Sequence record: KR014248
Length of the DNA stretch: 64,000 nucleotides
Reading direction: 5' to 3' (one strand)
Source of the DNA: Escherichia phage vB_EcoM_AYO145A
The translations under genes were made by a program, and so were the position numbers. This document shows positions 1 through 64,000 of this stretch, one piece after another. The notes beneath the pieces were generated by a model. The model ran no database searches and had not been told where the DNA came from. It saw only the letters and a program-made list of their open reading frames with translations. Position 1 is the first letter of the stretch. Every line of letters starts with the position of its first letter.

Positions 1-356
1 TTTGCTGGATAGAAATTTACACTACCATCAACGTAGCTGTACTTATTATTATGGATAAGGTTGGAAAATACCTTAAGGAATGTTTCTGAGTCGTGGCAAA
101 CAAGTTTGAATTGGCTGCTCTCTCCAAGCGCAACTAATGAGTACGGACTTTCACTATCAAAGTCATAATTTGGATTTGATGTTGTAACCGTCACACGCAT
201 TAGGTTATTGGCAATAGTCTTCTGCTTGAAAGAATTTGGAACATAGTGAAGACCTCTATCGCACTGATTAACTAATTCTTTTAATAGGTCATTTGCATAC
301 GGTGAATTAATTGATACAGAGCCATCACTATTGTAATTAAAACTTACTGTTAACAT
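1..356 (-). CDS. hypothetical protein (N-terminal part; gene runs off the window start)
   Basis: Open minus-strand frame from ATG at complement 354-356, preceded by AGGAGAA. Absent from the ORF track because no stop lies in the window. Its start overlaps the stop of the 350..583 gene. Confidence 0.5.
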   Translation of the reverse strand, partial: MLTVSFNYNSDGSVSINSPYANDLLKELVNQCDRGLHYVPNSFKQKTIANNLMRVTVTTSNPNYDFDSESPYSLVALGESSQFKLVCHDSETFLKVFSNLIHNNKYSYVDGSVNFYPA

Positions 357-583
357 TTTTCAGTTCTCCTGCGGTTTATAATTTTGCTGCAATAGAGAAA
401 CGAAGTAAACTCACTGGAAGAAACCACTAAGTGTTGTTCACTAGATTGAGCCATTGCCCTGAAATACATTCCAGTCAAAGCATCATAGTGACTATTCTTT
501 CCAATTGAGGTTATATAGCCATGACTCTTTGCAGTTTGATATAAATCTATAATATCTGCGATTTCTAATTGGGAACTACACAT
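350..583 (-). CDS. hypothetical protein
   Basis: 77-aa ORF with AAGAGGA Shine-Dalgarno upstream of the ATG. It overlaps the next gene's start, which suggests translational coupling. Confidence 0.55.
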   Translation of the reverse strand: MCSSQLEIADIIDLYQTAKSHGYITSIGKNSHYDALTGMYFRAMAQSSEQHLVVSSSEFTSFLYCSKIINRRRTEKC

Positions 584-726
584 AGATAATCCTCTTGTCT
601 TCTGTAATTTTGAAAGAACAGGTACAGACCAATTTCAGAGGACGAATAGTAGATTAATTCTACCCTTTTTGATTCCTTACAGTGATTGGTATTCTTACCT
701 TTCTTCGGTTTATTTGATTTTCTCAT
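565..726 (-). CDS. hypothetical small basic protein
   Basis: Track ORF 565..747 trimmed to the internal ATG preceded by AAGGAGA. Composition is weak. Confidence 0.3.
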   Translation of the reverse strand: MRKSNKPKKGKNTNHCKESKRVELIYYSSSEIGLYLFFQNYRRQEDYLCVVPN

Positions 727-825
727 TAAGTCTCCTTTGTAGAACAAGGCAGACCTACAGCTTTAAGTAAGATGGTACAGTAATCCATACAACAAGTCAA
801 GAACTATTGCAAGTTAAAAAAGTTG

Positions 826-854
826 TTGACAAAGGACTTGACAAGGTGTAGGCT
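826..854 (+). promoter_or_regulatory. sigma70-like early promoter with a tandem TTGACA
   Basis: TTGACA at 826-831, then 17 nt, then TAGGCT at 849-854. A second TTGACA lies at 838-843 inside the conserved CTTGACAAGGTGT. A-rich UP-like tract upstream. Confidence 0.5.
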
Positions 855-975
855 TATAAATACTTAGAAGATAACTTAAAAGGTTCCTCTAAAAAGGCTA
901 TTTAAACAGATATCTTTCTGGATATCTATCTTTTATCTTAAAAGCCTTTTAAGAGGTCTTATAAGAGGCATACCA

Positions 976-1347
976 ATGAAAAACAGAACAAACAAAGGCC
1001 AGTTTAAAAAAGGCCAGTCTGGAAACCCATCTGGAAGACCAAAAGGCTCTCGTAACAAAAGCTCACTCGTAAAAGCTCAACTGACCATTGATAATTCTGC
1101 TGAGTTCGCTGCAAAGCTGTTTGAGGCGATTGTTACAAGGGACGCGGCTAAGCTTGCAGAGTTCGGGTTAAACACAGATGACGTAACCATCAAGAGTATG
1201 ATTGAGGTCGGTAAAACTATCTTTACTCACTCAGCAGGTGAGATGAAAGCACTTGCAGCAGACACTAAGAAGACTCCTGATAATGGTGGTCAACAACAGA
1301 CAGATAACAAACCAACGTTCTCTGCTGTAGCGACTCTCAAAAAATAA
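976..1347 (+). CDS. hypothetical protein with N-terminal GNPxGRPKG motif (DUF5681-like, from memory)
   Basis: 123-aa ORF with AAGAGG RBS. The motif KGQSGNPSGRPKGS recurs in small phage proteins. Confidence 0.6.
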   Translation: MKNRTNKGQFKKGQSGNPSGRPKGSRNKSSLVKAQLTIDNSAEFAAKLFEAIVTRDAAKLAEFGLNTDDVTIKSMIEVGKTIFTHSAGEMKALAADTKKTPDNGGQQQTDNKPTFSAVATLKK

Positions 1348-1359
1348 TTTTAAAAGGTG

Positions 1360-1389
1360 TTGACAGACTCTACAAAGTTGCTCTAAAGT
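1360..1389 (+). promoter_or_regulatory. sigma70-like promoter upstream of the Ro60-like gene
   Basis: TTGACA at 1360-1365, an 18-nt spacer, TAAAGT at 1384-1389. Preceded by TTTTAAAAGG. Confidence 0.55.
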
Positions 1390-1428
1390 CTGTCACATCA
1401 AACAACAAATGAGAGAAGAGAGTAAAAT

Positions 1429-2844
1429 ATGAGCGAATTATTTAAACATGCGCACCTTCATGCAGGTCGAACTGAAAATGGTGCTGTAAACCATACTTCA
1501 TCAATGTCTGCTCTTGTAGACTTTTACAAAGCTGCTGGTTCTAGCCGTAGCAATGTAGGAATCTTACCAGACCTGTTCTACAAAGCTTTGCGTGAGGATG
1601 TTGATGTTGCAGTTCGTATTTTGCTTCATATGCGAGATGTACGAGAAGGTATGGGTGAGCGTAAAGCTTTCCGAACTGTTTTACTTCAAGCGATTGAAGA
1701 TAAAGTTTTAGAGCCTACGCAGGTTCTTCGCATTATGGATAAGATTGCAGAGCTTGGTCGTTTTGATGACTTCAAAATCTTCGTGGGTACTCGTTTCGAG
1801 ACAGATGCCTTCAAACATTTAGAAGCAGCATTACTAGACCCTGCAACAGCAGGTTTGGCAGCTAAGTGGTTACCACGAGTCAAACCACGTCATAAGCAGT
1901 TTGTAAAACGTTTCTGCAAGTTTGCAAACTTGAGTGAGAAAGAGTACCGCACACTGTTGTCTGCACTATCTGATACAGTTGAACAAAAAATCTCTGCTAA
2001 TGAGTTTGGTAAGATTGACTACAGTAAGATTCCTTCACTTGCTGCTGCACGTTACCAAAAACTCTTTAACCGTAAAGATGGAGAACGCTACAAAGCTTAC
2101 ATCGAGTCACTCTCAAAAGGTGAGGCCAAGATTAACGCTGGTGCTGTTTACCCATACGATGTGATTAAATCTATCAAGTATGGTAATGCAGATGTTGCTA
2201 ATGAGCAGTGGAAAGCACTACCAAACTGGATGGTAGAAGGTGAAAACATCCTGTGTATGACTGATGTTTCAAGCTCAATGTCTTGGGTGAATCTTGGTTC
2301 AATCACTGCCCTTGATATTGGTGTATCCCTTGCCTTGTATGTAGCAGAACGCAATACAGGTTGTTTTAAGAATGAGTTAATGGTTTATTCAACAAACCCT
2401 CATTTCATCGAATTGAGTGGTGATTTACGAAACCGTCATCGTCAGATAATGCGTCATGTTGAATATGGCTCAACTAACTTACAAGCAGCTTTTGACCGTA
2501 TTCTTGAAATAGGCAAGAGAAACAACTTGACTCAGAAAGATATGCCAAGTAAGCTTATTATCTTCTCTGATATGGAGTTCAATCAGGTTGATGGAGCTAA
2601 CGGTCGTACAAACTTTGAAGCAATTCAGAGTAAGTACAAAAAAGCTGGATATGAGATGCCACAACTGGTATTCTGGTACTTAGCAAACCGTAATGGTACT
2701 TGCGAAGTATCTGTTAAGGATAATGGTGTAGCAATGGTATCAGGGTTCTCTCCAGCCACTTTAAAAGCTCTGCTTGGTGGTGAGAAGTTTGACCCAATCA
2801 GCGTAATGCTCAAAGCAGTAATGATTGACCGTTATATCTGGTAA
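1429..2844 (+). CDS. Ro60-like protein: TROVE/DUF2828-like N-terminal region plus C-terminal vWA domain with MIDAS motif
   Basis: 471 aa. MIDAS DxSxS is present (CMTDVSSSM). The blocks DVSSSM, GSTN, IIFSDME, KYKKAGYEMPQLVFW and MVSGFSP occur in the same order as the Ro60 vWA blocks DVSASM, GGTD, IVFTDNE, YRKKMDIPAKLIV and DMCGFD. The N-terminal TENGAV...LVDFY resembles the DUF2828 signature. Confidence 0.65.
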   Translation: MSELFKHAHLHAGRTENGAVNHTSSMSALVDFYKAAGSSRSNVGILPDLFYKALREDVDVAVRILLHMRDVREGMGERKAFRTVLLQAIEDKVLEPTQVLRIMDKIAELGRFDDFKIFVGTRFETDAFKHLEAALLDPATAGLAAKWLPRVKPRHKQFVKRFCKFANLSEKEYRTLLSALSDTVEQKISANEFGKIDYSKIPSLAAARYQKLFNRKDGERYKAYIESLSKGEAKINAGAVYPYDVIKSIKYGNADVANEQWKALPNWMVEGENILCMTDVSSSMSWVNLGSITALDIGVSLALYVAERNTGCFKNELMVYSTNPHFIELSGDLRNRHRQIMRHVEYGSTNLQAAFDRILEIGKRNNLTQKDMPSKLIIFSDMEFNQVDGANGRTNFEAIQSKYKKAGYEMPQLVFWYLANRNGTCEVSVKDNGVAMVSGFSPATLKALLGGEKFDPISVMLKAVMIDRYIW

Positions 2845-2862
2845 AAAGTTTTAAAAAGGGTA

Positions 2863-2891
2863 TTGACAATGTGTTTGATACCCTTTAATAT
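2863..2891 (+). promoter_or_regulatory. sigma70-like promoter, first of two ahead of the tRNA array
   Basis: TTGACA at 2863-2868, a 17-nt spacer, TAATAT at 2886-2891. Preceded by TTTTAAAAAGGG. Confidence 0.65.
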
Positions 2892-2953
2892 GTTCTACAT
2901 AGAAACAAAATGAGAGCTTTTCTAAGATACTGAAAAATATTTTAAAAAAGTTC

Positions 2954-2983
2954 TTGACAACCACTAAAAAATAATGTTAAAGT
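2954..2983 (+). promoter_or_regulatory. sigma70-like promoter, second ahead of the tRNA array
   Basis: TTGACA at 2954-2959, an 18-nt spacer, TAAAGT at 2978-2983. tRNA-Pro starts at 3010. Confidence 0.6.
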
Positions 2984-3009
2984 GGTTACATAGAGTTTGA
3001 AAAGTTTAT

Positions 3010-3086
3010 CTCTGTTTAGCTCAGCTTGGTAGAGCGTTCCGTTTGGGGCGGTAAGGCCGGAGGTTCAAGTCCTCCAACAGAGACCA
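3010..3086 (+). tRNA. tRNA-Pro (anticodon TGG)
   Basis: Cloverleaf folded by eye. Acceptor CTCTGTT/AACAGAG, D-stem GCTC/GAGC, anticodon loop TTTGGGG, T-arm GGAGGTTCAAGTCCTCC. CCA is encoded. Confidence 0.9.
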
Positions 3087-3093
3087 AATTAAT

Positions 3094-3171
3094 GTTCCAG
3101 TAGACAAAATGGTAAAGTCACCACTCTTTCAAAGTGGATATTTGAGGGTTCAAATCCCTTCTGGAACGCCA
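3094..3171 (+). tRNA. tRNA-Glu (TTC)
   Basis: Acceptor GTTCCAG/CTGGAAC, anticodon stem-loop CCACT-CTTTCAA-AGTGG, T-loop TTCAAAT. CCA is encoded. Confidence 0.88.
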
Positions 3172-3178
3172 GTTTTGA

Positions 3179-3251
3179 CAGAAGACCAATTACAGCAAAC
3201 TTAATCTTATTCATCTGACACGAAATCGGACAAAGAAGAGATTTGGTCTGG
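3179..3251 (+). ncRNA. Y-RNA-like small RNA YL1 (conserved-clamp family, no tRNA module)
   Basis: 5' CAGAAGACC (3179-3187) and 3' GGTCTGG (3245-3251). Helix AGACCAA/TTGGTCT, with the conserved 5' extension TTACAGCAAA. Lies between tRNA-Glu and tRNA(CAT), 7-11 nt from each. Confidence 0.55.
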
Positions 3252-3262
3252 TCATTAAGAAT

Positions 3263-3339
3263 TGCGGGTATAGAGAAAGGGCGTCTCACATGTCTCATTA
3301 GCATGGTATCGGCAGGTTCGACTCCTGCACCCGCCTCCA
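3263..3339 (+). tRNA. tRNA with CAT anticodon (Met or Ile2); acceptor register uncertain
   Basis: D-stem GAGA/TCTC, anticodon stem-loop CATGT-CTCATTA-GCATG, T-arm GCAGGTTCGACTCCTGC, 3' ACCCGCC-T-CCA. The best acceptor pairing leaves a 1:72 T-C mismatch. Confidence 0.75.
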
Positions 3340-3345
3340 ATTTTG

Positions 3346-3405
3346 CAGAAGACCGTATGCAGCAATAAACTACTTTTTGCGGATAAAAGAAAAAACACGG
3401 TCTGG
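3346..3405 (+). ncRNA. Y-RNA-like small RNA YL2
   Basis: 5' CAGAAGACC (3346-3354) and 3' GGTCTGG (3399-3405). Helix AGACCGT/ACGGTCT covaries relative to YL1. Motif TGCAGCAA. Lies between tRNA(CAT) and tRNA-Asn. Confidence 0.55.
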
Positions 3406-3416
3406 CAATGTATTAA

Positions 3417-3493
3417 GGTTAGGAAGCACATAAGGTATGTGCGGTCGCCTGTTAAGCGAATGGCACAGGGTTCGAATCCCTGACTAACCGCCA
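3417..3493 (+). tRNA. tRNA-Asn (GTT)
   Basis: Acceptor GGTTAGG/ACTAACC (7:66 mismatch), D-stem GCAC/GTGC, anticodon loop CTGTTAA, T-arm CAGGGTTCGAATCCCTG. CCA is encoded. Confidence 0.85.
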
Positions 3494-3502
3494 AATTTAA
3501 AT

Positions 3503-3590
3503 GTGTCGTTATCCCGTAGATGGTAGCGGTGGGGACTGTAAATCCCTTGTCATTGAGACTCGGTAGGTTCGACTCCTACACGGCACACCA
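3503..3590 (+). tRNA. tRNA-Tyr (GTA), type II
   Basis: Acceptor GTGTCGT/ACGGCAC, anticodon stem-loop GGGGA-CTGTAAA-TCCCT, long variable arm, T-arm GTAGGTTCGACTCCTAC. CCA is encoded. Confidence 0.88.
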
Positions 3591-3596
3591 AATAAA

Positions 3597-3674
3597 GGTT
3601 ATGTAGTTTAATCTGGTTAAAATACTCCCCTGTCACGGGAGATGATGAGGGTTCAAATCCCTTCGTAACCGCCA
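3597..3674 (+). tRNA. tRNA-Asp (GTC)
   Basis: Acceptor GGTTATG/CGTAACC, anticodon stem-loop CTCCC-CTGTCAC-GGGAG, T-arm GAGGGTTCAAATCCCTT. CCA is encoded. Confidence 0.88.
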
Positions 3675-3728
3675 AATTATAATAAGTATTCCAAGATGAT
3701 GTTTTGAGAGGGCTATTTAGCCCCTCCC

Positions 3729-3756
3729 TTAAAGAGTTCTTACGAGTATTCTTTAA
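3729..3756 (+). repeat. conserved-loop hairpin H1 (family of 3-4 in the tRNA array)
   Basis: Stem TTAAAGA/TCTTTAA, loop GTTCTTACGAGTAT. Ends 5 nt before YL3. Confidence 0.6.
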
Positions 3757-3761
3757 AGGAG

Positions 3762-3838
3762 CAGAAGACCAAATTCAGCAAGTACGTATGATATTTTCAA
3801 GCCAATTTAATTTTGAAAAAATTTAAAACTTGGTCTGG
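3762..3838 (+). ncRNA. Y-RNA-like small RNA YL3
   Basis: 5' CAGAAGACC (3762-3770) and 3' GGTCTGG (3832-3838). Helix AGACCAA/TTGGTCT, motif TTCAGCAA, internal hairpin TTTTCAA/TTGAAAA. Confidence 0.55.
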
Positions 3839-3851
3839 CTCAACAAATTTA

Positions 3852-3983
3852 CAGAAGACCGTTTACAGCAAAACTTAAACAATCTATTTCTCCGGTAAAG
3901 AAAAGGCGAAGGTTCGATTCCTTCACTCGGCAGATGTCGAGTTGGTGTAATGGTAGCACTTAAGATGATAAACAACGGTCTGG
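3852..3983 (+). ncRNA. Y-RNA-like small RNA YL4 with a circularly permuted tRNA-like module (YrlA-like architecture)
   Basis: Clamp CAGAAGACC (3852-3860) and GGTCTGG (3977-3983). Helix AGACCGTT/AACGGTCT, then CTTAA (3874-78)/TTAAG (3960-64). T-arm GAAGG-TTCGATT-CCTTC (3908-24). Acceptor 3' strand ACTCGGC (3925-31), 4-nt AGAT link, acceptor 5' strand GTCGAGT (3936-42). D-arm GTGT-AATGGTA-GCAC (3945-59). Confidence 0.65.
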
Positions 3984-3984
3984 T

Positions 3985-4128
3985 AATTATCTTTGTAGAT
4001 AAGTTATTAAGCTTACCTGTGAGTATGCGACCACAAAGGGTGAAAGGGTAAATTCTAGATTTAAACCCAACAAGGCACATCGCTACAGACCTTAAGCAAG
4101 TCTGGGTAGCTTATCTACAAAGATAATT
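3985..4128 (+). ncRNA. structured element closed by a 19-bp perfect stem
   Basis: AATTATCTTTGTAGATAAG (3985-4003) pairs perfectly with CTTATCTACAAAGATAATT (4110-4128). The interior contains hairpin GCTACAGAC-CTTAAGCAA-GTCTGGGTAGC, which echoes the YL clamp. Confidence 0.45.
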
Positions 4129-4133
4129 TTAAT

Positions 4134-4209
4134 GGAAGTGTAGCAGAATGGTGATGCGGCAGACTTTTAATCTGACAGGCGATGGGTTCGAATCCCTCCA
4201 CTTCTACCA
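4134..4209 (+). tRNA. tRNA-Lys (TTT)
   Basis: Acceptor GGAAGTG/CACTTCT, anticodon loop CTTTTAA, T-loop TTCGAAT with an irregular T-stem (GATGGG/CCCTCC). CCA is encoded. Confidence 0.8.
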
Positions 4210-4213
4210 ATAT

Positions 4214-4290
4214 GGTTCAGTCGCAGATAAGGTAATGCAGGGGTCTCATAAGCCCTATGAATGTGGGTTCGATTCCCATCTGAACCTCCA
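4214..4290 (+). tRNA. tRNA with CAT anticodon (Met or Ile2)
   Basis: Acceptor GGTTCAG/CTGAACC, anticodon stem-loop GGGGT-CTCATAA-GCCCT, T-arm GTGGGTTCGATTCCCAT. CCA is encoded. Confidence 0.85.
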
Positions 4291-4291
4291 A

Positions 4292-4367
4292 GCTGGTATA
4301 GTTAAGAAGGTTATAACACTCCCCTGATAAGGGAACATCGGTGGTTCGATTCCACCTACCAGTACCA
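4292..4367 (+). tRNA. tRNA-Ile (GAT)
   Basis: Acceptor GCTGGTA/TACCAGT, anticodon loop CTGATAA, T-arm GGTGGTTCGATTCCACC. CCA is encoded. Confidence 0.88.
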
Positions 4368-4382
4368 ATTTCAATAAAGTTG

Positions 4383-4411
4383 TTGACATTGAGATGTGAC
4401 TACTTTATAGT
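4383..4411 (+). promoter_or_regulatory. consensus-like internal promoter within the tRNA array
   Basis: TTGACA at 4383-4388, a 17-nt spacer, TATAGT at 4406-4411. Confidence 0.7.
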
Positions 4412-4577
4412 AACCTTAGTTTTCGTTGCGTAGCGTCTATTTTGCAAATTTAAAATAAATGCAAACGACAATGTTTTTCTGGCAGTAGCTTGATAGGCTA
4501 AACACCAGTGAGGTCTTCCAATCCCTCATCAAAGAATTTGGCGTACTCGCCCACGGTATGATTAATAAGGTGGGCAT

Positions 4578-4608
4578 CTTTAAGGGCTTTCTAAGAGAGT
4601 CTTTAAAG
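4578..4608 (+). repeat. conserved-loop hairpin H2
   Basis: Stem CTTTAAGGG/TCTTTAAAG (with G-T wobbles), loop CTTTCTAAGAGAG. Ends 7 nt before the atypical tRNA(TCT). Confidence 0.55.
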
Positions 4609-4615
4609 ATAATTA

Positions 4616-4697
4616 CGGGGCGTATCTCAGCGGTCTTCTAAACCGCCGTTAACCGAGTAAGTGGAGTATGCGGGTTCGAGTCCTGCCGCCTCGACCA
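4616..4697 (+). tRNA. atypical tRNA-like gene, anticodon TCT (Arg), no recognisable D-arm
   Basis: Acceptor CGGGGCG/CGCCTCG, perfect anticodon stem-loop GCGGT-CTTCTAA-ACCGC, T-arm GCGGGTTCGAGTCCTGC. CCA is encoded. Only 7 nt lie between the acceptor and anticodon stems, and the variable region is 23 nt. Confidence 0.5.
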
Positions 4698-4839
4698 AAT
4701 AGTTAGCAGATTACTTAGACGGTCTTAGCGGGTCTTCCTGTAGGGAGGTGGTCTGTATCTCATGTTTTCCAGAACATGTAAATAATCTGAGAAGGGGCTT
4801 TACAGTGTTGAGATAATACGGTAAGCTTCGAATTATAGT

Positions 4840-4922
4840 GTGGGACGATGTTAAGACTCTAAGGCATGAGCAACGGCTTCCAACACCGTTTCAAAGGGGT
4901 TCAACTCCTCCGTCCCATGCCA
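4840..4922 (+). tRNA. atypical tRNA-like gene, best read as tRNA-Trp (CCA)
   Basis: Acceptor GTGGGAC/GTCCCAT, discriminator G, CCA, T-loop TTCAACT. The anticodon region reads either ACGGC-TTCCAAC-ACCGT (CCA, C31-A39 mismatch) or AACGG plus a 9-nt loop. The D region is oversized. Trp is otherwise the only amino acid missing from the array. Confidence 0.5.
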
Positions 4923-4935
4923 AAGTCTTATTAGG

Positions 4936-5023
4936 GGTAGGTAGCGGCTAATGGTAGCCAAACTGTCTTGAAAACAGTTGCCACTGTAGAGATACGGTGA
5001 GGGTTCGACTCCTTTACTTACCG
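4936..5023 (+). tRNA. tRNA-Ser (TGA), type II
   Basis: Acceptor GGTAGGT/ACTTACC, anticodon stem-loop ACTGT-CTTGAAA-ACAGT, long variable arm, T-loop TTCGACT. CCA is not encoded (the sequence is GCCT). Confidence 0.85.
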
Positions 5024-5280
5024 CCTAATAAGATTTAAAGCCAAGCTTCATTCGGATGTTGCTTTGGTATACCGCGTGTATTGTTGTACGCACTGATAAA
5101 GCACCTAGTAGGTGTCACGGAGAAGAGATAATATCAAGCTCTCCAAAGGTTCTAGTCACCGGATTAAACAAGACTATGCAAAGACCTTTTTAGGTCTTTT
5201 TAGAGGGCTTCTAAGGTTATTACAGCTTGTTGTGGAACCTTGTTGCTTAGGTTCTTAGAAGTTCTCTAAAAAGACTTAAT

Positions 5281-5358
5281 GGGAGATTGACGGTAATTGG
5301 TAAACCTATCTCGCTTAGAACGAGATGTTTGAGGGTTCGAATCCCTTGTCTCCTACCA
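5281..5358 (+). tRNA. tRNA with TAG anticodon (Leu), short variable region
   Basis: Acceptor GGGAGAT/GTCTCCT, anticodon stem-loop TCTCG-CTTAGAA-CGAGA, T-arm GAGGGTTCGAATCCCTT, A73, CCA. At 78 nt it lacks a type II long arm. Confidence 0.75.
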
Positions 5359-5365
5359 AATTAAT

Positions 5366-5441
5366 GCAGGTGTAGCAAAATGGTTATGCGGCTGACTCTT
5401 AATCAGTAAGACGATGGGTTCAATTCCCTCCACCTGTACCA
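5366..5441 (+). tRNA. tRNA-Lys (CTT)
   Basis: Acceptor GCAGGTG/CACCTGT, anticodon loop CTCTTAA, T-loop TTCAATT. CCA is encoded. Paralogous to the Lys(TTT) gene. Confidence 0.82.
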
Positions 5442-5447
5442 AACAAT

Positions 5448-5523
5448 GGGGATGTAGTTTACATGGTTAAAACATAAGTTTTGCAAACTTAAGTACAGGG
5501 TTCAATTCCCTGCTTCTCCACCA
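5448..5523 (+). tRNA. tRNA-Ala (TGC)
   Basis: Acceptor GGGGATG/CTTCTCC with a G3:T70 wobble (Ala identity pair), anticodon stem-loop TAAGT-TTTGCAA-ACTTA, T-arm CAGGGTTCAATTCCCTG. CCA is encoded. Confidence 0.85.
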
Positions 5524-5529
5524 ATTAGT

Positions 5530-5604
5530 GCATCCATAGTTTAAACGGGAAAATTACAGTCTTCCAAACTGAGGTTGAGGGTTCGATTCCCTCTGGATGC
5601 TCCA
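5530..5604 (+). tRNA. tRNA-Gly (TCC)
   Basis: Acceptor GCATCCA/TGGATGC, anticodon loop CTTCCAA, T-arm GAGGGTTCGATTCCCTC. CCA is encoded. Confidence 0.88.
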
Positions 5605-5610
5605 AACAAT

Positions 5611-5687
5611 GCTGCTTTCGTATAATTGGCTATTACACATCCCTTGTAAGGATGGAAATGCAGGTTCGAGTCCTGTGAGCAGCACCA
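5611..5687 (+). tRNA. tRNA-Thr (TGT)
   Basis: Acceptor GCTGCTT/GAGCAGC, anticodon stem-loop CATCC-CTTGTAA-GGATG, T-arm GCAGGTTCGAGTCCTGT. CCA is encoded. Confidence 0.88.
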
Positions 5688-5690
5688 ATT

Positions 5691-5779
5691 CAGAGGTCAA
5701 GTGAAAGACCGCTTTGAGTCAACTGAAGACCGTAACAAATTCCACGGAGTTGAGTTAGCGGCACAACTCCAGACCTCTT
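5691..5779 (+). ncRNA. structured spacer element between tRNA-Thr and tRNA-Val
   Basis: Outer stem AGAGGTC (5692-98)/GACCTCT (5772-78), inner hairpin GGAGTTG/CAACTCC. Contains CTGAAGACCGT, which resembles the YL 5' motif. Confidence 0.35.
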
Positions 5780-5783
5780 TCAT

Positions 5784-5858
5784 ACTCGCTTAGTTTATAT
5801 GGTAAAACATCACCCTTACAAGATGAAGAAAAAGGTTCAAGCCCTTTAGTGAGTACCA
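5784..5858 (+). tRNA. tRNA-Val (TAC)
   Basis: Acceptor ACTCGCT/AGTGAGT, D-stem GTTT/AAAC, anticodon loop CTTACAA, T-arm AAAGGTTCAAGCCCTTT. CCA is encoded. Confidence 0.85.
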
Positions 5859-5859
5859 T

Positions 5860-5937
5860 GTTCCAGTATCCCAATTGGCAGAGGATGCAAGCTCAAACCT
5901 TGTATTAGTGACGGTTCGAATCCGTCTTGGAACACCA
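5860..5937 (+). tRNA. tRNA with CAA anticodon (Leu), short variable region
   Basis: Acceptor GTTCCAG/TTGGAAC, Leu-like D-loop CCAATTGGCAGAGG, anticodon stem-loop GCAAG-CTCAAAC-CTTGT, T-arm GACGGTTCGAATCCGTC, A73, CCA. 78 nt. Confidence 0.78.
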
Positions 5938-5942
5938 ATTTT

Positions 5943-6018
5943 GCAGGATTAGTTCAAATGGAAAGAGCAACAGTCTACGAAGCTGTTAATAGGGGTTCGA
6001 ATCCCTTATCCTGCGCCA
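5943..6018 (+). tRNA. tRNA-Arg (ACG)
   Basis: Acceptor GCAGGAT/ATCCTGC, D-stem GTTC/GAGC, anticodon stem-loop ACAGT-CTACGAA-GCTGT, T-arm AGGGGTTCGAATCCCTT. CCA is encoded. Confidence 0.88.
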
Positions 6019-6037
6019 ATTTAAAGAGGCTATTTAG

Positions 6038-6595
6038 ATGAGATATTTGAAGTATGCTTCATGGATTTTCTTAGCTTTGTTAGAGCCATTTGCAGCAATC
6101 TTAGCAGTTATCTTAGCACCTTTCGTAGTTCCATTCTACAGTGAGAAGAAAGGCCACTTACCTTTCGGATTTAGATGGATGGAGACCTATGACAACCCGA
6201 TTGATGGTGATGAAGGCCACGTTAAAAGATGGGCTAAGATTAGAAAGATTGGTAAGCTCGGTGTTTATATGCAGAGAGTTGGATGGCTCTGGAGAAACAA
6301 AGCTTATAACTTCTCTTACCATGTATTAGGAAGAGATGTAAAAGATGTTACTAAGTGGAAAGGTAATATCAACGTAAGTTCTAACCCTGAAGATAATCAG
6401 ACAGGTTATCTCCTAATGTGGAACAGTAATGCTTGGGGATTATTTGCTTTTATCCCATCTATTAAAGTCTTTGGTAAACAATTCTACTGGAGAATTTATG
6501 TTGGGTGGAAACTAAAAAGTGTTGTCCCAGAAGAAAGAGCATTCTCAAGGGAAAGAGTTATGTTGGCATTCTTTATTCATCCACTAAGAAAATAA
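6038..6595 (+). CDS. hypothetical membrane protein embedded in the tRNA array
   Basis: 185-aa ORF with AAAGAGG RBS. The N-terminus is hydrophobic (WIFLALLEPFAAILAVILAPFVVPF). Confidence 0.7.
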   Translation: MRYLKYASWIFLALLEPFAAILAVILAPFVVPFYSEKKGHLPFGFRWMETYDNPIDGDEGHVKRWAKIRKIGKLGVYMQRVGWLWRNKAYNFSYHVLGRDVKDVTKWKGNINVSSNPEDNQTGYLLMWNSNAWGLFAFIPSIKVFGKQFYWRIYVGWKLKSVVPEERAFSRERVMLAFFIHPLRK

Positions 6596-6603
6596 AGATT
6601 TAA

Positions 6604-6679
6604 AGGGGATTAGTTTACAAGGTTAAAACCTCGGTCTTTGAAATCGAAGAAGTTGGTTCAATTCCAACATCCCCCGCCA
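6604..6679 (+). tRNA. tRNA-Gln (TTG)
   Basis: Acceptor AGGGGAT/ATCCCCC (1:72 A-C mismatch), anticodon stem-loop TCGGT-CTTTGAA-ATCGA, T-arm GTTGGTTCAATTCCAAC. CCA is encoded. Confidence 0.82.
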
Positions 6680-6681
6680 AT

Positions 6682-6760
6682 GCTCCATTACTCCAATTGG
6701 CAGAGAGGCCAGACTTAAAATCTGTGTTATGTATCGGTTCGAATCCGATATGGAGTACCA
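6682..6760 (+). tRNA. tRNA with TAA anticodon (Leu), short variable region
   Basis: Acceptor GCTCCAT/ATGGAGT, D-loop CCAATTGGCAGAG, anticodon loop CTTAAAA, T-arm ATCGGTTCGAATCCGAT, A73, CCA. 79 nt. Confidence 0.78.
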
Positions 6761-6765
6761 AATTT

Positions 6766-6841
6766 AGCGGTATAGCATAACTGGCAATGCAACAGTCTCT
6801 GAAGCTGTCCTATTAAGGTTCAAATCCTTATGCCGCTGCCA
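6766..6841 (+). tRNA. tRNA-Gln (CTG)
   Basis: Acceptor AGCGGTA/TGCCGCT, D-stem GCAT/ATGC, anticodon stem-loop ACAGT-CTCTGAA-GCTGT, T-arm TAAGGTTCAAATCCTTA. CCA is encoded. Confidence 0.85.
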
Positions 6842-6845
6842 CTTC

Positions 6846-6869
6846 TAAGGGTTCTTACGAGAGTCCTTA
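6846..6869 (+). repeat. conserved-loop hairpin H3
   Basis: Stem TAAGGG/TCCTTA covaries with H1. Loop TTCTTACGAGAG. Ends 3 nt before tRNA-His. Confidence 0.6.
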
Positions 6870-6872
6870 AAT

Positions 6873-6948
6873 GTGGCCTTATCATAAAAGGTAATGACCC
6901 ATGCTGTGAACATGGTCTATACGGGTTCAAATCCCGTAGGTCACCCCA
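6873..6948 (+). tRNA. tRNA-His (GTG)
   Basis: Acceptor GTGGCCT/AGGTCAC, anticodon stem-loop CCATG-CTGTGAA-CATGG, T-arm ACGGGTTCAAATCCCGT, C73, CCA. Confidence 0.88.
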
Positions 6949-6954
6949 ATTTAT

Positions 6955-7030
6955 AGTCCAAGTAGCTTATATGGTTAAAGCGCGTGTCTGAAAAACATGA
7001 GAAGAGGGTTCAAATCCCACTGGACTACCA
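6955..7030 (+). tRNA. tRNA-Phe (GAA); acceptor-stem register ambiguous
   Basis: D-stem GCTT/AAGC, anticodon stem-loop CGTGT-CTGAAAA-ACATG, T-loop TTCAAAT. A perfect 7-bp pairing TAGTCCA/TGGACTA leaves no discriminator before CCA, and other registers leave a bulge. Confidence 0.75.
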
Positions 7031-7046
7031 ATTTCAAAGGTGCTTA

Positions 7047-7781
7047 ATGAAAGAGATGACAGAACAAGGTAAGGAGATTTTTAATCTCTTAAAAACCGGT
7101 AAAGGGTTCTCTAACCCGCTTATTACTGGTGCAGCAGTTCTCGGTGGAACCGTAGCTGCTTCTACATCACTTGTAAGCTCTATTAGTTCTGTAACAGACC
7201 CTACAATGAAGGAGAAACTTGTTGCTGCTGGACTTACAACAGTCCTTTTAAACAGCTTTACAACAAGCCTTACAAGCACTACAGCAACTACTAAGACCCT
7301 AACAGACTACGGTCAAAAGTCTATTGATGAGTTTTCATCACGTATGCAGGTAGCAAAGGGATACTCCAATGTTATGGGTGCAGTAGGAGAACAAGTTGGT
7401 TGTACACCATTCAGTGGTATTATGGGTGTTGCTACAGAGTATGGTCAAAAAGCTATTGACACAATTAACAGTGCACTAGACGGTGTTAATGATGTATTAA
7501 GTGACTTACAAGATGCTATTGATAAAGGTCTTGATACTGTTTCTGATTTAGCTAACCAAGCTGTTAGTAAGATTAATGAAGGTATCTCAAAGATTACAGC
7601 TTATGCAGATGAAGTTGTGCAGATGATTGAAGAAGAAGCTGCCCTTATTGCAGAGTACCTTAAAACAAATATCAATGGGTTCTTAGCAGGTATCTTACCA
7701 GACTGGTTTGATGATGCTTGTAAAACTGGTGTGATTGATACTATTGCAACACCAGAAATGAAGAACGCATTACAGAAATAA
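7047..7781 (+). CDS. hypothetical Ser/Thr-rich coiled-coil protein embedded in the tRNA array
   Basis: Track ORF 6984..7781 trimmed to ATG 7047, because the upstream part overlaps tRNA-Phe. AAAGGTG RBS. Confidence 0.65.
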   Translation: MKEMTEQGKEIFNLLKTGKGFSNPLITGAAVLGGTVAASTSLVSSISSVTDPTMKEKLVAAGLTTVLLNSFTTSLTSTTATTKTLTDYGQKSIDEFSSRMQVAKGYSNVMGAVGEQVGCTPFSGIMGVATEYGQKAIDTINSALDGVNDVLSDLQDAIDKGLDTVSDLANQAVSKINEGISKITAYADEVVQMIEEEAALIAEYLKTNINGFLAGILPDWFDDACKTGVIDTIATPEMKNALQK

Positions 7782-7782
7782 T

Positions 7783-7875
7783 GGAAGATTAACCCTAAAA
7801 GGTAAGGGAGCAGTTTGCTAAACTGCCAGTAGCTGAGAAATCGGTGTACCAGTTCAAGTCTGGTATCTTCCTCCA
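7783..7875 (+). tRNA. tRNA-Ser (GCT), type II
   Basis: Acceptor GGAAGAT/ATCTTCC, anticodon stem-loop GCAGT-TTGCTAA-ACTGC, 21-nt variable arm, T-arm ACCAGTTCAAGTCTGGT. CCA is encoded. Starts 2 nt after the stop of CDS 7047..7781. Confidence 0.88.
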
Positions 7876-7879
7876 ATTT

Positions 7880-7955
7880 GAATCCGTGACAGAAATGGCT
7901 ATGTGCCTGTCTGCAAAACAGGTTTATAAGGGTTCGAGTCCCTTCGGATTCTCCA
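7880..7955 (+). tRNA. tRNA-Cys (GCA)
   Basis: Acceptor GAATCCG/CGGATTC, anticodon stem-loop CCTGT-CTGCAAA-ACAGG, T-arm AAGGGTTCGAGTCCCTT. CCA is encoded. Confidence 0.9.
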
Positions 7956-7992
7956 AGTTATTTTACTCTCTCTCAATTAAAATAATAATAAT

Positions 7993-8052
7993 GCCCTGCT
8001 ATAAGTATTCTTCCTTTCGCTACCGAAGAGTATTTTTAGACAGGGCTTTTTT
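7993..8052 (+). terminator. rho-independent terminator ending the tRNA operon
   Basis: Long imperfect hairpin closed by GCCCTG (7993-98)/CAGGGC (8041-46), followed by TTTTTT. Confidence 0.7.
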
Positions 8053-8117
8053 ACAGAGTTATACTTTATAGGAAGACTTATACAGTATGTCTCTGACGTA
8101 CATTGTGGTTTCTCCTT

Positions 8118-8141
8118 GACGGTCTCTGTGCCGTCTTTTTT
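8118..8141 (+). terminator. rho-independent terminator
   Basis: GACGG-TCTCTGTG-CCGTC followed by TTTTTT. Confidence 0.65.
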
Positions 8142-8177
8142 AAGGGGAAACAATATTAATTATTTGGAGAAAACATA

Positions 8178-8378
8178 ATGAGTGAGAACGTTTATAAAGA
8201 ACTTTATGAAGCTAACAAAAAGCTGGAATTTATGCAGAACACTATCATGGCAATTGCAGACAGATTATCTGTAGCAACAGGTATTGATATCAAAGAGGCA
8301 TCTATGGATGCACTTCTTGATGCTGTTGATGCAAAGTTCGAAGTTAAGAAAGAAGAGACTGCTACAGACTCTGAATAA
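8178..8378 (+). CDS. hypothetical protein upstream of terminase
   Basis: 66-aa ORF with GGAGAAAA RBS, first gene after the tRNA-operon terminators. Confidence 0.6.
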   Translation: MSENVYKELYEANKKLEFMQNTIMAIADRLSVATGIDIKEASMDALLDAVDAKFEVKKEETATDSE

Positions 8379-8399
8379 TTCTATTTGCGGAGGTGCTTA

Positions 8400-10001
8400 A
8401 TGGACTTAAATGCTGTTAAGCAGAAGCGAGTGGAAGATGTTAGGAAAGTCCTAGCTGGAGAGTTGGGGCTTTCTGATGAAGTAAAAGAAATTATCAAATC
8501 ATTCGGTAAAGACCCCTCTAAATTCCTTCCAACTCAAATTCTGACTTTATTAAGATACACACCAGACCAAGTTAGACTTATCTTCAAATTGATGACTGAT
8601 AAGAACTATGTAGCCCCTCAGCCGGGTTCTCAAGAGGTGTTTTTAAATACTAATGCTGACTTGGTTTTATATGGTGGTGCTGCTGGTGCTGGTAAAACTG
8701 CTGCATTGTTAATGGACTCTTTAAGATTTATTGAAGACCCTAACTATAATGCTGTATATTTCCGTCGAAATACAACACAGCTACAAGGTGGTTTATGGCC
8801 TGCTGCAAAGAAACTATTTGGTAAGTTTGGTGGGGTTCCTCACGAGCAGAAGATGACTATCACATTCCCTTCTGGGGCAACTATCAAGTTTACTTATTTA
8901 GAACTTGAAAAACACGCTGAAGGTCATCAGGGTATTGAATACTCAGCTATCTACTTTGACGAAGGTACACACTTCTCTGCCTCACAGATTTCATACCTAC
9001 AGACCCGTCTACGTTCTGGTGCTGAAGGTGATTCATACATGAAGATTTCCATGAACCCAGACAGAGACCACTTCATTTATGATTGGGTAGAGCCATTCTT
9101 AGATGAAGAAGGTTACCCAGACCCTGAGAAATGTGGTCGTATTCGTTGGTATGTTATGAATGATGGTGTGATGGTTTCTGATTGGGAGAGAGACAAGATT
9201 CTTGAAATGTTTCCTCTTGAGATTCCTCAGACATACACCTTCATCTCTGGTACGATTGATGATAACCCAATTCTTGACTTCTTAGAACCTAAATATCGTG
9301 GTAAGTTGGAAAACAACACACCTGTAAACGTTGCAAGACTTCGTTTCGGTAACTGGAAGGCTCGTGCAGAAGGTTCAAACTATTGGCAAAGACAATGGTG
9401 TGAGATTGTTGATTCACTCCCAGAAGATGTGTTTGATGTCAGAGCATGGGACTTAGCAGCGACTTTACCATCTGAAATTAACCCTAACCCAGACTGGACA
9501 GCGGGTGTTAAGATGGGTAAATCTAAAAAAGACGGTTGCTATTATATCATTGATGTAGTAAGATTTAGAGATAGACCCTCTGGAGTCGAAACACAAATTA
9601 ATTTGACTGCTGAAAGTGACGGTAAGCGAACTGGTATTTTTATCCCTCAAGACCCAGGCGCTGCTGGTAAATCCTATGCAACATCCCTCATCAGGAAACT
9701 TGCCGAGAAAGGTTATCGCGCAAGAGCTAAACCAACAAATAAAGATAAAGTTACCCGCTTTGCGGGATTTTCTGCTGCTTCTGAAGCTGGACTTGTAAAA
9801 GTCTTGAGAGGTAGTTGGAACGAAGCTTACTTTCAAGAACTTGAAGGTTTTTGTGGTGATGGTAAAACTAAAGATGACCAAGTGGATGCTACCAGTGATG
9901 CTTTCAACAGTCTTAACGAAGTTAAATTATTCAAGCCACCATCAATGGGTGCTCACACAGACTTAGTGAGAGGAAACCCATATGAGGGGCTTAGACGTTG
10001 A
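8400..10001 (+). CDS. terminase large subunit
   Basis: Walker A YGGAAGAGKT and Walker B-like IYFDEGTHF. Start moved to the ATG after GGAGGTG. Sits at the head of the structural module. Confidence 0.9.
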   Translation: MDLNAVKQKRVEDVRKVLAGELGLSDEVKEIIKSFGKDPSKFLPTQILTLLRYTPDQVRLIFKLMTDKNYVAPQPGSQEVFLNTNADLVLYGGAAGAGKTAALLMDSLRFIEDPNYNAVYFRRNTTQLQGGLWPAAKKLFGKFGGVPHEQKMTITFPSGATIKFTYLELEKHAEGHQGIEYSAIYFDEGTHFSASQISYLQTRLRSGAEGDSYMKISMNPDRDHFIYDWVEPFLDEEGYPDPEKCGRIRWYVMNDGVMVSDWERDKILEMFPLEIPQTYTFISGTIDDNPILDFLEPKYRGKLENNTPVNVARLRFGNWKARAEGSNYWQRQWCEIVDSLPEDVFDVRAWDLAATLPSEINPNPDWTAGVKMGKSKKDGCYYIIDVVRFRDRPSGVETQINLTAESDGKRTGIFIPQDPGAAGKSYATSLIRKLAEKGYRARAKPTNKDKVTRFAGFSAASEAGLVKVLRGSWNEAYFQELEGFCGDGKTKDDQVDATSDAFNSLNEVKLFKPPSMGAHTDLVRGNPYEGLRR

Positions 10002-10017
10002 TAGCTAGGTGAGAAGA

Positions 10018-11484
10018 ATGGCAGAAATTACAGAAACACAAGAAAGCTTACCACCATTTAGAATGGGTGAAGTAGGTTCTTTGGGTCTGAAGGTTAAGAA
10101 TGGAAGAATCTATGAAGAACCTCGTCAGGCACTAAGGTTCCCTGAAAGTATTAAAACTTTCCAATTAATGATGCGTGACCCTGCTGTAGCAGCATCTGTA
10201 AATATTATTAAGATGTTTGTTAGAAAAGTTAACTGGAGATTTGTACCTCCAAAGGGAAAAGAGCAAGACCCTAAAATGCTTGAAAGAGCAGACTTCTTTA
10301 ATTCTTTAATGGATGACATGGAGCATGATTGGGCAGATTTTATTAATTCTGTAATGTCATTCTGCACTTATGGGTTCTGTGTTAACGAGAAAGTTTATAA
10401 GAAGCGACAGGGTAAAAAAGGAAAGTACCAGTCAAAATTTGATGACGGTCTAATTGGGTGGGCTAAATTACCAATCAGAAATCAATCAACGCTTGATAAG
10501 TGGTATTTTGACGAAGACTTTAGAAAAGTTACTGGTGTCAGACAAAATCTAAGAAATGTTTCACATATTGCTGGAGCAATTAATCTTGGAGAAAGACCAC
10601 TAACAAGAAAACTCCCACGAGCTAAATTCATGCTGTTTAAGTATGATGATGAGTATGGTAACCCAGAAGGTCGTTCACCATTACTTAATGCTTATGTACC
10701 GTGGAAGTATAAAGTACAGATTGAAGAGTATGAAGCTGTTGGTGTTTCAAGAGACTTAGTAGGTATGCCAAAGATTGGTTTACCACCAGATTATCTGGAT
10801 GAAAATGCAGAACCTGAAAAGAAAGCTTTCGTACAATACTGCAAAACTGTTGTCAACGATATGATTGCTAATGACAGAGCAGGTTTAATCTGGCCTAGAT
10901 ATATCGACCCAGATACTAAAGAGGATATTTTCGAGTTCTCATTAGTTTCTAGACAGGGTGCTAAAGCATACGATACAGGTTCTATTATTGACAGGTATTC
11001 CAAGCAGATTATGATGGCATTTATGTCAGATGTTCTTGCTATGGGTCAGTCAAAATACGGTTCATTCTCTCTTGCAGATTCTAAGACAAGCTTATTAGCG
11101 ATGTCAGTAGATATTCTGCTGAAGCAAATTAAGAACGTAATTAACCGTGACTTAGTTGCACAGACTTATGCTCTTAATATGTGGGATGATGAAGAACATG
11201 TACAAATCACATATGATGATATCGAAACTCCAGACCTTGAAGCAATTGGTTCTTATATTCAGAAGACTGTTGCAGTAGGTGCTTTGGAAGTTGACAAAGA
11301 GCTATCTAACAAGCTTAGAGAGCATATTGGTCTTCCTCCTGCTGATGAGTCTCAACCAGTATCTGAAAAGCTTTCTCCAAATAGCCAAAGCCGTTCAGGA
11401 GATGGTTATAAGACCGCTGGAGAAGGTACTGCAAAGACACCTTCAGCGAAAGACCCAAGCACAGCAAATAAGGCAAATAAATAA
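10018..11484 (+). CDS. portal protein
   Basis: About 488 aa, immediately after terminase. Start moved to the ATG after GGTGAGAAGA. Size and position are typical of a portal. Confidence 0.75.
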   Translation: MAEITETQESLPPFRMGEVGSLGLKVKNGRIYEEPRQALRFPESIKTFQLMMRDPAVAASVNIIKMFVRKVNWRFVPPKGKEQDPKMLERADFFNSLMDDMEHDWADFINSVMSFCTYGFCVNEKVYKKRQGKKGKYQSKFDDGLIGWAKLPIRNQSTLDKWYFDEDFRKVTGVRQNLRNVSHIAGAINLGERPLTRKLPRAKFMLFKYDDEYGNPEGRSPLLNAYVPWKYKVQIEEYEAVGVSRDLVGMPKIGLPPDYLDENAEPEKKAFVQYCKTVVNDMIANDRAGLIWPRYIDPDTKEDIFEFSLVSRQGAKAYDTGSIIDRYSKQIMMAFMSDVLAMGQSKYGSFSLADSKTSLLAMSVDILLKQIKNVINRDLVAQTYALNMWDDEEHVQITYDDIETPDLEAIGSYIQKTVAVGALEVDKELSNKLREHIGLPPADESQPVSEKLSPNSQSRSGDGYKTAGEGTAKTPSAKDPSTANKANK

Positions 11485-11984
11485 TGGCTGAAGTTATCTC
11501 TATTTCAAATGCTACACGAGTGCATTCGTATAGAGGTGTTCTTATCGTCACTGACAAATTATCTGTAGAGGCTGGCTCAAGGGTCAGCCTTTCAGGTTAT
11601 GTAAGTGATGGTGGAACCTCTGACGTTTTCACTATTTGTAGGTTACTTGATGCACCAATGAGTGGAAAACCGTTTATTTTAGGAAATTGTAGTGAAATTG
11701 TTAAAATTCCATTTGACAGTTCATGCCTTTTGGGTGTAAAGTTATATAACTGCGAGAATAAACGTATCAATGTTAATAGCATTGAAGCCGCTTTCATTAT
11801 CCTCGATACTGCATTTCAATCTCCAATGACAGTTAATAAAGAAACAAACAGACTTGAATACATTTTTTCACAAAATGATTACAAAGTACTTGTCAAAGGT
11901 AAAGTATATGATATGATTGTAAATGTGGTAGATGAATCTGGTAACCATTCAACAGTCCTTAAACAAAAAGTAAGGTTTAATTAA
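11484..11984 (+). CDS. hypothetical head-module protein
   Basis: 166-aa ORF; its ATG overlaps the portal stop. Confidence 0.6.
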   Translation: MAEVISISNATRVHSYRGVLIVTDKLSVEAGSRVSLSGYVSDGGTSDVFTICRLLDAPMSGKPFILGNCSEIVKIPFDSSCLLGVKLYNCENKRINVNSIEAAFIILDTAFQSPMTVNKETNRLEYIFSQNDYKVLVKGKVYDMIVNVVDESGNHSTVLKQKVRFN

Positions 11985-12316
11985 TGGGAACATTAACTAT
12001 TGATGGTAAGAATAAAATCCTCGCCACGCTAACCCCAACGACTATTATTTTACACAATGTAGACCCAACGGCAGACCCTACAGCAAATAAGGTTACTCAG
12101 CCAGTGGCTATTTATTTTTCTGAACCGGATAATGGCTTAATTGCCTCAGAAGATACAGTTAACATTACTGTTCCAGCTTCTGCAACGGTCTCACACTATA
12201 GCTTGTGGGATGCTAACGATAAATGCGTGGCAACTGGTGCTCTTAGCAAACCTCAATTCTTTGCTGAAGAAGGTATCTATGTTATCTCTTCAGTCTCTGT
12301 AGATTTAAACAAATAG
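11984..12316 (+). CDS. hypothetical head-module protein
   Basis: 110-aa ORF with ATGA-type overlap to the upstream gene. Confidence 0.6.
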   Translation: MGTLTIDGKNKILATLTPTTIILHNVDPTADPTANKVTQPVAIYFSEPDNGLIASEDTVNITVPASATVSHYSLWDANDKCVATGALSKPQFFAEEGIYVISSVSVDLNK

Positions 12317-12327
12317 GGTGAGTAAAA

Positions 12328-13674
12328 ATGAGTTCGAATATCTTCAGACTTGCTGATAGATTATTCAACCAACCTTTACTAGCCACTGAATCATTAGCTC
12401 ACTCAGCAGCAACTTATGTGAATAACAGATTGCTGGGTGATGTCCAAGCAGCAGTAAACTTTGATAAACCCAAAGGTGAAGCAAGAAGTCTTTTAAAAGT
12501 AAAAGATGACATTGCTATTATCCCTATTATGGGTGGTTTAACTCATCGTATGACATTCATTGATGCAATGTGTACAGGTGGTCTAAGCTCTTATGAAGGT
12601 TTACGTAGAGGCTTTGACGAAGCTTTAGCAGATGAGTCAATTAAGACTATTGTTCTGCATATTGATTCTGGTGGTGGTGAAGCTTCAGGTTGCTTTGAAT
12701 TAGCACGTCACATCATGGCTTCAAGAGGCCAAAAGAAAATTATTGCTTATGTAGATGAGTTCGCTTGTTCCGCTGCATATGCTCTTGCATCTTCTGCTGA
12801 AGAAATTATTGCATCACCAGATGCAGATGTTGGTTCTATCGGTGTAATCATGGTTCATCAGGAATTAACTAAGGCATTTGAAAAGAATGGCGTAACAATT
12901 AACGTCATTAAAGCTGGTGAGTTTAAAGGTATGGGTTCACCATTCCAAGCACTTTCAGAAGAAAGCAAAGAAAGACTTCAAAAGAGGATTAATGATACCT
13001 ACGCAACCTTCACAGGTTTTGTAGCTGAATCTCGTAATCTCTCTGAAGAAGCTGTAAAGAATACTGAGGCGAATGTTTATTCTGCTCAGGAAGCTCTTGA
13101 ACTTGGTTTAATTAACTCAATCATGTCTCAAGATGATTTCTTAAATTACTTACAAGGTTCTGAAGAGGCTCCTGTAAGTTTAAACGTTAACAATTCAGGT
13201 GAAGAAATGACTGAACAAGAAAAGCAAGAACTAGAAGCTTTGCGTCTTCAGGTTGCTCAAATGAAAGCTAAAGAACAGGAAGCTGCTTTGTCAGATTTGA
13301 CTAATAAGATTTCTGCTTCTGCTGAAGCTTTTGGATTTGATGCAAAAGAAGCTGCAACGACTATTTTAGGTGCTGGTCTTGATAACCCTCTGAGTGTTCT
13401 GTTTATGAATGCTATGGAAGGTGCTAACCAGAAACTTAATGAAACTATCGCGTCCCATGCTTCTGCAATGGAAGAAAAAGAATCAGAAATTACCAAGCTG
13501 AAAGAAACTGCTGGTGCTGTTCTTGAACATTCCAACGCTATGGAAGAAATGGGTAATGACGGCGAAGCTGATTTGGTTGAAGAAGAAAAAGAACCAGCTA
13601 AGAATGCTTCCGAAGACACCGCTGAACAACGCAAACTGGCTCTCCAGAATGCTCTAAAATCTCTTATCAAATAA
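12328..13674 (+). CDS. prohead protease (S49/ClpP-fold) fused to an acidic coiled-coil scaffold-like C-terminus
   Basis: Motifs IDSGGGEASG and FACSAAYALAS are typical of S49 serine peptidases. The C-terminal 170 aa are E/A/K-rich. Confidence 0.8.
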   Translation: MSSNIFRLADRLFNQPLLATESLAHSAATYVNNRLLGDVQAAVNFDKPKGEARSLLKVKDDIAIIPIMGGLTHRMTFIDAMCTGGLSSYEGLRRGFDEALADESIKTIVLHIDSGGGEASGCFELARHIMASRGQKKIIAYVDEFACSAAYALASSAEEIIASPDADVGSIGVIMVHQELTKAFEKNGVTINVIKAGEFKGMGSPFQALSEESKERLQKRINDTYATFTGFVAESRNLSEEAVKNTEANVYSAQEALELGLINSIMSQDDFLNYLQGSEEAPVSLNVNNSGEEMTEQEKQELEALRLQVAQMKAKEQEAALSDLTNKISASAEAFGFDAKEAATTILGAGLDNPLSVLFMNAMEGANQKLNETIASHASAMEEKESEITKLKETAGAVLEHSNAMEEMGNDGEADLVEEEKEPAKNASEDTAEQRKLALQNALKSLIK

Positions 13675-13685
13675 GGAACACAATA

Positions 13686-14063
13686 ATGGCATATCAAGGT
13701 TTTACTAAGTTAGGTAAAAGAGAACCTCTGAATGATATCATTCTTTGGGAACAGATTACCCCAACAGGTCACTCTCGTAAAGAGTACACTCCAGTTGCTT
13801 CAACAGAATACCGTGTAGGTGAAGTTCTGAAAGCAGACGGTACTAAAGTTGCAGCAGGGGAAGAAGCTCAGGCTGACTCTGTATGTATCGTTAACTTCTA
13901 CGCAGACTCACAACTGTCTTATCATGGTCAGTTGAAAGTGGTAGGTATCTACCGCGATGCAGAACTGAAAGACATGCTTACTCTTGAAGCAAGTGTTAAT
14001 GCTGATAGTGTTAAGGCAGCTCTGGCTGCTAAAGGTATTGATTTCGTACCAACTGGCCTGTAA
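13686..14063 (+). CDS. head decoration protein (lambda gpD-like position)
   Basis: 125 aa, lying between the protease and the major capsid gene as in the lambda C-D-E order. Confidence 0.5.
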   Translation: MAYQGFTKLGKREPLNDIILWEQITPTGHSRKEYTPVASTEYRVGEVLKADGTKVAAGEEAQADSVCIVNFYADSQLSYHGQLKVVGIYRDAELKDMLTLEASVNADSVKAALAAKGIDFVPTGL

Positions 14064-14096
14064 TAACAATAATAAGACATTCTGGAGAATTTTACA

Positions 14097-15200
14097 ATGT
14101 TGACTAATTCTGAAAAAAGCAGATTTTTCCTTGCTGACCTGACTGGTGAAGTCCAGTCTATCCCAAATACTTATGGGTATATTTCCAACTTAGGTCTGTT
14201 CCGTTCAGCACCAATCACCCAAACTACTTTCCTGATGGACTTGACTGATTGGGATGTTAGCTTGCTTGATGCGGTAGACCGTGATAGCCGTAAAGCAGAG
14301 ACTAGCGCACCTGAGCGTGTTCGTCAAATCAGCTTCCCAATGATGTACTTCAAAGAAGTTGAAAGCATTACTCCTGATGAGATTCAGGGTGTACGTCAGC
14401 CAGGCACTGCAAACGAACTGACTACTGAAGCTGTAGTACGTGCTAAGAAGCTGATGAAGATTCGTACCAAGTTCGATATTACTCGTGAGTTCCTGTTTAT
14501 GCAAGCTCTGAAGGGTAAAGTTGTTGATGCTCGTGGTACTCTGTACGCTGACCTGTACAAGCAGTTCGATGTTGAGAAGAAGACTATTTACTTCGACCTT
14601 GACAACCCTAATGCTGACATCGACGCTTCTATTGAAGAACTGCGTATGCACATGGAAGACGAAGCTAAGACTGGCACTGTAATCAACGGTGAAGAGATTC
14701 ACGTAGTTGTTGACCGTGTATTCTTCAGCAAACTGACTAAGCATCCTAAGATTCGTGATGCTTATCTTGCACAGCAGACTCCGCTGGCTTGGCAACAGAT
14801 TACTGGTTCTCTGAGAACTGGTGGTACTGACGGCGTTCAGGCTCATATGAACACCTTCTACTACGGTGGTGTTAAGTTTGTCCAGTACAACGGTAAGTTC
14901 AAAGACAAGCGTGGTAAGGTTCACACTCTGGTTAGCATTGATGGTGCAGCAGCAACTGTTGGTGTTGGTCATGCCTTCCCTAACGTTTCTATGCTGGGTG
15001 AAGCAAACAACATCTTCGAAGTGGCATATGGTCCATGCCCTAAGATGGGTTATGCAAATACACTTGGTCAGGAACTGTACGTATTCGAATACGAAAAAGA
15101 CCGTGACGAAGGTATTGACTTCGAAGCTCACTCTTACATGCTGCCATACTGTACTCGTCCTCAGTTGCTGGTAGATGTTCGTGCTGACGCCAAAGACTAA
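14097..15200 (+). CDS. major capsid protein (lambda gpE-like family)
   Basis: 367 aa with strongly biased, highly-expressed-type codon usage. Position follows the protease and decoration genes. Confidence 0.85.
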   Translation: MLTNSEKSRFFLADLTGEVQSIPNTYGYISNLGLFRSAPITQTTFLMDLTDWDVSLLDAVDRDSRKAETSAPERVRQISFPMMYFKEVESITPDEIQGVRQPGTANELTTEAVVRAKKLMKIRTKFDITREFLFMQALKGKVVDARGTLYADLYKQFDVEKKTIYFDLDNPNADIDASIEELRMHMEDEAKTGTVINGEEIHVVVDRVFFSKLTKHPKIRDAYLAQQTPLAWQQITGSLRTGGTDGVQAHMNTFYYGGVKFVQYNGKFKDKRGKVHTLVSIDGAAATVGVGHAFPNVSMLGEANNIFEVAYGPCPKMGYANTLGQELYVFEYEKDRDEGIDFEAHSYMLPYCTRPQLLVDVRADAKD

Positions 15201-15221
15201 TATTCTTAAGGAGGGTTATGA

Positions 15222-15671
15222 ATGTGTTATACAGGCGACCCAGCCAATAACCCTCTTGATAGAGTAAGAATCCTCTGCACAGACACTAATAATGATGAAA
15301 TTCTTATTGAGCAGTCTGTGCTAGAGTGGTTCTATCTAGAATCTGGAAAGGATGAAAAGAAAGCAGCCATCAAAGCTCTTAAATATTTACTCTTTCAAGT
15401 AGCCAAGATGGGAGATGAGAAGGTTGGTGGTGTTTATTTACGTAACTCTTCCAGATTCAAATCTCTGAAAGCTGTTTATGACGACCTTGTTAAAAGCTCT
15501 GTTTCAGGACTACCCTATGCAGGTGGTATTAATCAGTGTGATATTGACATGCGTCGTCAGAATCCTTGCTCTGTCAAGAAATACACAGAATATGGTGATG
15601 CTGCCAGATACGAGGGCAGAGATTACTGCAACCGTGTTAATGGCGTATTTATTATCGAGCGAGATGAATAA
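15222..15671 (+). CDS. hypothetical head-tail connector region protein
   Basis: 149-aa ORF with GGAGGG RBS. Confidence 0.6.
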   Translation: MCYTGDPANNPLDRVRILCTDTNNDEILIEQSVLEWFYLESGKDEKKAAIKALKYLLFQVAKMGDEKVGGVYLRNSSRFKSLKAVYDDLVKSSVSGLPYAGGINQCDIDMRRQNPCSVKKYTEYGDAARYEGRDYCNRVNGVFIIERDE

Positions 15672-16153
15672 TGGTTAAAAGGGTTATTCACCCCGCTAGA
15701 GCAAAATTAGTCGGGGCTATGAAGAACTTGCAAACGGCTAATGCTCAAGTTGGGTATTTTCAAGAACAAGGTCAACATAGCTCTGGTTTTTCTTATCCTG
15801 CTTTAATGTATTTACAAGAAGTTATTGGAGTCCCTTCAGCTTCTGGTAAAGTATATCGTAGGTTGTTTGAAATCACTATGATGCTAAACAAACAGACCTT
15901 GTTAGAGCAGACTAAGAAGAATCTATATAAGCAACTTAGCAGTCTCAACACAGACCCTTCAAATACCTTAGAAGCATTTGCAAAGAATGCTCAAAAGGCA
16001 ATTAAAAAGGGTTTTGGTAATTCTGCTATCCTCCCTCCTAACGCACCTTCCACAGTCAAGAAAAAAGGCTTTAATGCACCTCTTGTTGAGACAGGTGACT
16101 TAAGAGATAACCTTGCTTATAAAATTTCTACTAAGAAGGGTATTAAGAAATGA
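15671..16153 (+). CDS. hypothetical head-tail connector region protein
   Basis: 160-aa ORF with overlapping stop/start. Confidence 0.6.
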   Translation: MVKRVIHPARAKLVGAMKNLQTANAQVGYFQEQGQHSSGFSYPALMYLQEVIGVPSASGKVYRRLFEITMMLNKQTLLEQTKKNLYKQLSSLNTDPSNTLEAFAKNAQKAIKKGFGNSAILPPNAPSTVKKKGFNAPLVETGDLRDNLAYKISTKKGIKK

Positions 16154-16551
16154 GACTCTTAAACAGACACAGCTTTGTAGTAAAGCGTAAAGTCTCTGAA
16201 GACGGTTATTATAACGATGATGGTGATTGGGTAGCTTCACAAGATATTGTAGAGGTTAACTGTAAAGGTAATATCCAGCCATATATCAAAGGTTCTGTAA
16301 AGAATGGTACACAGATTGCTTTACCGGAAGGTATTAGACTTACTGATACAAGAATCCTGTATACCACATATAAGCTTAGGACTTCAGATGATGTAGAGTG
16401 GAATGAGTCTGACATTGTTATGATTGATGGTCATGAGTATGAAGTATTTATGACTATGGATTGGTCACAGCAATTAGCCCATACGTCCCATTATGAATAT
16501 ATCATTATTAGAAGGGATAAAATGAATGCAGTTAGAAACAGCAGAACTTGA
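16150..16551 (+). CDS. hypothetical head-tail connector region protein
   Basis: 133-aa ORF with ATGA overlap. Confidence 0.6.
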   Translation: MRLLNRHSFVVKRKVSEDGYYNDDGDWVASQDIVEVNCKGNIQPYIKGSVKNGTQIALPEGIRLTDTRILYTTYKLRTSDDVEWNESDIVMIDGHEYEVFMTMDWSQQLAHTSHYEYIIIRRDKMNAVRNSRT

Positions 16552-17002
16552 AAAAGGTCTAGTTAGAACCTTAGTGGATGTTATTGGTCACAGATTAGCT
16601 CGTGATAAAAATAATAGGCCAAACGTAATTAGAGCTTACCCTTCTGATAACTCAAATGACAAAGGTTTAAAACCTGACCAGCCATTTATTACCGTATATT
16701 GTCAAGATGCTGCAACACCTTATGGTTGGGTTCTTGATAAGTTTGTTGAGGATGATGTAGTTTGCTACAGAATTGCTTTTCAGATTCCAGTATTAATTAC
16801 GGTGAATGGTAAAGGTGCTCACAGTATTATGCTTGAGCTTAAACAACGATTAGAGATGAGTTCAGTCAGAGATTTAATCCTTGAAGAAACAGGGGCTACA
16901 GTACTAGACACTGGAGCAATCCCTAATGACTATACTTATCTCAATACAGATTTCGAAAATTCTGCACCTCTTGTTGTAACTCTTGTAAAAATTCAGTCCT
17001 GA
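16526..17002 (+). CDS. hypothetical tail-completion region protein
   Basis: 158-aa ORF with AAGGGA RBS. It is followed by a 120-nt coding-like gap (see findings). Confidence 0.6.
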   Translation: MQLETAELEKGLVRTLVDVIGHRLARDKNNRPNVIRAYPSDNSNDKGLKPDQPFITVYCQDAATPYGWVLDKFVEDDVVCYRIAFQIPVLITVNGKGAHSIMLELKQRLEMSSVRDLILEETGATVLDTGAIPNDYTYLNTDFENSAPLVVTLVKIQS

Positions 17003-17124
17003 AAGATGAACGTGGAAGTATTATTGAGCGTGTCATTGTTGATGGTGAGTTGGTTTACGAAGAAGGACAAGAGCCACCAGAATATACTATCCATCTAGAT
17101 GTAGACTCCAAAGGGGTAAAATAA

Positions 17125-18477
17125 ATGTGGAATCCAATTGTTAATGTAGATATTACATTGAACACCGCAGGAACTACAAGAGAAGGTTTTGGTTTGCCAC
17201 TATTCTTAGCTTCAACAGATAACTTTGAAGAGAGAGTTCGTGGCTACACTTCCTTAACTGAAGTTGCTGAAGACTTCGATGAGAATACTGCTGCATATAA
17301 GGCTGCTAAACAACTTTGGAGTCAGACTCCTAAAGTAACTCAGCTTTATATTGGTAGACGTTCTATGCAGTACACTGTATCAATTCCTGATGCCGTTTCC
17401 GAAAGTACAGACTACTCAATTACTGTAGCTGTTGGTGGTGGAATCTCTCAACCATTCCAGTACACAGCACAAAGCTCAGACACTGCTGAGGTGGTTTTGC
17501 AACAGTTTAAAACACAGATTGAAGCTGACCCAACAATCAAAGATAAGGTTTCTGTGAACGTAACTGGTAGTGCTGGTTCTGCCACAATGATTATTACTAA
17601 AGCTGGTGATAATGACTTTGTGAAAGTAACAACCACAGCACAGACTGTATATATTGCAGGTACAACTGCCGATACAGCATCAACTGCTCTGGCAGCCATT
17701 GAAGCTTATTCTACTGACTGGTATTTCATTGCAGCGGAAGACAGAACTCAACAGTTTGTCTTAGCAATGGCTTCTGAGATTCAGGCTCGTAAGAAAATCT
17801 TCTTTACAGCCAACTCCGATGTAACAGCACTACAAGGCACGGAGTTAGCCAGTGCAAATGATGTTCCAGCACAGCTTGCTAAGGGTATGTATACTCGCAC
17901 AGTTTGCTTGTGGCATCACGCAGCGGCAGAAGACTATCCAGAAATGGCATACATTGCTTATGGTGCTCCATATGATGCAGGTTCAATTGCTTGGGGTAAT
18001 GCTCAGCTAACTGGTGTAGCTGCTTCTCTACAGCCAGCTAATAAGAGACCTCTGACAAGTATTCAGAAGTCAGCTTTAGATGCACGTCACTGTAACTTTA
18101 TCGACCTTGATGGTGGTGTTCCAGTGGTTCGTAGAGGGATTACTTCTGGTGGGGAATGGATTGATATCGTCCGTGGTGTTGACTGGTTAGAATCAGACCT
18201 GAAAACTTCTCTGAGAGACTTGCTAATTAACCAGAAGGGTGGTAAGATTACTTATGATGATACTGGTATTACCCGTATTCGTCAAGTCATTGAAACCTCT
18301 CTACAAAGAGCAGTCAACAGAAACTTCCTGTCATCTTACACAGTTAATGTTCCTAAAGCCTCTCAAGTTGCTTTGGCAGACAAGAAAGCTCGTATCCTGA
18401 AAGATGTTACCTTCGCAGGTATCTTAGCAGGGGCTATCTTGGATGTTGACTTGAAAGGTACAGTGGCTTACGAATAA
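17125..18477 (+). CDS. tail sheath protein
   Basis: 450 aa, directly upstream of a 148-aa tube-sized gene, chaperones and the tape measure. AAAGGGG RBS. Confidence 0.75.
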   Translation: MWNPIVNVDITLNTAGTTREGFGLPLFLASTDNFEERVRGYTSLTEVAEDFDENTAAYKAAKQLWSQTPKVTQLYIGRRSMQYTVSIPDAVSESTDYSITVAVGGGISQPFQYTAQSSDTAEVVLQQFKTQIEADPTIKDKVSVNVTGSAGSATMIITKAGDNDFVKVTTTAQTVYIAGTTADTASTALAAIEAYSTDWYFIAAEDRTQQFVLAMASEIQARKKIFFTANSDVTALQGTELASANDVPAQLAKGMYTRTVCLWHHAAAEDYPEMAYIAYGAPYDAGSIAWGNAQLTGVAASLQPANKRPLTSIQKSALDARHCNFIDLDGGVPVVRRGITSGGEWIDIVRGVDWLESDLKTSLRDLLINQKGGKITYDDTGITRIRQVIETSLQRAVNRNFLSSYTVNVPKASQVALADKKARILKDVTFAGILAGAILDVDLKGTVAYE

Positions 18478-18492
18478 TAGAGGTAAATTGGA

Positions 18493-18939
18493 ATGGCTAT
18501 GTATCAGCAATATTCCCCTAAAGACGTTGTATGTAGCTGGAATGGTATTGCCATTGAAGGCTTTGCCCCAGACTCATTCTTACGTCTACAGAGAACATCA
18601 CCACTTGTGACACCAGTTGTTGGTGCAGGTGGTCAGGTTGCTCTGACAAGAAATGCAGACAAGACAGGTACTATTGAGATTGAGTTAATGCAGACTTCTC
18701 TCTCTAACCAGATGCTTTCTGCAATTCAAGCTAAACAAGACAATATGGAACTTGAAGAAGATATCTCTTCTAACTTCGTAATCTACGACCCATCAGGCTC
18801 TGTTCTGGCAACTGGTATTAATGCTTGGTTGCAGGAATTACCACAGATTGAACTTGGTCGTGACCAGAACTCTAAAACTTGGATTTTTGGTTGTGAGAAG
18901 CTAGACTACACTTCTACAATTCCAGCGTCAAGTGTTTAA
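18493..18939 (+). CDS. tail tube protein
   Basis: 148 aa, follows the sheath gene and is followed by a strong terminator. Confidence 0.7.
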   Translation: MAMYQQYSPKDVVCSWNGIAIEGFAPDSFLRLQRTSPLVTPVVGAGGQVALTRNADKTGTIEIELMQTSLSNQMLSAIQAKQDNMELEEDISSNFVIYDPSGSVLATGINAWLQELPQIELGRDQNSKTWIFGCEKLDYTSTIPASSV

Positions 18940-18952
18940 TAAATCCTATAAG

Positions 18953-18984
18953 GGGGAGACTTTAAAAGGTCTTCCCCTTTTTTG
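18953..18984 (+). terminator. rho-independent terminator after the tail tube gene
   Basis: GGGGAGAC / GTCTTCCCC stem followed by a T-run. Confidence 0.75.
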
Positions 18985-19011
18985 TTTCTTTTAAAGTATT
19001 AAGGAATCACA

Positions 19012-19410
19012 ATGAAAACAGAATCTAGAGTAATTAATGGTAAAAAAGTAAATATCATTCTGCTTGGGGCAAGAGATGGTATTAAGATGTCTATGAAGTT
19101 GGGTAAGATTGTTGTTCCAACCTTTGCACAGATGCTATCAAGTCTGACTGATAAAGATAAGAAAGAAGCTCCAATGGTTCCGTTTAAAGAACTTGTTGAA
19201 GCTTGCTTTGACAGAATTGAAGAAATTAACCTTGAAGAAATGGCTACCATGTTATTTCAAGGGGCAACTGTTGATGACTTCCCACTTAATATTGATACAT
19301 ACTTCCAAGCAAACTATGGTGAATTTATTGATTACTTAGCATTTGCGCTGGAGGCAAACTTCGGAAGTTTTTTCGAAGCAAGCATTTTCAAAAGCCTAAC
19401 TTCTCAGTAA
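19012..19410 (+). CDS. tail assembly chaperone (G-like)
   Basis: 132 aa, upstream of the tape measure. Contains the slippery heptamer T TTT TTC at 19368-19374 in the correct phase. Confidence 0.7.
   Translation: MKTESRVINGKKVNIILLGARDGIKMSMKLGKIVVPTFAQMLSSLTDKDKKEAPMVPFKELVEACFDRIEEINLEEMATMLFQGATVDDFPLNIDTYFQANYGEFIDYLAFALEANFGSFFEASIFKSLTSQ
19368..19374 (+). promoter_or_regulatory. -1 programmed ribosomal frameshift slippery heptamer (T TTT TTC)
   Basis: The heptamer is in X_XXY_YYZ phase with codons AGT TTT TTC of 19012..19410. The -1 frame is open from 19332 and runs into ORF 19413..19652. Confidence 0.65.
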
Positions 19411-19412
19411 AC

Positions 19413-19651
19413 ATGGGTAACACTCTACAGACACCACTAACTGATGCTGCTGTAGAGGCAACCTATGAAGAAGCAGACGAGATGAAATTTGTGCTTGCTA
19501 TTTATGGTATGGAAGGGTGTAAAGAAACACTTGACCAACTCTTTGCTATGACATTCTCTGATTTATTATCATTGAGACAATTTCTTGAAATTCAGAGGTC
19601 GTATAAAGAGGAAATTGCTTACAACGAACTTAGAAGAGCAGGAAAAATGTA

Positions 19652-19652
<1 letters not shown>
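19413..19652 (+). CDS. tail assembly chaperone extension ORF (T-like, probably expressed as a -1 frameshift fusion)
   Basis: 79-aa ORF in the -1 frame relative to 19012..19410. That frame is open from 19332. Confidence 0.6.
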
Positions 19653-27668
<8,016 letters not shown>

Positions 27669-27670
27669 TA

Positions 27671-28843
27671 ATGGCAGTAGGTGAAATTCAAATTAGTGCC
27701 TTGCCTCAAGCAGCTTTACCAATTGACCTTAGTGATATCTTCCATCTTAAGCAGGGTATTGAGGATAAGAGATGCACTCTTGAGCAATTGCTTGCTCCAC
27801 ACTCAAGCCTAAGAAATAACCCTCATGGTGTTACTAAAACACAAATTGGTTTAGATAATGTTATTAATGCTCTTCAGTTAGTTGCTGCAAATAACTTATC
27901 AGATATTGTTAATGTAGCTGAGGCAAGAGCAAATCTACAGATTATGTCTTCCGAAGAGGTTAATAGTCTTGTTCAACAGCATATTAATGATAAGAGTAAT
28001 CCGCACAATACAACTAAGGCACAGGTAGGGTTGAGTAATGTCCAGAACTGGACAACATCTAACCTTTATAATGAAGATGCAGATAAGTATGCTACAGCGA
28101 GAGCAGTAAATAACTTGTACAAGGCTGTTCAGGCTTCCTATCCAGTAGGTACTATCCATCTTTCCATGAACTCTGCAAACCCTTCTACATATTTAATTTG
28201 TGGAGGAACTTGGGAGTTAGTTTCAAAAGGTAGGGCATTAGTTGGTTATGACTCTGACACAAGACCAGCAGGTTCTGTATTTGGTGCTTCAACTGTCACT
28301 TTATCAGTTAATAATATGCCTCAACACTCTCACTCTGTATCTCTTAGTGGTGGTGGTCATACCCATAATGCAACTGTGTCAATTTCAGCTTTTGACTATG
28401 GAACTAAGACTACCAACTCTTTTGACTATGGAACAAAGGGTACTAATACAACAGGTAACCATACGCACAACGTATCAGGTAACACAAGTACAAATGGTAC
28501 TCACAACCACGATGTGTACCCTAGAGAAAATGATGGTACTGGTAATGCTGTAGCTGACTCCGATGGTGGTGGTGCAAGAAGAACATCAAGGACATCGAGT
28601 GATGGTGCACACTCACATAGTTTTAATGTTACATCTGGTGCATCCGGTGACCACAGCCACACAGTCGGTATTGGTGCTCACAGCCACACAGTCGGTATTG
28701 GTTCACATACACACAGTGGTACTGTGACAGTTTCTTCTTCTGAGCATACACATAGTGGCAATACAAATAGTGTTGGTGGAGGTCAGGCGGTTAATATTGA
28801 ACAGCCATCCTTCGTACTGTATGTATGGCAGAGAACAGCTTAA
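27671..28843 (+). CDS. tail fibre protein with HxH repeats and tail-collar-like C-terminus
   Basis: 390 aa. Repeated [16 protein letters not shown] motifs, and a C-terminus ([13 protein letters not shown]) paralogous to that of the next gene. Confidence 0.8.
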
Positions 28844-28889
28844 TTTCTTTACAGGGGCTATCAAGCCCCTTTTAAGAGGAAAATTTACA

Positions 28890-31253
28890 ATGGCAGATTA
28901 CAAGTTGAGTGAATTAAACTCAATCGATACAATCCGTTCAGATGACCTTCTTCATGTCAGAGTTAAAAAGAGACCTGAAATGCTGGGTGATGAAGACCGT
29001 CGAATGACCTATCAAGACTTCTTAGCATCTTTTAATCTTGAAAGATTTGTTCAGATTGCTGGTAGCACTATGACGGGTGACTTAGGGATTGTTAAGTTAC
29101 TTTATGGTGGTAAGGCAGTCTTTGACCCAACAGGCTCTTCTGAGATTAATATTGGGGATGTTTTAAAGACTTTTAAAATTAACTCAAACGGTCTTAGACT
29201 AACTATTGCAGATGCTTCAAGGTCAGCAACTGTTTATCATACCCTGAATAAACCAAGTCCTAATGAGCTTGGGATGAGAACTAATGAAGAGAATGATGCA
29301 AGATATGCAAGACTTGCTGTTACAAACTCATTCCAAGCTAAACAGAGTGTCGTAGCAAATGGCGAGCAGTTGACACTGAAGACCCCTGCTGGTGCAAGTG
29401 AGGCATACTCCGCTATTGTAGGTCGAAATGCCAATAATGATAAAACTTGGGCTGTTGGGAATCTAACTCAAGGAAGTCTTGATGTTCATCTCGAAAACAG
29501 CAGAGGTTCAAGAATCACTCTAGGTGCAATTGTGTCTGTTAATAAGGCTCTTGCTATTACTGGACAGGTTCAACCTTCTGACTTCTCTAACTTAGATGCT
29601 AGATATTTTACTCAGGCAGTTGCTAACCAGAGATTTGCACAGTTAGCTGCTAATAACACTTTTAGTGGTGCAAACACATTCACTAATTCCGTCAGTGTGA
29701 ACTCTGATGCTGCTGCTATCATTCTCAAAAATAAAACTGTTAATGATAATTTGTTCATCCTAGCAAGAGACAGTGAAAACAATAATTTGTGGTATATTGG
29801 TAAAGGTGATACAAACTCTAATGTCACATTATATGATTATAAGGGTGGTACTTCTATTAAATTAGACTCATCTGGTGTAACATTTAATAAGGTTGTAAAA
29901 ATCATTGGTCAAGTTCAACCTTCTGATTGGGCTAACATTGACTCTAGATACATTCCAGCAGCTACTTTGAATAATCTTGCTAAGATTAATGTATCTAATA
30001 CATTCACGAATACACAAACTATTGTTGCTAACAATGAAGGGTTGATTGTAAAGAATTTAACACAAAATCAGCCTTTGTATATCCGTGGTGTTGATACCAC
30101 AAACACCTCTAGATGGTGGATTGGTGTAGGAGGGAACAATTCTAACGTGGTTACTTGGAGCAACAGCTACTCTGGCACAGCAATTGCCCTTGAACAATCA
30201 GTAATTGTGGCTAACAAGAGTCTTGCTATCGCTGGTCAAGTTCAACCTTCTGACTTCTCTAACTTAGATGCTAGGTACTATACGCAATCTGTTGCGAACT
30301 CTAGGTACATGCTTGCAAGCCTCACTGGTTCAGCTTCTGAAAAGGATGGTGGGAATGGGGTTGCATGGAATGCTAGAACAGGGCTATACAATGTTACCAA
30401 CACTACTGGTGGAGCATCTTTTCTTGTATCTCATATGTTTTTAGGTGCTGGCTCTACACCATCTGCACAATTAAAATTTGAATACAGAAATGGTGGGATG
30501 TGGTATAGAACATCAAGAGATGCCTATGGCTTCGAAGTTAATTGGTCTAAGGTTTACACGGAAGCACAAAAACCAACCCCTTCAGATATTGGTGCATACA
30601 CTAAAGCTGAAACTGACCAGAAGATTGCACAGGCAGTAAGTGACTCTACAGACCTTAATAAAATCTATCCAGTAGGTATTGTAACGTGGTTTAACAGCAA
30701 CGTTAACCCTAATACAGCACTTCCTGGTCTAACTTGGACGTACCTGAATAATGGTGTTGGGAGAACTATTAGAATTGCAGCAGCAAATGGTTCAGATGTT
30801 GCTACAACTGGTGGTTCAGATTCTGTAACGTTAGCTGTTGGTAACTTACCATCACACACTCACAGCTTCTCTGCTACCACTTCATCTTTTGATTATGGTA
30901 CGAAGGGGACTAATAGTACTGGTGGTCACACTCACTCTGGTAGTGGTTCTACCAGCACAAATGGTGAGCACAGCCACTACATCGAGGCATGGAACGGGAC
31001 TGGTGCAGGTGGTAGTAAGATGTCATCGTATGCCGTAGCATATAGGGCGGGTGGGAGTAACACTAATGCAGCAGGAAACCACAGCCACACTTTCTCTTTC
31101 TCAACTAACAATACTGGCGCTCACACACACTCTGTAGGTATTGGTGCTCACAGCCACACAGTTAGTGGTAACACTGGTGGTACAGGCTCTGGTTCAGCAT
31201 TTAGTGTTACTAACCAGTTCTACAAATTAATGGCTTGGGTAAGAACTGCTTAA
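28890..31253 (+). CDS. long tail fibre protein with three about 110-aa tandem modules and an HxH-repeat C-terminus
   Basis: Track ORF 28755..31253 trimmed to the ATG after AAGAGGA. Contains internal repeats ([15 protein letters not shown] x3) and an HxH C-terminus ending WVRTA. Confidence 0.8.
29568..30274 (+). repeat. tandem about 330-nt modules inside the long tail-fibre gene
   Basis: The identical 35-nt GTTCAACCTTCTGACTTCTCTAACTTAGATGCTAG occurs at 29568-29602 and 30240-30274, with a diverged third copy starting at 29913. Confidence 0.8.
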
Positions 31254-31260
31254 TCCCTTA

Positions 31261-31289
31261 TTGACTGATTGTTAAGATGGTGTTAATAT
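31261..31289 (+). promoter_or_regulatory. sigma70-like promoter after the tail-fibre genes
   Basis: TTGACT at 31261-66, a 17-nt spacer, TAATAT at 31284-89. Overlaps the 9-bp inverted repeat AAGATGGTG/CACCATCTT. Confidence 0.55.
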
Positions 31290-31331
31290 CTTTATGGGTA
31301 TTCTCACCATCTTGGCTGATGAGGTGATTAA

Positions 31332-31526
31332 ATGCCTACAATCCTAGCAATTCTTCTAAAAAATCTAGGTAGCTTCTTCTGGAAACTCATTTTATCCCTT
31401 CTAAGTGAATACATGATTGAGAAAGTGTTCTTTAGGCTTGCAAGATACCTTGCGAGTAAAACAGACACACCTATTGATGATGAGTTCGTAGATAACTTAG
31501 AAAAAGCTTTTAAGGGGGAGAAGTAA
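31332..31526 (+). CDS. small membrane protein (possible lysis-cassette component)
   Basis: 64 aa with a hydrophobic N-terminal half. GAGGTGA RBS and its own promoter at 31261. Confidence 0.5.
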   Translation: MPTILAILLKNLGSFFWKLILSLLSEYMIEKVFFRLARYLASKTDTPIDDEFVDNLEKAFKGEK

Positions 31527-31898
31527 ATGAAGTGGTTAGAGGAAGCTTTTAAAAATAATATTGGTGCAATTGTTGTTGGTATTTTTAGTGTTATTGGGAT
31601 GTATACCACTATGCAAGTTTCAAGTGGTAAGCAAGAAGTGTCTATCACAACAAAGTTACAACAGTTAGATAATTATTCCAAAAGTAATTATTCAGCTATT
31701 CGTGATTTACAGTCTGATATGAGGCTGCTTCAGCTAGGGATGGAGAACCAGAAAGTCCAGTTAGAGAATGTTAAGGGTGAGAACGCAAAACTTACTAAGA
31801 CTCTTGATAAGTTCTCTGATAGTGTGAACAATCTGGCTCAATCAGTATCAGCCCTCCAAGCTATTACTGAAAAGAACACAAAGAATACTGAAAAGTAA
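31527..31898 (+). CDS. membrane-anchored coiled-coil protein (possible lysis-cassette component)
   Basis: 123 aa with an N-terminal TM helix (IGAIVVGIFSVIGMY) followed by coiled coil. Followed by a terminator. Confidence 0.5.
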   Translation: MKWLEEAFKNNIGAIVVGIFSVIGMYTTMQVSSGKQEVSITTKLQQLDNYSKSNYSAIRDLQSDMRLLQLGMENQKVQLENVKGENAKLTKTLDKFSDSVNNLAQSVSALQAITEKNTKNTEK

Positions 31899-31905
31899 AG
31901 TTTAA

Positions 31906-31931
31906 GGCTCCTTTTTACGGGAGCCTTTTTT
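31906..31931 (+). terminator. terminator between convergent late and thyA transcription units
   Basis: GGCTCC-TTTTTACG-GGAGCC followed by TTTTTT. Confidence 0.8.
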
Positions 31932-31934
31932 GTT

Positions 31935-32834
31935 TTATTTACCTACTGACAAAGGTGCTTCAATCTTTCCTGCATGTTGATAGTTGCTAATACCACCGAT
32001 AAAGTCACTTGCAGTAAGATGTTTCAGGTCACTTAAAGTATTAAGTTGTAGACCAATCTCAAAAGTAGGTGCATGGAACTCTTCATTGCTCATCAGTTCA
32101 TAAACCTGCTTCATATGGTTCTGGTAAATCTGAGTATCCCCAAAGACACCTATCAAGTACCGTGGAGTGTATCCAGTCATCTTACAAAGAACTTCCAGAA
32201 TAAAACCATAAGACGCAATGTTAAAGGGAAGTCCTAAAAAGGTATCTACAGAACGCTGATACCATTGTAAGTCAACTTCACCCTCGTTAGTAATATAAAT
32301 CTGAAACAGAACATGACAAGGTGCTAGAGCCATTGAGTTTGCTGCAATATCTGCTGCATTCCAAGCATTAACAAGCATGTAACGGTCTGTAATATCACCC
32401 TTCATCTTCGTTACTAAGGTTTCTAACTGGTCTACAACACAACCATTATGACCTTCAAAGTTTCTCCACTGAACCCCATAGATTCTCCCACCTGCATCTT
32501 CTAACCAATCTTGTTCAGAAGAATAGTTAGAACTTAACCAGCGTTTAAAATCATCTGACCAGATAGTCCAACGTTCTCCGTCATTTTCACCCCAAGTGCG
32601 GTAACGGAGTTCACCAAGCTTATTCTCGCCATTCAGGAACCATAAAGCTTCCCCAATAACTTGCCGTGTAAACACCTGTTTAGATGTTAAAAGCGGGAAA
32701 CCAGTTCGCATATCAAAACGAAACTGAGGTGGAGCAAATGCAGAGATAACATCTCCAGTTCGTGTAGTACGCAGTTCACCAACTGATAAAACATGGTTCA
32801 GGATATTTTTGTAACTTGAATCTGCTTGTGACAT
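31935..32834 (-). CDS. thyA: thymidylate synthase
   Basis: 299 aa. Contains the catalytic ALAPCH motif and RSVD..LGLPFNIASY. Confidence 0.92.
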   Translation of the reverse strand: MSQADSSYKNILNHVLSVGELRTTRTGDVISAFAPPQFRFDMRTGFPLLTSKQVFTRQVIGEALWFLNGENKLGELRYRTWGENDGERWTIWSDDFKRWLSSNYSSEQDWLEDAGGRIYGVQWRNFEGHNGCVVDQLETLVTKMKGDITDRYMLVNAWNAADIAANSMALAPCHVLFQIYITNEGEVDLQWYQRSVDTFLGLPFNIASYGFILEVLCKMTGYTPRYLIGVFGDTQIYQNHMKQVYELMSNEEFHAPTFEIGLQLNTLSDLKHLTASDFIGGISNYQHAGKIEAPLSVGK

Positions 32835-32835
32835 A

Positions 32836-33381
32836 TCAAAAGTGTCCTTTTACTTGTGGAACATAAATTTCAAAAGTTGCTTTACCATCCTCTGATGGTT
32901 TTGACTGTACCTTTGTAAATACACGGTTATCATACAGCTTCTCAAAGAAGTTTTCAAAAGGTAAATGCACAGTGGCCTCTTCAGTAACTTTATGGAAAAC
33001 AGTATGGAACACCACACTAGCATACGGTAAAGCATCGACAAGGACACCTGCGCCACCAATTACAAAGACATCTTCATCAATAGAGCTATCAAGATACTTC
33101 AAAAATGCTCCAAAGGACTCTTTACTAGCTTTAGCAAACATAACATCATCTTTACCAAAGTCTATACCATAATAAGGTACAGAGTTTGTTAAGATGAGGT
33201 TTGCACGTTCTGGTAAAGGCTTACTCCCCAGAGTCTTGAAAGTCTCATTACCCATCACTACTAAGTTGTTTTTAGTGAGTCTCTTAAACTCTTGCATATC
33301 TTGCTTATGTCGAGGCCACGGCATACCAGTCGGTGTACCAAATTCACCGTTTTCACCACTTGCAAATATTAGTTTAATCAT
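32836..33381 (-). CDS. folA: dihydrofolate reductase
   Basis: 181 aa. Motifs GMPW, VVMGNETFKTL and VIGGAGV. Lies adjacent to thyA. Confidence 0.8.
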   Translation of the reverse strand: MIKLIFASGENGEFGTPTGMPWPRHKQDMQEFKRLTKNNLVVMGNETFKTLGSKPLPERANLILTNSVPYYGIDFGKDDVMFAKASKESFGAFLKYLDSSIDEDVFVIGGAGVLVDALPYASVVFHTVFHKVTEEATVHLPFENFFEKLYDNRVFTKVQSKPSEDGKATFEIYVPQVKGHF

Positions 33382-33638
33382 TTTGTAAACCCTTTCTTAA
33401 TGAACCAGTTGATGACACTCTTCACAACTTTACTACGATGGTAGATAAAATGTGGAGATGGTTGGTATGAACCATAAGCCCAGAAAGCGATAATTTCATT
33501 ACACCCTGTGCATCGGGTACTTTCTTCAGCAATATGACCGTTGACTATTTCACTTACCTCACCTTGTAAGTCTGTACACCCACAATGTGGACAACGGATA
33601 GGTGTTCCATCAGACTCATAGCAGTGTTCAATTTTCAT
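33378..33638 (-). CDS. small zinc-ribbon protein
   Basis: 86 aa with CPHCGC ... CTGCNE cysteine pairs. Confidence 0.6.
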   Translation of the reverse strand: MKIEHCYESDGTPIRCPHCGCTDLQGEVSEIVNGHIAEESTRCTGCNEIIAFWAYGSYQPSPHFIYHRSKVVKSVINWFIKKGFTK

Positions 33639-34154
33639 CTATTTAACCTCAAAAACTGGCTCAAGAACCAATATAAAGTCTACACAGTCATCTTCTTCAT
33701 CCAGAATACCATCAAAGTTCTTAGGAACAAAGTCGAAGAGGCTCATAACAAAACAGTCAGAAGTGACCTTGATAGTTCCTCCCATGTTCTCTACAGTTAA
33801 CACTGTACGACTTTCTTTTACCTCCCTCAGAAGATTACCCACAAAGTCATCTAAGAAGTACTTCATCAGTGACTTGAAACCTTTAGGGTAATCTGTACCA
33901 GAGTATGTTTCAATCTGAGGCACAAGCTTAACATTTATACTAGTCTTTGTTAAGAACGTGTTAGAGAACATGCTATCAGGTAGCTTACAAACAGTCTTTC
34001 CAGTACCTTCATGCTCAATCTCAACAAAACCAGCTTCGTCACCACATGTAACTATTTTAAAAGATGCTTCATTCTCATACTGTGAAGCCATAAACTTTTT
34101 AAGCATCTCTTTAAGGAAATCTGCATGAGCATCTTGTAAGTAGACATCAATCAT
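33639..34154 (-). CDS. hypothetical protein
   Basis: 171-aa ORF, tightly packed with its neighbours. Confidence 0.6.
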   Translation of the reverse strand: MIDVYLQDAHADFLKEMLKKFMASQYENEASFKIVTCGDEAGFVEIEHEGTGKTVCKLPDSMFSNTFLTKTSINVKLVPQIETYSGTDYPKGFKSLMKYFLDDFVGNLLREVKESRTVLTVENMGGTIKVTSDCFVMSLFDFVPKNFDGILDEEDDCVDFILVLEPVFEVK

Positions 34155-34167
34155 AGTTAATCACCTA

Positions 34168-34527
34168 TTATGGGAACAGACACTTAATGTCATCGTTTTT
34201 GAAGACAAAACTTGTGTAGTTGTGACCATCAACATCTAGCCAAACAGCCTGAACATCTACACCATCAAGATTCTGGTAAAGCTCTTTGATGAAGTGGTCT
34301 TTCACAATCTGGCTGCTAGTTGTCTCCAGCTTAATGTTCGAGATTGCTGAACCTACAGCCATATAACCCATGACACGTTTCTTCTCAGTATGCTTAATCT
34401 TACCATCTTTGTAAGCCATAATGAGATTGGAAAGAATCTTCACACCGTAGTACTTTTCAAGGTGAGTAGGTACACCATAAAATCCTAATGCGAAGTTTTC
34501 AGAGTGGATAATGTTTTCACGTTTCAT
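34168..34527 (-). CDS. hypothetical protein
   Basis: 119-aa ORF. Confidence 0.6.
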   Translation of the reverse strand: MKRENIIHSENFALGFYGVPTHLEKYYGVKILSNLIMAYKDGKIKHTEKKRVMGYMAVGSAISNIKLETTSSQIVKDHFIKELYQNLDGVDVQAVWLDVDGHNYTSFVFKNDDIKCLFP

Positions 34528-34528
34528 A

Positions 34529-34828
34529 TTAGTCTGCCAACCTTAAATTGAAATTAACACCAAATTTTTCACATACTTCCAACATAAACTCAAGAGAGAC
34601 ATTACCAGTGAGATTGATTATGTTGGATACACGAGCCTGAGATATACCACAAATTTTAGCAACTTGCTCTTGAGAAAGACCTCTGGATTTAATCTCTCTC
34701 TTAAAACGATGTGCAACGAAGTCTCTCATTTCGTCTACATCCATTGGACAAATATAACTCTCCATTTCAGCCTCTCTATCAGCCTCCCAATCATCTTGTG
34801 GGGCATAAGGGTCAAAAACCTCATTCAT
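34529..34828 (-). CDS. XRE-family helix-turn-helix transcriptional regulator
   Basis: HTH segment LSQEQVAKICGISQARVSNIINL. Start trimmed to the ATG after GGAAGAAGAAAG. Confidence 0.7.
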   Translation of the reverse strand: MNEVFDPYAPQDDWEADREAEMESYICPMDVDEMRDFVAHRFKREIKSRGLSQEQVAKICGISQARVSNIINLTGNVSLEFMLEVCEKFGVNFNLRLAD

Positions 34829-35042
34829 CTTTCTTCTTCCGTTTGCGTGAAGTGTCAATCAATGAATCTATGTTTGTAGCCCTAACCTTTTCACGTTCAT
34901 CGTTAAGATAATCATCAAGAGCCTTCTCAATCTGTGAATCATCTTGACAGATAACTGTAAAGACTGTAAAGCCGTCTGTATCGTCAATTATCTTACCATA
35001 ACCGCTTCTGGGATGTAACTTTTTAAGAGCCATATCAGACAC
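34821..35042 (-). CDS. hypothetical protein
   Basis: 73-aa ORF that overlaps both neighbouring genes. Confidence 0.5.
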   Translation of the reverse strand: MSDMALKKLHPRSGYGKIIDDTDGFTVFTVICQDDSQIEKALDDYLNDEREKVRATNIDSLIDTSRKRKKKDE

Positions 35043-35418
35043 CTGTGCAGCTTCTGTTTTCTAAGAAATACTCAACACCGTACATAGCTTTTTGCATCAA
35101 ATCTTCTTTAAACTGGATACGGTGGTTGAGCATAGCCTGTACATCAATATCATCACGGTGTTTCTCTTTAATATTTGCAGATTGCAGGAAATACTCTGCA
35201 AGAACGCGATACTGATAGTCAGTTACCTTATCAGTCATCTCTGTCAAAGACTCTTCAGAGATTGGTTTAAGTAACTCACCATTAGCTAGAGCAACACCTT
35301 TAACAATCTGGCAAGTGTCTTCTGGAACACCTGATAAGTCCACATTTGGAAGTTCTGTTGCATTGACTGGTAAATTCATTGCCATAACCATTGCAGAAGC
35401 TAATAAAATCTTTTTCAT
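35035..35418 (-). CDS. secreted/periplasmic hypothetical protein
   Basis: 127 aa with an N-terminal signal-peptide-like MKKILLASAMVMAMNLPVNA. First gene after repeat unit 1. Confidence 0.6.
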   Translation of the reverse strand: MKKILLASAMVMAMNLPVNATELPNVDLSGVPEDTCQIVKGVALANGELLKPISEESLTEMTDKVTDYQYRVLAEYFLQSANIKEKHRDDIDVQAMLNHRIQFKEDLMQKAMYGVEYFLENRSCTGV

Positions 35419-35462
35419 AATGACCTCAAAGTTATATTAAATTTTGTATTACATTGAGTATA

Positions 35463-35491
35463 AAAATAAGCTATAACACCTGACTTGTCAA
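35463..35491 (-). promoter_or_regulatory. putative promoter for gene 35035..35418
   Basis: On the minus strand, TTGACA (complement 35486-91), 17 nt, then TATTTT. The motif TTGACAAGTCAGGTGT resembles CTTGACAAGGTGT. Confidence 0.4.
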
Positions 35492-35509
35492 CAGATTTTA
35501 TAGCTTATT

Positions 35510-35770
35510 TGGCAGATTTTTTATAAGGCTACTGCCATCCTTCCATACCTTACCTTACCACACCTAACCATACCTAACCAAACTACACCATACAATACCT
35601 TGTTAAAAGACCCTTTTAAAGACCTTTTAAAAAGGTAAGTCTCATTTTAATGTAGTTGAGACTAGCTACCCATACTTTACCTTACCATACCAGACCTCAC
35701 CCCGCCTTACCGCACCAGACAGCACAATGCAGTACAGTACCTTATTAAAAGACCCTGTTTAAAGACATTT
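35510..35770 (-). repeat. composite intergenic repeat unit 1 (pentamer-phased GG/CC tracts, conserved core, covarying hairpin)
   Basis: The plus strand reads runs of NNNCC pentamers (ATACC TTACC TTACC ACACC TAACC ATACC TAACC ...) at 35537-35600 and 35665-35740. The 49-nt core at 35616-35664 is identical to 37038-37086. Hairpin TGGCAG (35510-15)/CTGCCA (35532-37). Confidence 0.85.
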
Positions 35771-35797
35771 TAAAAAGGAGCCTCCGAAGAGGCTACC
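35771..35797 (-). terminator. rho-independent terminator after the two-gene cassette
   Basis: The minus strand reads GTAGCCTC-TTCG-GAGGCTCC-TTTTTA, directly after the stop of 35806..36246. Confidence 0.7.
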
Positions 35798-35805
35798 TAG
35801 TCAAC

Positions 35806-36246
35806 TTAGAAAGGTTTTCTACGTTGCTTGTTAATATTAGCTTTCATAGCAGCTAAATGGTTTTGCTGTTCAATTAGTCGTGAACGTTCTTGATGACTAA
35901 GTGCCATAGTGTTCACATTCTCAATTGCTTGAGTGGCTTGCTTTAAAGCGCGACCAATCTTACCAGACATTTTACGTTTTGCAATAGTTGCTTGATGCTT
36001 AGGTTCGACAACACGATAACCAACACCCATTGAAGCAACCAGATAAATCTTCTCTTCTTTAAGAAGCTTCTCAATAAACTTCTCAAGTCGATTTAAGCGT
36101 GTAAGTGCGTAAGCTTTCATTTCATCTTCGTACTTAACAATGTCACCTTGATAAGTTGGCTTCACAATACCTAAGAAGGTATCCATCTCAGAGTGTGATA
36201 CAGTGTCACCGTAACTAAACTTTGCTGCTAATGCTTTTGTATTCAT
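35806..36246 (-). CDS. hypothetical protein (cassette gene 2)
   Basis: 146 aa with a basic, coiled-coil C-terminus. Followed by a minus-strand terminator. Confidence 0.65.
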   Translation of the reverse strand: MNTKALAAKFSYGDTVSHSEMDTFLGIVKPTYQGDIVKYEDEMKAYALTRLNRLEKFIEKLLKEEKIYLVASMGVGYRVVEPKHQATIAKRKMSGKIGRALKQATQAIENVNTMALSHQERSRLIEQQNHLAAMKANINKQRRKPF

Positions 36247-36248
36247 AA

Positions 36249-36854
<606 letters not shown>

Positions 36855-36911
36855 TTAGTTGATTGTTAAGTTGTTTGTAAAGAACCCTCAACAGAAGACT
36901 CTTTAGAAACT

Positions 36912-37205
36912 TGGTAGATTTTTAACGTGGCTACTACCATCCACCCATACCATACCGAGCCTTACCTTACCAAACCAGACCGCGCCTTACCAAACCAGAC
37001 CAAACATTACTTTACCCTACCTCATTAAAAAACCCTCTTAAAGACCTTTTAAAAAGGTAAGTCTCATTTTAATGTAGTTGAGACTAACTACCCATACCGA
37101 ACCTCACCGCACCATACTACACCTGACACCACCTTACACCACCTTACACCACCGCACCATACCTGACCGAGCTACACATCACTTAAAAACCCTCTTAGAA
37201 GACTC
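36912..37205 (-). repeat. composite intergenic repeat unit 2 (direct repeat of unit 1)
   Basis: Pentamer tracts at 36935-37025 and 37087-37175, including 11 consecutive NNNCC units. Core at 37038-37086. Hairpin TGGTAG (36912-17)/CTACCA (36934-39), which covaries with unit 1. Confidence 0.85.
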
Positions 37206-37245
37206 TTAAGTGATGCTGGTGAGTACCCGTTGGTTTATGCTGCTC

Positions 37246-37273
37246 AGTATACTCACCAAATTTTCTATGTCAA
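37246..37273 (-). promoter_or_regulatory. sigma70-like promoter reading into repeat unit 2 and the two-gene cassette
   Basis: On the minus strand, TTGACA (complement 37268-73), a 16-nt spacer, TATACT (complement 37246-51). Lies directly after the ligase stop. Confidence 0.6.
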
Positions 37274-37280
37274 CAACTTT

Positions 37281-38381
37281 TTACTCATAATCCCTAATAA
37301 CTAACCCAACAGGGAACTGTAAAGACCCCTTACGAGTCATCTTCTGGAACTGAACCGTTAAAGGCTTCCCGATAAACTCTTCAGGATGCTCAGCCAGATA
37401 CTGCTTTTTCTCATGAGTGGTTTTCCATGAGACATCTACAAAGACGTTAGGAAGAGTCTCTACAACGAACTTACCATGACCACGTTTATCAGTCTTTACA
37501 CCAGTTACTTTAAACTCTTCAGTGTGCATCTTCTTGTGCTTAATCAAGAAGTATGAACGGTGACAACACTCGTAGAAGGAGTCTTCAGAGATTGAACGGT
37601 ACATTGCACCTTCAAACTTAGCTTCAACCCACTTATCATGAGCTTCATCAAACTCTTCCCAAGAATTTACACGGATAGTCTGCACAGGAACAACTCTACA
37701 GGTATCCCCAAGCTCAACAATAGGTGAGTTATCAATAACTTCACGACGCTCAGGCCAAGATTTTGAATTGTCGCAGATATCATACCAGTAGAATTTAAGA
37801 AGGTGACGGTCTGGATTGTCAGCATTCTTAATCATAGATACAATATCTTCTAAGTCCCAACCATGAGCATAAATCTCACCATCAAAGTCTTCAACTTGTG
37901 GATGTAATTTAAGCAACAAAAGCAAATCTGGAATTAGTTCTGCTGGAACGTTGTAAACAGTATTCTCACGAGAATAAGCCGTAAAACTAACTAAATCAGC
38001 ATCTCTTGAAATCCTACAACGGACACCATCAAGTTTTGGTTGAGCATCAGCAGGGAACTTCAGATACTTTGCATGGCTAACCTTTGCAGCATCATGAGCA
38101 AGCTGTACACCTACCTTCTCAGTATTCTGTGCAGACTCTTTTGTGTAAGCATAACCTTTGCGGTCTACTTGCTTTTTATACTTAGCAGCAACTTCAAAGA
38201 GAGCTTGTTGTTCAGCGTTACGCTCATTCTTTTTACCGATGTTTTTAGGCTCTGCTGTGTACTCTTCAAACATCATCTTGCCATTTTCTTTACCGTAGGT
38301 TGTAATAACTTTGTCACCTACAGCAACACATGACCAGACGTTGAAGGAACCATCTTTATTTTGTTTGTACAGAATTGTCAT
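37281..38381 (-). CDS. ATP-dependent DNA ligase
   Basis: Adenylation motif KLDGVR. Start trimmed to the ATG after GAGGAA. About 366 aa, T7-ligase size. Confidence 0.85.
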   Translation of the reverse strand: MTILYKQNKDGSFNVWSCVAVGDKVITTYGKENGKMMFEEYTAEPKNIGKKNERNAEQQALFEVAAKYKKQVDRKGYAYTKESAQNTEKVGVQLAHDAAKVSHAKYLKFPADAQPKLDGVRCRISRDADLVSFTAYSRENTVYNVPAELIPDLLLLLKLHPQVEDFDGEIYAHGWDLEDIVSMIKNADNPDRHLLKFYWYDICDNSKSWPERREVIDNSPIVELGDTCRVVPVQTIRVNSWEEFDEAHDKWVEAKFEGAMYRSISEDSFYECCHRSYFLIKHKKMHTEEFKVTGVKTDKRGHGKFVVETLPNVFVDVSWKTTHEKKQYLAEHPEEFIGKPLTVQFQKMTRKGSLQFPVGLVIRDYE

Positions 38382-38382
38382 T

Positions 38383-38574
38383 TTATTCCTCTGAATGATA
38401 CCAAGTATTGCAAGCATTACATGCGTAAAGCTCTAAGTCATTTTTATCTGGTTTATGAAAGCAGTTTGCTCCGCAGTGGCAACGGAATGGCTTTCCACCA
38501 ACTGTCAGGGTGAATGATTGAATCTTCCCATCAGGAGTTCGTACAGCATTTTTATGCTTATCTTCTTTGTTCAT
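38383..38574 (-). CDS. small cysteine-rich (zinc-binding) protein
   Basis: 63 aa with CHCGANC ... CNACN. Confidence 0.55.
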   Translation of the reverse strand: MNKEDKHKNAVRTPDGKIQSFTLTVGGKPFRCHCGANCFHKPDKNDLELYACNACNTWYHSEE

Positions 38575-38792
38575 TTTCTCTTACCACCAATCTCTACGTC
38601 AATCACTTGAACATCACCAGCAACATCAAACTTATGAATGATGCTTTCCACAGTGTAAGTCCAACCCTCAATGCGAACCAATTCACCTTCTCGCGGTACG
38701 ATTGGGTTACGTTGAGCTATGGTTGTAGTGGAGTGAACAGTATCATAACGGTAGATATAGTTTACTAAGACTTGCATCTTGAAAAACCTCAC
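38571..38792 (-). CDS. hypothetical protein
   Basis: 73-aa ORF with overlapping starts and stops. Confidence 0.55.
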   Translation of the reverse strand: MRFFKMQVLVNYIYRYDTVHSTTTIAQRNPIVPREGELVRIEGWTYTVESIIHKFDVAGDVQVIDVEIGGKRK

Positions 38793-39025
38793 TCAATAAC
38801 AGTAGTGTGTGATTGACTATTTTTACCATAACGATAAGATGTTGTCGTTTGAGAGTTTGGACATCTTACAACAACAATATCTGTGCTTATTGCATCCTCA
38901 TTCAGCTTATAGACTTTACAATCTTGCATCTCTGGTGGGAGACTATAAGAAGCATTTTTATCTTCATAAGAAGGGTTGCAGCCAGATAGAAAAATAACAC
39001 CAAGCACAATTACTGATTTCCACAT
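38789..39025 (-). CDS. putative lipoprotein
   Basis: 78 aa with a signal peptide and lipobox (VIFLSGC). Confidence 0.65.
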   Translation of the reverse strand: MWKSVIVLGVIFLSGCNPSYEDKNASYSLPPEMQDCKVYKLNEDAISTDIVVVRCPNSQTTTSYRYGKNSQSHTTVIE

Positions 39026-39186
39026 AATACTTCTCCTGTCTGTTGTTCACGATACTCAAGCTCTCTGAAAGTTTTGTAGTAATGAATTTTGTAGTACGCT
39101 ATCTCATTACTTTTTACATTTGTTTTGAGCAGATTCCAGTCAGAATCTTTACCCATCCTTCCCCAGAGACTATATAACTTATTCAT
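39010..39186 (-). CDS. hypothetical small protein (not in the ORF track, 58 aa)
   Basis: The ATG overlaps the TGA of the upstream gene (ATGA). The frame stays open to TAA at complement 39010-39012 and fills an otherwise empty 160-nt gap. Confidence 0.45.
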   Translation of the reverse strand: MNKLYSLWGRMGKDSDWNLLKTNVKSNEIAYYKIHYYKTFRELEYREQQTGEVLCGNQ

Positions 39187-39416
39187 AACAATTCCAAGAT
39201 ATCAATACGTTCACCCTTAAGAACACCTGTACGGTCTTTTGCAATCTTACCTTCAACAATAAGAATGTGTGCAGACCTTAAAGTGTCACTGTTAAAGGCT
39301 TTTACGAACTTGCTAGGCATCACTACAATACACATCTCCTGAATCAACTCTGGGGTATAGCAGTTGTCGTGAAGTTGCTGAATAACGTCTGCAAGTGTCA
39401 TTTTTGATGTCTCCAA
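39183..39416 (-). CDS. hypothetical protein
   Basis: 77-aa ORF. Confidence 0.55.
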   Translation of the reverse strand: METSKMTLADVIQQLHDNCYTPELIQEMCIVVMPSKFVKAFNSDTLRSAHILIVEGKIAKDRTGVLKGERIDILELL

Positions 39417-39607
39417 TACTCAATGTCAATAAGTTCTTGTGCAATGCTTTTCAGATTACCTTTCAAGAAAACCTTCTCAGAACCTGAAAGAGATGAGTTG
39501 TCAATTAACCTGTTCATTCTCTCAAACAACTTCTGCTTACGATTTTTGATAGTCTCCTTTGAAGCACCTTTCATCATCGCTGCATGGGTTCTTCCACGGT
39601 GGCTCAT
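39398..39607 (-). CDS. hypothetical basic protein
   Basis: 69-aa ORF with GGAGGG RBS. Confidence 0.55.
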   Translation of the reverse strand: MSHRGRTHAAMMKGASKETIKNRKQKLFERMNRLIDNSSLSGSEKVFLKGNLKSIAQELIDIEYWRHQK

Positions 39608-39668
39608 AAGCCCTCCTATATAAGATATAGTATAAGGTACTCTTCCATGAGCACCCTGTCAACACTAA

Positions 39669-42368
39669 TTAGTGAACCTCAAGCCAGCTTTTACCAACCT
39701 TACCAGTACCTGTAACAAGCGTTTCTTTCTTAAGACCTAAGTTCTTAGAAGCTTGTCCATAATACCAGTCAGTAACTGCTTTCACTTCTGCCGTCATACT
39801 TTCTGGACATTCCCAACTCGTCTCGTCGTGATATGCGCAGAGTAAACGAGCACCAATAGCTGGTTTGCGACCATTCAACTTCATCAAGCCTTCGTCAATC
39901 ATACGACGACAAGCAAGGTTAATCGCCTCATTTTGAATCTGAGCCTCCGAACCCATGAGCAAATAATTCAATAACTTGTGTGGAGATTTACACCACAACC
40001 AAGCTCCAGCAACCTTTACAAAACCCCCTTTAGAGATTGCAGCGGTCTTACCAAACACCTCTTCAAGTGCCTTTTTAGTTGCTTTGTAGTCAGCTTCCAA
40101 GTTATCTAATAGTTTCTTAATCTTTGGCAAACGCACAAAGTAAGTCTGTTTAGTTAATGCACCTTCCTGAGTAGTGGCTGCCTTAATAGTTTTAGCAAAC
40201 TTCTCATCACCTGCACCAAACAGTAGTGCATAGATACCATTCTTAGCTTTCTTACGACCTTTGCTAATCTCATGAAGAAGATTCTCATCCTGAGTAGCTC
40301 GACAAGTCAAGATATCCTGCTCATCATTCAAGCTAAAGTAAATACTGTTCAGTGTGTGTGCATCAGTCCCTGAATAGACAACGTAAAGGTCATTCTCAGA
40401 GTCATAGCGAAGGTACTTATCAATCTCTGGATTGAGGTACTCATCAAAGTGTTTGCAGTAATAACGTCCGTCTTCTTGACGAATAAATTCAATCTCTTCT
40501 TTACCTTGCGTTACCGCTTTGGTGAAGTCTTTATCACCCATAAAGTTACAAAGAAGAACTAGCTGAGCTGAGTTCATATCTACAGAGACAACGTTAGTAC
40601 CTTCCTCACAAATCCACACTGCCCTCATTGGTTCCCCATAGACAGCAGCACCAGACGGTACGTTTACAATACCATATTGTGTCATACGTCCAGTTGAAGT
40701 ACCAAACACCATTGCACCAGCACTAAGGCGACCATCAGGACGAATCTGGTTCAACCAACCTTTTTCATCATCCTTTGAGTTCTCAATAGTTCTGCGTCTG
40801 TGCATCAAAGTGTAGTATTTCGCAATCTTCTGTCCAAGCTCACCTTCAATCGTATCATAAGATGATTCAGTAAGTTTTGGTGAAGTACGGATTAAGCAAG
40901 GCTCAAGCAAATCTGTGTACTTTTTCACAGACCAGTTATGCTCAATGTACTGGACACCTTCATGTTCAACATAACTCAAACCACACCGTTCAACCATCTC
41001 CTGCCACTTAGGATGCTTGGTAATCATCTTTTTGTTGTCTTTGAAACGACAAACCTTAACAGGACGACCATCTGAGTCTTTCTTGTAGTTCCAGTCATCT
41101 GGAATCCAACCAACTGATTTCAAGTAGTCTTTAACAACTGCTACCTGAGTCATACGAGAAACTTCGAACTCAATTGGTGTATATGGTGCATCAATCAAAC
41201 CTGTGTAGCGACTTGACTCAAGTTCAAAGTGGTTAACAACATGACTGTTATAGTACTTCACAGTCTTAACTGTTTTTACTGGCTTCCAGTCTTTGCATTT
41301 CTTACCAATCTTTGCATTCAACTCATTGCAAATTGCACGAGCATCCTTCATTGCTACAAAGCCTTCCTTGTACTCTTCACCAGTCACAGAGTTGGTTGGC
41401 GTATAGCAATTTCTCTTTTCAATGTTAAAAATCTTTGTAGTTGGCTTACCAAATGGTTTTATTTCATAAGTCTGCATCTCGCCATTACGTACCTGCTGAC
41501 GATACTTTGTCTTAGGGTACTTGGTAATTCTCTTCAGTCCATCTGCATGACCAAACGCTTCAACATACTCATTCCAAGCTTTTGCAAATTCTTCTCCAGT
41601 GACTTTACCTTTGGTCTTAATAGTTGGTGGAAGGTGTGGTTCAACTTCTGAAGCAAGCTCATTAGTCAACTTGTCAAGTTCCTTTACATGGAACTCCATA
41701 AGTTCTTTATCAGCTTTCCAACCATTGATAGCTTGTTGACTCATCCAGAAAGATGTTTCTTTAGCTCGCATGTAGGTTTCATAAGTATCTACGCCACACT
41801 TCTTCAGCTTCAGATATTCATTATCCAATGCACGTTTAGTTTTGGCGTTGATACGGATATCTTCCACAACACGAGTAAAGATTTCTGCATTCCACACACC
41901 CCAATGTTCAATCTCTGGTTTACGGACACCAACACGAGCACCCCATGCTGCCAAGCCATGAGCACCTTTATAGCCTTTTGGAGTTGGTCTATCCATCCAC
42001 TGAACACGAGACTGGATAAGAGAATCCTGAAAGAAATTACTCCACGGCTTACACTTTGGATTATCAAAGTTCCACAAATCAGGTGCAATGTGATTGAAAA
42101 CCCACCAGTCATAACCGAGACCATTATGGATGCAAAGACGTTTTGCCTTTAACGCAAATTCAACACCTTCACGTAAGCCGCCCTTAATGTACTTGGTATA
42201 CTTATGACCGAGAATAGGTTCATCTGTAAAGACCCATACAGGTGGCTCTTCATCGTCAGATTTATAGTCTGCGAAAGCCATTACGTGCACTTTAGTGAAC
42301 TCAAGGAGTAAACCATCAGTTTCTGTATCACCAACTAAATGTAAGTTTTTAAAATCTACGTTTTCCAT
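39669..42368 (-). CDS. DNA polymerase, family A, with 3'-5' exonuclease domain
   Basis: Exo I motif GDTETDG. Pol motifs DMNSAQL and KNGIYALLFGAG, with a C-terminal HDE. Start trimmed to the ATG after GAGGGAG. Confidence 0.9.
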   Translation of the reverse strand: MENVDFKNLHLVGDTETDGLLLEFTKVHVMAFADYKSDDEEPPVWVFTDEPILGHKYTKYIKGGLREGVEFALKAKRLCIHNGLGYDWWVFNHIAPDLWNFDNPKCKPWSNFFQDSLIQSRVQWMDRPTPKGYKGAHGLAAWGARVGVRKPEIEHWGVWNAEIFTRVVEDIRINAKTKRALDNEYLKLKKCGVDTYETYMRAKETSFWMSQQAINGWKADKELMEFHVKELDKLTNELASEVEPHLPPTIKTKGKVTGEEFAKAWNEYVEAFGHADGLKRITKYPKTKYRQQVRNGEMQTYEIKPFGKPTTKIFNIEKRNCYTPTNSVTGEEYKEGFVAMKDARAICNELNAKIGKKCKDWKPVKTVKTVKYYNSHVVNHFELESSRYTGLIDAPYTPIEFEVSRMTQVAVVKDYLKSVGWIPDDWNYKKDSDGRPVKVCRFKDNKKMITKHPKWQEMVERCGLSYVEHEGVQYIEHNWSVKKYTDLLEPCLIRTSPKLTESSYDTIEGELGQKIAKYYTLMHRRRTIENSKDDEKGWLNQIRPDGRLSAGAMVFGTSTGRMTQYGIVNVPSGAAVYGEPMRAVWICEEGTNVVSVDMNSAQLVLLCNFMGDKDFTKAVTQGKEEIEFIRQEDGRYYCKHFDEYLNPEIDKYLRYDSENDLYVVYSGTDAHTLNSIYFSLNDEQDILTCRATQDENLLHEISKGRKKAKNGIYALLFGAGDEKFAKTIKAATTQEGALTKQTYFVRLPKIKKLLDNLEADYKATKKALEEVFGKTAAISKGGFVKVAGAWLWCKSPHKLLNYLLMGSEAQIQNEAINLACRRMIDEGLMKLNGRKPAIGARLLCAYHDETSWECPESMTAEVKAVTDWYYGQASKNLGLKKETLVTGTGKVGKSWLEVH

Positions 42369-42428
42369 TTTTACTCCCTCTAAAATCATTAACCTCATAC
42401 ATTACTGCAAAAAATTATAAAAAGCAAG

Positions 42429-42458
42429 TTGACAATGCACTTGACAAGGTGTTAATCT
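42429..42458 (+). promoter_or_regulatory. sigma70-like early promoter with a tandem TTGACA
   Basis: TTGACA at 42429-34, 18 nt, TAATCT at 42453-58. A second TTGACA lies inside CTTGACAAGGTGT (42440-52). Homologous to the 826 promoter. Confidence 0.5.
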
Positions 42459-42625
42459 TTGCGAAGTGGGTTTTTACTTAAAAGGTTACTTAACAGTTTA
42501 ACTATACAGATACTTTAAAACTCTTAAAAGATTATTTAATAGCTTTTAAGAAGCTTTAAAGTATAACGTATAGAATACGTTAAGATAAAAGATTAAAACT
42601 TAATAGTTACTTAAAAGAGGCTTAC

Positions 42626-43048
42626 ATGCAGAAAATGTTTGTTCACCCAGACATAGCTGACTTTGTTAGAGCTTTGCAGAAGTTGGAAGAACTTGACATT
42701 GCTGCTCAACGGGAATATGCTCACCATCACAGGAGAATGGTTGATATACAACATGAAATAGAGTTGTCTGAAAACTATGAAGATGACTTAAAATGCTCTG
42801 TGTTTGAGCATATGAAAGATGTTGCTACAGCGAGACGCAAAGCTAAAGACACAGTTTCTTTACTAGATTCTCTTAAAAAGAGGTTGCAAAGTGGTACAGA
42901 CCTGTGTAATCTAGCGTCACTGATTAACGATGTTGAAACTTCTTGGGATAGACACTATTATCCACGTTCTGAAAAGACACTTGACTTTTCTTCATCCGAA
43001 AACTTAAAATGTTCTAGAAAGAAACTTAACCAACTGAGAGAGAAATAA
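42626..43048 (+). CDS. hypothetical early protein
   Basis: 140-aa ORF with AAAGAGG RBS, first gene after the early leader. Confidence 0.65.
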   Translation: MQKMFVHPDIADFVRALQKLEELDIAAQREYAHHHRRMVDIQHEIELSENYEDDLKCSVFEHMKDVATARRKAKDTVSLLDSLKKRLQSGTDLCNLASLINDVETSWDRHYYPRSEKTLDFSSSENLKCSRKKLNQLREK

Positions 43049-43049
43049 T

Positions 43050-43850
43050 ATGAATATCGATGTAGAAAAGATGCTTGAAGAGAAAGGTGTTGATGAAGCA
43101 TTCTTAATCAATGCCGTAGAAAGCATGGCTATGATTCTTCGTGGTAATAACTACACAGAACAGTTTATGCCTGCAAGTTATAACTTGCCTGAAGACAAGT
43201 CTGATAACGGTGCTTTTGCAGAACAGGTTAATATGATGTTGACAGACACTACACTTGCTCTGGCATCTATTGCGGTTGGTGTTGATGCACTTGCTGAGTT
43301 CATTTTTTATGAAATGCAAAAGAATGACTATATCAGGATGTCAGACGAAGATAAGGAACTGTTGCTGACTAAGGACACTGATTTCATTATTGATACGCTT
43401 ATCTCATCAACGAGTGCTGTTATGGCTGTTCTTGAGAAGCGTATGGAAGAGAAACTTTCACGATATGAAAAACTTGATTGGGGCGTAGAAGAATTAAACC
43501 CACGAATCAAAGAGATTATCCAGCAAACTAAAGAGTCTTTGGAAGAAGCTGTTGAAAATGACTCTGTAGCTGACATTGAACCACTTCAGGTGAAAGTTGC
43601 ACTGATGATTCCAGCTATCTCTACGATGATGAATATCGTTGCACTAATCCAACTGTCACAGATGATGGGTGTGAGTATTGAGTTCATTGAGGAAATGACT
43701 GGTGGCGTTAGTATGCAAGCAATCAATGATGTTTTGGTGAATATTGGTGCTTCAATCATTGAAGAGAAACTACGCATTAACTTTGGTGATGATTTTGTGA
43801 AGCAAATCTCAGCTATGGCTGAAAAAGAGTATGCTGACCAACTGCACTAA
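43050..43850 (+). CDS. hypothetical protein
   Basis: 266-aa acidic ORF, followed by a terminator. Confidence 0.65.
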   Translation: MNIDVEKMLEEKGVDEAFLINAVESMAMILRGNNYTEQFMPASYNLPEDKSDNGAFAEQVNMMLTDTTLALASIAVGVDALAEFIFYEMQKNDYIRMSDEDKELLLTKDTDFIIDTLISSTSAVMAVLEKRMEEKLSRYEKLDWGVEELNPRIKEIIQQTKESLEEAVENDSVADIEPLQVKVALMIPAISTMMNIVALIQLSQMMGVSIEFIEEMTGGVSMQAINDVLVNIGASIIEEKLRINFGDDFVKQISAMAEKEYADQLH

Positions 43851-43868
43851 GTCTTTATAAATCTTACA

Positions 43869-43892
43869 AGCCTCCTTAGTTGGGGGCTTTTT
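43869..43892 (+). terminator. rho-independent terminator
   Basis: AGCCTCC-TTAGTT-GGGGGCT followed by TTTT. Confidence 0.7.
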
Positions 43893-43911
43893 AGTAATTA
43901 AGGGAGATAAA

Positions 43912-44655
43912 ATGAGTAATATTATTGCATTTACTGGAAAGGCACGTTCTGGAAAAGACACCTCGTGTTCTATTGTGAAGAACATCTTAGAAGATGAATA
44001 TGGCTATAATGTTGCTGTAATGGCTTATGCAGACAACCTTAAGCTATCTGCATCAAAGATATTTGACCTGACTTGGAATGACCTGTATGGTGAAACTAAA
44101 GAGACTCCACAGGTTTTTGATTTATCATACTCTGAACTTATGCCTAAAGTTACGGAGGCTATCGAGTTCACCTTCAGAGATGAACGTTACCATATGGACT
44201 TTAAGCTTATGTCAGAGTTAACCGGACGATTGGTCATGGAGCTTAAGAAGGTCGCTAAACCGACTCTATTGACACGTCTAGGGTTTAGTAAAAAGTATAA
44301 ATTCTCATCAAGACAAATTCAACAGATTTGGGGTACTGAAGTCATCCGTAAAGTTATGGGTGACAAATTCTGGGCTAAAGACCTTGAAAAACGAATGGCT
44401 CGCTTCTTTGAATCTTGTTCACTTATGAATCAAGAAGGTGTTGTTTTAATCAGTGACTTAAGGTTTGACTCTGAAGCTGAGTGGCTGAGTAGATTTGCAC
44501 ACCAAACTATTGAAGTAAAAAGAGACAACGTGGACAAAGTTTCATCACATGTTTCAGAAAATGGGATTTCTACCAAATATGCGCGTGACATTATCCATAA
44601 TAATGGTACTCTTGCAGACCTTGAAAGTAAGCTAAGAGCTATCCTGAAAATTTAA
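43912..44655 (+). CDS. P-loop kinase, dNMP-kinase-like
   Basis: N-terminal FTGKARSGKDT P-loop. The size (247 aa) and context resemble phage deoxynucleotide monophosphate kinases. Confidence 0.55.
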   Translation: MSNIIAFTGKARSGKDTSCSIVKNILEDEYGYNVAVMAYADNLKLSASKIFDLTWNDLYGETKETPQVFDLSYSELMPKVTEAIEFTFRDERYHMDFKLMSELTGRLVMELKKVAKPTLLTRLGFSKKYKFSSRQIQQIWGTEVIRKVMGDKFWAKDLEKRMARFFESCSLMNQEGVVLISDLRFDSEAEWLSRFAHQTIEVKRDNVDKVSSHVSENGISTKYARDIIHNNGTLADLESKLRAILKI

Positions 44656-44663
44656 AAGAGAGA

Positions 44664-44864
44664 ATGAAGATGAGAGTAAAAGATAATTTTAAAGTTATTG
44701 ACCATCGTTTAGTGGAACTCTCATCTCTTTCCAATGAGGTAATGATTGAACGTCTTAAGAGAGTTGAATCACGAAGGAAAGAGATTGCAGATGAAATTCA
44801 TGAACTGGACAAGATTGAAAATGGATTAAAAGCAGAACTACAACGAAGAGGTGCTAATGTCTAA
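44664..44864 (+). CDS. hypothetical coiled-coil protein
   Basis: 66-aa ORF. Confidence 0.5.
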   Translation: MKMRVKDNFKVIDHRLVELSSLSNEVMIERLKRVESRRKEIADEIHELDKIENGLKAELQRRGANV

Positions 44865-46842
44865 AGGTCGTAAATTGAAAGAGGCTGGTCAGTTTGTTGG
44901 TCATTGTGCATGTCCACGTTGTGGTTCATCAGATGCTGGTTCAATCTATCATCATGATGATGATTCTTATTCGATGACTTGCTTTAGTTGTAACAAAGGT
45001 TTCCCAGAGTGGGATTTTGATAAAGGACAAATCGTGAGCACTTATTCTACTGGTTCAGACAATAAAAACCGTACTTTCCGTGGAATGGATTTAGACGATG
45101 TAAAAGAAAACCTTGAAGCAATGGACTTGAAAGACAGGAAGATTCCTGCAAAAGTTCTTGAGCGTTTGGGTATCAAGGTTGACATTGACAGTGACGGTGA
45201 AATTGATGCGCACTTCTATCCAACTTACAAGCGTAATGAAGATGGCAAGCTAGAACATGTTGGCTACCGTGTTCGTCACCGTTACCCAGAAGACCATCCA
45301 AAAGAGCACCTACGTGGTAAGCTAAAAGACTTCTCAGGTGGTGTTGGAGACATTAAAGGTGAACTGGCGATGTTCGGTTCATGGATTGCTCCAGAAGGTG
45401 GTAACCGTCTATTCATCTGGGAAGGTGAGATGGAATGTGCAACAGCAATCTACATGACTTCTTTGGCGATTAAAGATAAGTCTCGTCGTAAGAATTACTG
45501 TCACGTATCTGTTCCATCAGGTGCAAACATCAAGTCTATCAAAGATAACTATCAGTACATTACATCATTTGATGAGATTTACTTGTGCTTTGATAACGAT
45601 GAAGCAGGTGCTAAAGCCACTAAAGAGGCTGCTGGCATTCTCCCTATTGAGAAGGTTCGTTTATTCCAGTATCCAGAGGGTGTAAAAGACCTTAACGAGT
45701 GGTGGACAAAGTTCTATAAAGAGAAAGATACAGTTCTGGAAGGATTTAAGCAGCGTATCTACAACGCACCTCGTTACTGCCCTGCTGGTATCAAGAACTT
45801 CGCAGATGGTTTTGAGGCAATGAAGAATCGTGGTCAGATTCCATTGATTCCTTTCCCAGAATCTTTCGGGGATTTGAACAGGTTGACTTATGGTGGTTAC
45901 GGTTTAGGTGAGATTACAACTATTGCAGCACCATCTTCAGTAGGTAAGTCAGCTTACACTCGTGAGATGATTTATTCAGCTTGGAAAGAAACTGATTATA
46001 ATATCGGTGTAATTCCTGTAGAAGATACCTATGAAGAGTTGATGGAGATGCTCTGTGCAATTCACCTGAGCAAACAGATTTCTGAGATTCCTTATGATGA
46101 ACGGGATTGGGATGAATTAAAGGGAGCACACGCAGAACTATCTAAAGGTCGTCGTATCCATATCGTTGACCATCAAGGGGCAATTGACCAAGATAACCTG
46201 CTGGAGTTTGTTGACTATCTTGTTAACAGCTTAGACTGTAAGATTATTATTCTTGACCCTATTACGTTGGCTCTGTCACGTTCTGATACGGATGAAGAGG
46301 AAGTTTTGTCTGAGCTATTGCGTCGTTGCAAACGCTACCAGTATGCGCAGGTAAACGTATGTCACGTTCGTAAGAGTGCAGGTGGTCAAAAGGCTAACTC
46401 TGAAGGTGGGGATATCTCTGAAGAGGATATCAAGGGTTCTGGTGCGTATTTCCAGATTTCCATGAATAATATTTTGTTAATGCGTAACAAGGTTGACCCA
46501 GACCCTGTTAAGAAAAACTTGACAAAAATCAAGTTAACTAAGTGTCGTCGTCATGGCAAGTCAACAGGTATTGCGGGTCATACTTGGTACAATCCAGATA
46601 CAGGTCGTCTTATCAAAGCTTCTGGATGTGGTGTTGATATTGATGGTGCAGCAGAAAATATTCGTCAACAGTTTGGTATTGGTGAAGCTGAAGACCATTA
46701 TGATGACTCTTTGCCTCATTATGAGGATGAAGTGTTTGACCGTGAGACTGGTGAAGTCTATGCTGAAGAGCAGCGTCAAAGTTCAACGATTCCACCTGTA
46801 TTAAGTGAGGATGTAGATGACTGCCCATTCGAAACTGAGTGA
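44857..46842 (+). CDS. bifunctional DNA primase / DnaB-like helicase (T7 gp4-type)
   Basis: Zinc finger CPRCGS...CFSCNKG, a TOPRIM-like EGEMECAT...DNDEAG, and Walker A APSSVGKSAY. Start at the ATG after AGAGGTG. Confidence 0.85.
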   Translation: MSKGRKLKEAGQFVGHCACPRCGSSDAGSIYHHDDDSYSMTCFSCNKGFPEWDFDKGQIVSTYSTGSDNKNRTFRGMDLDDVKENLEAMDLKDRKIPAKVLERLGIKVDIDSDGEIDAHFYPTYKRNEDGKLEHVGYRVRHRYPEDHPKEHLRGKLKDFSGGVGDIKGELAMFGSWIAPEGGNRLFIWEGEMECATAIYMTSLAIKDKSRRKNYCHVSVPSGANIKSIKDNYQYITSFDEIYLCFDNDEAGAKATKEAAGILPIEKVRLFQYPEGVKDLNEWWTKFYKEKDTVLEGFKQRIYNAPRYCPAGIKNFADGFEAMKNRGQIPLIPFPESFGDLNRLTYGGYGLGEITTIAAPSSVGKSAYTREMIYSAWKETDYNIGVIPVEDTYEELMEMLCAIHLSKQISEIPYDERDWDELKGAHAELSKGRRIHIVDHQGAIDQDNLLEFVDYLVNSLDCKIIILDPITLALSRSDTDEEEVLSELLRRCKRYQYAQVNVCHVRKSAGGQKANSEGGDISEEDIKGSGAYFQISMNNILLMRNKVDPDPVKKNLTKIKLTKCRRHGKSTGIAGHTWYNPDTGRLIKASGCGVDIDGAAENIRQQFGIGEAEDHYDDSLPHYEDEVFDRETGEVYAEEQRQSSTIPPVLSEDVDDCPFETE

Positions 46843-46912
46843 TAGCTATAAAAGAGAGGGGTTCACACCCTTCTTTGAAGAAAAAAGTTTAAATAAATTT
46901 CAGGAAGAGTGT

Positions 46913-46941
46913 TTGACAAAGATTGATAGGTTCTATAGAAT
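46913..46941 (+). promoter_or_regulatory. consensus-like promoter just after the primase-helicase gene
   Basis: TTGACA at 46913-18, a 17-nt spacer, TAGAAT at 46936-41. Confidence 0.65.
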
Positions 46942-47094
46942 GCTCCTTATGAAATGCGATGGGGGAGTTGAGATAAAAGAAGATTTCCACCAGAGCATGA
47001 TTACAGTCATCATTGCACTGCCTCAGCATAATATTAGTTGGCTGTTTATAATTAAAGAAAATGTGTTTGAATATCAAGTATATCGGAGAATATC

Positions 47095-47244
47095 ATGAAA
47101 CACTCTAAAGCATTTGAAAAAGTTTTTGGGGATTCCTTAAAAGCCACTGCTGGCAAACCAGCAAAATACTATGAAGAGAAGCGTGTAAGAACTGGAAAAA
47201 CTGCACGTAAAGCAGCTTCTAAAGATAAGCACAACTTCCAGTAA
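47095..47244 (+). CDS. hypothetical small basic protein (not in the ORF track, 49 aa)
   Basis: ATG preceded by GGAGAA. The frame MKHSKAFEKVF...KDKHNFQ ends just before promoter 47252. Confidence 0.45.
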   Translation: MKHSKAFEKVFGDSLKATAGKPAKYYEEKRVRTGKTARKAASKDKHNFQ

Positions 47245-47251
47245 TTAATGT

Positions 47252-47280
47252 TTGACAATAGAGTATCAACAAATTAGAAT
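47252..47280 (+). promoter_or_regulatory. consensus-like promoter for the SSB-like gene
   Basis: TTGACA at 47252-57, a 17-nt spacer, TAGAAT at 47275-80. Confidence 0.7.
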
Positions 47281-47316
47281 TGGTACTCTTCATAAATTGA
47301 GATAGAGGTTTAAATA

Positions 47317-48174
47317 ATGTCTAAAGTTGTTAAAATGAAAGCTCCGGTAGAGAAGTACAACGGTACTGAACGTCAAACTCTGCGTTACCTTCTGAAAGAT
47401 GTCTGGTTTTATTACCTGAACACTTCACCACGTCCGGGAAAAGGCAAGTCCATTGATAAGAAATTCCCAGGCAAAGACTGTAACTACAGCGTTTCAATTC
47501 TGGCAGAAGATGGTAACAAGCTGTTTAAAGAGTTTACTAAGTCTAAGAAGAACCCAGAAGGTTGGGATAAAGTTACTACTGAAGCAGTTGATGCAGATGA
47601 CTTCGAAGAGAAGTTTGGCTGCAAACCACCATTTGAAGCAGACACTTACTACATCTTGAAAGTAAGTCGTGCAGCAGCTTATAAAGATGGTGCTGTATGG
47701 ACAGCTAAACAGTCATTCCCTGTAATGCTGATTGAAGAAGTAAATGGTAAGCGTGTAGCTGTTAAACAGCCGATGAAGAAAATCAAAGCTCAAGCATCTG
47801 ACAAACATGAAGATGACAAGAACTATGATGTAATTCATCCAGATATTGCAGTTGGTAACGGTTCTTTTGGTAGTGTGATTCTTTCTACTCACTTCTACAC
47901 TTTTGAGAACAATGTTCTGACAAAACCTATTCAGGAACAGTTTATCATTGATACTCTTGTACCTTACACTGGTGGTAACGGTGCTAATGGCGAACCTGAA
48001 CTGGATGAAGACGAACTAGCTATGCTTGGTCTTGATGGTGTTGAAGATAACGGTGAAATCACTGAAGAAGATGCAAAAGACCACAAACCTTCGAATGATT
48101 CTGATGATGGTGACGATGAAGACTTGCCAGACCCAGATGACGAAGAAGATGAAGACTTCGATACAGAAGACTAA
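47317..48174 (+). CDS. putative single-stranded DNA-binding protein
   Basis: 285 aa with a strongly acidic C-terminal tail (DDGDDEDLPDPDDEEDEDFDTED). Has its own consensus promoter and a terminator. Confidence 0.5.
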   Translation: MSKVVKMKAPVEKYNGTERQTLRYLLKDVWFYYLNTSPRPGKGKSIDKKFPGKDCNYSVSILAEDGNKLFKEFTKSKKNPEGWDKVTTEAVDADDFEEKFGCKPPFEADTYYILKVSRAAAYKDGAVWTAKQSFPVMLIEEVNGKRVAVKQPMKKIKAQASDKHEDDKNYDVIHPDIAVGNGSFGSVILSTHFYTFENNVLTKPIQEQFIIDTLVPYTGGNGANGEPELDEDELAMLGLDGVEDNGEITEEDAKDHKPSNDSDDGDDEDLPDPDDEEDEDFDTED

Positions 48175-48193
48175 TCTCTAAAAGTTACTTTAA

Positions 48194-48220
48194 AGCCCTG
48201 TACTTAGTATGGGGCTTTTT
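48194..48220 (+). terminator. rho-independent terminator after the SSB-like gene
   Basis: AGCCC ... GGGGCT stem followed by TTTTT. Confidence 0.65.
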
Positions 48221-48236
48221 CATATGGAGAGTCACA

Positions 48237-49277
48237 ATGGAGAAGTATACATTAACAAAACTTCCCGATTCAGTTACACATGTCTTTATTGACTCTGACA
48301 GTATTGCCTATAAAGGTGCTTGTGTAGTTGAGAAAGCAAAATATAAATATGTCAATAAACTCACAGCAGAAGAGTCTGAATCATTTGATAATGCAAAAGA
48401 TGCTGCAAGATGGTTAGCAGACCAGAGAATCCTTGTAGAAGAGCTTGGCCTAGCATTTGATGAAGATGAATGGGAAAGACAGACTTGGAAAGAAGCTAAG
48501 AGTGAAAAAGAAGCTATCATGGCTACTCAGCAGGTTCTTCAGGAATGGCTTAAGGTTGTTGGTAAAGAAAGAACTTGGGTAGGTTATTTAACAGAGAAGG
48601 GTGTACATAAACATAAAGACATTAAAGGTCTTGAGCACCAATATCAAGGTAACCGTAAAGATGCTGTCACACCAACACACTTAGTTGCTTGTCGTGAATA
48701 TCTTTTATCCAGACCAGAGTTCAAGCTCTTAAGGGGTGGCTTCGAAGCCGATTCAATCGTAATTGCTAAAGCTGAAAAGATGGGTAAGAAAGCTGCTCTT
48801 ATGAGTATTGACAAAGACCTTCGACAAGCTGAAGGGACTTATTGTATTGATATGACTTATGAAAAGTCACCACTAATTTTTATTGCTGACAATAATGTTG
48901 GTGATATCTGGGATTGCCCTATCAAATCAAAACCAAAAGCTGCAAAAACAGTTGGTGTAGGTTTTAAATTCTTGTGTTATCAGGCTGTTGCTGGAGATAA
49001 TGCAGACAACTACTTCGGCCTTAAAGGTGCTGGAAAAGTAGCTGTGATGAATGCTTTAGATGGTAAAGAGACCTACAAAGAGTGTCTTGATGCTATCTAT
49101 GAACTCTATGCTAAAAAAGACTCTTATACCTATGTGTCATGGGATGGACAGACTGTTACAAAGACACCGTTAGAGTTAATGGAGCAGCATTTCTGGGTGG
49201 CATATCAAGAGAGAAATCCAAAAGATAATTTCTCTTTTAAGAAATATAATTGGGAGCCGTGTATGAATGAAGATTAA
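48237..49277 (+). CDS. 5'-3' exonuclease / flap endonuclease (RNase H-like)
   Basis: Acidic active-site clusters FIDSDSIAYKG, SIDKDLRQ and GDNADNYFGLKGAGKVA. Confidence 0.8.
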   Translation: MEKYTLTKLPDSVTHVFIDSDSIAYKGACVVEKAKYKYVNKLTAEESESFDNAKDAARWLADQRILVEELGLAFDEDEWERQTWKEAKSEKEAIMATQQVLQEWLKVVGKERTWVGYLTEKGVHKHKDIKGLEHQYQGNRKDAVTPTHLVACREYLLSRPEFKLLRGGFEADSIVIAKAEKMGKKAALMSIDKDLRQAEGTYCIDMTYEKSPLIFIADNNVGDIWDCPIKSKPKAAKTVGVGFKFLCYQAVAGDNADNYFGLKGAGKVAVMNALDGKETYKECLDAIYELYAKKDSYTYVSWDGQTVTKTPLELMEQHFWVAYQERNPKDNFSFKKYNWEPCMNED

Positions 49278-49764
49278 AGGATTTGGCAATTGCCCAACCT
49301 ATGGTCATTGGGTATCTTTATGTGGGGAAGTTGACCCCACTAAACATTTTGGTTTTGTCTATTTAGTGCACTGTAAGAAAACCGGACAATATTATATAGG
49401 AAAGAAACAGCTTAACAGTGTGACAAAAAGAAAAGTTGCTGGGAAGACTCGGAAGAAGGTAGTCACTAAGGAGAGTGATTGGATGACTTATGAGACTTCT
49501 TCTGAGTATATTAAAAAAGATATTGAGAGCTTTGGAAAAGAATTTTTTGACTTTTACATTATTCAGACCTACTACACAAAAGGTGGCCTAGTCTATGGTG
49601 AAGCAAACCTTCAACATAAATTCGATGTAATGACAAAAAGGATTGACTCGAAGCTCAGACTCTTCTACAATGCCAATATTGCAGCAATTAAGTTTATTAC
49701 TAAAGAAACTTATGAAGATGCTGAAAAAAGAATCCATAAGGTAATGAAAGCAAACTGTGCTTGA
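49267..49764 (+). CDS. GIY-YIG-like nuclease domain protein (possible homing endonuclease)
   Basis: FGFVYLVHCKKTGQYYIGKK resembles the GIY...YIG motif. The ORF is free-standing between replication genes. Confidence 0.45.
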   Translation: MKIKGFGNCPTYGHWVSLCGEVDPTKHFGFVYLVHCKKTGQYYIGKKQLNSVTKRKVAGKTRKKVVTKESDWMTYETSSEYIKKDIESFGKEFFDFYIIQTYYTKGGLVYGEANLQHKFDVMTKRIDSKLRLFYNANIAAIKFITKETYEDAEKRIHKVMKANCA

Positions 49765-49785
49765 TAACTATTGAGAGAGAATAAA

Positions 49786-50016
49786 ATGTTTAACAAAAGC
49801 AAAGCTGTGAGTCATGTAGCAAAAGTTGACAGCAAAATTGAAGAACTTGAGCGCATCCTTGCAAATGCTAGAGAGTCAATAATCAAAGAAGTTGAAGCTG
49901 TTGAATCTCAAATGCAGCACCTAATGCTTAAACGTCAAGAGCTACGTGAGCATCTGGAATATATTGAAACACGAGAGCTAAAGGTTAACAGATTTTTAAG
50001 GAGTCCAAATGTTTAA
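49786..50016 (+). CDS. hypothetical coiled-coil protein
   Basis: Track ORF trimmed to the ATG after GAGAGAGAA. Confidence 0.5.
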   Translation: MFNKSKAVSHVAKVDSKIEELERILANARESIIKEVEAVESQMQHLMLKRQELREHLEYIETRELKVNRFLRSPNV

Positions 50017-50764
50017 CTCAAGAGAAGCAGTAAAAAACTGGAATCTTCGTTGTGGAAACACTCAAAAGCAGCCTTACAGTGATGAGTATTGGGAATCTTT
50101 AAAATCCCAGTCTCTGTGTATGCTTGAAGAAGCAAAAGAGCTTGTAAAAGCAATTGAAGAGAAAGACCCCATTGAGACACTGGATGCTCAGGCAGATTTG
50201 CAATATGTTCTTGACGGTTTGATTTACCTGTCACAACATGACCATAACGGTGCTATGAAAGCTGTTTGCCATAATAATGACCTGAAGTATACAGATGACT
50301 ATGAAGAAGCTTTAAAACGTCTTGCAGATATTGAGAAGCGTACTGGTCAAGAGTGTATTATCAGAATGTCAGTAGTTGATGGTAAAGAATGGTATGCGAT
50401 TGTTCGTGCAGCCGATGGGAAGATTATGAAGCAATCAAATCTCCCTAAAGTACAGCTTGGTGAATACATTGTAGAACTTGAAAGCCAAGAACTTTTTGTG
50501 GTAGTATCTGAGACATGCGTTATCTGCAAAGGTATTGTAGATAGCTTAAAGGATTTGGGTGTAGATGGTTTTGTAGAAGTTAATCCAATTACCTCTAAAG
50601 CAGATAAAGACTTCTGTAAAGAGAATGGACTATGGATTGCAGATATTATCTACTATGATGGTGAGCAGTTCCATGTAACCTCATACCCGAAACTGAATTA
50701 TGATGCTAATAACCTGAAGTGCTGGTTAAAAGGGGTTGGTTATAATGGATTCACAGAACATTAA
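50009..50764 (+). CDS. MazG-like nucleotide pyrophosphohydrolase domain protein
   Basis: N-terminal EEAKELVKAIEE...ETLDAQADLQYV matches the MazG ExxE...D pattern. The C-terminal half is unassigned. Confidence 0.5.
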   Translation: MFNSREAVKNWNLRCGNTQKQPYSDEYWESLKSQSLCMLEEAKELVKAIEEKDPIETLDAQADLQYVLDGLIYLSQHDHNGAMKAVCHNNDLKYTDDYEEALKRLADIEKRTGQECIIRMSVVDGKEWYAIVRAADGKIMKQSNLPKVQLGEYIVELESQELFVVVSETCVICKGIVDSLKDLGVDGFVEVNPITSKADKDFCKENGLWIADIIYYDGEQFHVTSYPKLNYDANNLKCWLKGVGYNGFTEH

Positions 50765-51068
50765 TAAAGAGGGTGTGGCTCAGAAGAGCCACTTCTCAAA
50801 CTACAATATTTCTATGACGGTGTTTATGAATGACCCGTTACTAGAAAAATATGGTGAGACTCCAGATACACTTCTGGACAATGAACAAGTTTTAAAAGCA
50901 GTCCTGTACAAATATGGGATTGATATTGAGAAAGAGTATTCTTTTGAAATCTGTCAACACAGGAATACTTTCGGTAAAGTTGTAATGGCTCCACTCTTCA
51001 TGGGTGTAGAAAGAACTGACTATGGTTGGTTATATCTAAAAAGAAACTTGGAGAAATACCGTGTCTAA
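50745..51068 (+). CDS. hypothetical protein
   Basis: Track ORF trimmed to the ATG 9 nt after GGGG. Confidence 0.5.
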   Translation: MDSQNINKEGVAQKSHFSNYNISMTVFMNDPLLEKYGETPDTLLDNEQVLKAVLYKYGIDIEKEYSFEICQHRNTFGKVVMAPLFMGVERTDYGWLYLKRNLEKYRV

Positions 51069-51396
51069 AACAAAAAAGCTATCTTATGATGACATTATCT
51101 CAGGTGCTAAATTAGGTGTTGATAGTATCGGACAAGATGTTAAGCACGGGGACACAGTTATGTACTGTGATGACCGAAGAGGAAGAAGTGCAATCTTGTT
51201 TGGGAGAATTGTTTGCAAGATGCGAGGTAATTACGTTGTTGCAGACATGGATGAGAACACTACACAAGAGCTTGAAGCAATTATGAATGGCAACACCTCA
51301 TCGTGGTTCCTGAATTGTATGCACGCTGCTTCAGTCACAAAGGTAAGTGATAAGTTTTACGACATGTGGCAGAATGAGCAAATTTTCAAGATTTAA
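51061..51396 (+). CDS. hypothetical protein
   Basis: 111-aa ORF with a GTG start after GGAGAAA, followed by a terminator. Confidence 0.55.
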   Translation: MSKTKKLSYDDIISGAKLGVDSIGQDVKHGDTVMYCDDRRGRSAILFGRIVCKMRGNYVVADMDENTTQELEAIMNGNTSSWFLNCMHAASVTKVSDKFYDMWQNEQIFKI

Positions 51397-51400
51397 ACTA

Positions 51401-51425
51401 GGGAGCCTCTTCGGAGGCTCTTTTC
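51401..51425 (+). terminator. rho-independent terminator upstream of nrdA
   Basis: GGGAGCCTC-TTCG-GAGGCTC followed by TTTTC. Confidence 0.8.
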
Positions 51426-51442
51426 ATCTGTAGGATTCAAAA

Positions 51443-53677
51443 ATGATTAAGACAATTAAAAAATCAAATGGTACAGTAGTAAGCTTTGACCCAGAAAGAC
51501 TGAATAAGTGGGCATCATGGGCAGATAAACGTGGAATTATCTGGTCAGAAGTCACTATGGAAGCTATGAAACGTGTCTATGAAGGTTGCACTACAAAAGA
51601 GATGCACCAAGCCATGATTGATGTTTGTGTTGATAAACAAACTCAAGAGTACTCAGATATGGCTGGACGGCTACTTCTGGGGATTATCTACAAAGAAGCC
51701 TTTGGAGGCTTTACTAAGGTTCCTACGCTGGTTACCTTCGTTAAAAATATGGAGAGAGCAGGACTTTGGGAGAAGATGGACTACTCACAGGAAGAGCTTG
51801 AATACCTGCAAGGTTACATTGTGCACTCAAAAGATATCTCTTACGGTTATGCAGTCTTGAAACAGTTCAGAGACAAGTATGGTATCCGTGATATTAAAAC
51901 GGGAAGACTTTTTGAGTCACCACAATTTATGTTTATGGGTATGGCTATGAAAGCCTTCGAGAAGCAACCAAAGCACCGTAGACTGCAAGATGTTATCAAG
52001 CTGTACACTTACCTATCTGACCTGAAGATTAACGCACCTACGCCTTATCTGAATGGTTTAAGAGCCACTAAATCAGGTTATGCGTCATGCTGTTTGATTA
52101 AGGCGAATGATACCGCTGAATCTCTCGGTATTGCTGCAAAGGTTGCTTATGACATGACTACAAAGCAAGCTGGTATCGGGATGCTGATGGAGACTCGCAC
52201 TATTGGTGATGGTATCCGTCAAAACACGATTGAGCACATGGGTAAGCTACCTTATTACAAGCTTGTACGTTCATCTGTAGAGGCAAATAAACAGAAGAGC
52301 CGTGGTGGTTCAGCTAATAACTTCTACACTGCTCTAGACCCACAGATTGAAGATTTACTGCGTTTGAAGCACCCTACAACGGTTCCTTCTAAACGTATTA
52401 ATGAGATGGACTACTCATTCGGCACAAACGATTATTTCTGGCAGTGTGTCCAGTATGATACAGATTGGTTGCTATTCTCTTACAAAGATGCACCAAAACT
52501 CTATGACATGTTCTACACAGCATCTGCTGATGAGTTTGCTATGGCAGTTGGTCACGCAGTACATTCAGGAGTTAAGCACAGAAGAGTCAAGGCTCGTGAA
52601 ATTGCTAAGCTGTTTATTCAACAGCGTTATGCTACAGGTCGTGTGTATCCATTCTTCACTAACAATGCAAACACACATACACCATTTAAAGAGCCATTGA
52701 AGATGTCAAATCTTTGTATGGAAATTGTGTTGCCAGTGTATGGTTTTGAGAAAGAGACAGACCTTTATAGAGACGATGCTGTGAAAGAGGATGGTGAGGT
52801 GGCTCTTTGCTTCCTAGCTAGTTTGGTTGCAGGGAGAATTTCAGAAGATGAATACGCTGACGTTGCTTATTATGCTCTTGCAATGGTTGACTCCGTTATT
52901 GACCTTATGGATTATCCGTATCCGTCGATGCGTAACCATGTTCAGAAGCGTCGTTCTGTTGGGATTGGCCTTACAAATGTGGCTCATTACCTTGCGAAGA
53001 ACTACGTGAACTACTCTTCACGAGCAGGTAAGACGAAGCTTCATGAACTTGCAGAGATGCACTCTTACTATCTGCATGAAGCCTCTCTGAGACTTGCTAA
53101 AGAGCGTGGTGTTCCAGAGTACATGAAGTTCACTAAGTACCCTGAAGGCTGGGTTCCTCCAAAGACAGCTAACAAGAAGATTGATGAAAAGCATGATGCA
53201 AAACTACGATATGATTGGGATGACTTAGCACAACGTATCAAAGAAAATGGTGGAATCCGAAACTCTGTATTAGAAGCTTACATGCCTAATGAGAGTTCTT
53301 CACTGGCAACTAATACGACAAATGGCTTGTACCCAATTCGTGACTTTATTTTAACTAAAAAGTCTGCAACTGGTAACGTGCTGTTTATTGTTCCAGATTA
53401 TGAAGAGTTGAAGTATGTATATGAAATTGCTTGGGGTATTGACACCTTTGACCTGATTGATTGTTATGCAATTGTCCAAAAGTTCACTGGTCAAGCTATC
53501 TCTTCAGACTTCTATGTTGACTATGCAAAGTCTAAGAAGGTATCATTGGCTCAAGCTCTGAAGTACATGATTTATGCCAACTCTGTAGGTATGAAAACCA
53601 TGTATTACCTTAACAGTCGCATTGGTGTAGGTAAATCTGCACTGCAAGATGCTTATTGCGAGGGTTGTGGTGTTTAG
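51443..53677 (+). CDS. nrdA: ribonucleoside-diphosphate reductase, alpha subunit (class Ia)
   Basis: 744 aa. Contains the NLCMEI active-site motif and a C-terminal CEGCGV redox tail. Confidence 0.92.
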   Translation: MIKTIKKSNGTVVSFDPERLNKWASWADKRGIIWSEVTMEAMKRVYEGCTTKEMHQAMIDVCVDKQTQEYSDMAGRLLLGIIYKEAFGGFTKVPTLVTFVKNMERAGLWEKMDYSQEELEYLQGYIVHSKDISYGYAVLKQFRDKYGIRDIKTGRLFESPQFMFMGMAMKAFEKQPKHRRLQDVIKLYTYLSDLKINAPTPYLNGLRATKSGYASCCLIKANDTAESLGIAAKVAYDMTTKQAGIGMLMETRTIGDGIRQNTIEHMGKLPYYKLVRSSVEANKQKSRGGSANNFYTALDPQIEDLLRLKHPTTVPSKRINEMDYSFGTNDYFWQCVQYDTDWLLFSYKDAPKLYDMFYTASADEFAMAVGHAVHSGVKHRRVKAREIAKLFIQQRYATGRVYPFFTNNANTHTPFKEPLKMSNLCMEIVLPVYGFEKETDLYRDDAVKEDGEVALCFLASLVAGRISEDEYADVAYYALAMVDSVIDLMDYPYPSMRNHVQKRRSVGIGLTNVAHYLAKNYVNYSSRAGKTKLHELAEMHSYYLHEASLRLAKERGVPEYMKFTKYPEGWVPPKTANKKIDEKHDAKLRYDWDDLAQRIKENGGIRNSVLEAYMPNESSSLATNTTNGLYPIRDFILTKKSATGNVLFIVPDYEELKYVYEIAWGIDTFDLIDCYAIVQKFTGQAISSDFYVDYAKSKKVSLAQALKYMIYANSVGMKTMYYLNSRIGVGKSALQDAYCEGCGV

Positions 53678-53732
53678 TTTTAACAACTATGAGGGTCGTA
53701 AAAGACCCTCTAAAAATAACTTTGGAGAGACC

Positions 53733-53990
53733 ATGAAAGATTTAATAGAAAAACATGAGCGGCCTATATACTTGCTCTACAAACCCCGCAAAACATTGTA
53801 CTATGTGAGCAGCACAGGTATCATGATAAAGCAGAATGATGACTTATGGGTCACTGGAGCCTCTTACATCTCTACAGCAGATGGTAAAATCTACGCAAGA
53901 CCTTATGAGATGTTTAACAAAGAAAATTGGGAAGTTTTAGACAGAAAACAAGCCTTAGAAATGATAAAGAAAGGAGAAATCACGCTATGA
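53733..53990 (+). CDS. hypothetical protein between nrdA and nrdB
   Basis: Track ORF trimmed to the ATG after GGAGAGA. Its stop overlaps the nrdB ATG. Confidence 0.5.
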   Translation: MKDLIEKHERPIYLLYKPRKTLYYVSSTGIMIKQNDDLWVTGASYISTADGKIYARPYEMFNKENWEVLDRKQALEMIKKGEITL

Positions 53991-55060
53991 TTAACCAGCA
54001 CCCAATCTTTTTAGGTGGTGAGAGAAAAACTTTTGACTCACTCAATAAGCACTACCCAAAAATCTTTGAACTTTATAAACAACAAAAAGCACAAGACTGG
54101 TCAGAAGATGAGTTCCCTTTTGAACAATCGCGTCTTGATTTTGAGAGTGTCCCAGCATCAATGTCAGGTGTAATGCTTGAGATTCTTAAGTGGCAGTGGG
54201 AAGCAGATACCCAAGTTGCTAAGAGCTTGGCATTCGCCTTTGCACCATTCATCTCTGATGACATCTATGCAACTGCAATTATGAAGCAGTCTGAGATTGA
54301 AAACCTACATGCTCTTACTTACTCAGAGATTGTAAGGCAATGTATTAAAAACCCTGAAACAATCTTAGATGAGATTAACCAGAATGTTGCTGTGCAAGAC
54401 CGATTAAAAACTGTGAATCGTGTTCTTGAAGAATTACTGGATGAAGGTATAAACTATCGCCTGAGTTATGTCCGTGATTCACTTCTGGACAAAGACCCTT
54501 TACACTTCCATAAAGTGATTCTGAAAGGTCTATTTGCAGTGACTGCACTGGAAGGAATATCTTTTATGGCATCCTTTGCATGTACTTTTGCACTTGATGC
54601 TCAAGATAAATTTCAAGGTATTGCTCAAGCTGTCCAGAAAATTATGCTTGACGAAATCCTTCACACTAAAATTGATATTGAAGTTTTAAAAGAAACTTTA
54701 AGAGATGATGAGTGGCAAAAAGCTTTCCAACAAATTCTTCCAGAGATTAAAGTAATCTTAGATGAAGTAGTTGAAAGTGAAGAGAAATGGTCGTATTATA
54801 TCTTCTCCGAAGGACGTGCTGTAGTTGGGTTAAATACAAAGCTTCTTCATGAGTGGGTTTACTATAATGCTGCCCCACTGTATGATATGTTTGGCATTCC
54901 CAGAGATTTTGTAGCTCCTAAAGAACCACCTTTGAAGTATATGATTAAGAAGATGGAAATTGATAAAGAGCAGAATGCTAATCAGGAGCAACAGAACGGT
55001 GCGTATTTATTGAATACTGTTGTAGATGATTTGAATAGTGGATTTTTAGAGGTTCCTTAA
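53987..55060 (+). CDS. nrdB: ribonucleoside-diphosphate reductase, beta subunit
   Basis: Di-iron/tyrosyl-radical family motifs (SEIENLHALTYSEI, EGISFMASF, DEILHT). Start at the ATG after AGGAGAA. Confidence 0.9.
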   Translation: MINQHPIFLGGERKTFDSLNKHYPKIFELYKQQKAQDWSEDEFPFEQSRLDFESVPASMSGVMLEILKWQWEADTQVAKSLAFAFAPFISDDIYATAIMKQSEIENLHALTYSEIVRQCIKNPETILDEINQNVAVQDRLKTVNRVLEELLDEGINYRLSYVRDSLLDKDPLHFHKVILKGLFAVTALEGISFMASFACTFALDAQDKFQGIAQAVQKIMLDEILHTKIDIEVLKETLRDDEWQKAFQQILPEIKVILDEVVESEEKWSYYIFSEGRAVVGLNTKLLHEWVYYNAAPLYDMFGIPRDFVAPKEPPLKYMIKKMEIDKEQNANQEQQNGAYLLNTVVDDLNSGFLEVP

Positions 55061-55302
55061 TGACTTATGTAATTTACTCCAAAACTGGATGCCCTCAGTG
55101 TGAGACTGCAAAGAATTTTGCAAAAGCTCGTGGTATTGACCATGTTGTGAGAATGTTAGGGCAGGACTATGAGCTATCAGACCTGATGGATATTGCACAG
55201 ATGCCAGTTCGTCAGATGCCATTCATCATGAAAACTGATGGACAAAACCTAAAACCTGTTGGGACGCTACAGAATTTTATGGCAGAGGTGAATAATGCTT
55301 AA
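55060..55302 (+). CDS. glutaredoxin / NrdH-like redoxin
   Basis: 80 aa with a CPQC active site near the N-terminus. Adjacent to nrdB. Confidence 0.75.
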   Translation: MTYVIYSKTGCPQCETAKNFAKARGIDHVVRMLGQDYELSDLMDIAQMPVRQMPFIMKTDGQNLKPVGTLQNFMAEVNNA

Positions 55303-55501
55303 ACGCCTTTGGGAAGGTTTGGTTGTTGATGCACCAGCTATTGTGATTGGTATGCTTGTTGTTAACCTATTTACTGATTTTGAACAAGGTTCATTGTTTG
55401 GAGCCATGTTACTATGGGTTATCTTTGAAATATTAGAGATACAGCTAGGCATCACTGAAAAACTAAGAAAACTCGTTTCAAAGTTTTCTAAAAAGATTTA
55501 A
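55295..55501 (+). CDS. small membrane protein
   Basis: 68 aa with two hydrophobic segments. Confidence 0.5.
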   Translation: MLKRLWEGLVVDAPAIVIGMLVVNLFTDFEQGSLFGAMLLWVIFEILEIQLGITEKLRKLVSKFSKKI

Positions 55502-55509
55502 AATGAAAG

Positions 55510-55530
55510 GGTCTCTTCGGAGACCTTTTT
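55510..55530 (+). terminator. rho-independent terminator upstream of nrdD
   Basis: GGTCTC-TTCG-GAGACC followed by TTTTT. Confidence 0.8.
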
Positions 55531-55549
55531 AGCATGTAAAGGGGCAATA

Positions 55550-57694
55550 ATGAACAAAGTACAGATTATTAAAAAGAATGGCTCACTTGAAGAACCTGAT
55601 ATCAAAAAAGTTTTAGCAGCAGTAACTAAGTCAGCTAACAGGGTTGGGTATAAAGAACTTCCACCAGATGTTACCCAAGCTCTTGAGTCAGCATTTATGA
55701 GGATTCTGGTAAAGTCCACTAAGCAGAATAATTTGCTCATCTCGGTAAATGACATTCACAGTATTGTTGAGGGTGCTTTGGCAGAAGTCAATCACGAGAT
55801 TTACGAGTCTTACTCAACATATAGAAATTACCGTAAAGAGGTTGCTCAAAATTGGGATGAGCTTTACCAAAAGACTAAAGACACACTCTTCTTAGGTGAC
55901 CGTGAAAATGCTAACTTTGACAGCAGTTTAATTTCTACAAAAGGTTCAATTATTCGTGGCTATCTGACTAAAGAAATCTTTAAACAATACCATTTAACAC
56001 CAGAGGAACTCGAAGCCATTGAAAAAGGGTTTATCTACATCCATGACTTAAGAGACCTAATTTTTGGTGGTATCAACTGTTGCCTGTTTGACATCGGTAA
56101 AGTACTGAAAGGTGGCTTTGAAATGTCTGGCATTGAATACTGTGAACCGAAGTCTGTGCTGTCAGCCTTACAGGTTATTGGTGATGTAGTTCTTTCAGCA
56201 ACTGCACAGCAATTTGGTGGATTTACTTTAGCAGAGATTGATAAGGTGCTTGTACCGTATGCTAAGAAGTCTCTACGCTATCATGCTGAGAAAGCAGCAT
56301 CTTACGGTATTCCTAAAGAACATTACCATAACTATGTCATGGAGCAGCTACAGATTGAATTAACTCAAGGCTTCCAGTCACTAGAGATGAAGCTAAATAC
56401 TGTACCTTGTAGCCGTGGTGATTTCGCATTCACAACTTTAACATTTGGTTTACTTGACTCAGATATGTCTAATGAAGACAACCGACTACAATACATGATT
56501 GCAAACACTATTCTTGATGTTCGCATGAATGGACAAGGTAAGAGCAAGAAGCCTGTTGTATTCCCTAAACTGGTTTATATTCATGACCAGAAGAGACACG
56601 ATGAGAATATCTGTCAAGGTCAACTGTACAGTAAAGCTATTGAGTGTTGCTCTAAAGCAATGTATCCAGATTTCTTAAGCGTCTCTGGTCATGGTGCTGT
56701 AGCAGAAGCTTTTGAGCGTTCTGGCAAGGTAATTTCACCGATGGGTTGCAGAGCCTTCTTATCTCCATATCTTAATGAGGATGGGGAAGAGTTCTATGTT
56801 GGTCGTGCTAACATTGGTGCTGTATCTTTGAACTTACCAATGATTTACCAGTATTCTAAAGAGAATGGTTTAGATTTCTGGAAAGAGCTTGATAAGTACC
56901 TAGAGATGATTCGCAGCTTCCACAAGAAACGCTACGAAATGATTGCTAACATGCCAGCAAGTTCTAACCCTCTGGCATTCACACAAGGTGGTCTGTACAA
57001 AGGGACTAAGAAACCTACTGACAAGGTTGGTTGGGATATCGTGAAGTCCTTCACAGCTTCTTTTGGGGTTACTGCGCTTGATGAACTATCTGTTCTTGCT
57101 GAAGGTAAACGACTTCATGAAGTTGGAAGTTCTAGTTTTGCATACGATGTTCTGGCATACATTAACATGAAAACTGAAGAGTTTAAGAATGAAGATGGCT
57201 TCCTGTATGCAGTATATGGCACTCCAGCAGAGTCATTGTGTGGAACTCAGCTAAAACAGTTCAGAGATATGTTTGGCGTTATCAAAGGAGTTTCTGATAA
57301 GGAATATTTTACAAACAGTTTCCATATGAATGTTGCAGCAGATATCTCACCATTTGAGAAGCAGGACTTAGAAGAGCCATTCTTCCATATCTGTAGAGGC
57401 GGCAGAATCCAGTATGTGAGGGTAGCTAACCCAGAAAACTTACCAGCACTTAAAAGTTGTATTACAAGAGGGATGTTGAAAGGTTTTTATCAGGGACTTA
57501 ACTTTGACTTAGCAATCTGTGAGCATTGTGGTAACAGACCAAAGGCTGATGTTGAAGAATGTGAGGTTTGCCATTCACATGATATTTCTGTGATTAACAG
57601 GGTGTGTGGTTATCTTGGATGGACTAAGATTAAAGGCGAATCCCGAATGAACGATGCAAAAATTGCTGAGATTCGTGACAGAATCTCTATGTAA
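55550..57694 (+). CDS. nrdD: anaerobic ribonucleoside-triphosphate reductase
   Basis: 714 aa. C-terminal zinc site CEHCG...CEVCHS and a glycyl-radical motif RVCGYLG. Confidence 0.92.
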   Translation: MNKVQIIKKNGSLEEPDIKKVLAAVTKSANRVGYKELPPDVTQALESAFMRILVKSTKQNNLLISVNDIHSIVEGALAEVNHEIYESYSTYRNYRKEVAQNWDELYQKTKDTLFLGDRENANFDSSLISTKGSIIRGYLTKEIFKQYHLTPEELEAIEKGFIYIHDLRDLIFGGINCCLFDIGKVLKGGFEMSGIEYCEPKSVLSALQVIGDVVLSATAQQFGGFTLAEIDKVLVPYAKKSLRYHAEKAASYGIPKEHYHNYVMEQLQIELTQGFQSLEMKLNTVPCSRGDFAFTTLTFGLLDSDMSNEDNRLQYMIANTILDVRMNGQGKSKKPVVFPKLVYIHDQKRHDENICQGQLYSKAIECCSKAMYPDFLSVSGHGAVAEAFERSGKVISPMGCRAFLSPYLNEDGEEFYVGRANIGAVSLNLPMIYQYSKENGLDFWKELDKYLEMIRSFHKKRYEMIANMPASSNPLAFTQGGLYKGTKKPTDKVGWDIVKSFTASFGVTALDELSVLAEGKRLHEVGSSSFAYDVLAYINMKTEEFKNEDGFLYAVYGTPAESLCGTQLKQFRDMFGVIKGVSDKEYFTNSFHMNVAADISPFEKQDLEEPFFHICRGGRIQYVRVANPENLPALKSCITRGMLKGFYQGLNFDLAICEHCGNRPKADVEECEVCHSHDISVINRVCGYLGWTKIKGESRMNDAKIAEIRDRISM

Positions 57695-57703
57695 AACTTG
57701 ACA

Positions 57704-57742
57704 AGGTGATGTGGGTCTTGATAGGCTTACATCACCTTTTTT
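57704..57742 (+). terminator. rho-independent terminator after nrdD
   Basis: AGGTGATGT (57704-12)/ACATCACCT (57729-37) followed by TTTTTT. The 5' arm overlaps a CTTGACAAGGTG motif. Confidence 0.7.
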
Positions 57743-57848
57743 ATTGGATGTTAGACATGGCAGAGAGTATTATTGGGTTGTTCATAGGTTCTGTCTTACT
57801 AGGGTTCTTTTTAGGACTCTCTTATTGTGAGTTGAGAGATAAGTTAAA

Positions 57849-58049
57849 ATGTTTAAAATACCAAAAACGTTGATATACATACTCCATATTCTAATCTTCT
57901 TTTTTGGAGTTAGTGTTATGGTATGGGGTTTTTCAGACCCACAATGGAGTTTCGCATATCATGGTCAGATGGATTTATGGGCATGCTTCAAACCATTTTT
58001 AGGGTTAGCTATAGCATTCAGTGCATTACCAACTAAGGTGAAATTATGA
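57849..58049 (+). CDS. small membrane protein
   Basis: 66 aa with two hydrophobic helices. Confidence 0.5.
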   Translation: MFKIPKTLIYILHILIFFFGVSVMVWGFSDPQWSFAYHGQMDLWACFKPFLGLAIAFSALPTKVKL

Positions 58050-58441
58050 TTAAGTTGAACAAAAAACAGTTAGAGTGGATTAAAGATTACGCCTCAGAGT
58101 GTGGCTCTTGCGAAAAGAATCACGTAAGATACTCAACATTCCATACGGTCTTCACATTGTACATAGGTGACAACGTTCTAAGTGATTCCGTAGAAGATGG
58201 TGTAGCGTTGCCTAATGAATTGCTTGACAAATTAGCTATAGTCACTGGAACTTGGTCTGAAGAAGACGGTCATGAATTATTTGACAATGTTGTCTTCTAC
58301 ACCATTGAAAATATTATGAATCCAGAGTACATTATGCTAATGACGTGTGCACAAGACTGTGTGCCATTACAAAACTTCATTAAAGAGCACTGTGAAGAAT
58401 TTATTACTAAACAAGTTCCTTGTCAGGTGGTATTTGAATGA
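58046..58441 (+). CDS. hypothetical protein
   Basis: 131-aa ORF with ATGA overlap. Confidence 0.55.
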   Translation: MIKLNKKQLEWIKDYASECGSCEKNHVRYSTFHTVFTLYIGDNVLSDSVEDGVALPNELLDKLAIVTGTWSEEDGHELFDNVVFYTIENIMNPEYIMLMTCAQDCVPLQNFIKEHCEEFITKQVPCQVVFE

Positions 58442-58476
58442 GTAAAACAATTAAATAATATTGGTGAGGTAACGAG

Positions 58477-58962
58477 ATGAATTACATGGAGATTCGACCA
58501 TTTGACACAGCTAATGGTGAAGGGGTTCGGATAAGCCTCTTCGTAGCTGGCTGTAAACATCACTGTGAAGGCTGCTTTAACAGGGAGTCTTGGAAGTTTA
58601 ATGCTGGTAAAGAGTTTACTTATGCAAACCTCTACGGCATCATTAAATTAATGGATGATGAGGCCATCAGTGGGTTGTCAATACTTGGTGGAGAGCCTCT
58701 TGATGACAGAAACATTCAAGAAGTCACCAACATATGTAAACGTATTAAAACTGTTTACCCAGAAAAATCTATATGGCTTTGGACAGGTTTTCAGTTACAC
58801 GAAAAAATCCACCTCGATGTGATGAAATATGTTGACGTGGTGATTGATGGTAAGTATGATTCTTCTAAACCAACAGTTAAACCATATCGTGGTTCTGATA
58901 ACCAAAACCTCTGGAGAAAAGAGTATGGTTGGCAAGGCGACTGTCAATGGCGAGCAGAGTAG
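58477..58962 (+). CDS. nrdG: anaerobic ribonucleotide reductase activating enzyme (radical SAM)
   Basis: 161 aa with the CKHHCEGCFN CxxxCxxC cluster motif. Confidence 0.88.
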   Translation: MNYMEIRPFDTANGEGVRISLFVAGCKHHCEGCFNRESWKFNAGKEFTYANLYGIIKLMDDEAISGLSILGGEPLDDRNIQEVTNICKRIKTVYPEKSIWLWTGFQLHEKIHLDVMKYVDVVIDGKYDSSKPTVKPYRGSDNQNLWRKEYGWQGDCQWRAE

Positions 58963-59194
58963 TATAGCAGGGTTATACACATACAACAGTGAGTTATTAG
59001 ATGAGTGGACTAAGTTTACATCTGATAACCACGGGAAGGATGGTTTAGAATCTCTTGCTTGTATAGTTGGAGCAGGTGTATTTCTAGTCTTAGATGAAAA
59101 GTTTGGAGAGTACTACAAAACAAACCTCTTTTGTGGAATGTGGAGGGTCGGTATTACTCCAGAAGAGTTAATCAACTTCTGTATAAAAGTTTGA
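58925..59194 (+). CDS. hypothetical protein
   Basis: Track ORF 58844..59194 trimmed to the ATG after GGAGAAAAGAG. Overlaps the nrdG 3' end. Confidence 0.45.
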   Translation: MVGKATVNGEQSSIAGLYTYNSELLDEWTKFTSDNHGKDGLESLACIVGAGVFLVLDEKFGEYYKTNLFCGMWRVGITPEELINFCIKV

Positions 59195-59205
59195 GAGATA
59201 GTGAA

Positions 59206-59463
59206 ATGGGAATCTGGAACAGTTTTAAATCAAAAGTAAAAGCAGCATTGGCATCATTAGGTATGCTCACTGGTGTTGATGTGACCCATCTTATGCAAAA
59301 CTTCAAGATGGATGAGAATCTGGCTAATGAGATTATGAAAAGCATCTACGTAGGTCGTGGTAAAGGTGGTAAGAAACAAGCACATCGACCAACTGGTGCA
59401 GCAGCAATTAAACGTGCAGCTAAAAAAGCTCGTAACCGTAAACGTAACAAGAAGGCTAAATAA
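59206..59463 (+). CDS. hypothetical protein with a basic C-terminus
   Basis: Track ORF trimmed to ATG 59206. The C-terminus is KKARNRKRNKKAK. Confidence 0.5.
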   Translation: MGIWNSFKSKVKAALASLGMLTGVDVTHLMQNFKMDENLANEIMKSIYVGRGKGGKKQAHRPTGAAAIKRAAKKARNRKRNKKAK

Positions 59464-59465
59464 TC

Positions 59466-59786
59466 ATGAGCAAAGTTTATAACACTCGTAAATTACAGAT
59501 TTTCGTACTGTGCCAATTTATGGCTAAAGAGTATAACTACTACTATTGTGGTACAGGGTTCATTAGTGACAATGATGGTTCATACCTACCATTCAAAGAG
59601 GCTGTAAAACTCTTCAATGAAGAGAAAAGCTCTAAGAAAGATATTGAAAAGGTCAAGCTAACCTACAGCAAGAAAGATAAGAAGATTATCTGCCTAGATA
59701 ACTTTGTAAAAGTTACTGGAGAAGCAAAAGAGTTTATGGATGAGAGTGAAATCTCATTCACAAGCATCTTGAAAGTAGCTCAGTAA
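59466..59786 (+). CDS. hypothetical protein
   Basis: 106-aa ORF followed by a terminator. Confidence 0.55.
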   Translation: MSKVYNTRKLQIFVLCQFMAKEYNYYYCGTGFISDNDGSYLPFKEAVKLFNEEKSSKKDIEKVKLTYSKKDKKIICLDNFVKVTGEAKEFMDESEISFTSILKVAQ

Positions 59787-59799
59787 ACAGATACTATAA

Positions 59800-59827
59800 G
59801 GGGACTGTAAAGGTTCCCTTTTTTTAT
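59800..59827 (+). terminator. rho-independent terminator
   Basis: GGGGAC-TGTAAAG-GTTCCC followed by a T-run of about 9. Confidence 0.75.
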
Positions 59828-59839
59828 TTTGGAGATAAT

Positions 59840-60355
59840 ATGTATCTGTCAAATCTGAAACGTTCTGCTGCAATGTCTGTCCTAAGACTGAGCTTTGAGG
59901 AACGTCAAGAGTTCATTGACTCCCACCAATATGACCCTTCTAACTCTAATCACATGATTCTCTGGAATCGTGATAGTACTCGTGAAAGAGCACTATTCCG
60001 CTATTACCCACATTACACCATAGATAACCTGTATGAATGTTTTGTTGTGAAGAACACCATTACAGTACTCAATAAACTTTGCAGATATACAGGTAGTCAA
60101 TCCTTCACATTAGGCCACCACAAACCTGTTACAAAGGGTGGTGAGCACCACTGTGCAAACTGGTTTATCCAGACTAAACTTGATAACCAGAAGCAAGGGG
60201 ATAATCTTTTAAGCACCCCTAAGATGACCTATGAAGAGCAAGAGAAATATATCAAAAATAATATGCCAGATGTGCTTGACAACAACTATACAGATTTGGC
60301 AATATCTCTCCTGTTGAAGTTCGAGACAGTTTATAGGGCAACTTACAATGGCTAA
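59840..60355 (+). CDS. HNH endonuclease-like protein (possible homing endonuclease)
   Basis: GHHKPVTKGGEHHCANWFIQTKLDNQKQ fits the HNH pattern (HH..P..GG....N.....N..K). The gene is free-standing with its own flanking terminator. Confidence 0.5.
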   Translation: MYLSNLKRSAAMSVLRLSFEERQEFIDSHQYDPSNSNHMILWNRDSTRERALFRYYPHYTIDNLYECFVVKNTITVLNKLCRYTGSQSFTLGHHKPVTKGGEHHCANWFIQTKLDNQKQGDNLLSTPKMTYEEQEKYIKNNMPDVLDNNYTDLAISLLLKFETVYRATYNG

Positions 60356-60626
60356 AGAGAAGTGGGAGATTCTACCATTAGTGAGTGAAGGTGGTAACGG
60401 CTGTGAGATGTACATGATACGTGGTCATGTCCCAGAACCAATTGCACTTGAGATGGTAAACAATTTTACAGATGGCTCTTACAAAGATTTAGGAGAGCCA
60501 ACTATAAAGCATCAATGGGTCAAACCTGTACCAGACAGCACAGGTAACTGTAGTGTACTTTATCACGTTGTAGACCCTGCAAAATGCAAATCTGCAATGG
60601 CAGTAACAAACATAACCTTTGATTGA
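60348..60626 (+). CDS. hypothetical protein
   Basis: 92-aa ORF with overlapping start. Confidence 0.5.
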   Translation: MAKEKWEILPLVSEGGNGCEMYMIRGHVPEPIALEMVNNFTDGSYKDLGEPTIKHQWVKPVPDSTGNCSVLYHVVDPAKCKSAMAVTNITFD

Positions 60627-60639
60627 GAGAGAGAAAACT

Positions 60640-61521
60640 ATGAAAACTGTTATTGAAGTCGTTGTCACCGCACAAGAGAAATTCTTCCACACAGAAAAAT
60701 TTAATATCATCCAATTCCCATCTGGAGAAATTGGTGGAAACTTCTCTGAAGATTTTGTTAAGTTTACTGAGCGTAATGCTGGTAAGATTGACAATGTTAT
60801 ACTTACTGTGCAGGGATATGATAAAGATACACTGTTTGCATTAGCTTTGGCTAAGGATGCCGTTGACAGCCTTGTTCCATATAAATCAGCGATGAAAACC
60901 GTTGTTTTCGGGTTCTTACCGAATGCTCGATATGACCGCCATATGTTCAAAGGCGATTCAGCAGCACTAAAAGCTTTTGCCAACCTCGTTAATGCAATGG
61001 GCTTTGATGCAGTATGTGCTCTTGACCCTCACAGTAATGTTGCAGAAAACTTATTTAAGTGCTTCCAAAGCATGAAGCAAAAAGATGTGGCAGTACACTT
61101 TGCAAGTGACCCACGCATTGATTTCTTGGTAGCCCCAGATGCAGGTGCAGCTAAGAAGACTGAAGAGACTGCTAAAGAGGTGGATAAACCATACATCACA
61201 ATGTCTAAAGTACGTAACCTTAAGACTGGTGAAATTACTGGTATGCGAATCCTTGATGATGTTGATTTGACCGATAAAACTGTCATGATTCTCGATGATA
61301 TCTGTGATGGTGGTCGAACCTTCATAGAAGCAGCTAAACATCTTCGTGAAGCAGGTGCAAAACGTGTGGAACTCTATGTAACTCATGGCATTTTCTCTAA
61401 AGGTGTTGAAAACTTACTTGACAATGGTATTGACCATATCTACACTACAAACTCTTTAGGGGAAGCTAAAGACCGTGGCTTAACACATTATGCCCAAGTT
61501 ACTGTAATTACCATTGATTGA
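60640..61521 (+). CDS. ribose-phosphate pyrophosphokinase family protein (PRPP synthetase-like; candidate ADPR pyrophosphokinase of an NAD reconstitution pathway)
   Basis: PRPP-binding loop VMILDDICDGGRT. Start at the ATG after GAGAGAGAGAAAA. Paired with the NAMPT-like gene. Confidence 0.8.
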   Translation: MKTVIEVVVTAQEKFFHTEKFNIIQFPSGEIGGNFSEDFVKFTERNAGKIDNVILTVQGYDKDTLFALALAKDAVDSLVPYKSAMKTVVFGFLPNARYDRHMFKGDSAALKAFANLVNAMGFDAVCALDPHSNVAENLFKCFQSMKQKDVAVHFASDPRIDFLVAPDAGAAKKTEETAKEVDKPYITMSKVRNLKTGEITGMRILDDVDLTDKTVMILDDICDGGRTFIEAAKHLREAGAKRVELYVTHGIFSKGVENLLDNGIDHIYTTNSLGEAKDRGLTHYAQVTVITID

Positions 61522-61531
61522 AACTTTATAG

Positions 61532-61552
61532 GGGGCTTCAAAGCCCCATTTT
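61532..61552 (+). terminator. intercistronic hairpin / weak terminator between the PRPP-synthetase-like and NAMPT-like genes
   Basis: GGGGCT-TCAA-AGCCCC followed by ATTTT. Confidence 0.5.
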
Positions 61553-61568
61553 GAGAGAGATTAAAAAG

Positions 61569-63350
61569 ATGACTAAATCACTTTATGCAGTACCAGCAGG
61601 TTTAAACGCGGATGCTTACAAATCTGGCCATATTTATCAGTATCCTAGTGCAACAGAGTACCTAATGTTCAACCTGACACCACGTAGTGATAAATGGTTT
61701 AACAGCCCTTTAGCAATTGACGGTGTAGTTGCTTTTGGTATTCAACGTTTTGTTAAAGATTACCTGATAGACCACTGGAACGCCACCTTCTTCGAACGTG
61801 ACAAAAAAGAAGCAATTGATGAAATCTTAGAAGTCATGAACGGCGTTCTGGGTAAAGATGCTATTGGTCGAGAACATTGGGAAGCACTCCACGACTTAGG
61901 TTATCTACCAGTTGAAGTCTACGCTGTAGAAGAAGGTACAGTTGTCCCTATGCGTGTGCCAATGATTGTCTTCCAGAACACTGTTTCAGGTTTCCATTGG
62001 GTAGCGGGGTATCTGGAAGATGCTTTCTCTGCTGAGATTTGGAAGGCTTGTACCATTGCAACTATTGCATTGCACTACAAACGTATCTGTAAGAAGTGGG
62101 CTGACCTTACTTGTGACAACGACTTGCATTTACCTTATCAGTGCCATGACTTTGCTATGCGTGGTATGTCTGGCTTTACTGATGACGCATTTAACGCTGT
62201 AGGTCACTTAACCAGCTTTAAAGGAACTGACAGCTTCCCTGCTGTGTATACAGCTAAACGCATCTATGGACAGTCCTACCCAATCTCTGATATTGGTAGT
62301 TCTGTGCCAGCCACTGAACACTCTGTAATGTGTGCAAACATTGCTTGGGAAGGTGGTAATGAGTTAATTGAAGATGAAAGACGTTTTAAAGGTGAGTTAC
62401 AAACCTTCCGTCGCTTCTTAACAGAAACTTACCCAACTGGTATTGCAAGTGTTGTTTCAGATACTTATAATTTCTGGAGAACTGTATCAGTCATATTGCC
62501 AGAACTCCGTAAAGAGATTATGGAACGAAATGGCAAACTGGTAATTCGTCCTGATTCTGGAGACCCTGTACATATTGTCACAGGATACAAAGCAATCCAT
62601 CTAGAGTGTGCTAAAAAGGCTTATTACGAACACTTAAGCAAGCTGGAAGCCAGCGACACAATGTTGAATGCTGTTCTGAACATGAAGCTTGAAAACATCA
62701 ATTATGGTATTGCTGGATGGCTACTGTCAGAAGGCTACGAAATGGTTGTTGACAGAGAAGACTTTGAAGTTGCTGATACAGTGCTGTTGAAAAACGCTTA
62801 TATGGTTGGTTCTGCAAACGTTGTAACACGTCCTGTAGCGGAGATTGATGGAGCTATCAAGACACTGTATAACATCTTTGGGGGAACTATCAACTCTAAA
62901 GGCTTTAAAGTACTGGATGAGCATATTGGGCTTATTTATGGCGACTCTATCACGTTGGAACGTGCAAACGAAATACTGAAGCGTTTGTATGAAATGGGTT
63001 TTGCAAGCTCTAACGTAGTGTTTGGTGTAGGTTCTTACACTTACCAGTACATGACTCGTGACACCTTTGCATTTGCTGTCAAAGCAACTCTTGCAAGCAT
63101 TGGTGGTAAAGAGATTATGCTTGCAAAAGACCCTAAAACAGATAGTGGTGTTAAGAAGTCTGCTTTTGGTGGTGTAGCACCCATGTGGGATGGTGAGAAT
63201 CTGAAAGCTGTAGATGGCTATGGGTTCCAGAGCTTTGCAGATGCACTTGAACATCCAGCTTGTGCTTTACGTTTAGTCTTTAGCGACTCTGAGCAGTTCG
63301 GCTACACAACTCTTGGTGATATTCGAAATAATATTGACAAGCAGCTTTAA
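61569..63350 (+). CDS. nicotinamide phosphoribosyltransferase family protein (NadV/NAMPT-like)
   Basis: About 593 aa. Blocks such as DFAMRGMSG, PATEHSVM, VVSDTYNF, IRPDSGDP and IYGDSIT are typical of NAMPT. Confidence 0.85.
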   Translation: MTKSLYAVPAGLNADAYKSGHIYQYPSATEYLMFNLTPRSDKWFNSPLAIDGVVAFGIQRFVKDYLIDHWNATFFERDKKEAIDEILEVMNGVLGKDAIGREHWEALHDLGYLPVEVYAVEEGTVVPMRVPMIVFQNTVSGFHWVAGYLEDAFSAEIWKACTIATIALHYKRICKKWADLTCDNDLHLPYQCHDFAMRGMSGFTDDAFNAVGHLTSFKGTDSFPAVYTAKRIYGQSYPISDIGSSVPATEHSVMCANIAWEGGNELIEDERRFKGELQTFRRFLTETYPTGIASVVSDTYNFWRTVSVILPELRKEIMERNGKLVIRPDSGDPVHIVTGYKAIHLECAKKAYYEHLSKLEASDTMLNAVLNMKLENINYGIAGWLLSEGYEMVVDREDFEVADTVLLKNAYMVGSANVVTRPVAEIDGAIKTLYNIFGGTINSKGFKVLDEHIGLIYGDSITLERANEILKRLYEMGFASSNVVFGVGSYTYQYMTRDTFAFAVKATLASIGGKEIMLAKDPKTDSGVKKSAFGGVAPMWDGENLKAVDGYGFQSFADALEHPACALRLVFSDSEQFGYTTLGDIRNNIDKQL

Positions 63351-63365
63351 AAGTATATGATAAGA

Positions 63366-63386
63366 GGCTCCTACGGGAGCCTTTTT
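63366..63386 (+). terminator. rho-independent terminator after the NAMPT-like gene
   Basis: GGCTCC-TACG-GGAGCC followed by TTTTT. Confidence 0.8.
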
Positions 63387-63403
63387 AATTTCTGGAGAAT
63401 GCT

Positions 63404-63739
63404 ATGAAAATCAAAGAAATGAACATCAATATTGTCTTAGAAGAACGTTGGGAGAACATCAAGAAGCTTGAAGATGGTCATAAGTTCCTCAACAAAATTT
63501 TAGTAGCAGCTAAAGAAGAACTGACTGGCAAGGTTGCAGCAGCAATCACAATAAAGGTTTGTGTAAAAGGTCTTCCACAACATCACCAGTTTGCACTTGA
63601 CGAGTTTAAAGAAAGCTTCTACAATCCAAACAAACAGATGCTTGAAAGTAACTTTGCAGTATCTACAAGTATCGTTCATGACAGAAGCTTTATCCTTTAC
63701 AAAAATATGAGAGGTGAGTCATGCAAGCATATTGGATAG
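63404..63739 (+). CDS. hypothetical protein
   Basis: 111-aa ORF with GGAGAA RBS. Confidence 0.55.
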   Translation: MKIKEMNINIVLEERWENIKKLEDGHKFLNKILVAAKEELTGKVAAAITIKVCVKGLPQHHQFALDEFKESFYNPNKQMLESNFAVSTSIVHDRSFILYKNMRGESCKHIG

Positions 63740-63897
63740 AAATTTTACTGTCACTTGGTAGTGTAGCAGTATTTGTTTACCTTCTTTGCAAGTACTATGC
63801 AGAACACAAAAAATGTGACTTCTGTAATGGAGAGGGTTATACAAGAGCAGGTTGCTGCCCTATGTGTGGTGGTTCTGGTAAAATGTTTAATAAGTAA
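63721..63897 (+). CDS. membrane-anchored small zinc-finger protein (not in the ORF track, 58 aa)
   Basis: ATG after GAGGTGAG. N-terminal TM helix, then two CxxCxGxG motifs (CDFCNGEG, CPMCGGSG). Confidence 0.5.
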   Translation: MQAYWIEILLSLGSVAVFVYLLCKYYAEHKKCDFCNGEGYTRAGCCPMCGGSGKMFNK

Positions 63898-63925
63898 TTT
63901 AACAGTAAACTAAGAGGAAAGTATT

Positions 63926-64000
63926 ATGCGCATGGTAAACGACCACGCAGAAGTGATTAAGAGTTCAACTTCTTTAGAGACGTCTCAAGCACAGATTACA
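63926..64000 (+). CDS. hypothetical protein (N-terminal part; runs off the window end)
   Basis: ATG after TAAGAGGAAA; the frame is open to the window end. Confidence 0.4.
   Translation, partial: MRMVNDHAEVIKSSTSLETSQAQIT

What the first reader, a model, noticed from the sequence alone, without database searches (positions are those of the whole stretch)
1429..3985. Candidate phage-encoded Ro60/Y-RNA-type ribonucleoprotein system: a TROVE-like vWA protein next to four Y-RNA-like genes in the tRNA array
**The protein.** The 471-aa product of 1429..2844 ends in a vWA domain with a MIDAS DxSxS motif. The order of its blocks parallels the Ro60 vWA domain:
- DVSSSM versus DVSASM
- GSTN versus GGTD
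- IIFSDME versus IVFTDNE
- KYKKAGYEMPQLVFW versus YRKKMDIPAKLIV
- MVSGFSP versus DMCGFD

Its N-terminus (TENGAV...LVDFY) recalls the DUF2828 signature, which I believe is TROVE-related.

**The RNAs.** About 330 nt downstream, after two promoters, lie four paralogous small-RNA genes (YL1-YL4). They are interleaved with tRNAs, so RNase P and 3' trimming would release them. One of them has the tRNA-mimic architecture described for bacterial YrlA.

**Known context.** In bacteria, rsr (Ro60) sits next to its Y RNA genes. The RNP tethers exonucleases and acts in RNA quality control and stress.

A lytic, Felix O1-like phage carrying this pairing inside its tRNA operon has not been described, to my knowledge.
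Basis: partly seen in the sequence, partly recalled or inferred. Interest (0 to 1): 0.92.

Follow-up and report, generated by a model that had tools for sequence, protein, structure and literature searches.

The report
Phage Ro60-like protein with partner RNAs
A Felix O1-type phage encodes a ring-shaped Ro60-like RNA-binding protein followed by four small structured RNAs that share a signature found beside this protein family in very different phages, which suggests a widespread, so far undescribed phage version of the Ro60/Y-RNA particle.

Summary

Four paralogous elements, YL1-4 (3176-3254, 3343-3408, 3759-3841, 3849-3986), lie in tRNA spacers. Each has a 7-bp helix, UA-CAGCAA exactly 10 nt after the helix start, a variable apical domain, and a G after the 3' strand. 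YL4 carries V, T, acceptor-like and D hairpins in YrlA order.

The new result is that this signature recurs on the gene's strand beside DUF2828 genes in phages of enterobacteria, Vibrio-type hosts, Campylobacter, Rhizobium, Listeria, Staphylococcus, Enterococcus, Bacillus and Mycobacterium. There were 105 hits against 4 on the opposite strand and about 5 in shuffles. The helix sequence covaries freely. A canonical TROVE Ro60 phage (Bxz1) instead carries GNCGAA-type Y RNAs.

Prior art: a 2024 preprint called the Bas63 orthologue gp130 Ro60-like and an anti-Ppl factor, and guessed that Y RNAs hide among the tRNAs. The RNAs themselves appear undescribed and are absent from Rfam. Expression, binding and function are untested.

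The parts
1360..1389 (+). sigma-70-like promoter upstream of the Ro-like gene (TTGACA-18-TAAAGT)
   Evidence: Consensus scan, 10 of 12 positions. This is a consensus match only.
1429..2844 (+). Ro60-like ring protein of 471 aa: an N-terminal helical-repeat ring (DUF2828) and a C-terminal vWA domain with a complete MIDAS site (DUF7788). It is the orthologue of Bas63 gp130.
2863..2983 (+). two sigma-70-like promoters (2863-2891 and 2954-2983) that would drive the tRNA/YL transcription unit
   Evidence: These are consensus matches only.
3010..3171 (+). tRNA-Pro and tRNA-Glu; the 3' end of tRNA-Glu abuts YL1
3176..3254 (+). YL1: lower stem 3176-3179/3251-3254, AGA loop 3180-3182, helix 3183-3189/3243-3249, CAGCAA 3193-3198, unpaired G 3250
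3263..3339 (+). tRNA-Met between YL1 and YL2. RNase P cleavage at its 5' end would create the 3' end of YL1 (inferred).
3343..3408 (+). YL2: lower stem 3343-3346/3405-3408, helix 3350-3356/3397-3403, CAGCAA 3360-3365, G 3404. Followed by tRNA-Asn at 3417.
   Evidence: (CM R1: 23.7 bits, E 0.003). The lower stem covaries between relatives: UUGC/GCAA versus UUAC/GUAA.
3759..3841 (+). YL3: lower stem 3759-3762/3838-3841, helix 3766-3772/3830-3836, CAGCAA 3776-3781, G 3837, apical hairpin UUUUCAAG...UUUUGAAAA
3849..3986 (+). YL4, the tRNA-like member: lower stem 3849-3852/3983-3986, helix 3856-3862/3975-3981, CAGCAA 3866-3871, V hairpin 3887-3903, T arm 3908-3924, acceptor-like hairpin 3925-3942, D arm 3945-3959, G 3982
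   Evidence: (partial tRNA hit 3875-3925, 22 bits)

Best explanation
**What it is.** The gene encodes a divergent, phage-specific member of the Ro60 structural class: a helical-repeat ring plus a vWA/MIDAS domain. YL1-4 are its cognate small non-coding RNAs, playing the role that Y RNAs play for Ro60.

**Proposed mechanism.**
1. *Inferred.* The RNAs are transcribed with the first block of phage tRNAs from the promoters at about 2863-2983. They are released by the tRNA-processing machinery: RNase P at the 5' end of the downstream tRNA, and 3'-end trimming of the upstream tRNA.
2. *Conservation and covariation shown; binding inferred.* Each RNA presents an invariant recognition module:
   - a helix of exactly 7 bp whose sequence is free but whose second pair is G-C;
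   - UA-CAGCAA starting 10 nt after the helix start, followed by a G-poor tail;
   - an A-rich 3' junction;
   - an unpaired G after the helix.
   This module is what the protein binds.
3. *Inferred by analogy with YrlA/Rsr/PNPase and phiLo Ro60.* The variable apical domain is the adaptor. In YL4 and many relatives it is a circularly permuted tRNA. It would bring tRNA-recognising enzymes or nucleases, or damaged tRNA, to the ring, or act as a decoy.
4. *Inferred.* In some other phages a minimal copy of the module abuts the gene's Shine-Dalgarno sequence, which suggests translational autoregulation.

**Biological role (inferred).** RNA surveillance or repair, or counter-defence, during infection. 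This fits the reported anti-Ppl phenotype of the Bas63 orthologue.
For: **Protein.**
- AF2 model: pLDDT 89, pTM 0.88.
- The MIDAS residues are invariant.

**RNA family.**
- I derived a descriptor from the Felix copies and one 47%-identical locus, then applied it to 79 loci totalling 918 kb. It gave 105 hits on the gene strand, 4 on the opposite strand, and 5.05 +/- 2.6 in dinucleotide shuffles.
- In 75 loci at 39-47% protein identity, 78 of 102 plus-strand hits lie within 700 nt of the gene, a zone that is 13% of the flanking DNA. 53 of 75 loci have at least one hit within 1.5 kb. Most of the remaining loci carry a CUGCAA variant.
- Features the descriptor did not demand are conserved in 90 unique instances: G at helix position 2 (97%), U (90%) and A (69%) just before CAGCAA, almost no G in the next 10 nt, and an A-rich 3' junction.
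- All 7 helix pairs show 2-5 pair types. A potential 8th pair forms in only 21% of instances.
- In named phages the signature is found only on the gene strand: Shigella Sf14, Klebsiella KP13-16 (51% identity), Mycobacterium LeBron (31%), Listeria List-36 (28%), Campylobacter F368, Enterococcus VRE9_3, Bacillus PJN02, Staphylococcus S-CoN_Ph8 and Sinorhizobium phiM19.

**The signature follows the protein family, not the host.**
- Mycobacteriophage Bxz1 has a canonical TROVE Ro60 (gp220; TROVE E 9e-50). It has three GNCGAA-type Y RNAs upstream and no CAGCAA type.
- Mycobacteriophage LeBron has a DUF2828 protein and three CAGCAA-type RNAs.

**tRNA mimicry.** The LeBron and KP13-16 elements, re-cut at the acceptor-like loop and given an artificial anticodon loop, are called tRNAs by ARAGORN.

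**Leader copies.** Minimal copies abut the SD in L008, L011, L013 and L017, and lie just upstream of the SD in phiM19 and F368.

**Genetics.** Bas63 gp130 (97.5% identical) is needed on Ppl-carrying hosts (PMC11482910).
Against: - There is no expression or binding evidence of any kind.
- The YL folding energies are not significantly lower than shuffles (z -1.0 to -1.75).
- PhageMaP reports that gp130 alone, expressed from a plasmid or inserted in T7, restores plaquing on Ppl. That phenotype therefore does not need the YL RNAs.
- The module does not resemble known Ro60-binding sites. There is no Rfam Y_RNA hit. The only GNCGAAG in the four RNAs lies inside the T stem of YL4.
- Felix YL4, permuted the same way as the LeBron and KP13-16 elements, is not called a tRNA.
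- An unbiased pattern scan of IMG/VR found intergenic, perfectly paired YL-like elements in stretches that hold no DUF2828 gene within 2.5-7 kb (L100, L107, L144, L177). So 'RNA implies gene in the same genome' is not established.
- Only 12 of 90 elements have a clear T arm.
Confidence: 0.65

Rival explanations
1. The module is a cis-acting operator or processing signal recognised by the protein on its own mRNA and on tRNA precursors, controlling translation or stability. On this view it does not define stable trans-acting RNAs.
For: - Minimal 33-38-nt copies end 0-3 nt before the Shine-Dalgarno sequence of the gene in L008, L011, L013 and L017, and also in L012, L029, L033, L056 and phiM19.
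- In many metagenomic loci a single 57-60-nt copy starts 20-30 nt after the stop codon, in the position of a 3' UTR.
Against: - In the window the four copies are separated from the gene by two promoter-like sites and two tRNAs, and there is no copy in the gene's leader.
- Copies come in sets of 2-5 with elaborate apical domains, including complete permuted tRNAs. An operator has no need for these.
- Canonical Ro60 loci have the same layout of short, tRNA-like and short RNAs.
Confidence: 0.15
2. The protein acts alone, for example as an inhibitor of the Ppl defence protein through its vWA/MIDAS domain. The YL RNAs would then serve another partner, such as host PNPase, RNases or tRNA enzymes, or act as decoys for anticodon nucleases. 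Linkage with the gene would reflect co-regulation only.
For: - gp130 alone rescues T7 on Ppl hosts (PMC11482910).
- YL-like elements exist kilobases away from any DUF2828 gene.
Against: - The invariant module follows the protein family and not the host or the tRNA array. Compare LeBron with Bxz1.
- It occurs next to the gene in phages with no tRNA nearby.
- Copies are placed in the gene's own leader.
Confidence: 0.12
3. YL1-4 are decayed tRNA genes or structured spacers that only aid processing of the tRNA array, and have nothing to do with the protein.
For: - They lie in tRNA spacers.
- YL4 has T and D arms, and a partial tRNA hit of 22 bits.
- T4 also has stable RNAs of unknown role, rnaC and rnaD, in its tRNA cluster.
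Against: - The same signature occurs beside the gene in phages without adjacent tRNAs: LeBron, Staphylococcus S-CoN_Ph8 and many metagenomic loci.
- Strand and position are strongly non-random.
- The tRNA region of T4, which has no annotated homologue of the gene in the 7 kb examined, has no such element.
Confidence: 0.05

Closest known systems
Bacterial Ro60 (Rsr) with YrlA/YrlB Y RNAs (Deinococcus RYPER complex; Salmonella rsr-yrlBA-rtcBA operon)
   Same: - Ring plus vWA/MIDAS fold.
- ncRNA genes within about 1-2 kb on the same strand.
- Several RNAs per locus, one of them a permuted tRNA with V, T, acceptor-like and D arms in that order.
- A Listeria phage places the gene 1.3 kb from RtcB.
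   Different: - No TROVE profile match.
- hhalign to a canonical Ro60 finds only 40 columns around the MIDAS motif (probability 40%).
- The RNA recognition module is UA-CAGCAA beside a 7-bp helix, not GNCGAA(N)G or GGUCCGA.
- The RNAs are embedded in a tRNA array and have no Rfam match.
Phage-encoded canonical Ro60 with Y-like RNAs (mycobacteriophages Bxz1/ET08, Chen et al. 2014, PMC4201824; Thermus phage phiLo Ro60-Yrl1/2, PMC12135203)
   Same: - A phage carries both the ring protein and adjacent partner RNAs.
- Bxz1 has a short / tRNA-like / short trio, as LeBron does.
- phiLo Ro60 is the top Foldseek hit.
   Different: - Those proteins are bona fide TROVE + vWA_Ro60.
- Their RNAs carry the CGAA-type motif.
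- The family here is DUF2828, with a different RNA signature.
Bas63 gp130 (PhageMaP preprint, PMC11482910)
   Same: It is the orthologue: 97.5% identical, same position ahead of tRNA-Pro, and the same four YLs. It is reported as Ro60-like and as a counter to the Ppl defence.
   Different: - The preprint guessed that some annotated tRNA genes are Y RNAs.
- The candidate RNAs are in fact in unannotated spacers, partly under the small minus-strand ORFs bas63_0137 and bas63_0138.
- No RNA motif or family was described there.
T4 species 1 and 2 RNAs (rnaC, rnaD)
   Same: Small stable RNAs co-located with the phage tRNA cluster and of unknown function. rnaC has a T-arm-like hairpin.
   Different: They have no CAGCAA/7-bp module, and no partner Ro-like gene is annotated in the 7 kb examined.

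Membership tests
Ro60/TROVE protein family | TROVE domain recognised by sequence profile (Pfam PF05731) | tested here: not met
   - The query and all 36 aligned relatives give no TROVE hit even at E<=10.
- PDB sequence and profile searches find no Ro60.
- hhalign against Bxz1 Ro60 aligns only the MIDAS segment, with probability 40%.
Ro60/TROVE protein family | Helical-repeat ring followed by a vWA domain (three-dimensional fold) | tested here: met
   - AF2 model with pLDDT 89.
- The top 11 Foldseek hits are all Ro60 over the full length.
Ro60/TROVE protein family | MIDAS motif (DxSxS...T...D) in the vWA domain | tested here: met
   D279, S281, S283, T349 and D381 are invariant in alignment A1. 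6 of 36 members hit vWA_Ro60 weakly (best E 0.0012).
Ro60/TROVE protein family | Binds Y RNAs and misfolded RNAs | not testable with these tools
   Needs RIP/CLIP or EMSA.
Y RNA (Rfam RF00019) / metazoan type | Terminal bulged helix with GGUCCGA on the 5' strand | tested here: not met
   No Rfam hit at E<=10. There is no GGUC[CU]GA in any YL.
YrlA-type bacterial Y RNA | GNCGAA(N0-1)G motif near the 5' end | tested here: not met
   The only match, GGCGAAGG at 3905, lies in the T stem of YL4. YL1-3 have none. The conserved 5' motif is UA-CAGCAA.
YrlA-type bacterial Y RNA | tRNA-like domain with V, T, acceptor-like and D stem-loops in that order (PMC4201824) | tested here: inconclusive
   - YL4 has all four hairpins in that order.
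- Its permuted form is not called a tRNA by ARAGORN. The equivalent elements of LeBron and KP13-16 are.
- YL1-3 have no tRNA-like domain.
YrlA-type bacterial Y RNA | Encoded within about 4 kb of the Ro gene on the same strand | tested here: met
   YL1-4 lie 332-1142 nt downstream of the stop codon on the same strand. The same holds in relatives.
DUF2828 / PHROG 850 ('Ro-like RNA-binding protein') | Profile match over the full length | tested here: met
   PHROG 850: E 1.5e-182 over residues 1-471. Pfam DUF2828 + DUF7788.

The most novel reading that the evidence does not exclude
DUF2828 proteins and CAGCAA-class RNAs form an ancient, phage-specific sister of the Ro60/Y-RNA particle. Homologues of the protein occur in more than 700 sequenced phages infecting at least five bacterial phyla. 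On this reading:
- the protein recognises a module unlike any known Ro60 site;
- it regulates its own translation through leader mimics of that module;
- it uses permuted-tRNA adaptors to intercept or repair RNA damage inflicted by host immunity.

That would make it a general RNA-based counter-defence organ of tRNA-carrying phages.
Probability: 0.35. Interest if true: 0.88.

Novelty: new variant of a known kind. Interest (0 to 1): 0.74.

Why it matters
**What was already known.** Ro60/Y-RNA particles are known from animals, bacteria and a few phages. Here the protein is a structurally Ro60-like family that sequence profiles do not connect to TROVE.

**What is new.** I found no description of partner RNAs for this family. 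The signature is simple and searchable: a 7-bp helix, UA-CAGCAA, a variable adaptor, and a 3' G.

**Where it leads.**
- It gives candidate ligands to a protein already shown genetically to defeat a bacterial defence (Ppl) in Bas63.
- It accounts for conserved 'empty' spacers in the tRNA arrays of Felix-like and many other phages.
- It offers a natural experiment in how two related ring proteins evolved different RNA codes: Bxz1 (GNCGAA) and LeBron (CAGCAA), in phages of the same host genus.
- It makes the long-open question of what phage small stable RNAs in tRNA clusters do directly testable.

Tried and rejected
1. **Rfam.** I ran Rfam at gathering scores and at E<=10 on the window, and at gathering scores on 10 related loci. 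Only tRNA and tmRNA came up, plus obviously spurious weak hits.
2. **Covariance model.** R1 was built from 87 spliced core constructs. It recovers only the shortest copy, YL2 (23.7 bits, E 0.003). With filters off it does not separate the others from noise, because apical inserts of 40-240 nt are penalised. I dropped it in favour of an explicit descriptor controlled by strand and shuffles.
3. **Sequence-level links to Ro60.** phmmer and hmmsearch against PDB sequences, Pfam TROVE, and hhalign to Bxz1 gp220 found nothing beyond the MIDAS segment.
4. **NCBIfam.** No family.
5. **Permuted-tRNA test of YL4.** Negative.
6. **RtcB linkage.** Present only in the Listeria phage, not in the other loci.
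7. **Helix extension.** Extending the conserved helix, or adding a fixed-register lower stem across the family, is not supported: 21% and 40% paired. The lower stem plus AGA/G loop is specific to the Felix clade.
8. **Reverse association through an IMG/VR pattern scan.** Inconclusive, because the stored stretches are short.
9. **Existing annotation.** The 'tRNA pseudogene' and 'tRNA-OTHER' features in relatives turned out to be tRNA-Tyr, not YL4.
10. **T4 tRNA cluster.** No YL motif.
11. **Papers not available.** The supplementary tables of Chen et al. 2014 and the two Wolin reviews were not held. I therefore could not check whether any DUF2828 phage was among their 22 phages.

Full report
**1. 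What is there**

The window is a Felixounavirus. The region 1429-4133 is 97.6% identical to Escherichia phages EcoM2 and JH2, and 294 phage records match it.

ORF 1429..2844 (+) encodes 471 aa. A tRNA array of 25 genes begins at 3010 on the same strand. Two sigma-70-like promoters (2863-2891, 2954-2983) lie between gene and array, and one (1360-1389) precedes the gene. These are consensus matches only.

**2. The protein**

*Sequence profiles.*
- Pfam gives DUF7788 (residues 275-455, E 2e-43), DUF2828 (E 9.6e-29) and a sub-threshold VWA_2 hit.
- PHROG 850, named 'RNA-binding protein', matches end to end (E 1.5e-182).
- NCBIfam gives nothing.

*Distribution.* The family is large. There were 2837 hits at E<=1e-3 among the 8000 candidates scored. 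tblastn finds it in 708 phage records, from Escherichia, Salmonella, Vibrio, Aeromonas, Campylobacter, Sinorhizobium, Synechococcus, Mycobacterium, Listeria, Staphylococcus, Enterococcus and Bacillus phages. The mycobacteriophage copies are annotated 'Ro-like RNA binding protein'.

*MIDAS site.* In an alignment of 36 relatives down to 40% identity, D279, S281, S283, T349 and D381 are invariant.

*Structure.* The AlphaFold2 model is confident (pLDDT 89, pTM 0.88).
- Foldseek against the PDB: the first 11 hits are all Ro60 proteins aligned over the whole chain. They are Thermus phage phiLo 9l5y/9kop, Xenopus 2i91/1yvp/1yvr, human 9nfa/9nep/9nf8 and Deinococcus Rsr 2nvo (E 4e-9 to 6e-7). Everything after that is a vWA domain alone.

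*Sequence link to Ro60.* By sequence the link is invisible.
- No TROVE hit for any of the 36 relatives, and only 6 weak vWA_Ro60 hits.
- No Ro60 in PDB sequence or profile searches.
- hhalign against a true phage Ro60 (Bxz1 gp220; TROVE E 9e-50, vWA_Ro60 E 4e-54) aligns only 40 columns around the MIDAS motif (probability 40%).

So the protein works like, and is probably distantly related to, Ro60. It is not a member of the TROVE family as that family is defined by sequence.

**3. The four RNAs in the window**

A 28-nt repeat family has exactly four copies (D8). CAGAAGACC occurs exactly at 3179, 3346, 3762 and 3852.

Each copy folds the same way:
- a 4-bp lower stem;
- an asymmetric loop (AGA on the 5' side, G on the 3' side);
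- a helix AGACCNN/NNGGUCU;
- three nucleotides, then CAGCAA;
- a variable apical part.

| Element | Core coordinates |
|---|---|
| YL1 | 3176-3254 |
| YL2 | 3343-3408 |
| YL3 | 3759-3841 |
| YL4 | 3849-3986 |

YL1 and YL2 fill the spacers Glu/Met and Met/Asn. YL3 and YL4 follow tRNA-Asp.

YL4 contains a V hairpin, a T arm (UUCGAUU loop), a closed acceptor-like hairpin and a D arm. This is the order reported for YrlA (PMC4201824).

Among Felix-like relatives the core is invariant while the apical parts are replaced. The YL2 lower stem covaries: UUGC/GCAA against UUAC/GUAA.

One caveat: the folding energies are not significantly better than shuffles (z -1.0 to -1.75).

**4. The signature is family-wide**

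I fetched 80 loci that encode relatives of the protein. 75 of them are at 39-47% identity.

*Deriving the descriptor.* A 47%-identical phage, L006, has copies in its own tRNA array whose helix is AGAGCAC/GUGCUCU or AGAGCAG/CUGCUCU, while CAGCAA stays 10 nt after the helix start. I turned this into a descriptor: a 7-bp helix, three nucleotides, CAGCAA, 14-250 nt, the pairing strand, then G.

*Counts.*
- A first, stricter version gave 52 hits on the gene strand against 1 on the other strand.
- A relaxed version gave 126 against 12.
- The final version gave 105 against 4, with 5.05 +/- 2.6 in 20 dinucleotide shuffles of the same 918 kb.

*Position.* In the 75 distant loci, 78 of 102 plus-strand hits are within 700 nt of the gene, a zone that is 13% of the flanking DNA. 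53 loci have at least one hit within 1.5 kb. Most of the other 22 carry recognisable variants, for example AAGAUGUAUWCUGCAA...ACAUCUUG in phages with Bacteroidota-type promoters.

*Conservation beyond the descriptor.* In 90 unique instances:
- helix position 2 is G in 97%;
- position 1 is A (79%) or U (18%);
- the two bases before CAGCAA are U (90%) and A (69%);
- the next 10 nt almost never contain G;
- the 3' junction is A-rich.

*Pair counts.* All seven pairs show 2-5 pair types. An eighth pair forms in only 21% of instances, and flanking pairs in 40%. The helix is therefore held at seven pairs, and its sequence is free.

*Sizes.* The elements fall into four size groups: 33-38 nt (leader copies), 47-72 nt, 86-136 nt (those with a T arm are 97-136 nt) and 150-254 nt.

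*Named phages.* All hits are on the gene strand.

| Phage | Protein identity to the window protein | Elements |
|---|---|---|
| Shigella Sf14 | 84% | 4 |
| Klebsiella KP13-16 | 51% | at least 4, three of them tRNA-like |
| Mycobacterium LeBron | 31% | 3, directly after gp53; the middle one is tRNA-like |
| Listeria List-36 | 28% | 3, directly before gp168 |
| Campylobacter F368 | 37% | 2 |
| Enterococcus VRE9_3 | 34% | 1 |
| Bacillus PJN02 | 33% | 2 |
| Staphylococcus S-CoN_Ph8 | 30% | 3, in tandem |
| Sinorhizobium phiM19 | 38% | 1, in the leader |
| Synechococcus B23 | 35% | variants only |

None of these elements matches an Rfam family. In the records I inspected they are unannotated.

**5. 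The signature follows the protein family, not the host**

Mycobacteriophage Bxz1 carries a canonical TROVE Ro60. It has three RNAs upstream with the known GGCCGA(A/G)-type motif, the middle one tRNA-like, and no CAGCAA-type element.

LeBron infects the same host genus but has a DUF2828 protein. It shows the same short / tRNA-like / short layout, with the CAGCAA module instead.

This is the strongest indirect argument that the module is what the protein recognises.

**6. tRNA mimicry**

I re-cut the LeBron and KP13-16 elements at the acceptor-like loop and closed them with an artificial anticodon loop. ARAGORN then calls both tRNAs. Felix YL4 treated the same way is not called, probably because of its 29-nt variable region. 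The anticodon loop in these constructs is my addition, so the test shows only that the remaining modules have tRNA geometry.

**7. Leader copies**

In several lineages a minimal hairpin version ends right at the gene's Shine-Dalgarno sequence...UCUG-AAGGA/GGAGG. This suggests autoregulation. The window has no such copy.

**8. Prior art**

- Chen et al. 2014 (PMC4201824) found YrlA-type RNAs next to TROVE proteins in 22 phages.
- phiLo Ro60 binds two phage Yrl RNAs and host PNPase (PMC12135203).
- Iyer et al. 2021 (PMC7824862) note ROT/TROVE proteins in some jumbo phages.
- The PhageMaP preprint (PMC11482910) is the closest prior report. It says that Bas63 gp130 has 'high structural similarity to Ro60' and lies upstream of the tRNAs. 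[quoted passage not shown] It also shows that gp130 counters the Ppl defence, and does so even when expressed alone in a T7 infection.
- I confirmed that bas63_0130 is 97.5% identical to the window protein. Bas63 has the same four YLs, in unannotated spacers and under two small minus-strand ORFs.
- Searches for DUF2828, Felixounavirus+Ro60 and 'Y RNA-like'+phage found no description of these RNAs. The library is not exhaustive.

**9. Interpretation**

*Best explanation, confidence about 0.65.* This is a Ro60-like ring protein with cognate Y-like RNAs that are released from the tRNA precursor. The RNAs are recognised through the 7-bp-helix/UA-CAGCAA/3'-G module, and the variable adaptor domains include tRNA mimics. 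The role is RNA surveillance or repair, or counter-defence.

*What is shown.*
- The fold.
- The intact MIDAS site.
- The existence of the RNA module, its conservation, its covariation and its genetic linkage to the gene.
- Its specificity to the protein family.

*What is inferred.* Transcription, processing, binding, the adaptor function and the biological role.

*Rivals.*
- The module is a cis-acting operator or processing signal (0.15).
- The protein acts alone and the RNAs serve another partner (0.12).
- The elements are tRNA remnants or spacers (0.05).

**10. Caveats**

- gp130 alone suffices against Ppl.
- An unbiased IMG/VR scan for the sequence part of the motif returned 120 stretches. 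17 matches had perfect helix pairing. About 11 of these are intergenic and look genuine, and 3 had a DUF2828 gene on the same strand in the stored stretch. Several others, with 2.5-7 kb of flank, had none. Whether every genome with such an RNA also has the gene is therefore open.
- The covariance-model route failed for all but the shortest copy.
- RtcB linkage is limited to the Listeria phage.
- The T4 tRNA cluster, with its classic rnaC and rnaD, has no such motif.

**11. Verdict**

It is less novel at the protein level than claimed. At the RNA level it is more interesting than claimed, because a widespread and apparently undescribed RNA class is tied to a Ro60-like phage protein family.

I class it as a new variant of a known kind, with interest 0.74.

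Noticed in passing
window 3985-4133: A very stable multibranched structure closed by a stem of about 24 bp lies between YL4 and tRNA-Lys (MFE -47.9 kcal/mol, z -5.85). It is 95-99% conserved in Felixounavirus loci, was not found in Mooglevirus Sf14, and has no Rfam match. It could be a further non-coding RNA.
   Followed up: partly
window 4616-4694: This stretch scores as a tRNA in Rfam (31.7 bits) but ARAGORN does not call it. Relatives have a tRNA-Arg(TCT) at the equivalent place, so this may be a degenerate or unusual tRNA.
   Followed up: partly
window ~4841-4923: A T-arm-like hairpin followed by an acceptor 3' strand and CCA (repeat copy 4889-4927), not called as a tRNA by either tool.
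   Followed up: no
window 5186-5285 and 5688-5783: Two more conserved structured spacers in the tRNA array. One is a long hairpin that gives a spurious MIR473 hit of 34.6 bits. The other is a 96-nt spacer with an AGAGGTC/GACCTCT stem. Both are 95-100% conserved in Felix-like relatives.
   Followed up: partly
L086 (Bas63, MZ501086) 16749-17023: The annotated minus-strand ORFs bas63_0137 and bas63_0138 lie over YL3, YL4 and the stable structure. They are probably not genes.
   Followed up: partly
L084 (Listeria phage List-36) 3459-7521: The Ro-like gene lies 1.3 kb upstream of an RtcB 'tRNA splicing ligase' and an HD phosphohydrolase, echoing the bacterial rsr-yrlA-rtcBA operon. No RtcB was found in the other loci.
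   Followed up: yes
L008 5954-5987, L011 5952-5987, L013 1764-1796, L017 2859-2891, L092 1896-1931: Minimal 33-38-nt versions of the RNA module end immediately before the Shine-Dalgarno sequence of the Ro-like gene. This suggests translational autoregulation.
   Followed up: partly
L215 (Mycobacterium phage Bxz1) 11762-12244: Three GNCGAA-type Y-like RNAs (short, tRNA-like, short) lie upstream of the canonical Ro60 gene gp220. LeBron's CAGCAA-type trio has the same layout.
   Followed up: yes
L009, L014, L016, L018-L020, L023, L024, L026, L028 (about 20-30 nt after the gene): In short-type elements the large loop is nearly G-free and carries two or three further AGCAA/CGCAA repeats. A second element starts directly after the first.
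   Followed up: no
window YL3; L066 5908-5967; L078 5887-5943; L100, L101, L104, L107, L144: A subclass of elements shares an apical hairpin of the form UCAAACUUUUAAUUUGA. Some members lie in stretches with no DUF2828 gene within several kb.
   Followed up: partly
L091 (Synechococcus phage B23) 3848-3957: An annotated 110-nt 'tRNA-OTHER' is a tRNA-like RNA in normal, unpermuted order with a long insert at the anticodon position that contains CUGCAA. It sits beside variant YL elements.
   Followed up: no
L216 (phage T4) 2909-3172: The classic T4 stable RNAs rnaC and rnaD occupy an analogous position at the end of the tRNA cluster. rnaC has a T-arm-like hairpin, but neither has the CAGCAA module.
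   Followed up: yes

What the first reader, a model, noticed from the sequence alone, without database searches (positions are those of the whole stretch)
3179..3983. Four-member small-RNA family with an invariant CAGAAGACC / GGTCTGG clamp and a helix that covaries
All four elements begin with CAGAAGACC, followed by a conserved (T)xCAGCAA, and all end with GGTCTGG.

The base pairs just inside the invariant part change in a compensatory way:
- YL1 and YL3: AGACCAA/TTGGTCT
- YL2: AGACCGT/ACGGTCT
- YL4: AGACCGTT/AACGGTCT

The outer CAGA and GG cannot pair canonically, yet they are invariant. That pattern fits a sequence-specific protein-binding bulged helix, as in the Ro-binding stem of Y RNAs. 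Interiors differ in size (about 60 to 132 nt) and content.
Basis: seen in the sequence. Interest (0 to 1): 0.85.

Follow-up and report, generated by a model that had tools for sequence, protein, structure and literature searches.

The report
Ro-like protein's partner small RNAs
The four repeats are real members of a very widespread, undescribed family of small structured RNAs. They sit next to genes for a Ro60-shaped protein (DUF2828) in phages, bacteria and giant viruses, and carry the same signature as the orphan "Class I RNAs" of Dictyostelium.

Summary
This is a Felix O1-like phage. Four elements lie in its tRNA array, just downstream of ORF 1429-2844: 3176-3254, 3343-3408, 3759-3841 and 3849-3986.

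Each element has these parts:
- a 7-8 bp stem
- a 3-nt linker followed by an invariant CAGCAA
- variable cargo
- the 3' stem strand followed by an unpaired G

One correction: the "unpairable" C and the second G are the first pair of a covarying 4-bp outer helix. AGA opposite G forms an internal loop.

The ORF product models as a Ro60 fold; the top 11 PDB matches are all Ro60.

The exact CAGAAGACC clamp is specific to this lineage. The core signature (A-G-R stem, NUA-CAGCAA, stem, G-U) recurs on the gene strand beside DUF2828 genes in 140 of 170 unrelated loci. Across all 174 loci held at that point there are 176 perfect elements on the gene strand and 0 on the opposite strand.

Cargo is modular: mini-hairpins, YrlA-type permuted tRNA-like modules (YL4), or whole tRNAs.

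Among Rfam families, only the Dictyostelium Class I RNA model aligns end to end with the elements, below its threshold.

Best reading: Y-RNA-like partners of a Ro-like protein. Binding is inferred, not shown.

The parts
1429..2844 (+). Gene for the Ro60-like protein (471 aa; DUF2828 + DUF7788/vWA with an intact MIDAS motif), the presumed RNA partner
   Evidence: Pfam: DUF7788 2e-43, DUF2828 9.6e-29, weak VWA_2. PHROG 850 "RNA-binding protein". AlphaFold2 pLDDT 87.6, pTM 0.88. Foldseek against the PDB: top 11 hits are all Ro60, E 4e-8 to 1e-6, TM 0.47-0.66. D279-x-S281-x-S283, T349 and D381 are invariant in 34 homologues.
2863..2983 (+). Two sigma-70-like promoter matches (2863-2891 and 2954-2983) between the Ro-like gene and the first tRNA. 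Presumed start of the tRNA + YL precursor that runs to about 4367.
   Evidence: TTGACA-17-TAATAT and TTGACA-18-TAAAGT with TG. These are consensus matches only. The next strong match is at 4383-4411, and there is no + strand terminator match between them.
3176..3254 (+). YL1: outer helix 3176-3179/3251-3254; loop AGA 3180-3182 opposite G3250; inner helix 3183-3189/3243-3249; TTA + CAGCAA 3190-3198; small hairpin cargo. It lies 5 nt after tRNA-Glu and 8 nt before tRNA-Met.
3343..3408 (+). YL2: outer helix 3343-3346/3405-3408; AGA opposite G3404; inner helix 3350-3356/3397-3403; ATG + CAGCAA 3357-3365; small hairpin cargo. It lies between tRNA-Met and tRNA-Asn.
   Evidence: It aligns end to end with Rfam RF01414 (18.0 bits, below threshold).
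3759..3841 (+). YL3: outer helix 3759-3762/3838-3841; AGA opposite G3837; inner helix 3766-3772/3830-3836; ATT + CAGCAA 3773-3781; 8-bp A/U hairpin cargo.
3849..3986 (+). YL4: outer helix 3849-3852/3983-3986; AGA opposite G3982; inner helix 3856-3863/3974-3981; TTA + CAGCAA. The cargo is a permuted tRNA-like module: V-like hairpin 3887-3903, T arm 3908-3924 (GAAGG-TTCGATT-CCTTC), closed acceptor-like stem 3925-3942, and D-arm-like hairpin 3944-3960.
   Evidence: 3 covarying pairs in the acceptor-like stem across 7 Ounavirinae. Partial Rfam tRNA hit of 22 bits at 3875-3925.
3010..4367 (+). First block of the tRNA array (Pro, Glu, Met, Asn, Tyr, Asp, Lys, Met, Ile), in which the four YLs are embedded. 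tRNA processing would release them.
   Evidence: ARAGORN and Rfam. The release mechanism is inferred.

Best explanation
YL1-YL4 are four paralogous small non-coding RNAs. They belong to a large, previously unannotated RNA family that is the dedicated partner of DUF2828 "Ro-like" proteins.

**Proposed mechanism**
1. They are transcribed with the tRNAs from the promoters just after the Ro-like gene (inferred).
2. They are cut out by the tRNA-processing machinery (inferred).
3. The terminal stem, the adjacent single-stranded N-U-A-CAGCAA and the unpaired 3' G form the handle recognised by the ring-shaped Ro-like protein (inferred from strict co-occurrence and conservation).
4. The variable interior is cargo that specifies what the particle does. 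YL1-3 carry short hairpins. YL4 carries a tRNA mimic that could tether, or act as a decoy for, tRNA-directed enzymes.

This is how Y RNAs equip Ro60. The likely biological role is RNA quality control or repair, or protection against host defences during infection. A preprint reports that deleting Bas63 g130 sensitises that phage to the Ppl defence system. Bas63 is described there as a phage whose Ro60-like gene sits directly upstream of its tRNA genes.

**Shown here:** the RNA structure family, its covariation, its strand-specific linkage to the gene, and the Ro60 fold of the protein.
**Inferred:** expression, processing, direct binding and function.
For: **Structure**
- All four copies fold to the same clamp.
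- In 34 distinct Ounavirinae-like copies, the outer helix is 99.3% paired with 3 of 4 pairs covarying. The inner helix is 100% paired with 6 of 7 covarying. None of 500 shuffles reaches these values, and slid registers fall to 20-43% paired.
- In 55 non-Ounavirinae copies, 6 of 7 pairs covary, while G-C pair 2, CAGCAA and the 3' G are invariant.

**Linkage to the gene**
- 90 phage/IMG-VR loci: 157 gene-strand hits against 30 on the opposite strand; 71 of 90 loci are positive.
- 80 bacterial/archaeal genome loci: 161 against 24; 69 of 80 loci are positive.
- All 174 loci: 176 distinct perfect elements on the gene strand against 0 on the opposite strand. 154 of 262 lie within 500 nt of the gene.
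- Permutation test: 155 observed against 34 expected on the gene strand; 27 against 26 on the opposite strand.
- Converse search in IMG/VR: 29 of 67 helix-complementary hits have the gene in the same stretch, against 2 of 60 non-complementary hits. 28 of the 29 are on the same strand. Only 4 gene-less hits have at least 3 kb of sequence on both sides.

**Protein and cargo**
- The protein has the Ro60 fold.
- Cargo matches the tRNA-like core of Rfam YrlA in L008 (39.5 bits, E 2e-7) and in L111 (37.7 bits over the full model).

**Other**
- Present in 246 phage records and unannotated there.
- Functional hint from the literature: PMC11482910.
Against: - There are no expression, end-mapping or binding data.
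- Single-sequence folding energies are unremarkable (z about -1 to -1.6).
- A covariance model built from trimmed clamps could not separate the YLs from background (13.9 and 12.9 bits, E about 1). Detection therefore rests on my own descriptor, which selects for pairing. That makes the inner-helix pairing percentage circular. The outer helix, the strand bias and the gene linkage are not circular.
- G-U versus A-C single mismatches favour an RNA-strand reading only modestly (23 against 12).
- A few elements have no DUF2828 gene within 3-4 kb.
- The Ro60 resemblance is at fold level only (10-16% identity).
Confidence: 0.72

Rival explanations
1. Cis-acting leader or operator elements. The stem-CAGCAA hairpins would be binding sites in the mRNA or precursor through which the DUF2828 protein autoregulates its own synthesis, as ribosomal-protein leaders do. 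They would not be stable trans-acting RNAs.
For: Outside Ounavirinae most elements lie directly upstream of the gene on the same strand (115 of 262 within 500 nt upstream). Some run up to the start codon (L006, L202).
Against: - In this window and in many other loci the elements lie downstream of the gene, behind separate promoter matches and among tRNAs.
- They occur in tandem arrays of up to 8-9 copies with different, elaborate cargo, including tRNA mimics and whole tRNAs.
- The look-alike Dictyostelium Class I RNAs are abundant free RNAs (PMC7919456).
- Canonical Y RNAs show the same "within 4 kb, same strand" layout (PMC4201824).
Confidence: 0.1
2. Passive punctuation of the tRNA precursor. 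The structured spacers would only guide RNase P/E/III cleavage or protect ends, and would then be degraded.
For: YL1 and YL2 sit 4-8 nt from mature tRNA ends. Phage tRNA clusters are known to hold other stable RNAs of unknown function, as annotated in T5.
Against: - The same elements flank DUF2828 genes where no tRNA is adjacent, for example mycobacteriophage Finnry L008 and giant-virus contig L225.
- The 20-kb T5 tRNA region, which lacks the gene, has none.
- An invariant single-stranded CAGCAA and 3' G across phyla is not explained by host-specific RNases.
Confidence: 0.07
3. Canonical Y RNAs (YrlA/YrlB) or decayed tRNA genes that merely look like a new family.
For: The T arm, closed acceptor stem and D arm in YL4. 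YrlA-model hits on the cargo of related elements.
Against: - No Rfam YrlA or Y_RNA hit on any YL even at E <= 10.
- The Rsr-binding motif GNCGAAN0-1G / CGAA is absent.
- YL1-3 have no tRNA-like part.
- ARAGORN calls none of the four a tRNA.
- In L008 only YrlA model positions 23-89 match, not the Ro-binding stem.
Confidence: 0.04
4. DNA-level repeats, such as protein-binding, recombination or homing-endonuclease sites, with no RNA function.
For: Some Felixounavirus genomes carry HNH endonuclease insertions in this region (H40 and H41).
Against: - Complete strand asymmetry: 176 against 0.
- Pairing is kept by compensatory changes, including G-U pairs.
- Interiors are variable while stems are conserved.
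Confidence: 0.02

Closest known systems
Ro60/Rsr with Y RNAs, especially bacterial and phage YrlA (Rfam RF02553; Chen et al. 2014, PMC4201824; Thermus phage phiLo Ro60-Yrl1/2, PMC12135203)
   Same: - A ring-plus-vWA protein of Ro60 fold.
- Several paralogous small RNAs encoded within a few kb on the same strand.
- A conserved terminal stem as the presumed handle, and a variable module as effector.
- At least one RNA per locus with a permuted tRNA-like domain (T arm, closed acceptor stem, D arm).
- Frequent neighbourhood of tRNAs and RNA ligases (RtcB in L009, Rnl2 in L006).
   Different: - The protein is DUF2828/DUF7788, not Pfam TROVE, with 10-16% identity to solved Ro60s.
- The handle is A-G-R stem + NUA-CAGCAA + 3' G, instead of the GNCGAA(N)G / GGUCCGA bulged helix.
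- The Rfam Y-RNA models do not detect the handle.
- Binding, PNPase tethering and similar functions are untested.
Dictyostelid Class I RNAs (Rfam RF01414; Kjellin et al. 2021, PMC7919456)
   Same: - Length of about 42-65 nt, matching the short family members.
- A terminal stem with compensatory changes.
- A's before a fully conserved 5' G.
- A conserved single-stranded (C)CUUACAGCAA next to the 5' stem strand.
- A variable A/U-rich remainder and a conserved 3' C-U-G-U.
- RF01414 is the only one of 4227 Rfam models that aligns end to end with the elements: six hits of 22.7-29.8 bits in L006/L130 and 18.0 bits on YL2.
   Different: - All scores are below the gathering threshold of 41.5 bits.
- The linker is one nucleotide shorter.
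- The Ounavirinae copies end in CUGG and add an outer helix.
- Class I RNAs are eukaryotic, have their own promoters, are reported as unique to Dictyostelia, and have an RRM protein (Rnp1A) as their known direct binder.
- Whether Dictyostelium has a DUF2828 protein could not be checked here.
Stable non-tRNA RNAs in phage tRNA clusters (T4 species 1/2 RNAs, from my own knowledge; T5 RNAI, RNAIII, RNA1 and RNA2 as annotated in AY543070)
   Same: Small stable RNAs, some tRNA-like, co-transcribed and processed with phage tRNAs; function unknown.
   Different: The T5 region has no stem-CAGCAA-G elements and no DUF2828 gene. No protein partner is known for those RNAs.

Membership tests
Y RNA / YrlA (RF02553) | Encoded within about 4 kb of, and on the same strand as, a Ro60 orthologue | tested here: met
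   The YLs lie 332-1005 nt downstream of the Ro60-fold gene on the same strand. The partner is Ro-like by fold, not a Pfam TROVE protein.
Y RNA / YrlA (RF02553) | Conserved Ro/Rsr-binding motif GNCGAAN0-1G (CGAA) near the 5' end, in a bulged terminal helix | tested here: not met
   The 5' strands read (C)AGAAGACCNN-NNN-CAGCAA. No CGAA motif is present. Motif as defined in PMC4201824 and PMC12135203.
Y RNA / YrlA (RF02553) | Covariance-model score at or above the Rfam gathering threshold (69 bits) | tested here: not met
   No YrlA hit overlaps any YL at gathering or at E <= 10. Related elements elsewhere reach 37.7-39.5 bits through their cargo only.
Y RNA / YrlA (RF02553) | tRNA-like domain (T arm, closed acceptor-like stem, D arm) in at least one RNA of the locus | tested here: met
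   YL4 3908-3960. It is conserved in 7 Ounavirinae, with 3 covarying acceptor-stem pairs.
Y RNA / YrlA (RF02553) | Physical binding to the Ro protein | not testable with these tools
   Needs RIP, EMSA or a solved structure.
Dictyostelid Class I RNA (RF01414) | Short terminal stem joining the 5' and 3' ends, conserved in structure rather than sequence, with a fully conserved 5' G preceded by A's | tested here: met
   G-C pair 2 is invariant. A is 71% at stem position 1 and 64% at position -1. Six of 7 pairs covary.
Dictyostelid Class I RNA (RF01414) | Conserved 11-nt motif CCUUACAGCAA adjacent to the 5' stem strand | tested here: inconclusive
   CAGCAA is invariant, and the preceding U-A is common (62% and 61%). 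The YLs read UUACAGCAA, AUGCAGCAA, AUUCAGCAA and UUACAGCAA. The linker is 1 nt shorter and the CC is absent.
Dictyostelid Class I RNA (RF01414) | Conserved 3' end CUGU | tested here: inconclusive
   The family consensus is ...CCU-G-U, with G 78% and U 48%. The four YLs have CUGG followed by an outer helix.
Dictyostelid Class I RNA (RF01414) | Covariance-model score at or above the gathering threshold (41.5 bits) | tested here: not met
   YL2 scores 18.0 bits and YL4 12.8 bits. The best relatives score 29.8 bits. All alignments cover the full model, positions 1-56.
tRNA | Cloverleaf detected by ARAGORN or by Rfam RF00005 at 29 bits or more | tested here: not met
   Neither tool calls any YL a tRNA. 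YL4 gives only a partial 22-bit match.
Ro60 (TROVE) protein family, for the partner ORF | HEAT-repeat ring plus vWA domain with a MIDAS motif; Pfam TROVE signature | tested here: inconclusive
   Fold: the top 11 PDB hits are all Ro60, and the MIDAS residues are invariant. Sequence: no TROVE hit in Pfam and no PDB hit by phmmer.

The most novel reading that the evidence does not exclude
The stem-CAGCAA-G RNAs of phages, bacteria and giant viruses would be the same RNA class as the Class I RNAs of Dictyostelium. Those have been an orphan class since 2004 and are published as unique to dictyostelids. DUF2828 Ro-like proteins would be the ancestral protein partner of that class. This would define a second, cross-domain Ro/Y-type ribonucleoprotein, spread by viruses, whose RNA handle accepts interchangeable cargo including tRNA mimics.
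Probability: 0.45. Interest if true: 0.92.

Novelty: new variant of a known kind. Interest (0 to 1): 0.86.

Why it matters
- **A testable ligand for DUF2828.** DUF2828 proteins are found in 708 phage records and more than 2,800 protein clusters in these searches, and also in plants and mimivirus-like sequences. They currently carry a bare "RNA-binding protein" label.
- **Missed genes in phage tRNA arrays.** At least four unannotated RNA genes would be added to each of about 240 Felix O1-like genomes. Several "hypothetical proteins" annotated across them would be explained away.
- **A concrete candidate for an anti-defence phenotype.** The Bas63 preprint only guessed that "some tRNA genes are possibly Y RNAs". 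These elements are specific candidates.
- **Modular Ro-type particles.** The same handle carries hairpins, permuted tRNA mimics or whole tRNAs.
- **Dictyostelium Class I RNAs.** Their function would become approachable through a bacterial or phage model and a candidate partner protein.

Tried and rejected
- **Covariance model R1.** It was built from 55 trimmed non-Ounavirinae clamps. In the window it gave only 13.9 bits (YL1) and 12.9 bits (YL2), with E about 1, mixed with noise. The low information content and the variable interior defeat it. I dropped it in favour of an explicit descriptor with shuffle, strand and permutation controls.
- **Relaxed descriptor.** Allowing degenerate cores, 2-4 nt linkers and one mismatch gave hundreds of chance hits in the window and was useless.
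- **Family-wide outer helix.** The test was negative. The outer helix is a feature of Ounavirinae-like phages only.
- **Rfam at gathering thresholds.** The window and 19 loci gave no family on the elements.
- **Sequence search of the protein against the PDB.** Nothing was found.
- **PADLOC.** No hit.
- **Foldseek against AFDB.** This was meant to look for a Dictyostelium homologue, but the library is not installed.
- **Second protein search, seeded with the giant-virus-type homologue.** It returned only metagenomic or viral entries, with no named amoebal protein in the top 120.
- **Literature searches.** I searched for DUF2828, Ro-like phage proteins, YrlA in phages and UACAGCAA. None turned up a prior description of these RNAs. 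Burroughs & Aravind 2016 and Avesson 2011 are not held in the library.
- **T5 tRNA region as a negative control.** It contains no elements.
Full report
**Context.** The window is a Felix O1-like myovirus (Felixounavirus), 97.9% identical to Escherichia phage EcoM2 over 1400-4400. The finding lies in the first block of a 25-gene tRNA array. It is immediately downstream of ORF 1429-2844 and of two promoter-like sites at 2863-2891 and 2954-2983.

**Checking the observation.**
- CAGAAGACC occurs five times in 64 kb against 0.51 expected, four of them at 3179, 3346, 3762 and 3852.
- Each is followed by a 3-nt linker, CAGCAA, a variable interior, and GGTCTGG.
- RNAfold gives all four the same closing architecture: a 4-bp outer helix, an internal loop of AGA opposite a single G, and a 7-8 bp inner helix.
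- The outer helix differs in every copy but always pairs: UGAC/GUCA, UUGC/GCAA, GAGC/GCUC, UUAC/GUAA.
- Single-sequence energies are not exceptional (z = -1.0 to -1.6).
- A strict descriptor (7-bp helix with at most one G-U, 3-nt linker, CAGCAA, G after the 3' strand) finds exactly these four sites in the window. It finds none on the other strand. Shuffles give 0.15 hits on average.

**Conservation in relatives.**
- All four elements are kept in Mooglevirus, Suspvirus and IMG/VR Ounavirinae.
- YL3+YL4 match 246 phage records, where the region is annotated as nothing or as "hypothetical protein".
- I aligned 34 distinct clamp sequences, including phages whose protein is only 55-63% identical. 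The outer helix, which played no part in selecting them, is 99.3% paired with 3 of 4 pairs covarying. The inner helix is 100% paired with 6 of 7 covarying. None of 500 shuffles reaches this, and slid registers fall to 20-43% paired.
- In those more distant phages the stem becomes AGACUAU/GUAGUCU, AGUGUCU/GGACACU or GGACUGU/ACAGUCC, and AGA becomes AUA, AAA or ACA. The "invariant clamp" is therefore lineage-specific.

**The neighbouring protein.**
- ORF 1429-2844 is DUF2828 + DUF7788 with a weak vWA signal, and falls in PHROG 850 "RNA-binding protein".
- It has no sequence-level PDB relative.
- An AlphaFold2 model built from 34 homologues (pLDDT 87.6, pTM 0.88) has Ro60 structures as its 11 best Foldseek PDB matches. 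These come from Thermus phage phiLo, Xenopus, human and Deinococcus, are aligned over the full length, and have E = 4e-8 to 1e-6, TM 0.47-0.66 and 10-16% identity.
- The MIDAS residues are invariant.
- A preprint reports that Bas63 gp130 resembles Ro60, sits directly upstream of the tRNA genes and counters the Ppl defence system. It only speculates that "some tRNA genes are possibly Y RNAs" (PMC11482910). Orthology with the window ORF is my inference.

**The family is far larger than four.** Homologues of the protein occur in 708 phage records from Proteobacteria, Firmicutes, Actinobacteria and Campylobacterota.

The element first turned up, by eye and then by descriptor, next to the gene and on its strand in these phages:
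- Klebsiella phage KP13-16: at least 5 copies
- Aeromonas phage LAh_6: at least 8 copies
- Campylobacter phage F368: 2 copies
- mycobacteriophage Finnry: 3 copies
- Listeria phage LMSP-25: 3 copies
- Bacillus phage PJN02: 5 copies

Counts over larger sets:
- 90 phage/IMG-VR loci: 157 hits on the gene strand against 30 on the other; 71 of 90 loci positive.
- 80 bacterial/archaeal genome loci: 161 against 24; 69 of 80 loci positive.
- All 174 loci: 176 distinct perfect Watson-Crick elements followed by G on the gene strand, and none on the opposite strand. Of 262 elements, 115 lie within 500 nt upstream and 39 within 500 nt downstream of the gene.

Controls:
- Re-pairing each CAGCAA seed with another seed's downstream sequence drops the count from 155 to 34 on the gene strand. 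It leaves the opposite strand unchanged, at 27 against 26.
- The T5 tRNA region, which lacks the gene, has no element.

**Converse search.** I searched IMG/VR for AAGG-N5-TACAGCAA-N24-54-CCTGT, which is blind to the protein.
- It returned 67 hits with a complementary helix, where chance would give about 2%, and 60 without.
- A DUF2828 ORF lay in the same retrieved stretch for 29 of the 67, against 2 of the 60.
- 28 of the 29 were on the same strand, typically 20-700 nt away.
- Only 4 gene-less hits had at least 3 kb of sequence on both sides.

**Consensus.** The family reads 5' A-[A-G-R-N4]-N-U-A-CAGCAA ... [N4-Y-C-U]-G-U 3'. G-C pair 2, CAGCAA and the 3' G are near invariant, and the other pairs covary freely.

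**Cargo is modular.**
- Short members (46-70 nt) carry a small A/U-rich hairpin.
- 17 of 44 distinct long members carry a T loop, a closed acceptor stem and a D arm.
- YL4 is one of these. Its module is conserved in seven Ounavirinae, with three covarying acceptor-stem pairs.
- The Finnry element matches positions 23-89 of Rfam YrlA, which is the tRNA-like core and not the Rsr-binding stem (39.5 bits, E 2e-7). A gammaproteobacterial element reaches 37.7 bits over the whole YrlA model.
- In Clostridia some clamps enclose a complete tRNA.
- Other recurrent cargos exist.

**Comparison with known families.**
- Canonical Y RNAs share the logic: a Ro-fold protein, same-strand neighbours, a terminal handle, a variable module and a tRNA mimic. 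They do not share the handle. The CGAA motif is absent, and no Rfam Y-RNA model detects the YLs.
- The one Rfam model that aligns end to end with the elements is Dictyostelium Class I RNA (RF01414). YL2 scores 18.0 bits. Five Aeromonas-phage elements score 22.7-29.8 bits and one element in L130 (a Micavibrio MAG contig) scores 28.1 bits. All alignments cover model positions 1-56 on the + strand at exactly the predicted coordinates. All are below the 41.5-bit threshold.
- The published description of Class I RNAs matches feature by feature: about 60 nt, a terminal stem with compensatory changes, AA before an invariant G, CCUUACAGCAA next to the 5' stem strand, a variable remainder, and a conserved 3' CUGU. 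That paper states they are unique to Dictyostelia and of unknown mechanism (PMC7919456).

**Eukaryotic and giant-virus context.**
- DUF2828 is reported in mimivirus-like sequences and in poplar.
- A giant-virus MAG contig (L225) carries a Pfam-confirmed DUF2828/DUF7788 ORF, followed by four tandem 43-47-nt elements.
- I could not test whether Dictyostelium encodes a DUF2828 protein.

**Interpretation.** The RNA family and its linkage to the Ro-fold gene are shown. Expression, processing out of the tRNA precursor, direct binding of the handle by the protein, and a Y-RNA-like role are inferences. That role would be cargo-specified tethering or decoying in RNA surveillance, repair or anti-defence. 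Four rivals fit the data less well and are scored accordingly: autoregulatory leaders, processing spacers, canonical YrlA or decayed tRNAs, and DNA repeats.

**Verdict.** In the literature and databases available here, it is an undescribed variant of the Ro/Y ribonucleoprotein theme, with an unexpected and testable link to an orphan eukaryotic RNA class.

Noticed in passing
window 3984-4136 (+): The spacer between YL4 and tRNA-Lys folds into a roughly 150-nt structure closed by a 24-bp stem, with several internal hairpins (-48.3 kcal/mol, z = -5.2). A comparable long inverted repeat sits at the same place in Shigella phage Sf14 (L002 about 6613-6755, by eye). It is another unannotated structured RNA candidate and lacks the CAGCAA signature.
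   Followed up: partly
window 4383-4700 (+): The strongest promoter match (4383-4411) is followed by weak tmRNA-like Rfam matches (4309-4493 at 29.2 bits; 4425-4614 at 16 bits). A tRNA-like sequence at 4616-4694 scores 31.7 bits in Rfam but is not called by ARAGORN.
   Followed up: no
window 5186-5285 (+): A long hairpin between tRNA-Ser and tRNA-Leu gives spurious plant-miRNA hits (MIR473, 34.6 bits). It may be another structured spacer RNA.
   Followed up: no
window 976-1347 (+); L001-L003, L091-L094: A 119-123-aa DUF5681 ORF (PHROG 4114, unknown function) always sits directly upstream of the Ro-like gene in Ounavirinae-like phages. It may be an operon partner.
   Followed up: partly
L174 4665-4773; L139 4537-4644: In Clostridia-type loci the stem-CAGCAA-G clamp encloses a complete, unpermuted tRNA (Rfam tRNA 45.7 and 41.9 bits). 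These are tRNAs with a Ro-like "handle".
   Followed up: partly
L017, L018, L023, L027, L039; L018, L021, L025, L027, L084: Two recurrent non-tRNA cargo modules sit inside clamps. One is a roughly 40-nt block ending ...aacctttctggaggggaaagcaaaaactcgccaaaac. The other is a set of roughly 200-nt modules in AGAGTGR...YCACTCT clamps.
   Followed up: no
L130 1007-1068 and 1196-1278: A freshwater-1 RNA (RF02979, 82.7 bits) lies among the tRNAs and clamp elements upstream of a DUF2828 gene. Nearby is a clamp variant with CAGCUA in place of CAGCAA, so my descriptor undercounts the family.
   Followed up: no
L009 941-1039; L115 6027-6307: There is a drum RNA (RF02958, 50.2 bits) in the Listeria phage LMSP-25 tRNA array. 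There is also a permuted tmRNA (98.9 bits) near a DUF2828 locus in a gammaproteobacterial contig.
   Followed up: no
L008 6520-6735; L001 6358-6486; window ORFs 3089-3340(-), 3255-3494(-), 3823-4080(-): Small "hypothetical protein" CDSs or ORFs overlap the RNA elements, for example Finnry gp55 and HP1_22. They are probably annotation artefacts.
   Followed up: partly
L175 (phage T5, AY543070 30284-33083 and 40848-41566): T5 has nine annotated non-tRNA RNAs in its tRNA region, mostly "stable RNA with unknown functions" and three of them tRNA-like. None has the CAGCAA clamp.
   Followed up: partly

What the first reader, a model, noticed from the sequence alone, without database searches (positions are those of the whole stretch)
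3852..3983. Circularly permuted tRNA-like module inside YL4 (a YrlA-style tRNA mimic)
Reading 5' to 3', the element contains:
- Clamp helix, then a 5-bp helix CTTAA/TTAAG in the place of an anticodon stem.
- A small hairpin TTTCT-CCGGTAA-AGAAA.
- A canonical T-arm GAAGG-TTCGATT-CCTTC.
- Acceptor 3' strand ACTCGGC, a 4-nt AGAT closure, and acceptor 5' strand GTCGAGT. This gives 7 bp including one G-T.
- TG, then a D-arm GTGT-AATGGTA-GCAC that retains the GG needed to contact the T-loop.

The result is a tRNA body with a closed acceptor end and no anticodon loop. It is entered through the anticodon stem. This topology has been reported for the effector domain of bacterial YrlA Y RNAs.
Basis: seen in the sequence. 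Interest (0 to 1): 0.88.

Follow-up and report, generated by a model that had tools for sequence, protein, structure and literature searches.

The report
Phage Y-like RNA carrying permuted tRNA
A Felix O1-type phage encodes, just downstream of a gene for a protein shaped like the RNA-chaperone Ro60, a 130-base RNA whose core is a whole tRNA with its ends rewired; the same protein-plus-RNA pairing recurs in many unrelated phages and appears undescribed.

Summary
Window 3852-3983 (+) folds as described: terminal clamp, small hairpin, T arm, closed 7-bp acceptor, D arm. An unconstrained consensus fold recovers these helices in related Ounavirinae genera. The acceptor is rewritten by compensatory changes, so a decayed tRNA pair is excluded.

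The YrlA-style reading is largely right but needs three corrections.
1. The small hairpin is an anticodon-arm equivalent. Un-permuted, the module is called tRNA-Thr(GGU) by ARAGORN. The CTTAA/TTAAG helix is not conserved. The module is therefore a whole cloverleaf opened at about positions 26/27, not an anticodon-less YrlA body.
2. The element fails Rfam YrlA and lacks the 5' GNCGAA motif. It carries its own signature: an AGA…/…UCU-G clamp followed by U-rich-CAGCAA. YL1-3 share it.

In 76 loci encoding this protein family, clamp/CAGCAA RNAs cluster within 500 nt of the gene (62 of 94 hits). Several carry T-acceptor-D modules.

Best explanation: a Y-RNA-like scaffold for a phage Ro60-like protein, with a tRNA-shaped effector module. 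It is a new variant of a known kind. Binding and function are inferred, not shown.

The parts
1429..2844 (+). Gene for a 471-aa Ro60-fold protein (Pfam DUF2828 + DUF7788 + weak VWA_2; PHROG 850 'RNA-binding protein'). Proposed protein partner of YL1-YL4.
3178..3253 (+). YL1: clamp AGACCAA/TTGGTCT, then UUA-CAGCAA, then a short variable insert with a 5-bp/7-nt hairpin. Lies between tRNA-Glu and tRNA-Met.
3345..3407 (+). YL2: clamp AGACCGT/ACGGTCT, then AUG-CAGCAA, then a small hairpin. Lies between tRNA-Met and tRNA-Asn.
3761..3840 (+). YL3: clamp AGACCAA/TTGGTCT, then AUU-CAGCAA, then an AT-rich insert.
3852..3983 (+). YL4, the finding: the whole Y-like RNA, consisting of a clamp, the CAGCAA loop and a permuted tRNA module.
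3856..3863 (+). YL4 clamp, 5' strand AGACCGTT. Pairs with 3974-3981.
   Evidence: MFE fold. Conserved, with one C-to-U change giving a G-U pair in Mijalis. All 6 clamp pairs show double changes across 16 sequences.
3866..3871 (+). CAGCAA motif, single-stranded in the MFE fold. It is the family signature and the proposed protein-recognition element.
   Evidence: Invariant in YL1-4 and their homologues. Present as C[A/C]GCA[A/U/G] after the clamp in elements next to distant DUF2828 genes.
3887..3903 (+). Anticodon-arm equivalent: TTTCT-CCGGTAA-AGAAA (5 bp, 7-nt loop, 'anticodon' GGU, C instead of U at position 33).
   Evidence: The Rfam tRNA model aligns it as the anticodon arm. ARAGORN calls a tRNA on the un-permuted sequence. 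Relatives have loops CUGGUAA, CUGCUAA, CUUCUAA and CUAUAAA.
3904..3907 (+). 4-nt variable-loop equivalent, AGGC.
3908..3924 (+). T arm: GAAGG-TTCGATT-CCTTC.
   Evidence: The stem covaries in L088/L090 (CATGG/CCATG) and in distant loci.
3925..3942 (+). Closed acceptor stem: ACTCGGC-AGAT-GTCGAGT (7 bp).
   Evidence: Compensatory variants: ACACGT/GCGTGT (SUSP2, Sf17, ESh22), ACCCTTC/GAAGGGT (HP1, Mijalis), CGCTCCC/GGGAGTG (L088), CGTGGT/GCCACG (L090).
3943..3959 (+). U8-G9 linker and D arm GTGT-AATGGTA-GCAC, with A14, G18, G19 and A21.
3974..3981 (+). YL4 clamp, 3' strand AACGGTCT, followed by unpaired GG (3982-3983).

Best explanation
YL4 is a non-coding, Y-RNA-like scaffold RNA of a Felix O1-type phage (Felixounavirus).

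It is transcribed with the first block of the phage tRNA cluster, downstream of promoter-like sites at about 2863-2983. It is probably released by the tRNA-processing cuts that flank it (inferred).

Its base consists of the AGACCGUU/AACGGUCU clamp and the adjacent unpaired U-rich-CAGCAA loop. YL1-3 share this base. It is proposed to dock the phage's Ro60-fold protein, the product of ORF 1429-2844 (inferred from linkage, not shown).

Its distal part is a complete tRNA cloverleaf in circularly permuted order: anticodon arm, 4-nt variable loop, T arm, acceptor closed by a 4-nt loop, U8-G9, D arm. The nucleotides that build the tRNA elbow are kept.

By analogy with Ro60/Y RNA particles, the tRNA-shaped module would recruit a tRNA-binding factor or enzyme, or compete for one. 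In known particles the Y RNA tethers Ro60 to an effector such as PNPase, and YrlA presents a tRNA-like effector domain. The resulting phage particle would be directed towards tRNA surveillance, repair or turnover during infection. The specific effector is unknown.

The module most likely arose from a tandem duplication of one tRNA gene. The T arm and 3' acceptor strand would come from copy 1, and the 5' acceptor strand and D arm from copy 2.
For: Structure and conservation:
- MFE fold.
- Presence in 251 phage records.
- Unconstrained consensus fold with compensatory acceptor pairs.
- Five different acceptor sequences in homologues.
- U8 in 21/21, A14 in 20/21 and A21 in 21/21 elements, although none of these was required by the search descriptor.

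Whole cloverleaf:
- Partial Rfam tRNA hit of 22 bits over the anticodon arm, variable loop and T arm.
- ARAGORN calls a tRNA on the un-permuted sequence of the window and of 4 relatives.

Protein:
- Ro60 is the only full-length structural match.
- The MIDAS residues are invariant.

Linkage:
- The gene is on the same strand, 1 kb upstream.
- Synteny is kept in contigs whose protein is 53-63% identical.
- In 76 loci (925 kb) the strict clamp/CAGCAA descriptor gives 94 hits on the gene's strand against 13 on the other strand. 62 of the 94 lie within 500 nt of the gene, and 50 of 76 loci have at least one hit.
- T-acceptor-D modules inside the same clamp/CAGCAA frame occur in distant loci and are not part of called tRNA genes.
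- In L092, which has no tRNAs, two CAGCAA-clamp RNAs and a terminator directly follow the gene. The gene there is flanked by a T4 Rnl1-type RNA ligase and a phosphoesterase.

Precedent:
- Canonical TROVE Ro60 of mycobacteriophages and of Thermus phage phiLo binds phage-encoded Y-like RNAs, and phiLo Ro60 assembles with host PNPase (PMC4201824, PMC12135203).

Origin:
- N73-CCA sits directly after the acceptor 3' strand in HP1/Mijalis (GCCAAACA), L088 (ACCAACUAU) and L049b (GCCAAUU).
Against: - There is no expression, binding or processing data.
- The protein-RNA pairing rests on genomic linkage and on analogy.
- The protein has no sequence-level match to TROVE, and the RNA lacks the known Ro60-binding motif. 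Any binding mode must therefore differ from the characterised one.
- The folding z-score of YL4 alone is modest.
- The canonical Levitt pair (R15-Y48) is not formed in the window's own clade (A15 with C48 or A48). It is formed in only 11 of 21 elements.
- The descriptors are ad hoc.
- The distant elements were selected for perfect pairing, so the 100% pairing is by construction.
- The minus-strand control for the T-acceptor-D descriptor is weak, because the phage tRNAs lie on the same strand as the gene.
- One related contig (L087) has YL1-3 but no detectable YL4.
Confidence: 0.6

Rival explanations
1. A processed, two-piece functional tRNA. RNase P cuts in the acceptor loop 5' of G3936, the upstream fragment is trimmed and receives CCA, and the clamp holds the two pieces together. 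The product acts as an aminoacylatable tRNA or a near-tRNA.
For: The window acceptor has the 7 bp that RNase P requires. M. smegmatis YrlA, which has a 7-bp stem, is cleaved by RNase P and gains CCA (PMC4201824). N73-CCA is encoded after the acceptor 3' strand in HP1/Mijalis, L088 and L049b. The un-permuted sequence is a canonical cloverleaf.
Against: Close relatives have a 6-bp acceptor capped by a UACG tetraloop (SUSP2, Sf17, ESh22). L013 has a 3-bp acceptor, and L031, L035 and L020 have none. The 'anticodon' is not conserved: GGU, AUA, GCU and UCU all occur. The window has C rather than U at position 33. The chain break at 26/27 sits at the core of the fold. The phage already encodes tRNA-Thr(UGU).
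Confidence: 0.1
2. A processing or spacer element of the tRNA operon. The clamp helices would serve as RNase III/E entry sites, and the tRNA-like body as an RNase P/Z guide. It would be functionally unrelated to the upstream protein.
For: YL1-4 sit between tRNAs inside one transcription unit. Several distant loci also place these RNAs in or next to tRNA clusters.
Against: The same RNA class directly follows or precedes DUF2828 genes where no tRNA is present (L092). 62 of 94 descriptor hits lie within 500 nt of the gene. A conserved single-stranded CAGCAA motif and a complete tRNA elbow are not needed for a nuclease entry site.
Confidence: 0.08
3. A free-standing tRNA decoy. YL4 would soak up a host tRNA-targeting defence nuclease or sensor, acting independently of the Ro60-like protein.
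For: It is a full cloverleaf with an anticodon-type loop. It lies in a phage tRNA cluster. From general knowledge, phage tRNAs are reported to counter tRNA-targeting defences. An RNA ligase and a phosphoesterase neighbour the gene in L092.
Against: This does not explain the shared clamp/CAGCAA base of YL1-3, which have no tRNA module. It does not explain the tight linkage to the Ro60-like gene. The anticodon loop is variable among relatives.
Confidence: 0.1
4. A decaying pair of tRNA pseudogenes (the 3' half of one, the 5' half of the next) with no function.
For: The T arm, NCCA-like spacer and D arm order is what a tRNA-tRNA junction looks like. Weak covariance-model hits at real tRNA junctions show that the geometry is shared.
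Against: The element is conserved across Felixounavirus, Suspvirus and Mooglevirus, and in contigs whose protein is about 55% identical, with compensatory changes in the acceptor and T stems. It is enclosed by a conserved clamp. Analogous modules occur next to homologous genes in distant phages.
Confidence: 0.03

Closest known systems
YrlA (Y RNA-like A; Rfam RF02553), the tRNA-mimicking Y RNA bound by bacterial Ro60/Rsr (Chen et al. 2014, PMC4201824; structure preprint 10.1101/312249)
   Same: - A terminal helix plus protein-binding region, and a distal tRNA-like module in the order (V hairpin), T arm, closed acceptor stem, D arm.
- The elbow nucleotides are kept.
- It is encoded close to, and on the same strand as, a Ro60-fold gene.
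- Some phages are known to carry such pairs.
- A relative's module (L024) aligns to YrlA model positions 24-84.
   Different: - No Rfam hit for the window element.
- The T and D stems differ: GAAGG and GUGU/GCAC here, against the conserved GCGGG and GCUC/GAGC of YrlA.
- There is no 5' GNCGAAN0-1G. The signature here is AGA…/…UCU-G plus CAGCAA.
- The partner protein is DUF2828/DUF7788, which is not detectable as TROVE by sequence.
- The module keeps an anticodon-arm equivalent and is opened at about 26/27 rather than through the anticodon stem.
- Four paralogous RNAs are embedded in a tRNA cluster.
Mycobacterium smegmatis YrlA (PMC4201824)
   Same: A 7-bp acceptor-like stem closed by a loop.
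   Different: [quoted passage not shown] Close relatives of YL4 have 6-bp acceptors capped by a tetraloop.
Thermus phage phiLo Ro60 with Yrl1/Yrl2 (PMC12135203; PDB 9KOP, 9L5Y)
   Different: The phiLo protein is a recognisable TROVE protein. Its RNAs carry the CGAA motif in a stem-bulge-stem, and no tRNA-like module is reported for them.
Deinococcus radiodurans Yrn1 and metazoan Y RNAs
   Same: A modular design: a terminal stem that binds Ro60, plus a distal effector module. The Yrn1 module has a T-arm-like hairpin and tethers PNPase.
   Different: The Ro-binding helix sequence and the arm order differ, and there is no closed acceptor.
Circularly permuted tRNA genes of Cyanidioschyzon merolae and some archaea (from memory; also mentioned in 10.1101/312249)
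   Same: The 3' half of a tRNA is encoded upstream of its 5' half, with the acceptor ends joined by a short linker.
   Different: Those transcripts are processed into normal linear tRNAs through a circular intermediate, using a splicing endonuclease that is absent here. In YL4 the permuted form is embedded in a larger RNA and is probably the functional form.

Membership tests
YrlA (Rfam RF02553) | Scores at or above the Rfam gathering threshold (69 bits) with the YrlA covariance model | tested here: not met
   No YrlA match at E <= 10 in window 3650-4150, and none at gathering threshold in the whole window. A distant relative, L024:5865-5927, scores 39.2 bits over model positions 24-84 only.
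YrlA (Chen et al. 2014) | tRNA-like domain in the order T arm, closed acceptor-like stem-loop, D arm | tested here: met
   Acceptor covariation.
YrlA (Chen et al. 2014; Wang et al. preprint) | Conserved nucleotides for tRNA tertiary contacts: U8, A14, G18-G19, A21, T-loop UUCRA, and the Levitt pair 15-48 | tested here: inconclusive
   U8, A14, G18G19, A21 and UUCGA are present in the window and nearly invariant in 21 elements. The Levitt pair is A15/C48 (non-canonical) in the window clade and canonical in 11 of 21 elements.
YrlA (Chen et al. 2014) | GNCGAAN0-1G motif near the 5' end (presumed Ro60 contact) | tested here: not met
   The 5' region reads AGACCGUUUACAGCAA. The only GGCGAAG (3903-3909) lies at the variable-loop/T-stem junction and is not conserved in ESh22, HP1 or L088.
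YrlA (Wang et al. preprint 10.1101/312249) | No anticodon loop; the module is joined to the rest of the RNA through the anticodon-stem equivalent | tested here: not met
   A 5-bp/7-nt hairpin followed by a 4-nt variable loop precedes the T arm. The un-permuted sequence is called tRNA-Thr(GGU). CTTAA/TTAAG is not conserved. The hairpin could equally be filed as the optional 'V' stem-loop of YrlA.
YrlA / Y RNA | Encoded within about 4 kb of a Ro60 orthologue, on the same strand | tested here: met
   YL4 starts 1,012 nt downstream of ORF 1429-2844 on the same strand. That protein is Ro60-like by structure only.
YrlA / Y RNA | Physically bound by Ro60/Rsr; modified by TruB and DusA | not testable with these tools
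   Needs immunoprecipitation, gel-shift assays and modification mapping.
Ro60 / TROVE proteins | Pfam TROVE (PF05731) or sequence similarity to solved Ro60 structures | tested here: not met
   Pfam at E <= 10 gives only DUF7788, DUF2828 and VWA_2. phmmer and profile searches of PDB sequences find no Ro60.
Ro60 / TROVE proteins | Alpha-helical repeat ring followed by a vWA domain with a MIDAS site | tested here: met
Canonical tRNA gene | Detected in native order by tRNA finders, or by Rfam tRNA at its gathering score | tested here: not met
   ARAGORN does not call it. Rfam tRNA scores 22 bits against a threshold of 29 and covers only positions 7-64. The 129-nt 'tRNA-Thr-GGT' in some GenBank records is a tRNAscan-SE artefact spanning YL3/YL4.

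The most novel reading that the evidence does not exclude
The DUF2828/DUF7788 proteins are a large, phage-borne branch of the Ro60 fold: 2,837 database clusters matched at E <= 0.001. Members occur in Felix O1-like, KVP40-like and many uncultivated phages. Each appears to have its own, so far undescribed, family of Y-like RNAs. These RNAs are defined by an AGA…/…UCU-G clamp plus a CAGCAA loop, and their variable heads include whole circularly permuted tRNAs. Together they would form a phage particle that interfaces with host or phage tRNA metabolism, for example tRNA repair or surveillance, or a counter to tRNA-targeting immunity.
Probability: 0.45. Interest if true: 0.85.

Novelty: new variant of a known kind. 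Interest (0 to 1): 0.75.

Why it matters
The effector and purpose of the tRNA-like domain of bacterial Y RNAs (YrlA) are still unknown. Here the same design principle turns up in Felix O1-type phages, which are easily grown and genetically tractable. It is paired with a Ro60-fold protein that sequence methods do not recognise, and it sits inside a tRNA cluster.

If the pairing is real, three things follow.
- The Ro60/Y RNA system extends to a large and previously unannotated set of phage genes and non-coding regions.
- It provides a natural series of RNAs (YL1-4: the same base, different heads) for dissecting how Y RNAs choose effectors.
- It gives a concrete evolutionary intermediate for the proposal that Y RNAs arose from duplicated tRNAs: a whole permuted cloverleaf with relic CCA.

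It also corrects recurrent mis-annotations in GenBank phage records, namely the 129-nt 'tRNA-Thr' and the small 'hypothetical proteins' drawn over these RNAs.

Tried and rejected
- Exact-motif search for the Felix-type 5' motif (GACC…CAGC) in 80 IMG/VR loci found it only in Ounavirinae. The conserved part turned out to be the shorter C[A/C]GCA motif plus clamp geometry.
- The loose clamp descriptor had high background (294 hits on the plus strand against 191 on the minus strand). It was replaced by a strict one.
- MAFFT alignments of distant modules were out of register in the acceptor and D arms. I therefore used an N-padded, block-wise alignment for pair counting. Pairing there is 100% by construction, so only the diversity of pair types is informative.
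- Covariance model R1, built from 7 sequences, was too narrow. It missed L024 and L074 and gave weak hits at genuine tRNA-tRNA junctions. I did not use its E-values for the census.
- Sequence-level searches of the protein against PDB and against Pfam TROVE found nothing. Only structure comparison revealed Ro60.
- Rfam E-value scans of YL-rich regions found no family other than the partial YrlA and tRNA hits.
- Literature searches found no paper linking DUF2828 or Felix O1-type phages with Y RNAs. Burroughs & Aravind 2016 and the 2020 Annual Review were not held. The supplementary phage list of Chen et al. 2014 was not available. Prior description therefore cannot be fully excluded.
- I considered CTTAA/TTAAG, and alternatively ATCT/AGAT, as the anticodon-stem equivalent. 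The first is not conserved. The second is conserved but invariant, so it is uninformative.
Full report
**Context.** The window comes from a Felix O1-type myophage (Felixounavirus). Region 3680-4135 is 96-99.6% identical to many Escherichia, Salmonella and Shigella Felixounavirus genomes. A cluster of 25 tRNA genes lies at 3010-7955, all on the + strand. Promoter-like sites at 2863-2891 and 2954-2983 precede it, and another lies at 4383-4411. The finding therefore sits in the first tRNA transcription unit, between tRNA-Asp (ends 3674) and tRNA-Lys (starts 4134).

**The observation.**
- Clamp: 3856-3863 with 3974-3981.
- CTTAA/TTAAG: 3874-3878 with 3960-3964.
- Small hairpin: 3887-3903.
- T arm: 3908-3924.
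- Closed 7-bp acceptor: 3925-3942.
- UG linker, then D arm 3945-3959.

The unconstrained MFE fold gives exactly this structure, but its energy is only modestly better than shuffles (z = -1.85). The real support is comparative.

**Conservation within Ounavirinae.** The element is found in 251 phage records, 244 of them at 80% coverage or more. In Suspvirus and Mooglevirus genomes, and in two metagenomic Ounavirinae-like contigs whose upstream protein is about 55% identical, the closed acceptor is rewritten by compensatory changes:

| Lineage | Acceptor 3' strand / 5' strand | Loop |
|---|---|---|
| Felixounavirus (window) | ACTCGGC / GTCGAGT | AGAU |
| SUSP2, Sf17, ESh22 | ACACGT / GCGTGT | UACG |
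| HP1, Mijalis | ACCCTTC / GAAGGGT | GCCAAACA |
| L088 | CGCTCCC / GGGAGTG | ACCAACUAU |
| L090 | CGTGGT / GCCACG | UAAG |

The T stem also changes, from GAAGG/CCTTC to CATGG/CCATG. RNAalifold, run without constraints on seven sequences, predicts the clamp, T arm, closed acceptor and D arm. It does not predict CTTAA/TTAAG, and that helix cannot form in SUSP2 or Sf17.

**What the small hairpin is.** It has a 5-bp stem and a 7-nt loop. Exactly four nucleotides follow it before the T arm.
- The Rfam tRNA model aligns hairpin, AGGC and T arm as anticodon arm, variable loop and T arm (22 bits, below the threshold of 29).
- Some GenBank records carry a 129-nt tRNAscan-SE 'tRNA-Thr-GGT' over this region.
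- I re-joined the sequence in normal tRNA order: 5' acceptor strand, U8-G9, D arm, N26, hairpin, AGGC, T arm, 3' acceptor strand. ARAGORN then called a canonical tRNA-Thr(GGU). It also called a tRNA for the equivalents from SUSP2, L088, L090 and L093.

The module is thus a complete cloverleaf circularly permuted at about positions 26/27, with the acceptor ends joined. It is not an anticodon-less body entered through the anticodon stem. The 'anticodon' is not conserved among relatives (GGU, AUA, GCU, UCU), and the window has C at position 33. A decoding role is therefore unlikely.

**Four paralogous RNAs.** YL4 shares its base with three neighbours: YL1 at about 3178-3253, YL2 at about 3345-3407, and YL3 at about 3761-3840. 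All begin …AGAAGACC-N5-CAGCAA and end …GGTCTGG. All four are conserved in the related genera.

**The neighbouring protein.** ORF 1429-2844 lies 1 kb upstream on the same strand.
- It matches Pfam DUF2828, DUF7788 and, weakly, VWA_2. It matches PHROG 850, 'RNA-binding protein'. It has no TROVE match and no sequence-level PDB match.
- An AlphaFold2 model built from 35 homologues is confident (pLDDT 88.8, pTM 0.89).
- The top 11 Foldseek hits in PDB are all Ro60/TROVE structures.
- A MIDAS-type DxSxS…T…D set is invariant in the family.

The phage therefore encodes a Ro60-fold protein directly upstream of four Y-like RNAs.

**Generality.** I fetched 80 IMG/VR loci encoding relatives of this protein, mostly 39-47% identical, and several assembly contigs.
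- A descriptor for T arm, perfectly paired closed acceptor, 2 nt, then D arm found 23 hits. All were on the gene's strand. Apart from one 5-bp hit (L046), which looks like a tRNA-tRNA junction, they lie in diverse loci where they are not part of called tRNA genes.
- In each case the module sits inside a terminal helix whose 5' strand is followed by a U-rich stretch and CAGCAA or CCGCAA, as in YL4.
- A strict descriptor for this base (AG-helix, 1-5 nt, C[A/C]GCA, …, helix-CU, G) gave 94 hits on the gene strand against 13 on the opposite strand in 925 kb. 62 of the 94 lie within 500 nt of the gene, and 50 of 76 loci have at least one hit.
- In L093, four such RNAs directly follow the gene. One (7843-7959) has the same arrangement of anticodon-type hairpin, 4-nt variable loop, T arm, closed acceptor and D arm as YL4.
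- In L092 there are no tRNAs at all. Two CAGCAA-clamp RNAs and an intrinsic terminator still follow the gene, which is flanked there by a T4 Rnl1-type RNA ligase and a metallophosphoesterase.

This argues that the RNAs belong with the protein, not with tRNA processing.

**Caveats on the statistics.**
- The descriptors are my own.
- The distant elements were selected for pairing, so the 100% pairing is circular. Only the spread of pair types is informative: 18 of 22 pairs show double changes.
- The opposite-strand control for the tRNA-like descriptor is weak, because phage tRNAs share the gene's strand.
- Features not required by the descriptor are nevertheless nearly invariant: U8 in 21/21, A14 in 20/21, A21 in 21/21. 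The Levitt pair is canonical in 11 of 21 (permutation p about 0.03), but not in the window's clade.

**Comparison with the known.** YrlA RNAs are Y RNAs bound by bacterial Ro60. Their effector domain is a tRNA mimic with the order (V), T, closed acceptor, D. They carry a GNCGAAN0-1G motif near the 5' end and are encoded within about 4 kb of Ro60 on the same strand (PMC4201824). The crystal-structure paper calls them circularly permuted tRNAs that lack a CCA end and an anticodon loop (10.1101/312249).

YL4 shares the design and the linkage but fails membership on four counts.
- There is no Rfam YrlA hit at E <= 10. A relative's module scores 39.2 bits against a threshold of 69, over the tRNA-like part only.
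- There is no 5' GNCGAA motif.
- The T and D stem sequences differ.
- An anticodon-arm equivalent is present.

Phage Ro60/Y-like RNA pairs are documented for mycobacteriophages, CcrColossus, Bacillus phage G and Thermus phage phiLo. All of those have recognisable TROVE proteins (PMC4201824, PMC12135203). A jumbo-phage survey mentions 'ROT/TROVE' proteins with 'a tRNA-like partner' only in general terms (PMC7824862). No paper in the searchable library links DUF2828 or Felix O1-type phages to Y RNAs.

**Mechanism proposed.**

Shown:
- The RNA architecture, its conservation and its covariation.
- The Ro60 fold of the neighbouring protein.
- The genomic linkage of the RNA class with the protein family.

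Inferred:
- The clamp and CAGCAA loop bind the protein.
- The RNAs are released from the tRNA transcript.
- The tRNA-shaped head engages a tRNA-binding factor, so that the particle acts on tRNA metabolism during infection.

**Origin.** The N73-CCA relics directly after the acceptor 3' strand in HP1/Mijalis, L088 and L049b, together with the perfect cloverleaf after un-permutation, point to origin from a tandem duplication of a single tRNA gene. This refines the dimeric-tRNA model cited in 10.1101/312249.

**Verdict.** This is a new variant of a known kind: a Y RNA/YrlA-like tRNA mimic with a divergent Ro60-fold partner. It probably represents a widespread and undescribed phage RNA-protein family.

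Noticed in passing
window 3984-4131 (+): A 148-nt element directly after YL4. A closing stem of about 24 bp encloses several small hairpins. MFE is -48.3 kcal/mol, z = -5.7, and 0 of 200 shuffles fold as well. There is no Rfam hit. Citrobacter phage Mijalis has the same long-stem layout at the same place with a different stem sequence, which suggests a conserved structured RNA of unknown function.
   Followed up: partly
window 4616-4694 (+): An Rfam tRNA hit just above threshold (31.7 bits) that ARAGORN does not call. It may be an aberrant tRNA or a tRNA-like element in the gap between tRNA-Ile and tRNA-Ser.
   Followed up: no
window 976-1347 (+): A 123-aa DUF5681 protein lies directly upstream of the Ro60-like gene. 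The same pair is adjacent in four other Ounavirinae-like contigs. It may be a third component.
   Followed up: partly
window 3178-3253, 3345-3407 (YL1, YL2); L093 7635-7689: The short YL RNAs each carry a single 5-bp hairpin with a 7-nt loop as their head: UCUGA-CACGAAA-UCGGA, CUUUU-UGCGGAU-AAAAG and CUUUU-AUUGGAA-AAAAG. Whether this is an anticodon-arm remnant was not examined.
   Followed up: no
L031 5879-5921, L035 5830-5871, L020 1569-1610: A variant head directly upstream of the Ro60-like gene. A T arm is followed after 6-7 nt by a D arm (GTGT-AACGGTA-GCAC) with no acceptor stem, inside the same clamp/CAGCAA frame.
   Followed up: partly
L092 4279-5391 and 7842-8555: In a tRNA-free locus the Ro60-like gene is flanked by a T4 Rnl1-type RNA ligase and a metallophosphoesterase. 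This hints at an RNA-repair context.
   Followed up: no
L001 1460-1588 (= window 3804-3932); other GenBank records: Several deposited Felixounavirus genomes annotate a 129-nt 'tRNA-Thr-GGT', or small hypothetical proteins, over YL3/YL4. These are probably mis-annotations.
   Followed up: yes
window 6038-6595 and 6984-7781 (+): Two protein genes of unknown function (DUF7338 and DUF7217) are embedded in the tRNA cluster. DUF7217 recurs in the related contig L087.
   Followed up: no
L024 11696-11922 (+): A group I intron (Rfam 71.5 bits) lies in an uncultivated phage contig that also carries the Ro60-like gene.
   Followed up: no

Follow-up and report, generated by a model that had tools for sequence, protein, structure and literature searches.

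Between a Y-RNA-like repeat (YL4) and a tRNA-Lys(UUU) gene, the DNA examined here carries 144 nt whose two ends are exact reverse complements. The question raised by this locus is whether that stretch serves the processing or stability of the neighbouring tRNAs, belongs with the adjoining YL repeats, or is an RNA gene in its own right. The whole stretch of DNA analysed, 64 kb in length and referred to below as the window, is of the Felixounavirus type, with 99.7% identity to LF82P5 and UAB_Phi87 and 256 related phage records.

The closing stem and its genomic setting

The element spans 3985-4128 on the + strand and is closed by a 19-bp perfect inverted repeat, P1, formed by AATTATCTTTGTAGATAAG and its exact reverse complement CTTATCTACAAAGATAATT (Table 1). 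Both arms of the stem described in the initial annotation were read in the sequence, and the interior, put there at about 105 nt, measured 106 nt. At the cost of one mismatch the repeat search extended the arms to 22 nt. Among inverted repeats of the window with a gap of no more than 250 nt, P1 was the longest perfect one and the only one of at least 14 bp, the runner-up reaching 13 bp. The number of repeats of at least 19 bp expected by chance was 1.3e-4 from base composition, and the longest repeats in 30 shuffles were of 10-15 bp; the stem is thus as unlikely by chance as had been claimed. The RNA fold of the + strand element yielded -47.8 kcal/mol, with z = -6.6 against dinucleotide shuffles. 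Up to five further G·U-rich pairs could be added to P1 using 4004-4008. Uninterrupted double-stranded RNA would comprise 19 perfect base pairs, or 22-24 with the extension, and 18-27 bp in relatives. A duplex of at least 19 bp (about two turns, roughly 20 bp) is of suitable size for RNase III, and cleavage by this enzyme within P1 is plausible.

ARAGORN called 25 tRNA genes in the window, every one on the + strand, and the element lies inside this tRNA operon on the same strand, ending 5 nt before tRNA-Lys(UUU). It adjoins YL4 as described, the final two bases of the YL4 outer stem (A3985, A3986) being the first two of the 19-bp arm. The next sigma-70-like promoter downstream of the two listed in Table 1 is a consensus match at 4383, and no terminator-like site was found on the + strand between the promoters at 2863 and 2954 and that position. 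The simplest reading is therefore that the element would form part of a polycistronic tRNA precursor.

Several other features of these tRNA arrays were recorded. Long hairpins at 4576-4610 and 5190-5279 (+) end 2-6 nt ahead of a tRNA gene. Two tRNA-like sequences drew no ARAGORN call, at 4616-4694 and 4841-4922 (+); the former, with a UCU anticodon loop, reached 31.7 bits against the Rfam tRNA model, and relatives annotate a tRNA-Arg of different sequence at its place. HNH homing endonuclease genes sit between tRNA genes in some relatives (L001:554-982; H12 (HMD-P8)), making the spacing of the array variable. Leader/trailer repeats flank tRNA-Asn of the Pectobacterium phages Arno162 and Wc4 (L037:2224-2322 and L045:1043-1145) and tRNA-Ser of Yersinia phage P778 (L038:3714-3827). 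One such pair, AAAUUAUCUUUGG/CCAAAGAUAAUUU, corresponds to the outer portion of P1 in the window, and with it the acceptor stem would reach about 20 bp. In the Kolesnikvirus-like contig L160, a 183-nt spacer with a closing stem of roughly 22 bp, unrelated in sequence to the element, precedes tRNA-Met (L160:5925-6100).

Table 1. Position and basis of the features of the element and its surroundings in the window.
Feature	Position	Strand	Basis or remark
Sigma-70-like promoter, second	2863-2891	+	Consensus match only
Sigma-70-like promoter, nearest upstream	2954-2983	+	Consensus match only
YL1-4 repeats	3172-3262, 3340-3416, 3758-3846, 3847-3986	+	
YL4, upstream neighbour	3847-3986	+	Y-RNA-like repeat with tRNA-like domain; partial tRNA match 3875-3925
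P1 5' strand, closing helix	3985-4003	+	19 bp perfect; covaries with 3' strand across lineages
Pseudoknot 5' strand, GCUUA	4011-4015	+	Pairs with UAAGC in P4 loop
P2 hairpin, CCUGUG / CACAAAGG	4016-4039	+	AA bulge; least certain helix
P3 hairpin, apex AUUCUAGAUU	4046-4068	+	Palindrome UCUAGA at 4054-4059
P4 hairpin, CUAC-AGAC / GUCU-GG-GUAG	4083-4109	+	9-nt loop CUUAAGCAA at 4091-4099
P1 3' strand, closing helix	4110-4128	+	Repeat search, covariation
Linker UUAAU, element to tRNA	4129-4133	+	5 nt; 2-5 nt in all lineages
tRNA-Lys(UUU), downstream neighbour	4134-4209	+	ARAGORN; same neighbour in L001-L005, L037, L038, L045

Homologues, covariation and the interior fold

A BLAST search with the 144 nt returned 188 records, all at least 93.8% identical. 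In more distant phages, 140-170 nt still lie between the upstream RNA and tRNA-Lys, and homologues were found there in Suspvirus and Mooglevirus (the L type, 145-146 nt), in Arno162 (171 nt) and Wc4 (169 nt), and in P778 (162 nt). BLAST of the Arno162 element gave four records and of the P778 element one. In all lineages the homologous elements end 2-5 nt ahead of tRNA-Lys(UUU).

The covariation evidence comes from few independent lineages, five in number. Because MAFFT aligned the full set of lineages in a structurally inconsistent way, a script was used to tabulate the core pairs. Between Felixounavirus and the L type, P1 differs by three double compensatory pairs (U-A to C-G twice, G-C to C-G once), one base pair deleted on both strands, one A-U to G·U change and one broken pair. 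In this comparison 98.4% of P1 cells were paired, against 26-47% in slid-partner controls. The mismatch of the L type, C·U, is restored to A-U in a metagenome variant (L199). The P1 arms of Arno162 (27 nt) and P778 (21 nt) have unrelated sequences. A short box, UUUGNAG/CUNCAAA, read directly from the sequences, recurs in the P1 5' strand, which argues that the helix is not wholly free to vary. The comparison for compensatory changes that had been proposed with the initial annotation thus found pairing kept in every related lineage identified, and the changes that keep it indicate that the stem is a selected structure.

The variant L199:7970-8165 (metagenome contig OIXH01002422.1) is an L-type element within a Felixounavirus-like contig whose DUF5681 is 98% identical; besides the repaired P1 mismatch it carries a compensatory change in P4. 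This mosaic suggests that the RNA has been exchanged between genera.

Among Felixounavirus variants, five of six one-sided helix substitutions give G·U on the + strand and the sixth a mismatch. The same five changes would be C·A on the - strand, so the pattern fits a + strand RNA. Over 20 Felixounavirus loci, variable sites amounted to 9.7% of the element, compared with 1-13% for most tRNAs, 16-34% for YL1-3 and 11-29% for spacers, and P4, its loop and the P3 apex had none. By this measure the element is conserved to the tRNA level within Felixounavirus. A natural deletion (L015:6460-6540) joins the T arm of YL4 to that of tRNA-Lys(UUU), taking half of YL4, the whole element and about half or more of tRNA-Lys. 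As this natural isolate is presumably viable, the element would be dispensable at least under some conditions.

Within the closing helix, the hairpin GCTACAGAC-CTTAAGCAA-GTCTGGGTAGC reported earlier was found at 4082-4110 and corresponds to P4, the 3' strand of which continues directly into that of P1. The stem and this hairpin stood, whereas the interior proved to be more than that reading had allowed, with conserved hairpins and a pseudoknot that it had overlooked. The P4 stem covaries over five lineages, its forms being CUACAGAC/GUCUGGGUAG, CUACAAACC/GGUUUGCGUAG, CACCGUC/GAUGGGGUG and AAAGUC/GACUUU. The 9-nt loop is kept as CUUAAGCAA, CUUUAGCAA or CCUUAGCAA (consensus CYUWAGCAA). In six of six lineage representatives the longest complement to this loop, of 5-7 bp, lies just after the P1 5' strand. 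In the window the 3' strand of the resulting pseudoknot occupies 4093-4097, inside the P4 loop. The paired strands, 5' strand given before loop strand, are GCUUA and UAAGC in Felixounavirus, GCUAAA and UUUAGC in Suspvirus, UUGCUUA and UAAGCAA in Arno162/Wc4, and GCUAA and UUAGC in P778. Loop position 4 covaries, being A:U in Felixounavirus and Arno162/Wc4 and U:A in Suspvirus/Mooglevirus and P778. Since Felixounavirus and the L type are closest relatives, at least two independent double changes must have occurred at this position. The two states of the covarying pair indicate that the P4 loop would form a pseudoknot with the segment after the P1 5' arm. The terminal pseudoknot pair is lost in two Felixounavirus variants (L020, L021). 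When the P4 hairpin, a matching pseudoknot strand and an enclosing stem were joined in one descriptor, it matched only family members in 2.2 Mb of retrieved loci.

In P3, three pairs show compensatory changes within Suspvirus/Mooglevirus and two A-to-G changes in L020 retain G·U, while Felixounavirus and the L type share an unvarying apex, AUUCUAGAUU. In P2, a weakly supported helix, a single C-to-U change in L016 keeps a U·G pair. The apex of the second hairpin carries a palindromic hexamer, UCUAGA in Felixounavirus/Suspvirus/Mooglevirus and AACGUU in Arno162/Wc4/P778, so that all six positions have changed with self-complementarity retained, in a single evolutionary switch. The fold of lowest free energy (-47.8 kcal/mol) is not that of the comparative model, which reaches -33.6 kcal/mol without the pseudoknot, and the outer stem of P4 competes with the G·U-rich extension of P1. 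Taken together, the comparisons show a conserved + strand RNA fold in which a long terminal helix is capped by an H-type pseudoknot and carries a variable insertion, always beside tRNA-Lys.

The element matched no family in Rfam 15 (including twister, HDV-like, hammerhead, GOLLD, ROOL and tmRNA) at E values up to 10, and an Rfam scan of the Arno162 homologue at a permissive threshold likewise found nothing. A tRNA was discounted, with neither an ARAGORN call nor an RF00005 match at 3985-4128 or for the Arno162 homologue. A covariance model (R1) built from the Felixounavirus and L-type elements found no paralogue in the 64-kb window beyond weak noise. R1 matched the Arno162/Wc4 homologues weakly and missed that of P778, and found nothing in T4, in Klebsiella, Aeromonas, Cronobacter or Vibrio Ro60 loci, or in L160-type phages. 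No homologue was present in 5,426 E. coli genomes. A scan of IMG/VR with GTGTAACGTTCACT returned 86 matches, all apparently due to chance, and scans of IMG/VR and metagenomes anchored on DUF5681 added the variant L199 but no other lineage. The literature searched contained neither an account of this RNA nor expression or end-mapping data for Felix O1-like phages.

The Ro60-like protein and the YL repeats

Upstream of the element, and immediately ahead of the tRNA operon, a gene at 1429-2844 (+) encodes a 471-aa protein with the Pfam domains DUF2828, DUF7788 and VWA. Its family occurs in 708 phage records, and mycobacteriophage members, 34% identical over the full length, are annotated 'Ro-like RNA binding protein'; there was no direct sequence match to solved Ro60 structures. 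The homologue in Bas63, gp130, is reported to have structural likeness to Ro60 and to counter the Ppl defence system, and the authors of that work guessed that Y RNAs were hidden among the tRNAs (PMC11482910).

Y RNAs have a long stem formed by their paired 5' and 3' ends (PMC4201824). The YL repeats consist of an outer stem, an AGA/G bulge and an inner stem AGACCnn/nnGGUCU followed by CAGCAA, and their stems covary between the four copies around CAGAAGACC...CAGCAA...GGUCUGG. YL4 has in addition a tRNA-like domain in permuted order, in which GGTTCGATTCC is the T arm and CTCGGCA-GA-TGTCGAG the closed acceptor. Rfam gave no Y RNA match for the YL repeats. They match the published description (PMC4201824), and the Ro60-like protein probably has its Y RNAs in YL1-4.

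The repeats and the Ro60-like gene occur together in Felixounavirus, Suspvirus, Mooglevirus and P778, the last of which carries the element as well. In Arno162, where tblastn of the whole genome revealed no Ro60-like gene (best E = 0.08) and the tRNA region is free of YL repeats, the element is nonetheless kept. Neither YL repeats nor a Ro60-like gene were found in the tRNA regions examined of Wc4 and of L160. It follows that the YL repeats go with the Ro60-like gene, whereas the element is independent of both, and its function would not depend on the phage Ro60-like protein.

The CAGAC...GTCTGG arms of the inner hairpin had been likened to a shortened YL clamp. The likeness is real in Felixounavirus and L199, where P4 has the inner stem of the clamp, AGAC(C)/(G)GUCU, along with its bulged G on the 3' side, its C-G closing pair and the AGCAA that follows, but it is not kept in the other lineages. 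There the same hairpin has the unrelated stems CAAACC/GGTTTG, CCGTC/GATGG and AAAGTC/GACTTT, while the YL clamps remain YL-like. The pentamer AGCAA is the sole sequence common to the element and YL, and its presence in the element is accounted for by the pseudoknot. The Ro-binding motif (GNCGAAN0-1G / CGAA; locally RCAGAAGACC ... GGUCUGG clamp) is absent from P1. A resemblance of P4 to the anticodon arm of tRNA-Lys was set aside, being confined to the lineage of the window.

Nature of the element and comparison with known systems

The reading that best accounts for these observations, to which a probability of about 60% is given, is that of a new small structured noncoding RNA gene of about 144 nt (145-171 nt in relatives), the terminal helix of which would serve excision or stability. 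Transcription would proceed on the + strand as part of the polycistronic phage tRNA operon. General tRNA biology predicts that RNase P would set the 3' end at the 5' end of tRNA-Lys, cutting at 4133/4134 and leaving a 5-nt tail. The 5' end would come from maturation of YL4, possibly with an RNase III cut within P1. As a terminal helix, P1 would tie the ends together and isolate the fold from neighbouring tRNAs, and it may either block 3' exonucleases or act as an rRNA-style processing stalk. The core, as the comparison shows, is P1 capped by the compact H-type pseudoknot, with the variable P2/P3 domain inserted in one pseudoknot loop, and through this rod-plus-pseudoknot core the mature RNA may, at a guess, bind a protein or another RNA. 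Of the two roles proposed in the initial annotation, that of a processing or stability element is made plausible by a structured RNA located 2-5 nt before tRNA-Lys; membership of the YL family was not borne out.

A purely cis-acting stalk would need less of the element: a duplex for RNase III cutting or for insulation of folding, splitting YL4 from the tRNA-Lys-Met-Ile block, with an idle interior. The duplex is kept at 18-27 bp, well beyond the needs of stability, other long hairpins adjoin tRNA genes (4576-4610 and 5190-5279), and a different stem-closed spacer stands ahead of tRNA-Met in L160. Single tRNAs in Arno162/Wc4 and P778 bear leader/trailer repeats of 13 bp that are perfect or nearly so, and one of them is the outer P1 sequence AAUUAUCUUUG. 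The persistent length, the other tRNA-adjoining hairpins and these repeats do fit a processing-stalk role for P1. The interior, however, is conserved to the tRNA level within Felixounavirus, and between genera the P4 loop, pseudoknot and P3 apex either stay the same or covary, all of which would be needless for a mere stalk. This conservation argues for an additional role of the excised RNA in its own right, and a stalk with an idle interior is considered possible but unlikely. Somewhat more doubtful is a bolder version of the RNA gene, a new compact class of phage RNA (long duplex plus H-type pseudoknot) that would form kissing-loop homodimers via the palindromic apex and act as a decoy or scaffold. 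Such dimers are possible because the inner hexamer pairs cannot form inside a single hairpin, and kissing loops occur in other RNAs of phage tRNA islands (PMC12286853). If the idea is true, the RNA might serve in the infected cell as a decoy or scaffold that mimics dsRNA or the shape of a tRNA, perhaps against host nucleases or defence systems attacking tRNA-Lys.

The remaining explanations carry much less weight. The proposal of a fifth YL or Y-RNA-like partner, bound by the Ro60-like protein via the P4 stem-bulge-stem and AGCAA, could draw on the Ro60-like gene 1.1 kb upstream on the same strand, on the long 5'/3' stem of Y RNAs (PMC4201824) and on the parallel between P4 and the YL clamp in Felixounavirus and L199. 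It is improbable given that Arno162 keeps the element with neither YL repeats nor a Ro60-like gene (no tblastn match better than E = 0.08), that the YL-like P4 stem is absent from other lineages, and that the element has no tRNA-like domain and, near its 5' end, neither a GNCGAA/CGAA-type motif nor the YL motif RCAGAAGACC. A decayed tRNA-derived pseudogene held by linkage would cast P1 as an extended acceptor stem, P4 as a former T arm and the pseudoknot as a former contact of T-loop and D-loop. The topology agrees, as P4 runs into the P1 3' strand like a T arm into an acceptor stem, while the partner of its loop lies a short way past the 5' strand, matching T-loop/D-loop geometry; the Arno162 pseudoknot strand GCUUAUAUGG is, moreover, identical to the D arm of tRNA-Phe in the window. 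A current function is nevertheless favoured by the compensatory changes and by strong purifying selection, no ARAGORN or Rfam tRNA match was found even at E = 10, and the pseudogene is at least as improbable as the YL partner. A DNA-level element, be it a miniature transposon with 19-bp TIRs, a recombination site or the 85-aa - strand ORF at 3823-4080, is exceedingly improbable. Terminal inverted repeats are indeed present and the ORF exists, annotated 'hypothetical protein' in some records, but the ORF is not conserved in Mooglevirus, and a MITE or transposon was rejected on its single copy per genome (R1 finds no second in the window beyond weak noise) and its fixed locus while the arm sequences change between genera. 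Neither target duplication nor empty sites were seen, the sole loss being the T-arm recombination, and the G·U pattern and pseudoknot are RNA features.

The element helps to sort the RNAs of this locus, YL1-4 being likely Ro60 partners and the element not. It lies near the gene of a Ro60-like protein reported to counter Ppl (PMC11482910). Compared with Y RNAs (YrlA/YrlB, Yrl1/2; PMC4201824, PMC12135203), the element is likewise a small RNA of about 100-150 nt with its ends paired in a long stem and a stem-bulge-stem, within about 1 kb of a Ro60-like gene on the same strand. It differs in lacking both the GNCGAA/CGAA motif and tRNA-like T/D arms, in its pseudoknot and in its presence in a phage without Ro60; the description of Y RNAs is fitted by the neighbouring YL1-4, not by the element. 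The ROOL and GOLLD RNAs of phages and prophages are structured, often lie beside tRNA islands and are rich in pseudoknots and kissing loops (PMC12286853). The element shares with them its position beside a tRNA island in a phage, its structured nature and its pseudoknot. Unlike the element, which has no Rfam match, they assemble into nanocages, and at about 580 to over 800 nt they are 4-6 times its size. T4 rnaC (species 1) and rnaD (species 2), annotated as stable RNAs of 119-139 nt in a phage tRNA cluster that mature from the same precursor, share its setting. They have no similarity to it in sequence or structure, R1 finds nothing in the T4 locus, and rnaC has a canonical T arm where the element has none. 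RNase III stalks, such as the leader/trailer helices of rRNA operons and the hairpins of the metY-nusA leader, are long flanking duplexes in polycistronic precursors. The element is likewise a long duplex around an RNA, but it encloses an RNA of no more than about 105 nt, and its stem may remain part of the mature molecule instead. The element represents an RNA family not described before, although its general kind, the small structured RNAs of phage tRNA clusters, is known. Phage tRNA islands hold non-tRNA RNAs from T4 rnaC/rnaD to ROOL and GOLLD, and the element, small, sharply defined and present in tractable E. coli/Salmonella phages (Felix O1, BASEL Bas63), offers a convenient model for such RNAs.
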